NCBI RefSeq assembly: GCF_016592615.1
Contig: NZ_AP013043.1
Coordinates: forward strand, 30,001-62,000
DNA: 32,000 nucleotides
Source of the DNA: Isorropodon fossajaponicum endosymbiont JTNG4
Lineage (GTDB): Bacteria; Pseudomonadota; Gammaproteobacteria; PS1; Pseudothioglobaceae
Reading direction: 5' to 3'
Shown: positions 1 to 32,000 of the stretch, one piece after another
Layout of the letters: the number at the start of each line of letters is the position of its first letter
Position numbering within the stretch: position 1 is the stretch's first letter
Made by a program: the position numbers and the translations under genes
Notes under the pieces: generated by a model
The model's database searches: none
Told to the model about the DNA's origin: nothing
The model's input: only the letters and a program-made list of their open reading frames with translations

Positions 1-2
1 TT

Positions 3-164
3 AATCTAAAAGAAGCAAAAAACATGGTTTCTGTACAAATTAGTCATTTACTGCGCTTAGAATTGTGTGACAAATTGCCTGTTGATATTATTGAAAATAA
101 CCTAGGTATCGCTGACTTAACTCAGAAAATTAATCAATTGTATAAAAAATTAATCAATTTGTAG
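3..164 (+). CDS. 3' end of an unidentified CDS that starts upstream of the window
   Basis: Frame is open from the window edge to TAG at 162-164. Translation: NLKEAKNMVSVQISHLLRLELCDKLPVDIIENNLGIADLTQKINQLYKKLINL*. No family recognised. Overlaps the 3' end of the convergent ferredoxin pseudogene by about 15 nt. Confidence 0.3.
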   Translation, partial: NLKEAKNMVSVQISHLLRLELCDKLPVDIIENNLGIADLTQKINQLYKKLINL

Positions 165-461
165 TCTTTTAACAACATTACCATTAATTAGATGTTTGGT
201 GATAATATCATTAATATCCTCTTCATCAATATACTGATACCAAACATTATCAGGATAAACAACTACCACAGGTCCATATTCACAGCTCCCAAACAGCGCG
301 ACTCACTGACCCCAATTTTACCCTCGCCCATAAATACCCTCTTGGCGACATTTATCTTTAGCGTAACGATACATCACTTTAGCATTAAGTTGTGCGCAAC
401 ACGCCTTGCCGTTTTTACGCATGTTGTTACAAAAGAAAATATGCCGTGTATAAAAGCTCAT
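150..461 (-). pseudogene. Thioredoxin-like [2Fe-2S] ferredoxin-domain gene, disrupted by an out-of-frame middle segment with two stops
   Basis: Hand translation of the minus strand from ATG at 461-459 gives MSFYTRHIFFCNNMRKNGKACCAQLNAKVMYRYAKDKCRQEGIYGRG*NWGQ*VALFGSCEYGPVVVVYPDNVWYQYIDEEDINDIITKHLINGNVVKRLQID*. Both flanks match the small (2Fe-2S) ferredoxin-domain family (HIFFC...ACC...C-x3-C...GPVVVVYPD..WY). The middle 15 codons fit that family only in the +1 frame (GEGKIGVSESRCLG). Stops are TAA at 320-318 and TGA at 305-303. Below the ORF-track length cutoff. Track ORF 192..494(+) is its antisense shadow. Confidence 0.6.
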
Positions 462-472
462 CAAAAAAATCC

Positions 473-1303
473 TTATAAACCAATAGCGCGCTGATAGCAG
501 TATTTTTTATCAATACCAGTTATTTTGGCTGCAAGCTTAGCGGCTTTTGCTGCACCCATCTCAGCGAGTAAAATGGGTAATATTTTATCCAACACCTCCT
601 CTCCTGATATTTTATTATCTTTATCTACCGCAGAAATAAGAATCACAAACTCACCTTTTTGGTGTGCGTCATCTGTTTGTAAATAATCAATCAAATTTGA
701 CAAAGTGTCTGTTTTAATCGTCTCAAACGACTTAGTCAACTCTTTGGCAAAACAAACAATGCGCTCATTACCTAGTACCGTTTGTAAATCTTGCGCACAG
801 GAAAGAATGCGTTTAGGCGATTCATAAAAAATAACCACTTCATTGATGTGAGCAATTGAACGAATTGCTTTCAGACGTGCTGATTGCTTACTGGGTAAAA
901 AACCAAAAAAACTGAATTTATCGCTAGCAATCCCTGATGCACTAATTGCGCTAATCATGGCGTTAGAGCCAGGAATGGGTGACACACTAATACCTGCTTT
1001 TTTTGCCTCGCTCACTAATACATAGCCTGGGTCGCTAATAAGTGGTGTGCCTGCATCGCTAATCAACGCAATATGCTTGCCTGCTAATAATTCACTGATT
1101 ACATCGGGCGTTTTATGCCTTTCATTATGTTCATGAAAGGCATACATGGGTGTTGTAATGTCATAATGATTAAGCAAGTGTTTGGAATGGCGTGTGTCCT
1201 CTGCTAGAATAATATCAACTATTTTTAGCATTTCAATCGCCCTAAAAGTGATATCATCTAGGTTTCCAATTGGTGTGGCAACAATATAAAGCGTTCCGTT
1301 CAT
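473..1303 (-). CDS. rsmI: 16S rRNA (cytidine1402-2'-O)-methyltransferase RsmI
   Basis: GTLYIVATPIGNLDDITFRAIEMLKIVDIILAEDTRHSKHLL and ISDAGTPLISDPGY motifs are colinear with E. coli RsmI (YraL). The start is placed at the MNGTLY methionine (1303). The ORF stays open to 1330, so the start is uncertain. Confidence 0.9.
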   Translation of the reverse strand: MNGTLYIVATPIGNLDDITFRAIEMLKIVDIILAEDTRHSKHLLNHYDITTPMYAFHEHNERHKTPDVISELLAGKHIALISDAGTPLISDPGYVLVSEAKKAGISVSPIPGSNAMISAISASGIASDKFSFFGFLPSKQSARLKAIRSIAHINEVVIFYESPKRILSCAQDLQTVLGNERIVCFAKELTKSFETIKTDTLSNLIDYLQTDDAHQKGEFVILISAVDKDNKISGEEVLDKILPILLAEMGAAKAAKLAAKITGIDKKYCYQRAIGL

Positions 1304-1649
1304 GTTTAGTTTTAAAAGAAAAATTGGCAATCAGGCAGAAGACATTGCATTGGCATATTTGTCCAAACAGCGTCTTAAACTCATTGAAAAAAATTATTTA
1401 ACCCTATTGGGTGAAATAGATATTATTATGCTTGATAAAATTAGCCAAACATTAGTTTTTATTGAAGTTCGCTATCGTGCTAATATTCGTTTTGGCACTG
1501 CGATAGAAACGGTTACTCACAAAAAGCAAGCAAATATAATTCGCACTGCTGAATTATATTTACAAAGACATCAAAAATATCAAGATTATCTGTGCAGGTT
1601 TGATGTTATCGGGCTTGAATCTGATTTAAAATATCCTAAAATCAATTAG
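1302..1649 (+). CDS. yraN: YraN-family (UPF0102) endonuclease-like protein
   Basis: G..AEDIALAYL...GEIDIIMLD...LVFIEVRYR...RFDVI pattern typical of YraN. Sits divergent from rsmI, as in E. coli. Confidence 0.85.
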   Translation: MFSFKRKIGNQAEDIALAYLSKQRLKLIEKNYLTLLGEIDIIMLDKISQTLVFIEVRYRANIRFGTAIETVTHKKQANIIRTAELYLQRHQKYQDYLCRFDVIGLESDLKYPKIN

Positions 1650-1678
1650 ATAAAAGACGCTTTCGAAAACTAAACATC

Positions 1679-2428
1679 ATGAAAAAAATCACTCTATCAA
1701 TACTTCTAATAGCAATCTCTTTATTTCTAACAAGTTGTGCACCAACCATTCAAGGCGCCTCAACCGTTAGTTCGGTCATTTCAATAAGTAATGACAGACG
1801 TAGTATTGGAGAAATACTAGATGATAAAACTATTGCTTTAAGGCTATTAACCTGGTCTGGCGAAGATTCAACACTAAGTGATGCGCATCTTAATTTCATG
1901 GTTTATAACAAAACAGTACTCATTACTGGAGAAGTATCAACACCCGAAATGCGCATTTATGCTAGCAAGCAAGCACAACTTCAAGTGCCAAAAATTTCAC
2001 AAATATTTAATGAAATCAAACTTGGGTCTTCAAGCGGGCTGCTCAGCCGAGCCAAAGATTCAACCATCACCATACAAGTCGAGTTCTTATTTCAAAACCA
2101 GGAAGTGTTTCATCCAACCCATGTTCGAGTAATGACTGAAGACCAAGTGATTTATTTAATGGGTGCTTTAACTAAACGCGAAGCAGATATGGCCGCCAAA
2201 ACTGCTGCTAAAGCCAAAGGCACTTACAAGGTTGTAAAGTTATTTGATTATCTAAAAACTCGTCCCAAAGCTGAAATAGAACGTGATAGGCTTAAAGCAC
2301 TTGAGGATAAGCGTAGAATTGAACTTGAAAAACAACAAGCCGAGCTTGAGGCAAAGAAAGCCGACCTACAGCGTCAAATTAGGGCGCTAGGTAGCAATAC
2401 TACAGGGACAAATTTTTCACCGGAGTAA
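1679..2428 (+). CDS. dolP: Dual-BON-domain outer-membrane lipoprotein (DolP/YraP-like) with a C-terminal coiled-coil extension
   Basis: Lipobox LFLTSC; colinear with E. coli DolP (DRRSIGEILDD..., VYLMGALTKREADMAAKTAAKAKG). Same yra-cluster context. About 55 extra C-terminal residues are rich in E/K/R/L heptads. Confidence 0.8.
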   Translation: MKKITLSILLIAISLFLTSCAPTIQGASTVSSVISISNDRRSIGEILDDKTIALRLLTWSGEDSTLSDAHLNFMVYNKTVLITGEVSTPEMRIYASKQAQLQVPKISQIFNEIKLGSSSGLLSRAKDSTITIQVEFLFQNQEVFHPTHVRVMTEDQVIYLMGALTKREADMAAKTAAKAKGTYKVVKLFDYLKTRPKAEIERDRLKALEDKRRIELEKQQAELEAKKADLQRQIRALGSNTTGTNFSPE

Positions 2429-2634
2429 ATGAATATCGGTGCTCATTAATGGTGCCAAACTTTGTCATCGTACTTGCCTCGCCCACTGCCCACTGGCATT
2501 GATGAGTAATCAGTGTATATAAAATCTCACGCTTTTTCTCACTAAGCTTTTTTGAATCAGTCAATTCAGACAAACCAAAATCATTTGGTAAAATAACAAC
2601 CTCTGCCAACTTCATCCACACCCGCAATAATCAT
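2400..2634 (-). pseudogene. rnhB: Remnant of RNase HII (rnhB): N-terminal frameshift plus a large internal deletion
   Basis: ATG at 2634 reads MIIAGVDEVGRGCYFTK*, the RNase HII metal-binding motif GVDEVGRG. The adjacent frame (track ORF 2400..2627) reads VVILPNDFGLSELTDSKKLSEKKREILY...GEAS, then jumps directly to the extreme C-terminal motif NEHRYSFTPVKNLSL*. E. coli RnhB has DSKKLSEKRR ... EHHRSFGPVKRALGL. About 110 central residues are absent. Confidence 0.6.
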
Positions 2635-2742
2635 TAACACTCTCTTCAATCTAACTCAAATGGTTCAAAGGGTGACTTCCACACTTAAAGAAAATTTCAA
2701 AAAAAATAACGTCATGCTTAATAACATTTATTTTTCTACTAG

Positions 2743-4011
2743 CTATACAATAGCTTTAAAGCCGATATCATCCCGATAATAAGCACCCTCCCAATTGATT
2801 TTTTTCACCAATTGGTAGGCTTTAGTTTGAGCATCTAAGATACCTTCACCCAAAGCAGTTGCACATAAAACGCGCCCACCACTGGAGAGAACCTTGCCAT
2901 TTTCTAGTTTTGTTCCTGCGTGGAAAACTTTAGCGTCTTGGCTATTTTTTGGCAGTGTAATTAATTCGTTGGTTTTGTAAGCATTTGGATAGCCTTGTGC
3001 AGCTAAAACCACACCAAGGCAAGTGCGCTCATCCCACTCAATACTTGCTTGGTCTAGTTTTTGTTGCGTTGCCAATAGGCATAAGTCTGCTAGATTAGAC
3101 TTAAGACGCATCATAATTGGCTGGGTTTCAGGGTCGCCAAAACGACAGTTATATTCCAATACTTTAAAATTACTATCTTGGTCAATCATCAATCCTGCGT
3201 ATAAAAGCCCTGTGTAGGTATTTCCTTCTGCTGCCATTGCATTAACAGTTGGGTAAATAACTTTATCCATCACTGCCTGAAAAATCTCATCAGTAACAAT
3301 AGGTGCTGGAGAATAAGCGCCCATACCACCAGTGTTTGGACCTTTATCATTATTATCACGGGCTTTATGGTCTTGTGAGGTTGCCATTGGTAAAACATTT
3401 TTACCATCACACATCACAATAAAACTTGCTTCTTCGCCACTCAAAAACTCTTCAATCACCACACGTGAGCCTGCTTTGCCAAAACGATTGTCTTGCAACA
3501 TATCAATAATTGTACCTTCGGCTTCAGCTTGCGTATGAGCAATAATCACGCCCTTGCCTGCAGCCAAGCCATCAGCCTTAATGACGATGGGTGTGCCTTT
3601 ATTTTTAACATATTGAGTAGCAGAGTCTACGTCAGTAAATACACCATAATACGCTGTGGGAATATTATTACGCTTTAAAAAATCCTTGCAAAATGCCTTA
3701 GAGCCCTCAAGTTGTGAAGCGGCTTGAGTGGGTCCAAAAATTGCCAAACCCTCGGCTTGAAAATTATCAACCACGCCTATTACCAGTGGCGCTTCAGGAC
3801 CAACAATGGTTAAATCAATTTGATTGGCTTTTACAAAAGTAATTAAACTTGCTACATCCTCTACAGCAATATCAACATTAGCCAACTTATTTTCTAACTG
3901 TGTGCCAGCATTGCCAGGGGCAACAAACACTTGACTGACTGCATCAAATTTGGCACACTGCCAAGCTAAAGCGTGTTCACGACCACCGCCACCAATAACT
4001 AAAACTTTCAT
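2743..4011 (-). CDS. purD: Phosphoribosylamine-glycine ligase (GAR synthetase)
   Basis: MKVLVIGGGGREHALAW N-terminus and full-length ATP-grasp PurD colinearity (422 aa). Confidence 0.95.
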   Translation of the reverse strand: MKVLVIGGGGREHALAWQCAKFDAVSQVFVAPGNAGTQLENKLANVDIAVEDVASLITFVKANQIDLTIVGPEAPLVIGVVDNFQAEGLAIFGPTQAASQLEGSKAFCKDFLKRNNIPTAYYGVFTDVDSATQYVKNKGTPIVIKADGLAAGKGVIIAHTQAEAEGTIIDMLQDNRFGKAGSRVVIEEFLSGEEASFIVMCDGKNVLPMATSQDHKARDNNDKGPNTGGMGAYSPAPIVTDEIFQAVMDKVIYPTVNAMAAEGNTYTGLLYAGLMIDQDSNFKVLEYNCRFGDPETQPIMMRLKSNLADLCLLATQQKLDQASIEWDERTCLGVVLAAQGYPNAYKTNELITLPKNSQDAKVFHAGTKLENGKVLSSGGRVLCATALGEGILDAQTKAYQLVKKINWEGAYYRDDIGFKAIV

Positions 4012-4634
4012 AAGTACTCCGTAATAAATTCTTTAAATTTTTTATGTGACATAATTTGCGTACCATCGCAATTAAACAACATTGATACGGTTGAATTAAA
4101 CAAATTAATGGTAATTGAGCGTAAATAATAGCCCTCAAGATGGCGTAATTTTGGAATGTTTTGTAAGATAAAATGCAAATCATCCTCATGGGTTAACTGC
4201 TGCATTTTTTGATTTCTATCTAATAAAGACTGTTGCCAATCTTTTGAAAGAAGGGCAAAGGTCTTGTCTTTTTCAAGCATTAGGTAGATGCGTTTAATAA
4301 GTTTGTCCTTTTCATCAAGGCTAATTTTATTAAAATGAAAATAAACATAGTCAGGCTTTAGCAAATCATCTGCCAAATGCACCTCGGTATTAAACGGATC
4401 AAATACTGAGGCAACACGCACTTCTGCATTATTAAGCCCAATCACCAAACGATATGCGCCCGTTTTAAGCAACAAAAATAGCCAAACATCGACCAACTCG
4501 TCTAAGTGGTCATCGACAATATTAAAAGCTCGCTCACGGTTATAAACACTTTCTCGCAGGCTTTTATCACCCTTGATAGAGTGCATTAGATTGTTATTAA
4601 AATAATAGCCGACTAGTGCCTCTTTTTTGTTCAT
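4008..4634 (-). CDS. Hypothetical protein, no recognisable family
   Basis: 208-aa ORF. Its start overlaps the truB stop by 4 nt (ATGA) and its stop overlaps the purD start by 4 nt. No motif I can assign and no TM segments evident. Confidence 0.6.
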   Translation of the reverse strand: MNKKEALVGYYFNNNLMHSIKGDKSLRESVYNRERAFNIVDDHLDELVDVWLFLLLKTGAYRLVIGLNNAEVRVASVFDPFNTEVHLADDLLKPDYVYFHFNKISLDEKDKLIKRIYLMLEKDKTFALLSKDWQQSLLDRNQKMQQLTHEDDLHFILQNIPKLRHLEGYYLRSITINLFNSTVSMLFNCDGTQIMSHKKFKEFITEYL

Positions 4635-5539
4635 ACAAATAACCTTTTTGGTGCAATTATCCCATTTTCTTGACGCTGTCCAATGCCCAAAAATTGTTTT
4701 TTCTCATCAAATAATTTTACTTTGAGCAATCCTTGCTTATCTGTTTGAACTTCTCTACCAAACTTGATATCCACACTTTGAGTCTCACTCAGATGAACAC
4801 CCTCAAGATTTGGTAGCATGGTCTCACTAGCAAGAATTTTCTCATCTAGCGCTTGATAATCATCCGATGCCAACGCCTCAAGATCAGAAAATTTAAAGGT
4901 TTGGCTGACATCAATATGTGCAAAGCCTGTGCGCCTGAGCTCAACAACATGTGCACCACAACCTAGTTTTTTGCCAATATCTTCTATTAAAGTGCGAATA
5001 TAAGTACCTGTAGAACACGTTACTTCAAGCGAAAGTATGCCATTTTCATAACCAAGATAAGTCATTTTATAAATGGTAACTGGGCGCGCTTCTCTTTTTA
5101 CCTCTATGCCTTGTCTGGCAAGTTTATACAATGGTTGTCCATCTCTTTTGAGCGCTGAATACATAGGCGGAATCTGCAAAATATCACCTTTAAAACTTGT
5201 GGCTGCGCTAATAATTTCGCTTTCATTTAGATGTTCAAAAGGTTGAACTTTGATAATACTGCCTTCGCAATCACCTGTATCGCTCATTTGCCCCAATTTA
5301 GCGCGCACAAAATAACGCTTATCATCCTCTAGTAAAAATTGTGCAACTTTAGTTGCTTGGCCTAAAAAAATTGGCAAAATGCCACTTGCCAAAGGGTCTA
5401 GCGCGCCTGCATGTCCCGCCTTTTTAGCAAAAAAAAGTCGTTTTACTTTTTGTAAGGCAGCATTAGAACTTAAGCCAACATCTTTATCTAATAAAACAAT
5501 ACCATTAATGTCCCTACCTTTTGGATTGCGTCTTGACAT
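4631..5539 (-). CDS. truB: tRNA pseudouridine(55) synthase
   Basis: GIVLLDKDVGLSSN...KAGHAGALDPLASGILPI catalytic-Asp motif plus a PUA-like C-terminus. Operon position after rbfA. Confidence 0.95.
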   Translation of the reverse strand: MSRRNPKGRDINGIVLLDKDVGLSSNAALQKVKRLFFAKKAGHAGALDPLASGILPIFLGQATKVAQFLLEDDKRYFVRAKLGQMSDTGDCEGSIIKVQPFEHLNESEIISAATSFKGDILQIPPMYSALKRDGQPLYKLARQGIEVKREARPVTIYKMTYLGYENGILSLEVTCSTGTYIRTLIEDIGKKLGCGAHVVELRRTGFAHIDVSQTFKFSDLEALASDDYQALDEKILASETMLPNLEGVHLSETQSVDIKFGREVQTDKQGLLKVKLFDEKKQFLGIGQRQENGIIAPKRLFV

Positions 5540-5563
5540 GGGGTGAGTTGATGCAACAGTCTG

Positions 5564-5911
5564 TTAAAGTTTAGACAGTAGTTGTTCAATTCTTGCGCCC
5601 GTGTTAGGCGCAGGATCAAAGATAAATCTAAGTGCAGGTGTATGGCGAAGCTCTAGCGTTTTTGACAAACGCGAACGAAAAAAACCACTGGCTTTACCAA
5701 GTAACGGCTCAACCACTGCCCTGTCTTCTTTAGTGACTGTATAAAAAACCTTGGCACTGCTTAAGTCACGACTTGCCAATACATCAGTAATCACCACGCC
5801 ACTTAATCTTGGGTCTTTAGTAGCAGTTCTTAATAATAACGTCAACTCACGACGAATAAGTTCGTTAATTCTTTCAACTCTATAAGAGGCTTGTTCTAAC
5901 ACTTGTATCAA
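5564..5911 (-). CDS. rbfA: Ribosome-binding factor A
   Basis: RVERINELIRRELTLLL...VVITDV..S.DLS.AKVFY pattern. Lies between infB and truB. Confidence 0.9.
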   Translation of the reverse strand: MIQVLEQASYRVERINELIRRELTLLLRTATKDPRLSGVVITDVLASRDLSSAKVFYTVTKEDRAVVEPLLGKASGFFRSRLSKTLELRHTPALRFIFDPAPNTGARIEQLLSKL

Positions 5912-5919
5912 AAACTCAA

Positions 5920-8367
5920 TTAAAGTGTACGTGCCCTTTCAACACGTTCAAAAACTTCTATTTGATCGCCCGGCTGAACATCTGTGTAATTAAGGACGCC
6001 AATACCACATTCAGTACCTGATTTCACTTCATTAACATCGTCTTTAAAGCGTCTTAGTGATTCTAGCTCACCCTCAAAAATAACCACGCTATCGCGCAAT
6101 ACTCGGATTGGGCTGTCACGCCTGACCACACCTTCCTCAACCATACACCCTGCAATATCACCCATTTTTTGAGATCTAAATACATCCTTAACAAAGGCAA
6201 TACCAATAATATTTTCACTCAATTCAGGGCTGAGTAAACCGCTCATAATCGCCTTAACATCATCAATTAAATTATAAATAATTGAATAATACTCAACACG
6301 AACACCTTCATTGTCAGCCGTCTTACGTGCAACGGCATCAGCACGCACATTAAAGCCAAGCACCAAAGCGTTAGAAGTTGCCGCTAGTGTAATATCAGTA
6401 TTGTTGATACCACCAACACCACTTGACACTACTTTTACTCTAACTTCATCCGTTGATAATTCTTCCAAGGTTTCAATCAATGCTTGCGCCGAACCTCTAA
6501 CATCCGCTTTAAGCAATATATTAACGGTTGAAACATCGCCTTCTTCCATTTTCATTAGGAAGTTTTCCATCTTCGATGCTTGTTGTTTTTGCAATTGTGC
6601 TTCACGATCTTTGGCTTTTCTAAAATCAGCCACTTCACGAGCTTTACGCTCACTATCCACCACCAACACTTCATCACCAGAGTTAGGGACACCAGACAAG
6701 CCTAGCACCTCTACAGGCATTGACGGTGTGGCTGATTTAAGTACTTTGCCTTTATCATCCACAATTTGCTTCACTTTGCCATATTCAAATCCAGCAATCA
6801 TGATATCGCCTTTGTTCAACGTGCCCGATTGCACCAAAATAGTGGTGACTTTGCCACGGCCTTTTTCAAGGCGTGCTTCTAGTACAGTACCATGTGCTGG
6901 CGCTTTAATCACAGCTGAAAATTCTAAAACCTCAGCAGTTAGTGAAATTGCGTCTAATAAAGCATCCACACCTTCGCCAGTATGCGCTGATACGGGTATC
7001 ATCATCACATCGCCACCCCAGTCTTCAGAGATAACATTATGCGTTGAAAGAGCTTGCTTAATTTTGTCAATATCCATTCCTTCCTTGTCTATCTTATTAA
7101 TGGCAACAATTATTGGCACGCCTGCGGTTTGTGCGTGTTTGATAGACTCAATCGTTTGTGGCATCACGCCATCATCGGCAGCTACCACCAAAATAACAAT
7201 ATCAGTTGCATTAGCGCCACGAGAGCGCATTTTCGAAAACGCTGCATGCCCTGGTGTGTCAATAAAAGTAATGGTATTACCATTGGATTGAACTTGGTAA
7301 GCACCAATGTGTTGCGTAATACCACCAGCTTCATCGTGCGCTACTTTGGTTTGACGAATGTAATCAAGCAATGAGGTTTTGCCATGGTCAACATGACCCA
7401 TAATGGTTACAATAGGTGGTCTAGCACTTTCATTACCACTAGATTTTGATTGCTCAATTAATACATCTTCAATAGTTTCTTCAACACTGGCAATACCTTT
7501 ATGCCCCATTTCTTCTACAACTAACATGGCGGTATCTTGGTCAATCACATCATTTAGTGTTACCATAACACCCATGCCCATCAACACTTTAAGCACTTCT
7601 CCAGCTTTGGTAGCCATCTTTTGTGCAAGTTCGGTTACTTTAATATTCTTAGCAATAGCGATTTCATGAATCACTTTTTCAACAGGCTTTTGAAAAGCAT
7701 GTTGCGCCTGCTCTTCTTGTACTTTTTGTGACAAGCGTGTTCTGTCTTTTTTCTTCAGCTTTCGATTTGGATTATGTCTAACAACGTGAAGTTGCCTGCG
7801 AGTATTATTACCACTAGGTGCATTACGCAAGCGTTTAGGTTTTTTATCTTCTTTAGACTTATCCGACGTTTTGGGTTTTTCAACTTTTTTTGCAGTTTCT
7901 TGCACTGACGCTTGTTTGACCGTTTCTTTCTGGGCTTTTAGTGCCTCTACTTGGGTTTTTTGCAAACGCATCATCTCCAAACGCTTGGCATCTTGGACTA
8001 ATAATTTTTCATCTGCATCACGACCAGCATCCAAGGCGGCTTGAGCAGCTTGAGCAGCTTTATTAACAGCGATTTCAGGCTGTTTATCAGTCGTTGTGGC
8101 TGACTTTGTAAGGCGTTTTTTCTTAACTTGCACCTTAATACCACTTGCTGAACCGGTACTAGACTTAGTACCTACCTTACGAGAGACAGACATACTAGAT
8201 TTACTACTTGAGCGTTTTGAAAGACTGCTCATCAAAAATTTTCTTTCTTCTGCTGAAATGACAGAGTCTAAATTTTTACCATAAACGCCAGCATTATCCA
8301 GAATTGTGATTACCTCATCAGGCGTCTTTTTCAATAATTTAGAGAGTGTTTGAACTGTGTGTGCCAT
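5920..8367 (-). CDS. infB: Translation initiation factor IF-2
   Basis: GTPase core [16 protein letters not shown]...DTPGH...NKIDK, a charged K/E/A-rich N-terminal region, and the conserved C-terminal domains. 815 aa. Confidence 0.97.
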
Positions 8368-8422
8368 ATGCTTGCCTATATTTTTTTTATAATTATTAAC
8401 TTAAATAAATTCTAACGCTAAA

Positions 8423-9898
8423 TTAATCAAACCATCCTTCATTTTCTCTTGCGGTCATGATAATACTCGATGCTATCCCGGTATCCATATCTTGAATATC
8501 GAGCAATTCATCGATAGATAACTCCGCTAAGTCATCAACAGTGACAATGTCTGCTTCAATTAATGCACTCGTCAAGCCTTCACTAACGCCTTCAACACTC
8601 ATTAATACCTCAGAAGCCTCAGCATCTCCCAAAGCCTGTACTAATTGTGCATCTGATGCGCGCTCTTGAAGTTCTTCAACCATTGATGTGTCAAACTCTT
8701 CTATACTTTCTAAAACTTGTGCATCTGCATCAACCAACTCATCCACACTGCCAAATCCTTCTTCAATCAATACGCCTGCCACTTCAGAATCAACGCCTAA
8801 TTGATCAGCAAGTTTGTCGCTAATTTTTAGCGTTTCCTGCGCTTGTTTTTCATCAGCTTGGGTTGTTGACATTACATTTAATTTCCAACCAGTCAAACGA
8901 GAAGCAAGCTTAATGTTTTGACCACCACGACCAATGGCTAATGCTAACTGGTCATTCTCAACTGCGATGTCCATTGAGTGTTTGTCTTCATCAACAATAA
9001 TTGAACTCACCTGCGCAGGTGCCATTGCATTAATCACAAATTGTGCATGATCTTCATCCCAAAGAATGATATCAACACGCTCAGCATTCAGCTCATTTGA
9101 TACCGCCTGAACACGCGCACCACGCATGCCAATGCAAGAACCAATGGGGTCTATGCGCTTGTCTTTGGCTCTGACTGCTAGTTTCGAGCGCAAACCTGGG
9201 TCTCTACTGCCGCCCATAATCTCAATCACGCCTTCAGAAATTTCAGGCACTTCCATTTTAAACAGTTCAATCATCATTTCAGGCACACTGCGCGATAGGA
9301 AAATTTGCGCACCACGAACAGAGGATTTCACCTCTTTAATATAGGCCCTTAAACGGTCATTTTTACGCACTGATTCATTAGGAATAAGGTCAAATTTAGG
9401 AATCATGCCATCAACACCGCCCATATCCACATAAACATTGCCTCTATCAACCCGCCTAACCGTAACCATAATCACCTCGCCAATACGAGAAGAATAATCA
9501 TTAACAATCACCTCTCTTTCTGCCTCACGAACCTTTTGGATAATCACTTGCTTAACAATTTGTGCTGCAATACGACCAAACTCTTGCGTTTCAATCGGCT
9601 TACGCACATAATCATCAACTGCTACACTGTTCGCCTCTTTTGCATAAATGTGCAATTCTGAATCAAACTCAGTGCCATCATCATCAACAAACGACTCGCC
9701 GTCTGCTATAACCATCCACTGCCTAAAGGTTAAAAATTCGCCCGTTTGTCTGTCAATTTCAACATGTGCATCAATATTATTGTGTTTTTTTGTCGCAATA
9801 GCTAATGCCTCTTCTAACGACTCAAGCACCTCTTCTTTAGAAATGTTTTTCTCGTTTGAAATTGCCTCAACCATTAAAAATAATTCTTTGCCGTCCAT
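8423..9898 (-). CDS. nusA: Transcription termination/antitermination factor NusA
   Basis: N-terminal domain, S1, two KH domains (IGRGGQNIKLASRLTGW) and acidic C-terminal repeats. Sits in the rimP-nusA-infB order. Confidence 0.97.
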   Translation of the reverse strand: MDGKELFLMVEAISNEKNISKEEVLESLEEALAIATKKHNNIDAHVEIDRQTGEFLTFRQWMVIADGESFVDDDGTEFDSELHIYAKEANSVAVDDYVRKPIETQEFGRIAAQIVKQVIIQKVREAEREVIVNDYSSRIGEVIMVTVRRVDRGNVYVDMGGVDGMIPKFDLIPNESVRKNDRLRAYIKEVKSSVRGAQIFLSRSVPEMMIELFKMEVPEISEGVIEIMGGSRDPGLRSKLAVRAKDKRIDPIGSCIGMRGARVQAVSNELNAERVDIILWDEDHAQFVINAMAPAQVSSIIVDEDKHSMDIAVENDQLALAIGRGGQNIKLASRLTGWKLNVMSTTQADEKQAQETLKISDKLADQLGVDSEVAGVLIEEGFGSVDELVDADAQVLESIEEFDTSMVEELQERASDAQLVQALGDAEASEVLMSVEGVSEGLTSALIEADIVTVDDLAELSIDELLDIQDMDTGIASSIIMTARENEGWFD

Positions 9899-9929
9899 GT
9901 CTTTATTCTCCTAAATTACCCAACTGGGC

Positions 9930-10391
9930 TTAAAAATCAACCACTAAATTTACTTTTTCAATCAGGTCAATATCCAAAATAACTGGACCTAATTCACCGA
10001 CCAGCTCAATTGTATTATCAACCTCACTAATACGACCAATCGAGCCAAAAAAATTACGTTGCCCATCAATCGGCCTAACCATACGCAACTTAACATCAGC
10101 ACCTAAAAAACGCTGATAATGCCCCTTATGGAACAATGGGCGTTCAATACCAGGCGATGAAACCTCCAAGGCATATTGGCCACTAATCGGCTCTTCGACA
10201 TCAAAAATACTACTCAATTGACGAGAGACTTTTTCACAATCATTAACACCAACGCCTTTATCTGTATCAATAAAAACCCTCAAGATACTATGTTTACCGC
10301 TAGCAACATATTCAATGCCCACCAACTCGTAGCCCATGTCCTTAATAACAGGCTCAATTAAATGGGTAATTTTGTCAGTCACCCTTGCCAT
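9930..10391 (-). CDS. rimP: Ribosome maturation factor RimP
   Basis: LIEPVIKDMGYELVGIEY...LRVFID...LEVSSPGIERPL motifs. Immediately upstream of nusA. Confidence 0.9.
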   Translation of the reverse strand: MARVTDKITHLIEPVIKDMGYELVGIEYVASGKHSILRVFIDTDKGVGVNDCEKVSRQLSSIFDVEEPISGQYALEVSSPGIERPLFHKGHYQRFLGADVKLRMVRPIDGQRNFFGSIGRISEVDNTIELVGELGPVILDIDLIEKVNLVVDF

Positions 10392-10424
10392 ATTTTTCTA
10401 CTCATTCGCCTTTCTGTGCATAAC

Positions 10425-10445
10425 AAAAACCCCCTAGAAAGGGGG
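10425..10445 (-). terminator. GC-stem hairpin plus U-run between tRNA-fMet and rimP (metY-type terminator/attenuator)
   Basis: Read on the minus strand: CCCCC-TTTCTA-GGGGG followed by TTTTTG. Same position as the partial terminator after metY in the E. coli metY-rimP-nusA-infB operon. Confidence 0.5.
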
Positions 10446-10492
10446 TCTTAATCAACTCTTTTATTAACAATAATAATAAAAAAGCGCTTAAC

Positions 10493-10569
<77 letters not shown>

Positions 10570-10605
10570 CTAAAGGGTGCAAATTATACACTATAATATT
10601 TCAAT

Positions 10606-11568
10606 ATGAAAAAAATAAAAATTGCCGTATTAATGGATGATATCAGCACTATTAATCCAAAAAAAGACTCCTCCTTAGCCATGATGTTAGAAGCATCAAA
10701 ACGAGGCTGGGAGATTTACACCTTTGATACTGCTGATTTGTTCGCTCAAGATGGTTCAGTATTTGCCGATTGTGCAAAAACCACAGTTAGAGATAATCTT
10801 GATCATTGGTTTGAAAAAGAAACCAATGTAGTCATGGTGCTTGATGAATTTGACGTTATTTTAATGCGCAAGGACCCGCCCTTTGATATGACCTATATTT
10901 ACAGCACTTATTTATTGGAGCAAGCTGAAAATAAAGGCGTATTAGTCGTTAATAAGCCCCAATCCTTGCGCGATGCCAATGAGAAATTATTTGCCCTTAA
11001 TTTCCCACATTGTATGCCCAAAACACTAGTCAGTGCTAACCAAAGCAAGATTAAAGCTTTTATCAAAACGCAAAATACTGCTGTCATTAAACCGCTTGAT
11101 GGCATGGGTGGGCGTGATATTTTCAAATTTGAAACGCATGATACAACCATAGATGCCGTATTAAAACGCCTAACAAACAACGGCAAGTGCCCAATCATGG
11201 CTCAAGCGTTTTTGCCCGATATTGACAAGGGTGACAAACGTATTTTGTTGATTAATGGCAAACCAGTCGATTATGCACTTGCTCGCATTCCTGCTAAGGG
11301 TAGTTTTAAAGGCAATCTTGCTGCTGGTGCTAAAGGTGTGGGACAGCCATTAAGTGATAGAGACAGATATCTATGCGAACAAATCACGCCCACACTTAAA
11401 GCCAAAGGCTTAATATTTGTTGGGCTAGACGTTATTGGTGATTACATTACTGAAATTAACGTTACTAGTCCGACTTGTATTCGCGAGCTAGATGCGCAAT
11501 TTAACCTTAATATCGTAGGTGAATTGTTTGACGTTATTGAACAAAAAATTAGCGCTAATCGCTACTAA
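10606..11568 (+). CDS. gshB: Glutathione synthetase
   Basis: IAVLMDDISTINPKKDSSLAMMLEA N-terminus and ATP-grasp C-terminal half, typical of GshB. 320 aa. Confidence 0.93.
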   Translation: MKKIKIAVLMDDISTINPKKDSSLAMMLEASKRGWEIYTFDTADLFAQDGSVFADCAKTTVRDNLDHWFEKETNVVMVLDEFDVILMRKDPPFDMTYIYSTYLLEQAENKGVLVVNKPQSLRDANEKLFALNFPHCMPKTLVSANQSKIKAFIKTQNTAVIKPLDGMGGRDIFKFETHDTTIDAVLKRLTNNGKCPIMAQAFLPDIDKGDKRILLINGKPVDYALARIPAKGSFKGNLAAGAKGVGQPLSDRDRYLCEQITPTLKAKGLIFVGLDVIGDYITEINVTSPTCIRELDAQFNLNIVGELFDVIEQKISANRY

Positions 11569-11957
11569 GGAATCAACAAATATCGAGTCAATACCACACC
11601 CATACCAGCAGCAGATAGAGATAGAGCAACGTTAAGCAGGATATTAAGCCCCGCTTGTCTATAATGCCCAAGACTAACCATTTCAATAGATTCCCAAGAT
11701 AGGGTTGACATGGTTGTTAGCGATCCAGTTAAGCCAATCAACAACATCAACCGATATGCTTCATGTAAAGTAGCTTTTTCAAGCACAATCACCACCAACA
11801 TGCCTGCCAAAAACGAGCCCAAGACATTCACGCCTAAAGTACCATAAGGGAAACCTAAACCAAATGTGGCGTTCATTAACTGAGTTAAGTAATAACGCAT
11901 ACTAGCACCAATAGTTGCACCGATACCAATTGCTAGAACTGTGGGAAAAACACTCAT
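11565..11957 (-). CDS. crcB: Fluoride ion channel CrcB/FluC
   Basis: 130-aa four-TM protein with G.GA..R and FPYGTLGVNVLGSFLAG motifs. Confidence 0.85.
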   Translation of the reverse strand: MSVFPTVLAIGIGATIGASMRYYLTQLMNATFGLGFPYGTLGVNVLGSFLAGMLVVIVLEKATLHEAYRLMLLIGLTGSLTTMSTLSWESIEMVSLGHYRQAGLNILLNVALSLSAAGMGVVLTRYLLIP

Positions 11958-13207
11958 TACAAACCTCTTAGTTGTTTCAATTTTTCACCAATTTTAATCT
12001 CTAAACCTCGATTGCTAGGCTGATAATAAGTTTGTTCGCCCAATTCACTGGGAAAATAGGTCTGCCCACGTGCAAATGCATCAGGCTCATCATGTGCATA
12101 GCGATACTTTTTTCCATAGCCCAATTCATCCATCAACTGAGTCGGTGCATTGCACAAATGTTTTGGTACAGATAAATCTGGTGTTTCTTTGGCCTCAGCC
12201 ATCGCTTGGTTAAATGCTTTATACACGGCATTAGATTTGGGCGCAACTGCACAATACACCACAGCTTGAGCAATAGCTCGATTGCCTTCTTTAGCGCCCA
12301 CACGTGCAAATATACCCCAAGCATTTAGCGTAATTTCTAGCGCACGTGGATCAGCATTGCCAATGTCTTCTGAGGCAATTGCCAACAAGCGTCTGGCAAT
12401 CGTTTTTGCATCGCACCCAGCAACCAACATTCTTGCCATCCAATACAAAGCCCCATCAGGAGACGAGCCACGTACTGATTTATGAAAAGCAGATAATTGT
12501 TGATAAAAAATATCACCACCTTTATCAAAGATACTGATCTTATCTTGTAATAATTGATTGAGCGATTCAGCATTCAATGGGGTTAATCCCGACAAAGAAA
12601 TTTGCTCTACAATATTAATCAACCGCCGTGCATCACCATTACTTGCACTAATAATTTGCATTCTAAGTGCCTCATCTGGTGGAGTTAATAACTCATGCTT
12701 GAACGCTCTTTGTAATATTTGATCAAGCTCCTGTGCGTTCAACACACTTAGTGTATAAACACTTAAACGTGAAAGTAACGCTTTATTAATTTCAAAAGAA
12801 GGATTTTCAGTCGTTGTCCCAATCAGCACCAATAAACCTGATTCAATATGTGGTAAAAATCCATCTTGCTGGGCTTTATTAAAGCGATGAATCTCATCCA
12901 CAAATAGTAGTGTTTGTTTGCCGATTTGCTGGAATTTTTTAGCATTTTCAACCACTGCTCGTAATTCTTTCACGCCATCTAATACGGCACTTAATTGCTC
13001 AAAATGTCCTTTAACTTGACTGGCAATAATCCTTGCTAAAGTGGTTTTGCCTGTACCTGATGGCCCCCATAAAATCATTGAGTGCAATCGTTGGCTATCA
13101 ATCGCTTGGCGAAATGGATGTTGGGTATTGAGTAAATGTGATTGGCCAAAAAAATCATCTAAGCTTTTTGGTCTTAACGTTTCAGCAAGTGGTCTATGGT
13201 TAGGCAT
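11957..13207 (-). CDS. rarA: Replication-associated recombination protein A (AAA+ ATPase)
   Basis: [21 protein letters not shown], Walker [24 protein letters not shown], and the MgsA C-terminal domain. Confidence 0.93.
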
Positions 13208-13273
13208 GTTTTTATTTTAATCAATTAGAAAATAAACACTGGCAATTTTCAGTGTAAATACTCAAGCATTGTT

Positions 13274-14200
13274 TCAATGAATTTTCAGCACTTTGAAATC
13301 ATGCTGTTGGCTCAAAATAAGCACCACTGACAAATTAAGTTGTTGTGCTAATATTTTAGCCTTTTGACTGCCCATTGCCATCATTGCAGTTGCATAAGCA
13401 TCTGCCATCATAGTACTGTTGTGAATCACACTAACAGAACTTAGGTCGGTATTAGCGGGCAGACCTGTGTGGGGGTTTAGAATGTGTTGATATTTTTTGC
13501 CCTGCCATTTGAGATAATTGCGATAATCTCCTGAGGTGGCAATAGCTTGATTTTTCAATTCAATGGCAATCGGTATGCTATGATTTGGCTTTTCAATGCC
13601 AATTGTCCACTGGCTTTGAGCCATCACCTCGCCACCAATTTCCACCATAAAATTTTTAAGCCCTTGCTTGATTAACATATTTGCCACTATATCCACACCA
13701 TAGCCCTTAACAATGGCAGATAAATTAATATGCATATCTTTAAGTTTTTTAACCCGTGAATTACTCAAGCGTAAATACTCAATAGATGACATTGCCAACG
13801 CTTGAGTTATCTTCTCTCGACTGGGTTTCTCCTGTACTTTGATTGCACCAAAACCCCAAACATTAATTAAACGACCCATGCCAGAATCAAAAAAACCTTG
13901 CGTTTGCTTGTGTATTTTTTTTGCCTGACTTAAAACAAAAAACAACTCATCTGATACCTTTATCCATTGATTAATCGGTGCTTTGTTCAATTGTGAAAGC
14001 TCAGAGGCTTCATTCCAAGTGGAAAATACTTGTTCAATCTCACTAAGACGTTTATCAATGATTGACTTTAAAACATGATGATTGTTGATTTTGATACTAT
14101 AACTAGTACCCATTGTAGTGCCAGTGATGGTTTGTGTTGTGTCATCAACACTGCAAGCACTTAAAAACAAAAAGATAAAAATTATCAACAATTTAGGCAT
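13274..14200 (-). CDS. apbE: FAD:protein FMN transferase (ApbE family lipoprotein)
   Basis: Lipobox FLSACS; ApbE motifs TSGDYRNY...HILNPHTGLP...ADAYATA. Confidence 0.88.
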   Translation of the reverse strand: MPKLLIIFIFLFLSACSVDDTTQTITGTTMGTSYSIKINNHHVLKSIIDKRLSEIEQVFSTWNEASELSQLNKAPINQWIKVSDELFFVLSQAKKIHKQTQGFFDSGMGRLINVWGFGAIKVQEKPSREKITQALAMSSIEYLRLSNSRVKKLKDMHINLSAIVKGYGVDIVANMLIKQGLKNFMVEIGGEVMAQSQWTIGIEKPNHSIPIAIELKNQAIATSGDYRNYLKWQGKKYQHILNPHTGLPANTDLSSVSVIHNSTMMADAYATAMMAMGSQKAKILAQQLNLSVVLILSQQHDFKVLKIH

Positions 14201-14212
14201 TATAATTTTGGC

Positions 14213-15373
14213 GTGTTAAGATTTATTTTTTATTTGCTATTGACATCCTTTGTATATGCAGATGATACCCAAGGCTCATCCAACACGCATAGTTTTGTAC
14301 AATTCTTAAGCGATATTCGCTCGCAAGCCACACTTAATGATGCTTTTAATGATTTAACGCCAAATCCAAAAGTATTAGAATATGACCGTAATCAAGCAGA
14401 ATTTAATCTTAATTTTTGGCGTTACCTAAACTCAAGAGTGAGTCAAAATAGGCTTGATAAAGGTGTGATAAAACTCCAACAACACCAACAATTCCTACAA
14501 GAAAACTATAAAAAATACGGCATGCCATCGCAAATTATTGTGGCTTTTTGGGGTTTGGAAACCAATTATGGTAAAAATGTTGGCAAAATGCATCTAATCC
14601 GCTCACTTGCCACACTAAGTTTTGACAAGCGCCGACGTGAGTTTTTTACCCATGAATTATTAACTTTACTCAAATTAATTGACGAAGGAAAACTACCTTT
14701 AAATGCCCAGGGCTCTTGGGCAGGCGCAATGGGCAATATGCAATTTATACCCACCAATGTTGCCGCTTATGTCATAGATGCTAACACTGACGGAAAGATT
14801 GATTTGTGGCACACACAAGCGGATATTTTTGCCAGTGCGGCACATTTTCTAAAAAAAATTGGTTGGCACCAAGGAGAACGCTGGGGTCGTGAAGTTAACA
14901 TTCCTAAAACTTTTAATTATCATCTGGCGAATTTAAGCACTAAAAAGACAGTCAATGAATGGCAAACATTAGGTGTGCGTACAATTGATGACACCAATCT
15001 ACCCAATTCAAACATGCAAGCTTCACTCATATTGCCTATGGGTTATAACGGCCCAGCGTTTTTGGTTTATCAAAATTTTCACGCCATTCTTAGGTGGAAT
15101 CGCTCAATTTTGTATGCACTATCTGTGGGACATTTGTCTGATCGTTTAATCGGGGCAAGCCAATTATTTGCAAAATCTATTACCGAGCCTTCACTGAGTC
15201 GAGATGATATTAAACAAATTCAAACCACACTCAACCAACTTGGCTTTGATACAGGCGAACCTGATGGCATACCAGGGCCAAAAACTCGCCATGCAACGCG
15301 AGCCTACCAAAAAGCAAACAACTTACCAATTGATGGCTACGTTGGCTATCAATTATTACAACAACTGCAGTGA
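14213..15373 (+). CDS. Lytic murein transglycosylase (MltB-like) with C-terminal peptidoglycan-binding domain
   Basis: Signal peptide; WGLETNYG and GAMGNMQFIP catalytic-region motifs. C-terminal PG_binding_1-like repeat (LGFDTGEPDGIPGPKTRHATRAYQ). GTG start. Confidence 0.85.
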   Translation: MLRFIFYLLLTSFVYADDTQGSSNTHSFVQFLSDIRSQATLNDAFNDLTPNPKVLEYDRNQAEFNLNFWRYLNSRVSQNRLDKGVIKLQQHQQFLQENYKKYGMPSQIIVAFWGLETNYGKNVGKMHLIRSLATLSFDKRRREFFTHELLTLLKLIDEGKLPLNAQGSWAGAMGNMQFIPTNVAAYVIDANTDGKIDLWHTQADIFASAAHFLKKIGWHQGERWGREVNIPKTFNYHLANLSTKKTVNEWQTLGVRTIDDTNLPNSNMQASLILPMGYNGPAFLVYQNFHAILRWNRSILYALSVGHLSDRLIGASQLFAKSITEPSLSRDDIKQIQTTLNQLGFDTGEPDGIPGPKTRHATRAYQKANNLPIDGYVGYQLLQQLQ

Positions 15374-15798
15374 GTATTAGCACTTACTTGGGATTTGATG
15401 TTGGCACTAAGCGCACTGGCGTTGCAATCGCCAATAGTTTAACCATGCAAGCAACGGGCATTAAGGTGATTAAACACCATAAAAATGGCTCAACCAATTG
15501 GGTAGCGTTTGATGAAGTTATTAGTGCTCATAGTATTAACAAGTTCGTTGTTGGTTTGCCATTTGACCAGCAAGGCAAAGAACAAACCATGACTTTTATT
15601 GCCAAATCATTTGGCAATAAGTTAAAAAATCGCTACCAAATTGAAGTCGATTTTATCGATGAATATTTATCCTCAAATGAAGCCAAAAAACTTTTAAAAT
15701 ACAATCATCATCATCACAATGCACAACGTGGCGATGTCGACAAACAATCATCACAGTTAATATTACAAACATGGCTCAATGAAAAAAGATTTGATTAG
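15370..15798 (+). CDS. ruvX: Putative pre-16S rRNA nuclease / Holliday-junction-resolvase-like protein RuvX (YqgF)
   Basis: LGFDVGTKRTGVAIAN N-terminal motif, about 140 aa. GTG start overlaps the upstream stop (GTGA). Confidence 0.88.
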   Translation: MSISTYLGFDVGTKRTGVAIANSLTMQATGIKVIKHHKNGSTNWVAFDEVISAHSINKFVVGLPFDQQGKEQTMTFIAKSFGNKLKNRYQIEVDFIDEYLSSNEAKKLLKYNHHHHNAQRGDVDKQSSQLILQTWLNEKRFD

Positions 15799-16741
15799 TA
15801 ACCACATCCAACTAGATGACTCCGGTAAATTAATTCATCTACTAGGTCTCGAAGGTCTTTCTAAACAACACTTAACTCACATTCTTGATACGGCTGATAG
15901 TCTGATTGACGTCTCTGGCAATTTAAAGAAATCCAAAGCACTAGATGATATGTCCATTGCTAATTTATTTTTTGAGCCATCAACACGTACGCGTAACACA
16001 TTCGAGATTGCCGCAATGCGCAGTAGTGCCAATGTCATTAACGTTGACCTTGCCAACTCAGCGCTCAAAAAAAATGAAGATTTGCTTGACACCATGCGCA
16101 CACTTAAAGCCATGCAAATTGATATGTTTGTGATTCGCCACAAACAAAATGGCCTGCCACACCACGTGGCACAATATTTAAAAGATGTCTCTATTCTAAA
16201 CGCAGGTGATGGCATTAATGCCCACCCAACCCAAGCACTGCTTGATATGCTCAGCATTCGCCAATACAAAAAAACATTTGAGGATTTATCAGTCGTTATT
16301 GTGGGTGATATCACTCATTCACGGGTTGCTCACTCTGATATTCAAGCGCTTAAAACACTAGGCACGACTGATATCCGCCTCATTGCCCCAAAAGTCTTAC
16401 AATATGATTTGGCACCTTGTTCAGCAGTTAAACATTTTGATGATATTGAGCTGGGACTTAAAGATTGCGATGTGGTAATCGTATTAAGATTACAAAAAGA
16501 GCGCATGATTGAAGCCGACATCCCCAACGAGCAAGAGTATTTTGACAATTTTGGACTCACACCAAAACGCCTAGCGTTGGCAAAACCAGATGCCATTGTG
16601 ATGCATCCAGGCCCAATTAATCGTGGTGTTGAGATTGACTCAAACGTGGCTGATGGTAATCAATCAATTATCTTACAACAAGTTACTAATGGCATTGCAG
16701 TACGTATGGCAGTCATGCAAATTCTTGCTAACAAACCATGA
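15779..16741 (+). CDS. pyrB: Aspartate carbamoyltransferase catalytic subunit
   Basis: FFEPSTRTR, HPTQALLD and HPGP motifs. 320 aa. Confidence 0.95.
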   Translation: MKKDLISNHIQLDDSGKLIHLLGLEGLSKQHLTHILDTADSLIDVSGNLKKSKALDDMSIANLFFEPSTRTRNTFEIAAMRSSANVINVDLANSALKKNEDLLDTMRTLKAMQIDMFVIRHKQNGLPHHVAQYLKDVSILNAGDGINAHPTQALLDMLSIRQYKKTFEDLSVVIVGDITHSRVAHSDIQALKTLGTTDIRLIAPKVLQYDLAPCSAVKHFDDIELGLKDCDVVIVLRLQKERMIEADIPNEQEYFDNFGLTPKRLALAKPDAIVMHPGPINRGVEIDSNVADGNQSIILQQVTNGIAVRMAVMQILANKP

Positions 16742-17289
16742 GTAATAAACTTAACTTTGATCAATTAAAAACCACGTTGTATCATCTAAATACAGATGAT
16801 ACCATCTCTAGCGCGCATGGTATTTTATGTGGCCTTGCTTGCGTCAAGCTTGACCTTAGTCTTGACCTTAGTCTTGATGATTGGCTTAATGAAGTGCTGG
16901 TGAGTATTGATTTAAATAATCTTAATGAAAAATCTGCTCATGAAGCATCGGCACAAATTTTTAATAAAACCTTGTCACAACTGAGTGATGAAACCCTAGA
17001 TTTTCAATTACTCATTGCTGATGACGAGGAAAAATTAGGCGCACAAGCCAGCACGCTAATACAGTGGTGTCAGGGTTATTTATCAGGCTTAGGCTTGCAA
17101 AAAGTCTCAACCACAGATGAAGATGCCTTAGAAATGATTAAGGATTTGTACGAAATATCAAGACTTGATACTAACTTACTTGACAATGAGAGAAATGCCC
17201 AAGATCTGAATGAAATTATTGAATTTGTGCGCATGGGGTACATTGCTGATTCAAGAAACTCTCTAGCCTTTCAAACAAGACTACACTAG
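16738..17289 (+). CDS. UPF0149 (YgfB/YecA-N) family protein
   Basis: HGILCGLAC..., QWCQGYLSGLG and EIIEFVR motifs as in E. coli YgfB. The C-terminus ends ...RLH, like YgfB's ...TLH, so the gene looks intact. ATGA overlap with pyrB. Confidence 0.75.
   Translation: MSNKLNFDQLKTTLYHLNTDDTISSAHGILCGLACVKLDLSLDLSLDDWLNEVLVSIDLNNLNEKSAHEASAQIFNKTLSQLSDETLDFQLLIADDEEKLGAQASTLIQWCQGYLSGLGLQKVSTTDEDALEMIKDLYEISRLDTNLLDNERNAQDLNEIIEFVRMGYIADSRNSLAFQTRLH
16849..16878 (+). repeat. In-frame 12-bp tandem duplication (cttgaccttagt x2 plus a partial third copy)
   Basis: Direct reading of the sequence. Encodes LDLSLDLSLD inside the UPF0149 gene. Confidence 0.8.
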
Positions 17290-17381
17290 TCGAGAAACAC
17301 AAAGAAGTCTTAGGGGTGTTTAATACCCCAATTTTCCATACAACTCTAAAGTAGAGGCTTGACTTGTTTACAGTCATCTTA

Positions 17382-17564
17382 TCACGCCACCTTTGCCCTA
17401 GGTGGTATGCCACCTAGGGCAAAGTGCGGTCGTTCGTTATTATAAACCCATAACCACTGTGTGGTTGCATCTTGTGCTTGCTCAACAGAATCAAACAAAT
17501 GCAGATCTAAACACTCTTGTCTTACTGTACGGTTAAATCTCTCAATGTAGGCATTTTGAGTTGG
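17382..17564 (-). pseudogene. 3' stump (last 60 codons) of a second, different IS3-family / rve-integrase transposase
   Basis: Minus strand reads PTQNAYIERFNRTVRQECLDLHLFDSVEQAQDATTQWLWVYNNERPHFALGGIPPRAKVA*. This is the canonical C-terminal end of a DDE (rve) transposase. It is cut off exactly at the left end of the neighbouring IS (17565). Positions 17290-17381 probably hold the matching IS terminus, but the end cannot be defined from one copy. Confidence 0.7.
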
Positions 17565-17629
17565 TGCAATAGTCTAATTTTATTGGACACAAAGATAGCC
17601 TTATAATACAAACCATAAGGAGGTCAGTA

Positions 17630-17981
17630 ATGACACAATATAAATCAAGAAAACAACGAGTGACTTTTACCGTTGAACATTCTGTTCAATACCCCCTTGA
17701 GGGGGGAACACTAGATTATGCCAAACTCATGGTGCATGAGAATTACACCAATAAAAAAAATCATGATAATATCAGGAGCTTGCTCCTCAGCAGTTAGCAG
17801 ATGGAGAAAACAATACCTAGCAGAGCTTGGTGGACAAACACCAGAGTCAGGCAAAGCGCTGACTTCTGAACAACAAACAATACAACTGCTTGAGAAACAA
17901 CTTTGGCGCGCACAAAGGGACAATGAAATCTTAAAAAAGGCAACAGCCTTGTTCGCTGTGGACAATCACCAAGTGATATGA
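17630..17981 (+). pseudogene. IS3-family orfA (HTH / leucine-zipper protein), frameshifted in an A8 run
   Basis: Strong SD AAGGAGG at 17617-17623, ATG at 17630. The N-terminal frame reads MTQYKSRKQRVTFTVEH...KLMVHENYTNKK and ends at TAG at 17795-17797. The rest (SGACSSAVSRWRKQYLAELGGQTPE...QRDNEILKKATALF) lies in the +1 frame (track ORF 17718..17981). Removing one A from the A8 run (17753-17760) joins the two parts. Confidence 0.7.
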
Positions 17982-18835
17982 TTATCAAGATAAACAAGGC
18001 TTGCCAACAATACAATACTAAAGAATTATGAGCATTACTCAAACTTCCTCACAGTAGTTATTACTATCAAGTCAAAGATAAGCGAGTAAACAACAACACC
18101 AACGCTATGATTAAATTAATCAAACAAACTGCTATTGAAGTTGGATACACCTATGGCAAACGCAGAATGCGAGTAGTTTTGAATAACCAAGGTTATAACA
18201 TTGGTATTTACCAAACTGCAACGCTAATGAAAAAAGCCAATGTAGTTGCCATACGCCCAAGAAAGCGTCATTATTACCCTAATACTAGATTGATGTTTAA
18301 AAAGGCAAAAAACCTATTAAATCGTGTGTTTGAGCAGCAATCAATTAATACGCATTGGGTTGGTGATATTACCTATATCAAAACCTATCAAGGTGGGAGT
18401 TATTTAGCCAGTGTGTTGGATTTAGGCTCAAGACAAGTTGTTGGTTGGGCATTGTCAAAACAGCCTAATGCTCAGTTGGCAAAGGATGCGCTTAGTAATG
18501 CTGTGTCTAGACACCAGCCCAATACAAATAAACACATGTTCCACTCTGATCAAGGGACTCAATACTCTTCTAAAGTTTTTATTGATTATTGCAACAAGAA
18601 CAACATTACTCAAAGCATGAGCAGGCGAGGTAATTGTTGGGATAATGCGGTCATGGAGCGTTTCTTTAGAAGTCTGAAGACTGAGAGATTAAATTATCAA
18701 AGTTTTGCAAATCATAGTGAAGTCGTGCAAAATGTAGAGGGTTATATCTACTTGTATAATTACAAAAGGATTCATTCAGCGATTGGGTATTTAACACCTG
18801 CTCAAAAGATGGCTGAATTGAAAAAAGCGGCTTGA
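17927..18835 (+). pseudogene. IS3-family orfB (DDE/rve transposase) with an in-frame TGA
   Basis: The -1 frame reads ...KKGNSLVRCGQSPSDMIIKINKACQQYNTKEL*ALLKLPHSSYYYQ..., with the TGA at 18029-18031. It continues into track ORF 18107..18835, which has HWVGDITYI, LDLGSRQVVGW, FHSDQGTQY, SMSRRGNCWDNAVMERFFRSLK and the DDE triad context. Confidence 0.8.
17933..17939 (+). promoter_or_regulatory. Programmed -1 ribosomal frameshift heptamer A-AAA-AAG
   Basis: The zero-frame reads TTA AAA AAG GCA (LKKA), the same place as the IS911/IS3 A6G motif. The -1 frame opens at 17927, just upstream of the heptamer. Confidence 0.6.
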
Positions 18836-18864
18836 AATGTGTCCAAGTAGGTTAGAGCATTGCA

Positions 18865-20344
18865 ACCAGATGAAGAGCCGCATATTGTCTTTACAGGAAA
18901 AAGCACGCTTAATAATATCAACTTTCTTGATAATCAGAACAAGAAAAACATACTCAGTTGGAAAAATATAACAGGCAGTGGTATATATTTTTCATCTGTC
19001 GATAGAGTATTGCGTATATCAAAAGTCGATATTGATGAGTTAAATAGTCAGATTGTTTTTGATCAAAAATCTCAACTTAATTTGCAAACTGTGTTGATAC
19101 AGGGTGTTGATCAAGCAAATGAACAACAAAATGGCAAGCCGTTGTCTATTCATATTGATGCGATTGCGTTGAGTGATAATCAAGTGCAATTCTCAGATTT
19201 ATCCTTAATAGAGCCTTTTTATTCTTCCATTGATCATGTAAATGGTCAAATTATAAATTACTCAACAGAGCCAAATACCGTATTAAAGGTGGAGGTTGAA
19301 AGCAATGTCAACAAGAGTGGTTATTTTAAGATTTCGGGTCAGTTAAATCCTACAAAGCCGACATTAAGCACTGATATTCATGCAACTTTTCGCGATATCT
19401 CTACAGCCAATATAACCCCTTATACGATTAAATTTATTGGTCAAAAGATAAAATCTGGGAAGTTGAATGTGACATTTGATTATAAACTCAGAGACAACCT
19501 GATTGAAGGTAGCAATGGTATTCGCTTTGATAGAGTTAGCCTTGTGGAACCGATTGAAAGCCCAGAGGCAGTACAATTGCCTTTGTCCTTGGCTTTGGCA
19601 TTGTTGGAGGACAATCAAGGTCAAACGTTGATTGATTTACCAGTACGTGGAGATATTAATAATCTAGATTTTAGCTACGCACATTTAGTTTGGAAGGCGT
19701 TTGGCGGTGTTATTGCGGGTATTATTACTGCATCATTTAATTTTCTAGGTAAGTTGCTTGGCGCAGATGATGCGCAATTAGAGTTTATTGGCTTTGCTTT
19801 AGCAGACTCAAGACTTTTACAACAAGAACAAGAAAAATTACTCATCATAGCCAAGGCATTAAAAAAACGACCGTCATTATCTTTAGGTATCTACCCTGTT
19901 TATAATACTGTGTGTGATACACACGCATTACGTGAGAAAGAATTGGCCACATTGTTAGCTGGTAACAAACAAAAAATTATTAAAAAAAGCCGTGGAACAA
20001 GCCGCCAATTGCTTATAAAGTATTGAGATATACACATGAAAAACGTTTTGGCATTGAAGGCTCTCAGGAGCGCATAGCAGTCATTAATCGTACTCAGAGC
20101 ACAAACAAAACACGCACTCAGCAGATAAAGCACCTACAACTTGGTGATGAGCTGTGCCATAATATTATAATTGACCATATAAAGTTTTCAACACTTGCAT
20201 CACAAAAGAGCACAATCTATTTATCAGTTTTTATTAGGTCAAGATCTTAGTCCTAAACGCTTGGAACTACTTAAATTAAAAGAAGTAGAGGCGCAAGAAA
20301 ATAATTGGATAGAAAGTAAATTATCTTTAGATGCTTTGCGGTAA
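18865..20344 (+). pseudogene. 5'-truncated DUF748 / AsmA-like large envelope protein gene with a decayed 3' tail
   Basis: Reading begins at the IS boundary; the track's TTG start at 18860 lies inside IRR. The segment PLSLALALLEDNQGQTLIDLPVRGDINNLDFSYAHLVWKAFGGVIAGIITASFNFLGKLLG...LEFIGF is typical of the DUF748 C-terminal region, and such proteins are normally around 1000 aa. The same frame continues to TAA at 20342-20344 through five stops (at 20024, 20075, 20126, 20168, 20180). It ends with a family-like tail: RAQSIYQFLLGQDLSPKRLELL. Confidence 0.6.
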
Positions 20345-20352
20345 CAGTCTAA

Positions 20353-20439
20353 AATTATTGCAAAATGACATCAGGCTCTATGTTGCAATAATTCAGACAA
20401 GTTTTTACATGCAAAGAGAAATGGATATAAAATTTCTCT
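20353..20439. terminator. Two hairpins in the convergent intergenic gap (candidate bidirectional terminators)
   Basis: aattattgcaa (20353-20363) pairs with ttgcaataatt (20383-20393). agagaaat (20415-20422) pairs with atttctct (20432-20439). The stems are AT-rich and the U-tracts weak. Confidence 0.3.
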
Positions 20440-20461
20440 CAAGTTATTTTGCTTGTTACTA

Positions 20462-21385
20462 TTAAAAGGCACTAACGCCCGCAATTCCTTGAGCGCCAAG
20501 TTGTCGGGTTTTTTCTAGGTCTTTAAGCGCCATCCCGCCTAAAAAGTACACAGAAATATTGAGCTTATCCACAACTTTTTTGGCGCTATTCCAGCCTAAT
20601 GGCAAAGTGTTAGGATGGGTTTTGGTGGCTTGTACGGGGGAGATAACAACAAAGTCAGCACCCATTTCTTGGGCTTTTAGTGCTTCGACTAGATTGTGTG
20701 TGGATACGCCCAATAGTTTATTATCAGCGCAAGGTCTTTTGCTCAATTTAAGCATTTCAGCGGTGGTGATATGCCAGCCATCGCAATAGTTCTCATCAAA
20801 GGTTTTATTAACGGTATTAAGCAGTAGTTTGATGTTATTTTGCTTGCATTTGTTGTGAAGTTCGGCAATAAAGGAATGATCTAATTCTATTTTGCTTCTT
20901 AATTGAAGCAGTGTTGTGTCTTGTGTGAGTTTTTGATTAAATTTTGCCATCCATTCATCACTTTGGTGATTGCTTGATGGGGTAATCCAATATTTATTAG
21001 GTAGGGTGATAGAGCTAATAAAGGCTTTCATGGTGGGTAATAGTTTGTAGTTATTTAACTCATTAACATCAACCCAAGATATGGCTTGACCTTCAATACC
21101 CAAAGGTGTGTTTTGGTACTCGTTGATGTTATAAATACTTAGTTGGACGGTTCTATCTTCATACTTATGCATCATGGTTTGATGAAGGGTCAATTGATTA
21201 ACCTGTATGTCTAATTCTTCTTTTAGTTCTCTTATGATAGCCTGTTCTTTTGATTCGCCAGCCTCAATTTTTCCACCAGGAAGTTCCCAGAAGCCGCCCA
21301 TAAATTGTTCTTTTTTGCGTCTTGCAATGAGTATTTCTTGGTTTTTGTTGCGTAAAACACCCACAACTGCCTTGATTGTTTTCAT
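20462..21385 (-). CDS. Nudix (MutT-like 8-oxo-dGTP diphosphatase) fused to a ThiE/TenI-like domain
   Basis: Nudix box GGKIEAGESKEQAIIRELKEELDI at the N-terminus. The C-terminal half has a TMP-synthase-like fold signature (GVSTHN...GADFVVISPV..T.TH...LGW...FLGG). This fusion is common in gamma- and betaproteobacteria. Confidence 0.85.
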   Translation of the reverse strand: MKTIKAVVGVLRNKNQEILIARRKKEQFMGGFWELPGGKIEAGESKEQAIIRELKEELDIQVNQLTLHQTMMHKYEDRTVQLSIYNINEYQNTPLGIEGQAISWVDVNELNNYKLLPTMKAFISSITLPNKYWITPSSNHQSDEWMAKFNQKLTQDTTLLQLRSKIELDHSFIAELHNKCKQNNIKLLLNTVNKTFDENYCDGWHITTAEMLKLSKRPCADNKLLGVSTHNLVEALKAQEMGADFVVISPVQATKTHPNTLPLGWNSAKKVVDKLNISVYFLGGMALKDLEKTRQLGAQGIAGVSAF

Positions 21386-21432
21386 CAGCTACCCTAATGT
21401 AAAATAATGCTATTTTAGCATCTGGACTTGTT

Positions 21433-22986
21433 TTGCAGTTACAGGAAAAAATTCAACAACTAAAGCCGTATAGTGGGCTATTGAAGGGCAATTTAATGGG
21501 CCTAGAAAAAGAAGGGTTGCGTGTGTCAAGAAAAGGTGGTATTTCTCAAGCGCCACACCCTCAAACCTTTGGTTGTGCGTTGACACACCCTAATATCACT
21601 ACGGACTTTTCTGAGTCATTAATAGAATTGGTAACGCCACCACTTGGTAATGCGGTAGAAATGCTGTCTTTTTTAGAAGACACACAGCATTATTTGTATT
21701 ATCATTTGCCCAAGGATCAAAACTTTTGGTCGACAAGTATGCCTTGTGTTATTCGTGGTGAAACCACCATTCCCATTGCTCAATATGGTACTTCTAACCA
21801 AGGCATGATGAAAACAATTTATCGTCAAGGGCTGGCAAATCGTTACGGCAGTGTGATGCAGACCATTGCAGGCATCCATTTTAATTATTCGTTTTCCCAT
21901 GAGTTCTGGCGGCAATATCAAACATTGCTTGCTCCTACAGAGGTATTAAGGTCATTTATTGATAATGGCTATATGGGCTTAACCCGTAATATAGTGCGTT
22001 ATGGCTGGATAATTCCTTATTTATTCGGCGCATCGCCTGCTGTGTGTAAGTCGTTTTTGAAAGGCTACCATGCACATTCGTTGGTTGAGTTTAATGAGTC
22101 AACTTTGTATGAACCTTATGCCACCTCTTTACGTATGGGGGATATTGGCTATCAGAATTTGGCTGAGGATGAGGCAGGCGTGAAGGCCAATTACAATAGT
22201 TTGAGCCATTATATAAATAGCCTTAAAGCAGGCATGCAAACGGCTTGTTCTGAGTATGAAATGATTGGCTTAAAGCGCCACGGGAAATATCAGCAACTTA
22301 ATACCAATATTTTGCAGATTGAAAATGAATATTATGCTTCTGTACGTCCAAAACCACTGGTTGAACCAGATAAAAAACCCTTAGATACACTAAGTAGTAG
22401 TGGTATTGGCTATGTTGAGCTAAGATCAATAGATATCAATCCACTCTTGCCATTAGGTATCGACAAGGCACAAATTTATTTCTTAGAAGTTTTTATGTTG
22501 TTTTGTTTGCTTGAACCATCCTGCGCTATTTCTACCTCAGAACAGTTTGAGATTGATACTAATGATCAACTAGTTGCTCATGAGGGTCGCAAACCCAAAT
22601 TAATGCTAACGCATAGAGGCAAGCAGACTTCACTTCAAAAGTGGGGGGGTGATATTATGGCTAAGATTGAACAATGTGCAGCCTTACTAAGTGAAAGTCA
22701 CCAAGGGTCTGTTCGGGATATGGCACGTCGTATTAATAATCCAAATTTAACGCCTTCTGCGATAACACTTAGTCAGATGAAAGAGCACAATCAGGGATTT
22801 TTTGATTATACTAATTCGTTGTCTAAACAATATAGAAACGGTTTTTTATCTAGTACAATCAATCAAAAACACTTTGATTATTTGGATCAACAGGCAAAGA
22901 TTTCATGTAAAAAACAGCAACAGATTGAAGCCTCTGATTTAGTGGATTTTGATACATTTTTAGCTGAGTATTTTAAAAATATCTAA
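21433..22986 (+). CDS. gshA: Glutamate-cysteine ligase
   Basis: Colinear with E. coli GshA (LKG..RGLEKE.LRV, ITTDFSESLIELVTP, QYGTSN.G..KT.YR.GL.NRYG..MQTI.G.H.N.S). 517 aa, TTG start. Confidence 0.93.
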   Translation: MQLQEKIQQLKPYSGLLKGNLMGLEKEGLRVSRKGGISQAPHPQTFGCALTHPNITTDFSESLIELVTPPLGNAVEMLSFLEDTQHYLYYHLPKDQNFWSTSMPCVIRGETTIPIAQYGTSNQGMMKTIYRQGLANRYGSVMQTIAGIHFNYSFSHEFWRQYQTLLAPTEVLRSFIDNGYMGLTRNIVRYGWIIPYLFGASPAVCKSFLKGYHAHSLVEFNESTLYEPYATSLRMGDIGYQNLAEDEAGVKANYNSLSHYINSLKAGMQTACSEYEMIGLKRHGKYQQLNTNILQIENEYYASVRPKPLVEPDKKPLDTLSSSGIGYVELRSIDINPLLPLGIDKAQIYFLEVFMLFCLLEPSCAISTSEQFEIDTNDQLVAHEGRKPKLMLTHRGKQTSLQKWGGDIMAKIEQCAALLSESHQGSVRDMARRINNPNLTPSAITLSQMKEHNQGFFDYTNSLSKQYRNGFLSSTINQKHFDYLDQQAKISCKKQQQIEASDLVDFDTFLAEYFKNI

Positions 22987-22993
22987 AAAATTA

Positions 22994-24337
22994 ATGAACA
23001 GTAATGAAACAACAATTTGTGCATTGGCCAGTAGCGTTGGTAAAGGTGGTATTGGTGTGGTGCGTGTATCAGGGTCGTTATGTAAAGTGATTGCAAAAAA
23101 AATGCTTGGGCTTGTTCCCAAACCGCGTTATGCGCATTATGGTTTATTTTTTGACCAAGAAAATGATGAAATAGACAAAGGTATTGCTCTTTTTTTCCCT
23201 AAGCCGCACTCATTTACAGGTGAAGATGTATTGGAATTTCAAGGGCATGGCGGTATGAGTGTGATGCGTTGTTTATTAGAATCCGCCATATCGATGGGTG
23301 CTAAACCGGCCGAGCCAGGTGAATTTTCAAAACGTGCTTTTTTAAACGGAAAAATGGACTTGGTGCAAGCAGAAGCGGTGGCAGATATGATTGATGCTAA
23401 CTCAAAACGTGCTTCCAAGTCAGCATTTAGGTCTTTGTCAGGCGAGTTTTCCAATCAAGTGAATGCACTTACCAAGTCTATTATTGAGCTTCGAGTTTTT
23501 GTTGAAGCGACTATTGATTTTTCAGATGAGGAGGTTGATTTTTTACAATCTGAGCAAGTTAAACTTAAAACAAAAGGCATAAAACAAGCGGTTGAAACCA
23601 TTTTAAAATCTGCCACACAAGGTGTGATTTTACGAGAAGGTTTGAATGTTGCTATTGCTGGCAAGCCCAATGCTGGCAAGTCTTCATTACTAAATGCACT
23701 GACACAAGAATCCAGCGCTATTGTGACTGATATTGCAGGCACAACACGTGACGTGTTAAAAGAAACCATTCATGTAAATGGCATGCCACTTAATATTATT
23801 GATACAGCAGGTTTGCATGATAGTGACGACAAGATAGAAAAAGAAGGCATCAAAAGAGCGCATTTGGAGATTGAGCGTGCTGATGTGGTATTAATGGTGT
23901 TTGATGCGCAAGAAGACAAGCCAGATTTTTCCATATTGCCTAAAAATATGGATGATCGTTCTTTATTACTCATCAAAAATAAAGTGGATTTAACAAGTGG
24001 CGCTGTTAAAAGAGAAATGATTAACGATATTGTTCAATTGTCAGTGTCAGCTAAGCACTCAAAAGGTATGGGGCTGTTACGAAAAGAGCTGTCTGATATT
24101 GCAGGATTAGAAGATTTTTCAGAAGGGGTTGTGTTTGCCAGAAAACGTCATATTATTGCCCTAGAAGTATCATTAGCGTCTATTGAAAATGCCATTATGC
24201 AATTAGAAAATGGTGCAGTAGAGCTAATGGCTGAAGATTTACGCTTTGCTGGTCAGTCTATGGGTAGTATTACTGGTGAGTTTTCATCGGATGATTTACT
24301 AGGTGAAATATTTTCTTCTTTTTGTATTGGAAAATAA
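22994..24337 (+). CDS. mnmE: tRNA uridine-5-carboxymethylaminomethyl synthesis GTPase MnmE
   Basis: TICALAS..G.GGIGVVRVSG, G-domain GKPNAGKSSLLNAL...DTAG, and the C-terminal FCIGK motif. Confidence 0.95.
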   Translation: MNSNETTICALASSVGKGGIGVVRVSGSLCKVIAKKMLGLVPKPRYAHYGLFFDQENDEIDKGIALFFPKPHSFTGEDVLEFQGHGGMSVMRCLLESAISMGAKPAEPGEFSKRAFLNGKMDLVQAEAVADMIDANSKRASKSAFRSLSGEFSNQVNALTKSIIELRVFVEATIDFSDEEVDFLQSEQVKLKTKGIKQAVETILKSATQGVILREGLNVAIAGKPNAGKSSLLNALTQESSAIVTDIAGTTRDVLKETIHVNGMPLNIIDTAGLHDSDDKIEKEGIKRAHLEIERADVVLMVFDAQEDKPDFSILPKNMDDRSLLLIKNKVDLTSGAVKREMINDIVQLSVSAKHSKGMGLLRKELSDIAGLEDFSEGVVFARKRHIIALEVSLASIENAIMQLENGAVELMAEDLRFAGQSMGSITGEFSSDDLLGEIFSSFCIGK

Positions 24338-24369
24338 GAAAACTTGCTTTCTGGTTTGAAACTAAACAT

Positions 24370-25854
24370 ATGAGTATTAGAATAAAATTCTACATTTACT
24401 TTTTGGTCACGATTTTGTTCTCGCCATTGCTAATGTATGAAGTGGTACTCGCTTATACAATGACTAATATCGTGGATGTGTTGCTGGTTGTCTTAATTCT
24501 GTTGGTTTATTTAGGTCTTTACTTGTCCATTCGTCAAGATTTTTTATCACCATTTAGTGATTTGCAAAGTTGGGTAGATAGCCATAAGTCTAGCCAAAGC
24601 GTGCGTTTAAGCGATTACCAAAGAACCACATTTCAACCTGTTGTAAAAGCGATTAATCATTTGATTGATGAAAATCAACATCTATATGATGACATGGAAA
24701 GCATCTTAAACAAGCAAATTCAGCGTTTAAGTAAAAAATCTGCCTCTTTAGAGACGCTATATAGCGTGTCATCAAAACTGAATAAAATGCATTCGATTGA
24801 TGAATTATTCTCGCACTTTTTAGATATTTTTATTAACATGACTGGCGCCTCATCAGGCGCTGCACGCAGTTTATCTGATGATGGTCAGCTTCACTTGATG
24901 GCAACACAAGGCGTTATTGACAAGCAGGGTCAGGTAGCAGATGTATTAAGTTCAGATTGTTTTTGTGGCGAAGTTGCTATGGCAAGTGACACTTATGTGC
25001 AATTTAGTGTACATACTTGTGCACAATGCGTGGGTAAGAAGTCTCAAGCCAAAGTCAGTGTTGGTACAATATTTATCCCACTTAGGTATCATGGAAAAAC
25101 ACTAGGCACTTTTAATTTATTTTTTGATACACTACCCTCACTGGCTTTTGATGAGCGTGCACTGCTCAGTTCTATTGCTGAAAATATCGCCATTGCACTA
25201 GATAAAGCTCGCCTAGATGCCCAAACTAAGCGCATGGAATTATCACAAGAGCGTTTGTTTTTATCACAAGAGATACATGATTCATTAGCCCAAACTATTT
25301 ACAGTTTAAAACTGCAAGTAACGGTACTTGGGAACATGCTTAAAGCAGGTAAAAAATCTGATGCAAGTGACAAAGTGTTGAGTTTACAATCTAATATTAC
25401 CCAGGCAAATCAAGAGTTACGTGAGTTGATGTGTAATTTTCGTGTGCCATTAGACCCTAAAGGGATTGAGACTTCTTTGACAAACTTACTCAATCGATTT
25501 ATGTCAGAAGAAGGCATTGCTACTTATTTACAAGTTGAGGGTAAACTACAAGTATCCCCAGAGGTGGAAATGCAAATCATGCGCATTACTCAAGAGGCAT
25601 TGTCTAATATACGTAAACACGCCAAAGCTCGCAATGTACGTGTTTTGCTTTTGGCAGAGCCTAATTGTCAATTACTGATTGAGGATGATGGCATTGGATT
25701 TGAAAAAGACCAAAATGAAAGTGAAGTAATGGGGAATAATATTGGCATGAATATTATGAAAGAACGAGCAACAAGAATTGGTGCCAGCATTGAAATTGAA
25801 TCAGAAGTCGATGAAGGTACACGCGTTATTGTCAACTTTCCGAAACTACCATGA
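24370..25854 (+). CDS. NarX/NarQ-family sensor histidine kinase (HAMP-like, Cys-cluster GAF-like module, HisKA_3, HATPase) lacking a periplasmic domain
   Basis: Two hydrophobic helices (IKFYIYFLVTILFSPLLMYEVVLAY and IVDVLLVVLILLVYLGLYLSI) are separated by about 4 residues. Cys cluster is DCFCGEVA...HTCAQCVG. H-box is SQEIHDSLAQTIYSLKLQV. N-box is EALSNIRKHA. G-boxes are DDGIGF and GMNIMKERA. ATG at 24370 is preferred over the TTG at 24322, which overlaps mnmE. Confidence 0.85.
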   Translation: MSIRIKFYIYFLVTILFSPLLMYEVVLAYTMTNIVDVLLVVLILLVYLGLYLSIRQDFLSPFSDLQSWVDSHKSSQSVRLSDYQRTTFQPVVKAINHLIDENQHLYDDMESILNKQIQRLSKKSASLETLYSVSSKLNKMHSIDELFSHFLDIFINMTGASSGAARSLSDDGQLHLMATQGVIDKQGQVADVLSSDCFCGEVAMASDTYVQFSVHTCAQCVGKKSQAKVSVGTIFIPLRYHGKTLGTFNLFFDTLPSLAFDERALLSSIAENIAIALDKARLDAQTKRMELSQERLFLSQEIHDSLAQTIYSLKLQVTVLGNMLKAGKKSDASDKVLSLQSNITQANQELRELMCNFRVPLDPKGIETSLTNLLNRFMSEEGIATYLQVEGKLQVSPEVEMQIMRITQEALSNIRKHAKARNVRVLLLAEPNCQLLIEDDGIGFEKDQNESEVMGNNIGMNIMKERATRIGASIEIESEVDEGTRVIVNFPKLP

Positions 25855-26480
25855 AAATCTATATCATTGACGACCACGCTTTGTTTCGTAACGGACTCAT
25901 TGCCTTATTAGAATCTAAACAAATTAGCGCCAGTGCCGCTGCTTCGCCAGAACAAGGTTTGGCAGAAATTCCTTCCTTGTCAGTGGATATTATTCTACTA
26001 GATTTACGTATGCCACAAATGTCTGGACTTGAAGTGTTAAAAACGCTCAAAGAAAAAAACATCACCACACCAATTGTGATGCTAACCACCAGCACCCAAG
26101 AACATGATTTACGTAATTGTCTTAAACATGGTGCCCAAGGTTACTTATTAAAGGATATGGATCCAGATGAGTTGGTTGATGCTTTAGATGAAGTTGTTGA
26201 AGGCTCAATTGTTGTTGCACAAGATATGACACACGTACTAGCAAAGGCTCTACGAGATGAATTAACCGATAATGAACCTTCGTTTAACGCCTTAACCAGC
26301 CGAGAAAAAGAAGTGGCCTGTCAAGTATCCAGCGGTTATAGTAATAAAGTCATTGCTAGGGAACTGGGCATCTCTGATGGCACAGTTAAACTTCATGTTA
26401 AATCAATTCTTAAAAAATTATCACTCAGCTCACGCGTTGAAGTGGCAGTCATGGTGACACGAAAAGGCTATTGCAAATAA
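25851..26480 (+). CDS. NarL/FixJ-family response regulator (receiver plus LuxR-type HTH)
   Basis: IIDDH, LLDLRMP and GYLLKDMDPDELVDAL, then LTSREKEV...NKVIARELGISDGTVKLHVKSILKKL. Closely parallels E. coli NarL. ATGA overlap with the kinase gene. Confidence 0.9.
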   Translation: MKIYIIDDHALFRNGLIALLESKQISASAAASPEQGLAEIPSLSVDIILLDLRMPQMSGLEVLKTLKEKNITTPIVMLTTSTQEHDLRNCLKHGAQGYLLKDMDPDELVDALDEVVEGSIVVAQDMTHVLAKALRDELTDNEPSFNALTSREKEVACQVSSGYSNKVIARELGISDGTVKLHVKSILKKLSLSSRVEVAVMVTRKGYCK

Positions 26481-26485
26481 AGCCA

Positions 26486-26965
26486 ATGGATGGATATCAA
26501 AAACTAGTAGCACAGGCATTAACAACAGTAGGTGAAGTGTTTCCATGGGATTTGGAAGAAGAGATTAAGCACAACGTTGATTTAATATTACTAGATATTC
26601 GCGAGCAAGATGAATTTGACATGATGCACATTAAGCATTCAATTCATGTTCCTAGAGGCGTGCTTGAGGGCGCTTGTGTTTGGAATTATGATGACACTGT
26701 GCCCAAATTAGCACAAGCAAGAGGGCAAAATATTGTTGTAATTTGCCGCTTAGGCAATCGTAGCGCACTTGCAGCCTTTACTATGCAACAAATGGGCTTT
26801 ACCAAAATGCGCTCATTAAAAATGGGTATCAAGGGCTGGAATGATAATGATTTTGAAATGGTGAATGTCAATCATACAATTGTTGATATTGACCAAGCCG
26901 ATAAATGGCTTAATAGAACGGTTTCAGAAGATAAATTAACGCCTTATAAAAATAATGTTAATTAA
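26486..26965 (+). CDS. Single-domain rhodanese-like sulfurtransferase
   Basis: LLDIREQDEF...HI..SIHVPRG and the active-site loop CRLGNRS. ATG lies 5 nt after the regulator's stop. An alternative TTG at 26471 would overlap the regulator gene. Confidence 0.8.
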   Translation: MDGYQKLVAQALTTVGEVFPWDLEEEIKHNVDLILLDIREQDEFDMMHIKHSIHVPRGVLEGACVWNYDDTVPKLAQARGQNIVVICRLGNRSALAAFTMQQMGFTKMRSLKMGIKGWNDNDFEMVNVNHTIVDIDQADKWLNRTVSEDKLTPYKNNVN

Positions 26966-26968
26966 CAT

Positions 26969-26996
26969 CTGACCCAGTGTTTTTTCTTAGTATAAT
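26969..26996 (+). promoter_or_regulatory. Possible upstream rrn promoter (P1-like)
   Basis: CTGACC, 16 nt, TATAAT. Its -10 lies 104 bp upstream of the -10 of the stronger consensus promoter, comparable to tandem rrn P1/P2 promoters. Confidence 0.35.
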
Positions 26997-27072
26997 TCTG
27001 CGCTTTCACTGCACAGAAACAGCCTTTGTTTTTAATACAAGGAAGTCGGAAAATAAAAGTTTAAAATAACGC

Positions 27073-27100
27073 TTGACAGGTTATCAGTTAGCTGTATAAT
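27073..27100 (+). promoter_or_regulatory. Consensus sigma70 rrn promoter with an A/T-rich UP-like region
   Basis: TTGACA (27073-27078), 16 nt, TATAAT (27095-27100). Preceded by aaaataaaagtttaaaataa. About 210 nt upstream of the 16S. Confidence 0.7.
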
Positions 27101-27149
27101 TTCCACTTTTAACTGCAGCAAAAATTGCTTTGGCTATTTATGTTGTGGT

Positions 27150-27162
27150 TGCTCTTTAAAAA
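27150..27162 (+). promoter_or_regulatory. rrn leader boxA antitermination element
   Basis: TGCTCTTTAAAAA compared with the E. coli boxA consensus TGCTCTTTAACAA. Confidence 0.6.
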
Positions 27163-27307
27163 ACTATCAAACAACTTGTGTGGGCACTCGTACAATAAAA
27201 TTGTGCAAGTGCACATTAAAAACTAAAGCAAATAAGCTTTTTAAAAAATTGAACGCAAAGCGCATTCATTTATTTGAATGTTGCCAATGTTCTAAATAGT
27301 TAGAATT

Positions 27308-28852
<1,545 letters not shown>

Positions 28853-29011
28853 AGAAAAGTATGAGTGTCCACAACAAGTTGTTTGATGACTATAAAGATA
28901 AGAAGAATCACATTACACTTTTGCGTGATAACTTTTATAGTGATTACGTAGGATATTTTTTATTATTCAAGGCATTTTTTGAGCGAAGGTAGAAGTGTAG
29001 TAGTAGCTGTA

Positions 29012-29030
29012 TGACTGACTGACTGACTGA
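29012..29030. repeat. (TGAC)4 tetranucleotide microsatellite in the 16S-tRNA spacer
   Basis: tgactgactgactgactga, read directly from the sequence. Confidence 0.8.
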
Positions 29031-29071
29031 AGAAAACAACGTAGAAAGATAAAAAATAAACCAGTAATTTT

Positions 29072-29148
<77 letters not shown>

Positions 29149-29172
29149 AATTTTATTTTTTATGCTGTTTTA

Positions 29173-29248
29173 GGGGTCATAGCTCAGCTGGGAGAGCGCT
29201 TGCCTTGCACGCAAGAGGTCGGGAGTTCGATCCTCCCTGGCTCCACCA
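29173..29248 (+). tRNA. tRNA-Ala (anticodon TGC)
   Basis: GGGGTCATAGCTCAGCTGGGAGAGCGCTTGCCTTGCACGCAAGAGGTCGGGAGTTCGATCCTCCCTGGCTCCACCA. The G3:U70 identity pair is present. Confidence 0.95.
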
Positions 29249-29314
29249 AATATTCTTTTATTTAAAAACTTAAACAAGACAATTTTTAATCGTTGCTTCG
29301 TTTAAGTTTTTATA

Positions 29315-29344
29315 CCACGCCTTCGGGCGTGGAGCTCTTTAACA
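29315..29344 (+). promoter_or_regulatory. Spacer boxB-like hairpin plus boxA
   Basis: ccacgcc-ttcg-ggcgtgg hairpin (29315-29332), immediately followed by GCTCTTTAACAA (29333-29344). Confidence 0.55.
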
Positions 29345-29716
29345 ATTTAATACATGAAGTAAAGTTTGTAAATATACAATATAACAACGCGAAGACTGTT
29401 GTGATGACAGTTTTCATTGGTGTATTGCATTGACACAACAATTTCAAAAAATATGGATTCTCATCAGCGGTGTCAAAACCGCTGGTGAAATAAGAAAGAA
29501 AGAATTCACCGATTGTGATTTATTACAATTTGTGACTTCTTGGTGAAATACTAAGAAGTATGACACTAAACTTGAGTGATTTCAGATTTTGTCTTTGACA
29601 AAGCGTTTTATTGACGATTGAAGGAGTTTAGCCTTGCTAAATAACTGATTGAGAAAATAAAACAACACAGACAAAGGGGAAATATGGAAACACATCTAGA
29701 TGGTTTGGGGTTATAT

Positions 29717-32000
<2,284 letters not shown>

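What the first reader, a model, noticed from the sequence alone, without database searches (positions are those of the whole stretch)
24370..25854. NarX/NarQ-type kinase without the periplasmic nitrate-sensing module
The transmitter, the HisKA_3 H-box and the central Cys-cluster module place this kinase in the NarX/NarQ family; NarX has ...C...CQLC, and here the cluster is DCFC...CAQC. The partner regulator is very NarL-like. NarX/NarQ normally sense nitrate and nitrite through a periplasmic four-helix domain of about 110 aa carrying the P-box, located between TM1 and TM2. Here the two hydrophobic helices are joined by only about 4 residues (TMTN), so no extracytoplasmic ligand site can exist. 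Signal input must therefore be membrane-embedded or cytoplasmic. The function of the Cys-cluster module is unresolved even in E. coli, and it is the obvious candidate input domain. This looks like a rewired member of a textbook sensor family.
Basis: partly seen in the sequence, partly recalled or inferred. Interest (0 to 1): 0.7.

Follow-up and report, generated by a model that had tools for sequence, protein, structure and literature searches.

The report
Sensorless NarX-like kinase tied to sulfur oxidation
This is an intact kinase related to the nitrate sensor NarX that has lost the outside-facing nitrate-binding domain; with its partner regulator and a small sulfur-transfer enzyme it forms a three-gene unit that in many sulfur-oxidising bacteria sits at the end of the dsr sulfur-oxidation operon, so it probably reports internal sulfur or redox state rather than nitrate.

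Summary
Window 24370-25854 (+) encodes a 494-aa kinase with two TM helices joined by a 2-13 residue turn, then HAMP, signalling helix, GAF, HisKA_3 and HATPase_c. There is no periplasmic domain. It is not a pseudogene: length and N-terminus are conserved in over 100 SUP05-clade homologues, and C197, C199, C217 and C220 are invariant there. The window comes from a vesicomyid clam symbiont.

Its nearest relatives outside the family are canonical NarX-type kinases with the PilJ sensor domain. They share a C-x-C motif in the GAF domain. The kinase is therefore of NarX lineage but fails NarX's defining feature.

The kinase, a NarL-like regulator and a rhodanese form a conserved triad. In at least 38 of 58 informative loci from other sulfur-oxidising Gammaproteobacteria, the triad directly follows dsrN/dsrR at the dsr operon tail. 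Elsewhere it lies beside dsrAB, an Atm1-type exporter, or cysG with rhd-tusA-dsrE2. The family also occurs in purple sulfur bacteria and in a symbiont without respiratory nitrate reductase.

My best reading is a cytoplasmic, cysteine-based sulfur or redox sensor that controls sulfur oxidation. That mechanism is inferred, not shown. I found no paper describing it.

The parts
24370..25854 (+). Sensor histidine kinase, 494 aa (NarX lineage, no periplasmic domain)
   Evidence: ORF; Pfam GAF_2, HisKA_3, HATPase_c; identical to BBB23421.1 of the Isorropodon fossajaponicum symbiont
24376..24531 (+). Transmembrane hairpin: helix residues 3-31, turn T32-N33, helix residues 34-54
   Evidence: Hydropathy; AF2 helices 3-31 and 34-74; short-loop hairpin conserved across the family
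24532..24786 (+). HAMP-like linker (residues 55-112, conserved D57-F58-x2-P61) plus signalling helix (113-139)
   Evidence: Aligns with NarX HAMP and S-helix; AF2 helix-loop-helix 34-74, 75-88, 89-139; Pfam HAMP is recognised in many family members but not in this protein
24790..25203 (+). GAF domain (residues 141-278)
   Evidence: Pfam GAF_2 E 5.8e-10; AF2 GAF-only model pLDDT 83; Foldseek hits PtsP GAF, phytochromes, fRMsr and DevS GAF-B
24958..25029 (+). Cys cluster C197-x-C199-x17-C217-x2-C220 inside the GAF domain
   Evidence: Invariant in 106 SUP05-clade homologues; C197 plus C217 in 70 of 79 genome loci, C220 only in the SUP05 clade; C199 aligns with Cys60 of Ta0848 fRMsr
25249..25845 (+). 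Transmitter: HisKA_3 DHp (residues 294-360, phospho-acceptor His303 at 25276-25278) and HATPase_c (400-492)
   Evidence: Pfam; H303 invariant in all relatives
25851..26480 (+). NarL-like response regulator, 209 aa (receiver with D51, GerE/LuxR HTH); start overlaps the kinase stop (ATGA)
   Evidence: Pfam Response_reg plus GerE; NarL model 224 bits vs cut-off 250; 45% identity to E. coli NarL; sequence at the junction
26471..26965 (+). Single-domain cytoplasmic rhodanese. The likely true start is ATG 26486, 5 nt after the regulator stop. Active-site loop C92-RLGNRS at 26744-26764; second conserved Cys69 at 26675-26677
   Evidence: Pfam Rhodanese E 5e-17; CRSG[NYK]RS loop and Cys69 at least 90% conserved in 52 loci; homologues start at MDGYQ

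Best explanation
The gene encodes an intact, membrane-anchored histidine kinase of the NarX lineage. The periplasmic nitrate-binding four-helix domain has been replaced by a bare TM hairpin. The HAMP, signalling helix, Cys-bearing GAF domain and HisKA_3/HATPase transmitter are retained.

The kinase is co-transcribed with a NarL-like regulator and a catalytic-type rhodanese. This triad is a conserved unit of sulfur-oxidising Gammaproteobacteria. Its commonest position among the relatives is the distal end of the dsr (reverse dissimilatory sulfite reductase) operon. In the SUP05 and clam-symbiont clade it has moved to a position between mnmE and an rRNA operon.

The most likely function is to sense the cytoplasmic sulfur or thiol-redox state and adjust sulfur-oxidation genes through the regulator. 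The proposed mechanism is inferred. The rhodanese would carry sulfane sulfur as a persulfide on Cys92 and pass it to, or equilibrate it with, the GAF cysteines (C197, C199, C217, plus C220 in this clade). The resulting persulfide, polysulfide bridge or disulfide would change GAF conformation. The helix running from GAF into the DHp would then shift the kinase/phosphatase balance.

Shown here: the architecture, its conservation, the homology to NarX, the gene linkage, the GAF fold and the cysteine positions. Inferred: the signal, the role of the rhodanese and the regulon.
For: - **Architecture:**
- **Not a pseudogene:** 106 full-length homologues of 470-520 aa have a conserved N-terminus and invariant Cys. 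The gene is kept in the ~1.0-1.5 Mb clam-symbiont genomes, which have very few signalling genes (PMC2642828).
- **NarX lineage:**
- **Triad conservation:** 73 regulators and 56 rhodaneses lie downstream of 79 kinases.
- **dsr linkage:** dsrN or dsrR lies directly upstream in 38 of 58 informative non-SUP05 loci, with gaps often of 9-60 nt. DsrK, DsrO and the DsrL-like protein score above their NCBIfam cut-offs; DsrJ and DsrP match below cut-off; DsrN and DsrR are assigned by family, size and gene order.
- **Other sulfur contexts:** two NIR_SIR ORFs of DsrA/DsrB size lie divergently upstream in L078, and L056 has ORFs of matching size and orientation. cysG plus rhd-tusA-dsrE2 lie downstream in L082 and other loci. 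An Atm1/ABCB7-type exporter is adjacent in Chromatiaceae.
- **Against a nitrate role:** the family is widespread in purple sulfur bacteria. The A. vinosum genome paper notes a NarX/NarL pair despite no nitrate-reduction genes (PMC3368242). Ruthia magnifica keeps the kinase although it lost narGHJI (PMC2642828).
- **Cytoplasmic input:** soluble variants without TM and HAMP keep C199, C217 and the rhodanese (L056, L078).
- **Thiol chemistry is plausible:** C199 aligns with Cys60 of Ta0848 fRMsr, and C217/C220 lie in the loop that carries its nucleophile Cys84. This is a GAF fold that performs thiol chemistry (PMC6211008).
- **Rhodanese:** it has a six-residue sulfurtransferase-type loop, and its two Cys are at least 90% conserved.
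Against: - No experiment and no regulon data exist. The regulator's targets could not be examined because dsrA promoter regions were out of reach.
- In the window organism the triad is not next to dsr, so the link rests on relatives of 30-37% identity.
- About a quarter of loci with room downstream lack the rhodanese although they keep the Cys.
- The association between Cys loss and rhodanese loss is weak (Fisher p = 0.047, not corrected for phylogeny).
- HAMP conservation suggests that the TM hairpin may still transmit a signal.
- The C-x-C motif is also present in canonical periplasmic NarX-type kinases, so it may serve a structural or general role.
- Many of these organisms couple sulfur oxidation to nitrate reduction, so a nitrogen-oxide input is not excluded.
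Confidence: 0.5

Rival explanations
1. ArcB-like redox sensor. The TM hairpin only tethers the kinase to the membrane. The GAF cysteines are oxidised or reduced by the quinone pool or general thiol redox state, reporting electron-transport status rather than sulfur itself. The rhodanese would be an accessory thiol reductant, or unrelated.
For: The short-loop hairpin plus a cytoplasmic Cys-bearing sensor domain has the same layout as ArcB (own knowledge: Cys180 and Cys241 in the ArcB PAS domain). The hairpin sequence is poorly conserved. The Cys positions are compatible with a disulfide switch.
Against: Soluble family members without any TM keep the Cys and the rhodanese. This is hard to reconcile with quinone sensing at the membrane. 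The tight, conserved coupling to a sulfurtransferase and to dsr genes is unexplained.
Confidence: 0.18
2. Metal or Fe-S site. The four Cys of the SUP05-clade protein (C-x-C...C-x2-C) would ligate a [4Fe-4S] or [2Fe-2S] cluster or Zn. This would make the GAF an O2/NO sensor like the PAS domain of NreB, or simply a structural Zn site.
For: Four invariant Cys in 106 homologues; the CxxC motif is shared with E. coli NarX; dsrR (IscA-like) and an Atm1-type exporter are neighbours in relatives.
Against: The fourth Cys is absent from all 60 non-SUP05 loci. Eight loci keep only two Cys (C-Y-C) yet retain the triad and dsr linkage. A four-Cys site therefore cannot be the family's common mechanism.
Confidence: 0.12
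3. Cytoplasmic nitrate or nitrite sensor. The GAF domain would bind nitrate inside the cell, as the GAF protein NreA does in staphylococci, and the pair would still control nitrogen-oxide metabolism as its NarX/NarL annotation says.
For: Closest characterised relatives are NarX/NarQ and NarL. NreA is a precedent for a nitrate-binding GAF (mentioned in PMC9918477). Many host organisms respire nitrate with sulfur.
Against: The family is present throughout the Chromatiaceae. A pair annotated NarX/NarL is reported in A. vinosum, which has no nitrate-reduction genes. Ruthia, which lacks narGHJI, retains the kinase. No nar, nir or nas genes recur next to the triad in 79 loci, whereas dsr genes do.
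Confidence: 0.1
4. Intramembrane or partner-dependent sensing. The hairpin plus HAMP would receive the signal from a membrane partner, for example the Atm1-type exporter or the DsrMKJOP complex, as BceS-type kinases do with ABC transporters.
For: The two-TM short-loop N-terminus is followed by a conserved HAMP. An Atm1-type ABC exporter recurs beside the triad.
Against: TM sequences are poorly conserved. Soluble variants exist. The exporter is not adjacent in the SUP05 clade. Classical intramembrane-sensing kinases lack a cytoplasmic GAF.
Confidence: 0.08
5. N-terminally truncated, decaying remnant of a full-length NarX in a reduced symbiont genome.
For: The host genome is reduced, and RefSeq annotates a shorter 464-aa product.
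Against: The same architecture and length occur in over 100 homologues down to 43% identity, including free-living Thioglobus. They also occur in dozens of representative clusters at 50% identity. All catalytic motifs are intact.
Confidence: 0.01

Closest known systems
NarX/NarQ nitrate/nitrite sensor kinases, especially non-enterobacterial NarX-type proteins with PilJ sensor, HAMP, GAF, HisKA_3 and HATPase_c
   Same: Homologous from TM2 to the C-terminus: HAMP, S-helix, GAF-like module with a C-x-C (and in this clade CxxC) motif, HisKA_3 H-box, CA domain, and a NarL-type partner.
   Different: No periplasmic four-helix P-box domain. The GAF is full-size and Pfam-recognisable. There is a third gene, a rhodanese. 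The genomic link is to dsr rather than nar. Scores are far below the NarX/NarQ equivalog cut-offs.
ArcB (E. coli anoxic redox control kinase)
   Same: TM hairpin with a very short external loop used as an anchor, and a cytoplasmic sensor domain with redox-active cysteines (own knowledge).
   Different: ArcB uses a PAS domain, is a hybrid tripartite kinase of the HisKA type, and has no rhodanese partner. No sequence relationship was tested.
NreB/NreC (with NreA) and the sulfide-responsive NreBC of Bacillus licheniformis
   Same: HisKA_3 kinase without an extracellular sensor, a NarL/LuxR-type regulator, and a cytoplasmic small-molecule or redox sensor domain. The B. licheniformis pair activates sulfide-oxidation genes (PMC9918477).
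   Different: NreB is soluble with a PAS domain (Fe-S in staphylococci; possibly heme-based in B. licheniformis). Here the protein is membrane-anchored with HAMP plus GAF and has a rhodanese.
Free methionine-R-sulfoxide reductase (fRMsr), a catalytic GAF domain
   Same: Same fold. Weak sequence match (E 0.01) in which C199 aligns with Cys60 of Ta0848. C217/C220 lie in the loop that carries the nucleophile Cys84.
   Different: fRMsr is a stand-alone enzyme. Identity is only about 17%, and no enzymatic role is proposed here.
Sulfane-sulfur-responsive transcription factors (CstR, SqrR, BigR, FisR, sHdrR/SoxR)
   Same: Proposed logic: cysteine persulfidation or polysulfide bridging reports sulfane sulfur and controls sulfur-oxidation genes (PMC12423496, PMC9918477).
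   Different: Those are one-component DNA-binding proteins. This would be a two-component kinase with a dedicated sulfurtransferase.

Membership tests
NarX/NarQ nitrate/nitrite-sensing histidine kinases | Periplasmic four-helix sensor domain with P-box between TM1 and TM2 (InterPro 'NarX-like, N-terminal'; Pfam PilJ PF13675). The review PMC8199190 names this as the only nitrate-specific element. | tested here: not met
   No PilJ hit at E<=0.1, whereas E. coli NarX gives PilJ at 35-130 in the same scan. AF2 shows a 2-residue turn between the TM helices.
NarX/NarQ nitrate/nitrite-sensing histidine kinases | HAMP domain directly after TM2, followed by the signalling helix | tested here: met
   Aligns with the NarX HAMP and S-helix. 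AF2 gives a helix-loop-helix. Pfam HAMP is found in many family members but falls below detection in the window protein.
NarX/NarQ nitrate/nitrite-sensing histidine kinases | Central GAF-like module (with Cys cluster in NarX) | tested here: met
   GAF_2 E 5.8e-10. CAQC aligns with NarX CQLC. C-x-C is shared with PilJ-containing relatives.
NarX/NarQ nitrate/nitrite-sensing histidine kinases | HisKA_3 DHp with H-box plus HATPase_c; NarL/NarP-type partner | tested here: met
NarX/NarQ nitrate/nitrite-sensing histidine kinases | Score at or above the NCBIfam equivalog cut-off | tested here: not met
   NarQ 152.6 vs 553 bits; NarX 118.5 vs 578 bits.
NarX/NarQ nitrate/nitrite-sensing histidine kinases | Responds to nitrate or nitrite | not testable with these tools
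   Indirect evidence argues against it: the family is present in Chromatiaceae, a NarX/NarL-annotated pair is reported in A. vinosum despite no nitrate-reduction genes, and Ruthia keeps the kinase after losing narGHJI.
Intramembrane-sensing histidine kinases (BceS/LiaS type) | N-terminal two TM helices with a loop under about 25 residues | tested here: met
Intramembrane-sensing histidine kinases (BceS/LiaS type) | No cytoplasmic sensor domain between TM2 and DHp; signal supplied by a partner membrane protein | tested here: not met
   HAMP plus S-helix plus a 140-residue GAF lie between TM2 and DHp. The partner question is untested.
NreB-type Fe-S oxygen sensors | Four Cys in a PAS domain ligating a [4Fe-4S] cluster | tested here: not met
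   The domain is GAF, not PAS. Four Cys occur only in the SUP05 clade; the wider family has three or two. Cluster binding is not testable here.
ArcB-like thiol/quinone redox kinases | Membrane anchor with a short loop plus redox-active Cys in the cytoplasmic sensor domain | tested here: inconclusive
   The layout matches. Redox activity of the Cys is not testable. Soluble variants argue against quinone dependence.
dsr-linked kinase-regulator-rhodanese triad (family defined here) | Short-loop or absent TM anchor, GAF with C197/C217 equivalents, a NarL-like regulator immediately downstream, and a rhodanese with a CRxGxRS loop after it | tested here: met
   All elements are present in the window. 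The dsr adjacency itself is not present in the window or in the SUP05 clade.

The most novel reading that the evidence does not exclude
The triad would be the long-sought dedicated regulator of rDsr-based sulfur oxidation. It would be a two-component system in which a rhodanese loads sulfane sulfur onto the cysteines of a NarX-derived GAF domain, so that a kinase reads the cytoplasmic persulfide pool directly. The same Cys module, inherited by canonical NarX, would then be a second, internal sulfur/redox input to the textbook nitrate sensor.
Probability: 0.3. Interest if true: 0.8.

Novelty: new variant of a known kind. Interest (0 to 1): 0.62.

Why it matters
How sulfur oxidisers switch on the dsr genes is not known. 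The only regulators described for sulfur oxidation in the papers I could search are one-component repressors, plus a few unrelated two-component systems in Acidithiobacillus and Bacillus.

This triad is a concrete, widely conserved candidate. It is present in SUP05 (a globally important marine clade), in clam, mussel and other bivalve symbionts, and across purple sulfur bacteria of the family Chromatiaceae, probably including the tractable model Allochromatium vinosum. It is also one of very few signalling systems kept in clam-symbiont genomes of about 1.0-1.5 Mb. That implies the symbiont still needs to sense something.

For two-component biology, the family is a natural dissection of NarX. 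The cytoplasmic Cys/GAF module, whose role in NarX is unresolved, stands here without the periplasmic sensor and can be studied alone. In practice, database labels such as "nitrate/nitrite sensor NarX" on these genes are probably wrong and could mislead metabolic reconstructions of sulfur oxidisers.

Tried and rejected
- **Pseudogene or truncation:** rejected on conservation.
- **Upstream TTG start at 24322:** rejected because it overlaps mnmE and is not conserved.
- **RefSeq's 464-aa start at Met31:** rejected because residues 1-30 are conserved and form TM1.
- **Pfam HAMP in the window protein:** no hit. HAMP was established instead by alignment to NarX, by the AF2 model and by hits in relatives.
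- **PF26769:** listed for a few homologues, but absent from the local Pfam copy, so its meaning is unknown.
- **Literature searches:** searches for the dsr-linked two-component system, for Alvin_1056 to Alvin_1059, and for SUP05 NarX/NarL found no functional study.
- **Correlation of Cys loss with rhodanese loss:** only weak (p = 0.047, uncorrected for phylogeny) and not used as evidence.
- **Nitrate genes next to the triad:** none recur in 79 loci.
- **Promoter and terminator scan around the operon:** nothing convincing upstream of the kinase, since only 32 nt separate it from mnmE.
- **Regulator target sites:** not attempted because dsrA promoter regions lie outside the 8-10 kb flanks.
Full report
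**The observation.** Window 24370-25854 (+) is an open reading frame of 494 codons. Pfam finds a GAF domain (residues 141-278), a HisKA_3 dimerisation/phospho-acceptor domain (294-360, H-box EIHDSLAQ with His303) and HATPase_c (400-492). It finds no sensor domain. Run through the same scan, E. coli NarX gives PilJ (its periplasmic sensor, 35-130), HAMP, HisKA_3 and HATPase_c. Hydropathy shows two adjacent hydrophobic stretches within residues 1-60.

An AlphaFold2 model built on 58 diverse homologues (mean pLDDT 76.8) gives these elements:
- helix 3-31, a two-residue break (T32-N33), then helix 34-74;
- a loop at 75-88, then helix 89-139;
- an alpha/beta GAF core at 143-258;
- one long helix 260-325 running into the DHp, then helix 329-357;
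- the catalytic domain.

Even on the most generous reading (E24 to D36) only 13 residues can be outside the membrane. Basic residues flank the hairpin (R4 and K6 before TM1, R55 after TM2). This fits an N-in, C-in topology. DeepTMHMM was not available.

**Relationship to NarX.** BLASTP aligns residues 30-490 with E. coli NarX residues 145-583, that is from TM2 to the end (23% identity, E 5e-26). The conserved HAMP proline (P61) and the motif CAQC/CQLC are in register. NarQ and NarX are the best NCBIfam models, but at 153 and 118 bits against cut-offs of 553 and 578.

I ran an exhaustive profile search of 1.84 billion representative proteins:
- The best-scoring ~90 representatives (above about 420 bits) are mostly 440-580 aa, with a short-loop hairpin or no TM. 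Two exceptions, P0340 and P0391, have long loops.
- Below about 410 bits come proteins of 626-669 aa with a 131-173 residue loop. Six of seven tested carry a significant PilJ domain plus HAMP, GAF, HisKA_3 and HATPase_c, and the seventh (P0454) has only a sub-threshold PilJ match.
- These canonical NarX-type proteins also have Cys at the columns of C197 and C199.

The kinase therefore belongs to the NarX lineage and shares its Cys motif. It lacks the one element that the field uses to define nitrate-sensing kinases (PMC8199190). It works with a regulator that is 45% identical to E. coli NarL (224 bits vs cut-off 250).

**It is not a decaying gene.** The protein is identical to BBB23421.1 of the Isorropodon fossajaponicum (vesicomyid clam) symbiont. 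It clusters at 90% identity with the Ruthia magnifica and Abyssogena symbiont proteins. One hundred and six full-length homologues (470-520 aa, down to 43% identity) come from Ruthia and Vesicomyosocius symbionts, Bathymodiolus symbionts and free-living Thioglobus. All keep the same N-terminus, the hairpin and all four Cys. RefSeq's 464-aa version starts at Met31 and would delete TM1, and the conservation argues against it.

**The genomic context changes the reading.** The kinase stop overlaps the regulator start (ATGA). The regulator is followed within 5 nt by a 159-164 aa rhodanese. I fetched 79 loci from species-representative genomes. A regulator follows the kinase in 73 of them and a rhodanese in 56.

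In the SUP05 clade the neighbourhood is always a conserved 307-aa gene on the minus strand, then gshA, mnmE, kinase, regulator and rhodanese. In the window an rRNA operon follows.

The other 60 loci come from Thioalkalispiraceae, Ectothiorhodospiraceae, Chromatiaceae, Sedimenticola, bivalve symbionts, Leucothrix, Cocleimonas, Arenicellales and others. There the recurrent upstream genes, on the same strand, are DsrK, a DsrL-like protein, DsrJ, DsrO, DsrP, DsrN and DsrR:

| Protein | NCBIfam result |
|---|---|
| DsrK | 470 bits vs cut-off 400 |
| DsrL-like | 731 bits vs cut-off 516 |
| DsrJ | 49 bits vs cut-off 100 (below cut-off) |
| DsrO | 332 bits vs cut-off 200 |
| DsrP | 70 bits vs cut-off 350 (below cut-off) |
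| DsrN | cobyrinate a,c-diamide synthase family |
| DsrR | IscA-like |

In 38 of 58 loci with enough upstream sequence, dsrN or dsrR lies directly before the kinase. The gap is often only 9-60 nt, so the triad forms the tail of the dsr operon.

The remaining loci also have sulfur-related neighbours:
- Eleven Chromatiaceae-type loci have an ABC exporter upstream, and its best solved relatives are ABCB7 and Atm1 (E about 1e-170).
- In L078, a Piscirickettsiaceae-labelled genome encoding a soluble kinase variant, two NIR_SIR proteins of DsrA/DsrB size lie divergently about 2.5 kb upstream. L056 has ORFs of matching size and orientation, which I did not scan.
- In L082 the triad is followed by cysG (siroheme synthase) and a rhodanese-TusA-DsrE2 cluster. 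cysG-like and TusA genes recur in several other loci.
- No nar, nir or nas gene recurs.

**Evidence against a nitrate role.**
- The family is present throughout the purple sulfur bacteria: Thiocystis, Thiocapsa, Allochromatium palmeri, Marichromatium, Thermochromatium and others.
- The Allochromatium vinosum genome paper remarks that the organism has no dissimilatory or assimilatory nitrate-reduction genes, yet encodes "NarX and NarL" as Alvin_1057/1058 (PMC3368242). That this pair belongs to the family is an inference from the A. palmeri orthologue.
- Ruthia magnifica has lost narGHJI (PMC2642828) but keeps the kinase.
- The same paper counts a single gene under "signal transduction" in these symbiont genomes, so retention of the triad is notable.

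**The cysteines and the GAF domain.** Across the 79 loci the pattern at the four positions is as follows:

| Pattern (C197, C199, C217, C220) | Loci | Comment |
|---|---|---|
| CCCC | 19 | SUP05 clade only |
| CCCx | 43 | three Cys kept |
| CYCx | 8 | two Cys kept |
| other | 9 | degenerate |

C197 plus C217 occur in 70 of 79 loci. The fourth Cys is therefore a clade feature, not a family feature. This weighs against a four-Cys metal cluster as the common mechanism.

[quoted passage not shown] Ta0848 is also a weak sequence hit (E 0.01). In that alignment C199 falls on Ta0848 Cys60. C217 and C220 lie three to six residues from Cys84 in the same loop. Cys60 and Cys84 are the two residues needed for catalysis, and Cys84 is the nucleophile (PMC6211008). 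The cysteines therefore sit where a GAF fold is known to perform thiol chemistry. I could not measure distances in the model.

Soluble variants lacking both the TM hairpin and the first HAMP helix lie mid-contig in L056 and L078. They keep C199, C217 and the rhodanese. This points to cytoplasmic input through the GAF.

**The rhodanese.** It has no signal peptide or TM segment by eye. It carries the six-residue sulfurtransferase-type loop C92-R-[LS]-G-N-R-S. It is unusually well conserved, with the loop, a second Cys (C69) and PWD/MHI/PRG motifs at 90% or more across 52 loci. Its best solved relatives are an uncharacterised rhodanese (6mxv) and, more distantly, the Wolinella polysulfide-sulfur transferase Sud.

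**Most likely mechanism.** The kinase reads the cytoplasmic sulfane-sulfur or thiol-redox state through its GAF cysteines. The rhodanese acts as sulfur donor or acceptor. The regulator adjusts sulfur-oxidation genes, with dsr as the prime candidate. The architecture, homology and linkage are shown here. The signal, the sulfur transfer and the regulon are inferred.

Four rivals remain:
- an ArcB-like quinone/thiol switch;
- a clade-specific Fe-S or Zn site;
- cytoplasmic nitrate sensing, as with NreA;
- partner-dependent intramembrane sensing through the conserved HAMP.

None is excluded. Each explains less of the context than the favoured model.

**Novelty.** Databases label these genes NarX/NarQ or "GAF domain-containing sensor histidine kinase". 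Full-text searches found no functional study and no mention of a two-component system at the end of dsr operons. The library lacks most subscription-journal papers, so an earlier mention cannot be ruled out. I class this as a new variant of a known kind: a NarX-derived two-component system with a different, internal input and a sulfurtransferase third component.

**Limits.**
- Evidence for function is comparative only.
- The dsr linkage is seen in relatives of 30-37% identity, not in the window organism.
- The association counts are not corrected for phylogeny.
- TM topology rests on hydropathy and AlphaFold2.

Noticed in passing
window 24370-24462: RefSeq (WP_225879279.1, 464 aa) starts this kinase at Met31, which removes TM1. 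GenBank BBB23421.1 (494 aa) matches the conserved N-terminus. The RefSeq start looks wrong.
   Followed up: partly
window 27073-27100 and 27308-32000: A perfect 12/12 sigma-70 consensus promoter (TTGACA-16-TATAAT) lies about 200 nt upstream of a 16S rRNA, two tRNAs and a 23S rRNA. This operon starts right after the rhodanese gene.
   Followed up: partly
L022 11454-13277 (-); L082 6706-8526 (+); 20 loci in all: An Atm1/ABCB7-type ABC exporter (E about 1e-170 to ABCB7 and NaAtm1) and a small S24-peptidase-like gene recur next to the triad. They lie upstream in Chromatiaceae and downstream in dsr-linked loci. Atm1-type exporters handle glutathione-linked sulfur or metal species, so this may be functionally connected.
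   Followed up: partly
L082 13108-15856: Directly after the triad come cysG (siroheme synthase, minus strand) and a rhodanese-TusA-DsrE2 cluster, the cytoplasmic sulfur relay known to feed rDsr. cysG-like genes follow the triad in 6 loci and TusA in 4.
   Followed up: partly
L078 2829-7364; L056 1-4806: In Piscirickettsiaceae-labelled MAGs the kinase is a soluble variant (450-461 aa, no TM, no first HAMP helix). In L078, two NIR_SIR ORFs of DsrA/DsrB size lie divergently upstream, and a Cas6-family ORF (188 bits) sits between them and the kinase.
   Followed up: partly
P0340 (678 aa, representative search): This is a high-scoring relative (612 bits) with a 137-residue loop between its TM helices but no PilJ match, and with Cys only at the C197 column. 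It may carry a different periplasmic domain or be an intermediate form.
   Followed up: no
L019 8001-9491: A SUP05-type kinase (73% identity, all four Cys) has no regulator or rhodanese detected in the 8 kb downstream, unlike all other SUP05-clade loci.
   Followed up: no
window 10606-11568 and 21433-22986: Both glutathione-synthesis genes lie in the window: gshB (glutathione synthase by NCBIfam) and a gshA-like ORF. The gshA-like ORF was assigned by eye only and sits two genes upstream of the kinase in all SUP05-clade loci. Possibly coincidental.
   Followed up: no
window 18860-20026: A 388-aa ORF (TTG start) has no NCBIfam match at E<=1e-10.
   Followed up: no
79 genome loci: Loci whose kinase has lost the C197/C217 pair tend also to lack the rhodanese (4 of 7, against 11 of 57). 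Fisher p = 0.047, not corrected for phylogeny.
   Followed up: partly

What the first reader, a model, noticed from the sequence alone, without database searches (positions are those of the whole stretch)
25851..26965. Rhodanese gene tightly linked to the NarL-like two-component pair: candidate sulfane-sulfur/redox signalling operon
The kinase and regulator genes overlap (ATGA). A single-domain rhodanese with an intact catalytic loop (CRLGNRS) starts 5 nt after the regulator's stop, or overlaps it if the TTG is used. This implies co-transcription and probably translational coupling. A persulfide-carrying rhodanese next to a Cys-cluster cytoplasmic sensor suggests Cys-persulfide or thiol-redox relay into a NarL-type output. 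In a sulfur-oxidising, nitrate-respiring lineage that could couple electron-donor status to electron-acceptor gene expression. I know of no described NarXL system with a dedicated rhodanese partner. This is a hypothesis, not a demonstrated function.
Basis: inference. Interest (0 to 1): 0.65.

Follow-up and report, generated by a model that had tools for sequence, protein, structure and literature searches.

The report
Sulfur-oxidation kinase-regulator-rhodanese gene module
A sensor kinase, its NarL-type regulator and a small sulfur-carrying enzyme (rhodanese) form a three-gene unit that stays together across many sulfur-oxidising bacteria and often ends the dsr sulfur-oxidation operon, so it is a strong but untested candidate for the unknown switch controlling that pathway.

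Summary
The kinase (24370-25854) and regulator (25851-26480) overlap by ATGA. A 159-aa rhodanese (26486-26965) starts 5 nt after the regulator's stop.

- 54 of 71 species-level genomes that carry a related kinase-regulator pair have an orthologous rhodanese right after the regulator.
- 40 of 48 metagenomic rhodanese orthologues with enough upstream DNA have kinase and regulator upstream.
- The triad persists where the flanking genes are completely different.

In 30 of 48 distant relatives the triad directly follows dsrO-dsrP-dsrN-dsrR on the same strand. In Thiosocius teredinicola it lies 1.5 kb from rhd-tusA-dsrE2. This ties it to Dsr-type sulfur oxidation, not to nitrate.

The kinase is NarX-like from TM2 onward but has no periplasmic nitrate-sensing domain. 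Its GAF domain keeps a conserved Cys triad, which becomes four Cys in the SUP05 and clam-symbiont group. The regulator is 45% identical to E. coli NarL.

I found no description of this module in the searchable literature. The persulfide-relay mechanism is still inference. The suggested coupling to nitrate respiration has no support. Verdict: a real, conserved, apparently undescribed variant of a two-component system. Interest 0.68.

The parts
24370..25854 (+). Sensor histidine kinase, 494 aa. Layout: two TM helices joined by a minimal loop, HAMP-like segment and signalling helix, GAF domain, HisKA_3 (His303), HATPase_c. NarX-like but with no periplasmic sensor domain.
   Evidence: Pfam GAF_2/HisKA_3/HATPase_c. 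NCBIfam NarQ 152.6 bits and NarX 118.5 bits, against cut-offs of 553 and 578. 23% identical to E. coli NarX, aligned from NarX residue 145 (TM2) onward. AF2 model has helices 3-31 and 34-75 with a 2-residue turn. Hydropathy peaks are centred at 12-22 and 33-50. Homologues support the ATG at 24370 rather than the TTG at 24322.
24958..25029 (+). Cys cluster of the GAF domain: C197-x-C199-x17-C217-x2-C220.
   Evidence: All four Cys are invariant in 11 sequences down to 43% identity. C197, C199 and C217 are kept in most distant relatives at 28-37% identity, while C220 is specific to the SUP05-like group. C199, C217 and C220 align with the E. coli NarX Cys cluster.
25851..26480 (+). NarL-type response regulator, 209 aa: receiver domain (D51) plus GerE/LuxR helix-turn-helix. 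Its start overlaps the kinase stop (ATGA).
   Evidence: Pfam Response_reg 6.3e-30 and GerE 1.3e-17. NCBIfam NarL 223.9 bits, just under the 250 cut-off. 45% identical to E. coli NarL over 202 residues, with recognition helix TVK(L/V)HVK..LKK conserved.
26486..26965 (+). Single-domain rhodanese, 159 aa, with a conserved ~35-aa C-terminal extension. Two family-conserved Cys: C64 (nt 26675-26677) and catalytic C87.
   Evidence: Pfam PF00581. AF2 mean pLDDT 82.9. Nearest solved structures are rhodaneses: uncharacterised 6mxv, Sud 1qxn, YgaP, GlpE. C64 and C87 are invariant in a 30-sequence alignment. The family is large: 7572 clusters at E<=1e-20.
26744..26764 (+). Rhodanese active-site loop C-R-L-G-N-R-S. 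The CX4R spacing is the sulfurtransferase type.
   Evidence: Read from the sequence. The family consensus is CRSGNRS. The Ser-to-Leu change is private to this genome among close relatives.
22994..24337 (+). mnmE, the upstream neighbour, only 32 nt before the kinase start. Co-transcription with the triad is possible in the SUP05 group. It is context, not part of the conserved module.
   Evidence: ORF and Pfam context. The gshA-mnmE-kinase order is shared only within the SUP05 and symbiont clade.
27073..27100 (+). Consensus sigma-70 promoter of the downstream rRNA operon. It marks the 3' boundary of the unit. No intrinsic terminator was detected between the rhodanese and this promoter.
   Evidence: 12/12 hexamer match. 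16S starts at 27308. The fold of 26955-27075 has z = -0.18.

Best explanation
The three genes are one signalling module of sulfur-oxidising Gammaproteobacteria, and it belongs to the reverse-Dsr sulfur-oxidation system.

Shown:
- The kinase is a membrane-anchored NarX-family kinase that has lost the periplasmic nitrate sensor. Everything it can sense faces the cytoplasm or the membrane.
- Its GAF domain carries a conserved Cys triad, which becomes four Cys in the SUP05 and clam-symbiont group.
- The rhodanese is encoded immediately after the regulator, and it stays with the kinase-regulator pair when the module leaves the dsr operon.

Inferred:
- The Cys site reports the cytoplasmic sulfane-sulfur, sulfide or thiol-redox state. 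[quoted passage not shown]
- The rhodanese is the dedicated partner that loads or strips that sulfur through C87, possibly with C64, and so sets kinase activity.
- The phosphorylated NarL-like regulator then controls sulfur-oxidation genes (dsr and possibly sat/apr or sulfur-relay genes), not nitrate-respiration genes.
For: (1) The triad is kept under changed flanks. Kinase homologues at 43-50% identity sit between dsbD and rnhB, between an atpI-like gene and trmD, or after ydjM, yet all keep kinase, regulator and rhodanese in that order.

(2) Genome scan: 54 of 71 species-level loci with room have an orthologous rhodanese (122-303 bits to the window protein) directly after the regulator. Metagenome scan started from the rhodanese: 48 of 62 have the regulator upstream and 40 of 48 have kinase plus regulator.

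(3) Spacing is operon-like. The median gaps are -4 nt and 12 nt, and 42 of 53 regulator-rhodanese gaps are 30 nt or less.

(4) Link to dsr:
- 30 of 48 distant loci have dsrN and/or dsrR directly upstream on the same strand, often as dsrO-P-N-R.
- The dsr identities were checked on L036. DsrO scores 282 bits against a 200 cut-off. The others are NrfD-type, CobB-type and IscA-type proteins.
- The dsrR-to-kinase gap is only 15-30 nt in several loci.
- L169 reads dsrL-J-O-P-x-N-R-kinase-regulator...rhodanese-cysG.
- Thiosocius has the triad, then cysG, then rhd-tusA-dsrE2.

(5) The rhodanese follows the two-component pair, not dsr. Where the module is away from dsr (SUP05, Chromatiaceae, Thiosocius, L006-L008), the rhodanese moved with it.

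(6) Cys conservation. C197, C199 and C217 are kept in most relatives. The four kinases that retain at most one of these three Cys (L072, L073, L083, L087) all lack the rhodanese. The table [[54,13],[0,4]] gives Fisher p = 0.0024, but this rests on about three independent lineages.

(7) Precedent. [quoted passage not shown] It sits in a sulfur-oxidation cluster that also encodes a rhodanese (PMC9918477, PMC13478379).
Against: - No experiment or structure shows contact or sulfur transfer between the rhodanese and the kinase.
- About a quarter of related kinase-regulator pairs have no adjacent rhodanese although they keep the Cys triad, for example L044, L049, L050, L055 and L067.
- About a fifth of rhodanese orthologues sit elsewhere, so the partnership is not obligatory in cis.
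- In L169 and L054 other genes separate the regulator from the rhodanese.
- The fourth Cys is lineage-specific.
- The window's own catalytic loop has an unusual Ser-to-Leu change.
- The regulator's targets are unknown. No NarL-type site enrichment was found in the window.
- The tools give no model coordinates, so the geometry of the Cys cluster could not be checked.
Confidence: 0.45

Rival explanations
1. The rhodanese is an output, not an input. It would be a sulfur-trafficking enzyme of the Dsr pathway that is simply co-expressed at the end of the operon, while the kinase senses something without its help.
For: - The module lies at the 3' end of dsr operons, where pathway enzymes are expected.
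- Rhodaneses are known sulfur carriers feeding TusA and DsrE2 (context; A. vinosum genome paper).
- 17 of 71 kinase-regulator pairs lack the adjacent rhodanese.
- Some rhodanese orthologues stand alone.
- Two loci have genes inserted between the regulator and the rhodanese.
Against: - When the module leaves dsr, the rhodanese goes with the kinase and regulator instead of staying with the dsr genes. This happened in at least four unrelated contexts.
- Thiosocius has a separate 114-aa Rhd-TusA-DsrE2 relay next door, so the triad rhodanese is a distinct paralogue.
- The rhodanese is more conserved than the kinase: 43% against 32% mean identity in distant loci.
Confidence: 0.3
2. The kinase is a general redox, oxygen or quinone sensor. 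It would work through an Fe-S cluster or a disulfide switch on the Cys cluster, like NreB of Staphylococcus or ArcB. The rhodanese would only supply sulfur to build or repair that cofactor.
For: - The SUP05-type four-Cys motif CxC-x17-CxxC resembles the four-Cys motif that binds [4Fe-4S] in S. carnosus NreB (PMC13478379).
- A membrane anchor with almost no periplasmic loop is typical of ArcB-like quinone sensors (my own knowledge).
- An IscA-like DsrR is encoded just upstream in many loci.
Against: - Most family members have only three Cys.
- The consistent neighbourhood is sulfur oxidation (dsr, cysG, rhd-tusA-dsrE2), not respiration or oxidative-stress genes.
- General Fe-S assembly does not normally need a dedicated rhodanese.
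Confidence: 0.15
3. It is an ordinary NarX/NarL nitrate-nitrite system, as automated annotation says, and the rhodanese is an unrelated neighbour.
For: - Several sources name the kinase NarX.
- The regulator is 45% identical to NarL and scores 223.9 bits on the NarL model.
- The cytoplasmic architecture matches NarX.
Against: - The kinase has no periplasmic sensor domain, which is the one feature that defines nitrate-sensing kinases (PMC8199190). The two TM helices are joined by a 2-12-residue loop.
- NCBIfam NarX and NarQ scores are about a quarter of their cut-offs.
- The module occurs in phototrophic Chromatiaceae.
- It is embedded in dsr operons.
- The rhodanese adjacency is conserved far beyond background synteny.
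Confidence: 0.05

Closest known systems
E. coli NarX/NarQ-NarL/NarP nitrate/nitrite two-component systems
   Same: - The cytoplasmic layout is the same: HAMP, signalling helix, GAF-like domain, HisKA_3, HATPase_c.
- The Cys cluster in the central GAF-like module is alignable.
- The regulator is 45% identical to NarL, with the same recognition helix.
- Kinase and regulator genes are adjacent.
   Different: - No periplasmic P-box sensor domain.
- The Cys cluster is expanded (CxC...C or CxC...CxxC).
- A dedicated rhodanese gene follows the regulator.
- The genomic context is dsr sulfur oxidation, not nar/nap/nir.
- It is present in organisms not known to respire nitrate.
Bacillus licheniformis NreBC sulfide-sensing two-component system (PMC9918477, PMC13478379)
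   Same: - A HisKA_3 kinase with a NarL/GerE-type regulator, encoded inside a sulfur-oxidation gene cluster that also encodes a rhodanese-like protein (YrkF).
[quoted passage not shown]
- A four-Cys variant (S. carnosus NreB) exists, paralleling the 3-Cys and 4-Cys split seen here.
   Different: - The NreB sensor is a soluble PAS domain. Here it is a membrane-anchored HAMP-GAF kinase.
- The Cys motif differs: CX2CX11C there, CXC-X17-C here.
- In Bacillus the rhodanese is not the gene immediately after the regulator.
- The target there is sqr-pdo detoxification, not Dsr energy metabolism.
- The resemblance is an analogy, not homology of the sensor domain.
Sulfane-sulfur-responsive one-component regulators encoded with rhodaneses (CstR-CstA, BigR, YgaV-YgaP, SqrR)
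   Same: A transcription regulator and a rhodanese-type sulfurtransferase are co-encoded. Cys-based sensing of persulfide is the accepted mechanism (background in PMC9918477, and my own knowledge).
   Different: Those are single-protein repressors modified directly on their own Cys. Here the output passes through His-Asp phosphotransfer, and the Cys cluster is on the kinase.
Rhd_2599-TusA-DsrE2 cytoplasmic sulfur relay of Allochromatium vinosum
   Same: A single-domain cytoplasmic rhodanese linked to Dsr-type sulfur oxidation. In Thiosocius the two systems are 1.5 kb apart.
   Different: The relay rhodanese is a shorter paralogue (114 aa) that is always paired with tusA and dsrE2. The triad rhodanese is about 155 aa, has a C-terminal extension and a second conserved Cys, and is paired with a kinase and regulator.

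Membership tests
NarX/NarQ nitrate-nitrite sensor kinases | Periplasmic four-helix sensor domain with P-box between TM1 and TM2. The review PMC8199190 calls this the only defining feature. | tested here: not met
   The TM helices are joined by a 2-12-residue loop. The alignment to NarX starts at NarX residue 145, in TM2. NCBIfam NarQ scores 152.6 against a cut-off of 553, and NarX scores 118.5 against 578.
NarX/NarQ nitrate-nitrite sensor kinases | Cytoplasmic HAMP, S-helix, GAF-like, HisKA_3 and HATPase_c modules, with a central Cys cluster. | tested here: met
   Pfam domains. HAMP is detected in a distant member. AF2 secondary structure agrees. The Cys cluster aligns with that of NarX.
NarL/NarP response regulators | Receiver domain with phospho-acceptor Asp plus GerE helix-turn-helix, scoring above the curated equivalog threshold. 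| tested here: inconclusive
   45% identity to E. coli NarL. D51 aligns with NarL D59 and the recognition helix is conserved. The NCBIfam NarL score of 223.9 is below the 250 cut-off.
NarL/NarP response regulators | Binds TACYYMT heptamers at nitrate-respiration promoters. | tested here: inconclusive
   7-2-7 pattern in the window: 5 matches against 2.9 expected, and 19 of 100 shuffles do as well. No nar or dsr promoter lies in the window.
Rhodanese sulfurtransferases (single-domain, GlpE/PspE/YgaP type) | Rhodanese fold with a catalytic Cys in a six-residue CX4R loop. | tested here: met
   PF00581 at 4.6e-17. AF2 pLDDT 82.9 with top PDB matches all rhodaneses. Loop C87-RLGN-R92.
Rhodanese sulfurtransferases (single-domain, GlpE/PspE/YgaP type) | Thiosulfate or persulfide sulfur-transfer activity. 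| not testable with these tools
   This needs an enzyme assay. The Ser-to-Leu change in the loop makes an assay worthwhile.
NreBC-type Fe-S sensor kinases | N-terminal PAS domain with a CX2CX11C(X2C) motif binding an Fe-S cluster. | tested here: not met
   No PAS domain was found. The Cys are in a GAF domain with CXC-X17-C(X2C) spacing. Cofactor binding cannot be tested here.
dsr operon (reverse dissimilatory sulfite reductase gene cluster) | Encoded contiguously and co-directionally with dsr genes. | tested here: inconclusive
   Not met in this window, whose neighbours are gshA, mnmE and the rRNA operon. Met in 30 of 48 distant relatives. The module is dsr-linked in many lineages but not in the SUP05 and symbiont clade.

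The most novel reading that the evidence does not exclude
This would be the first two-component system in which a dedicated sulfurtransferase is the signal-input protein. The rhodanese would write or erase a labile sulfur on the kinase's three-Cys GAF site, either as a persulfide or polysulfide bridge or as the fourth ligand of an Fe-S cluster. The NarL-like regulator would be the long-sought transcriptional master switch of reverse-Dsr sulfur oxidation in Gammaproteobacteria, including the globally abundant SUP05 clade and chemosynthetic symbionts.
Probability: 0.3. Interest if true: 0.85.

Novelty: new variant of a known kind. Interest (0 to 1): 0.68.

Why it matters
How sulfur-oxidising bacteria sense their internal sulfur status and control the dsr genes is unresolved. 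The only regulation-related roles described so far are for DsrR, DsrS and DsrC (cited in PMC11406059).

This module is a concrete and widespread candidate.
- It occurs in SUP05/Thioglobus, vesicomyid and bathymodiolin symbionts, Thioalkalispiraceae, Ectothiorhodospiraceae, Chromatiaceae, Sedimenticola and Leucothrix.
- The rhodanese family alone has more than 7500 clusters at 90% identity.
- It is retained even in the roughly 1-Mb clam-symbiont genomes.

It also shows that the 'NarX/NarL' labels in these genomes are misleading. A. vinosum is reported to have an annotated 'NarXL' pair without nitrate reduction (PMC3368242). I could not check whether that pair belongs to this family.

Cultured carriers make the hypothesis directly testable: Thiocapsa roseopersicina DSM 217, Thiocystis violacea, Thiorhodococcus minor and Thiosocius teredinicola.

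Tried and rejected
- NarL 7-2-7 site search in the window: not above chance.
- Promoter and terminator scan between the three genes and after the rhodanese: nothing significant. Folding 26955-27075 gave z = -0.18.
- Rfam scan: only rRNA and tRNA.
- PDB sequence and fold searches found generic rhodaneses and generic histidine kinases only. There is no characterised orthologue of either protein.
- AF2 models confirm the folds, but the tool returns no coordinates. Cys-Cys distances and a kinase-rhodanese complex could not be examined.
- I looked for an alternative partner gene downstream of the regulator in the 17 loci that lack the rhodanese. None recurs, apart from an S24 peptidase and cysG on the opposite strand.
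- I looked for a recurrent context in the 14 rhodanese orthologues without an upstream regulator. None was found.
- The MsbA-like ABC exporter near the module scores below every specific NCBIfam cut-off, so I assigned it no role.
They found no description of the triad or of a two-component system attached to dsr. The library covers only open-access papers, so absence is not proof.
Full report
**Source and layout**

The window comes from a vesicomyid-clam sulfur-oxidising symbiont of the Ruthia/SUP05 lineage. Its rhodanese is 96% identical to one from Candidatus Ruthia sp. Asou_11_S2.

On the + strand the order is as follows:
- gshA, 21433-22986
- mnmE, 22994-24337
- a histidine kinase, 24370-25854
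- a response regulator, 25851-26480
- a rhodanese, 26486-26965
- a perfect sigma-70 promoter, 27073-27100
- an rRNA operon, with 16S starting at 27308

The rest of the window is housekeeping: purD, truB, infB, nusA, gshB, rarA, mltB and a mutT-thiE fusion.

**Observation check**

- The kinase stop and the regulator start form ATGA at 25851-25854.
- The regulator stops at 26478-26480 and the rhodanese ATG is at 26486, a 5-nt gap. An in-frame TTG lies at 26471.
- Homologues begin at MDGYQ, which favours the ATG.
- Pfam finds GAF_2, HisKA_3 and HATPase_c in the kinase, Response_reg and GerE in the regulator, and Rhodanese in the third protein.
- The loop C87-R-L-G-N-R-S93 has the CX4R spacing of sulfurtransferases.
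- The kinase carries C197, C199, C217 and C220 in its GAF domain.

One nuance: the Leu in the loop replaces a Ser that is at least 90% conserved in the family (CRSGNRS). The closest relatives have Ser.

**What the kinase and regulator are**

The regulator is a close NarL relative.
- It is 45% identical to E. coli NarL over the whole length.
- The recognition helix TVK(L/V)HVK..LKK is the same.
- It scores 223.9 bits on NCBI's NarL model, just below the 250 cut-off.

The kinase is NarX-like only from TM2 onward.
- It is 23% identical to E. coli NarX, and the alignment starts at NarX residue 145.
- Its NarX and NarQ model scores are about a quarter of the cut-offs.
- Hydropathy and an AF2 model show two N-terminal helices (3-31 and 34-75) joined by a two-residue turn.
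- After these come a HAMP-like segment, a long signalling helix, a GAF domain (about 143-251), the DHp domain and the catalytic domain.

So the periplasmic four-helix nitrate-binding domain is missing. A review of nitrate-sensing kinases calls that domain their only defining feature (PMC8199190). The NarX 'Cys cluster' aligns with C199, C217 and C220 of this kinase.

**Synteny test, starting from the kinase**

Within SUP05/Thioglobus and Ruthia the whole neighbourhood (NUDIX-gshA-mnmE-kinase-regulator-rhodanese) is syntenic, so those genomes are uninformative.

Kinase homologues at 43-50% identity are informative. They lie in entirely different surroundings: between dsbD and rnhB, between an atpI-like gene and trmD, and after ydjM next to ribosomal genes. 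All keep kinase, regulator and a ~155-165-aa rhodanese on one strand.

A scan of one genome per GTDB species with a kinase alignment returned 79 loci. I searched their six-frame ORFs with the window proteins.
- The regulator always follows the kinase, apart from two exceptions and a few truncated contigs.
- An orthologous rhodanese follows the regulator in 54 of 71 loci that have room. It scores 122-303 bits to the window protein and has loop CRSG[NKRY]RS.
- The median kinase-regulator gap is -4 nt, so ATGA is the family norm.
- The median regulator-rhodanese gap is 12 nt, and 42 of 53 gaps are 30 nt or less.

**Synteny test, starting from the rhodanese**

A metagenome scan with an 18-sequence rhodanese alignment gave 80 loci.
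- 48 of 62 with at least 700 nt upstream have the regulator upstream.
- 40 of 48 with at least 2300 nt upstream have kinase plus regulator.
- The roughly 14 exceptions share no recurrent alternative context.

The partnership is therefore strong in both directions (about 76-83%) but not absolute.

**The unexpected context: dsr**

I clustered the flanking ORFs of the distant loci. The recurrent upstream neighbours, on the same strand, are a CobB-like amidase (33 loci), a ~105-aa IscA-like protein (27), an NrfD-type membrane protein (21) and a Tat-signal ferredoxin (18).

On L036 these are:
- DsrO, NCBIfam NF045797, 282 bits against a 200 cut-off
- a DsrP-type NrfD protein
- a DsrN-type cobyrinic-acid a,c-diamide synthase homologue
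- a DsrR-type IscA-like protein

The order is dsrO-P-N-R-kinase-regulator-rhodanese. Of 48 distant loci with enough upstream sequence, 30 are linked to dsr in this way.

Other details point the same way.
- In several loci the dsrR stop and the kinase start are only 15-30 nt apart. Others have a promoter-like TATAAT in a longer spacer.
- An independently fetched 20-kb locus reads dsrL-J-O-P-x-N-R-kinase-regulator-(two inserted genes)-rhodanese, followed by convergent cysG, the siroheme synthase.
- In the cultured shipworm symbiont Thiosocius teredinicola the triad is followed by cysG and then, 1.5 kb away, a 114-aa rhodanese, tusA and dsrE2. That is the known cytoplasmic sulfur relay.
- In Chromatiaceae (Thiocapsa, Thiocystis, Lamprobacter, Thiorhodococcus) and Sedimenticola the triad sits after an MsbA-like ABC exporter and a small S24 peptidase gene. 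The same two genes recur next to the dsr-linked version.

All named carriers are sulfur-oxidising Gammaproteobacteria.

**Cysteines**

- In the SUP05-like group all four kinase Cys are invariant.
- In distant relatives C197, C199 and C217 are kept. The motif is CxCG followed by one Cys about 17 residues later. C220 is lost.
- The four kinases that retain at most one of these three Cys (L072, L073, L083, L087) all lack the rhodanese. The Fisher test gives p = 0.0024, but only about three lineages are independent.
- The rhodanese family has two invariant Cys, C64 in LE.AC.W.Y and catalytic C87, and a conserved C-terminal extension.
- The rhodanese is better conserved than the kinase: 43% against 32% mean identity to the window proteins in distant loci.

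**Mechanism**

The kinase has no extracytoplasmic sensor and keeps a Cys triad in the GAF domain. The rhodanese travels with the kinase-regulator pair rather than with dsr when the module relocates. For these reasons I favour the rhodanese as an input or accessory component that sets the sulfur state of the kinase's Cys site. The NarL-like regulator would then control sulfur-oxidation genes.

The closest experimentally understood analogue is Bacillus licheniformis NreBC.
- It is a HisKA_3 kinase with a NarL-type regulator, inside a sulfur-oxidation cluster that also encodes a rhodanese-like protein (PMC9918477).
- It senses sulfide through a three-Cys [2Fe-2S] cluster whose fourth ligand is a labile -SH/-SSH.
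- The four-Cys NreB of Staphylococcus carnosus binds [4Fe-4S] (PMC13478379).
- The 3-Cys and 4-Cys split seen here parallels this, but the sensor domains (GAF here, PAS there) are not homologous.

All steps beyond gene linkage are inference.

**Rivals**

- The rhodanese is merely a co-expressed pathway enzyme. This is plausible because a quarter of the pairs lack it in cis. It is weakened by the rhodanese following the two-component pair and by the separate Rhd-TusA-DsrE2 relay in Thiosocius.
- The kinase is a general redox, O2 or quinone sensor and the rhodanese maintains its cofactor.
- It is a true nitrate sensor. This is essentially excluded by the missing sensor domain and by the gene context.

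**Known or new**

Ten literature searches found no description of a kinase-regulator-rhodanese unit or of a two-component system attached to dsr. Two points from those papers are relevant.
- A recent survey of dsr gene content mentions only DsrR in connection with regulation (PMC11406059).
- The A. vinosum genome paper notes 'NarX/NarL' genes in an organism without nitrate reduction (PMC3368242). I could not test whether they belong to this family.

The library is open-access only, so prior description elsewhere cannot be excluded. I class the finding as a new variant of a known kind: a NarXL-family two-component system that has lost the nitrate sensor, gained a dedicated rhodanese and is wired to Dsr sulfur oxidation.

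**Verdict**

The sulfur-signalling operon reading holds, the nitrate coupling does not, and the relay chemistry is untested.
- Interest is 0.68.

Noticed in passing
window 26744-26764: The rhodanese catalytic loop reads CRLGNRS. The family consensus is CRSGNRS, with the Ser at least 90% conserved. Relatives at 85-96% identity have Ser, and a Vesicomyidisocius relative has CHSGNRS. This may reflect relaxed selection in vertically transmitted symbionts, or a functional tweak.
   Followed up: partly
L036 6678-8960 (-); L170 4228-6494; L171 4595-7395: A small S24 (UmuD/LexA-type) peptidase domain protein of about 110-140 aa, with no DNA-binding domain detected by Pfam, and an MsbA-like ABC exporter recur next to the triad. 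They appear in both the dsr-linked and the Chromatiaceae-type contexts, in different orientations. They may belong to the same functional neighbourhood.
   Followed up: partly
L169 10692-12116 (-); L170 10488-11924 (-); L061 6123-7556 (-); L067 6685-8091 (-): Siroheme synthase cysG lies convergently just after the rhodanese, or after the regulator in L061. In L067 an S24 peptidase gene lies between the regulator and cysG. This fits a link to DsrAB cofactor supply.
   Followed up: no
L170 12053-13245 (Thiosocius teredinicola CP019936.1): The rhd(114 aa)-tusA-dsrE2 sulfur-relay cluster lies 1.5 kb downstream of the triad. This shows that the triad rhodanese is a paralogue distinct from the relay rhodanese.
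   Followed up: partly
L029 4001-5380: An orphan, apparently decaying kinase homologue sits in a very AT-rich MAG. The second Cys is lost, there is a ~10-aa deletion in the Cys region, and no regulator or rhodanese follows. L028 also has a kinase without the other two genes.
   Followed up: partly
window 26472-26477 (regulator C208) and homologues: The regulator ends with a conserved Cys just past the helix-turn-helix. It reads [YF]C[KR] in the SUP05 group and GLC.R in Chromatiaceae and Sedimenticola, but is absent in Thioalkalispiraceae. It is a possible second redox or persulfide site.
   Followed up: no
window 10606-11568 and 21433-22986: Both glutathione-biosynthesis genes, gshB and gshA, lie in the window. 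gshA is two genes upstream of the kinase. This order is conserved only within the SUP05 clade.
   Followed up: no
window 18860-20026: A 388-aa ORF has no NCBIfam match at E<=1e-10.
   Followed up: no
window 24338-24369: Only 32 nt separate mnmE from the kinase start, and 9 nt in Thioglobus L001. In this clade the triad may therefore be transcribed with mnmE or from a promoter inside it. No terminator was found between the rhodanese and the rRNA promoter.
   Followed up: partly
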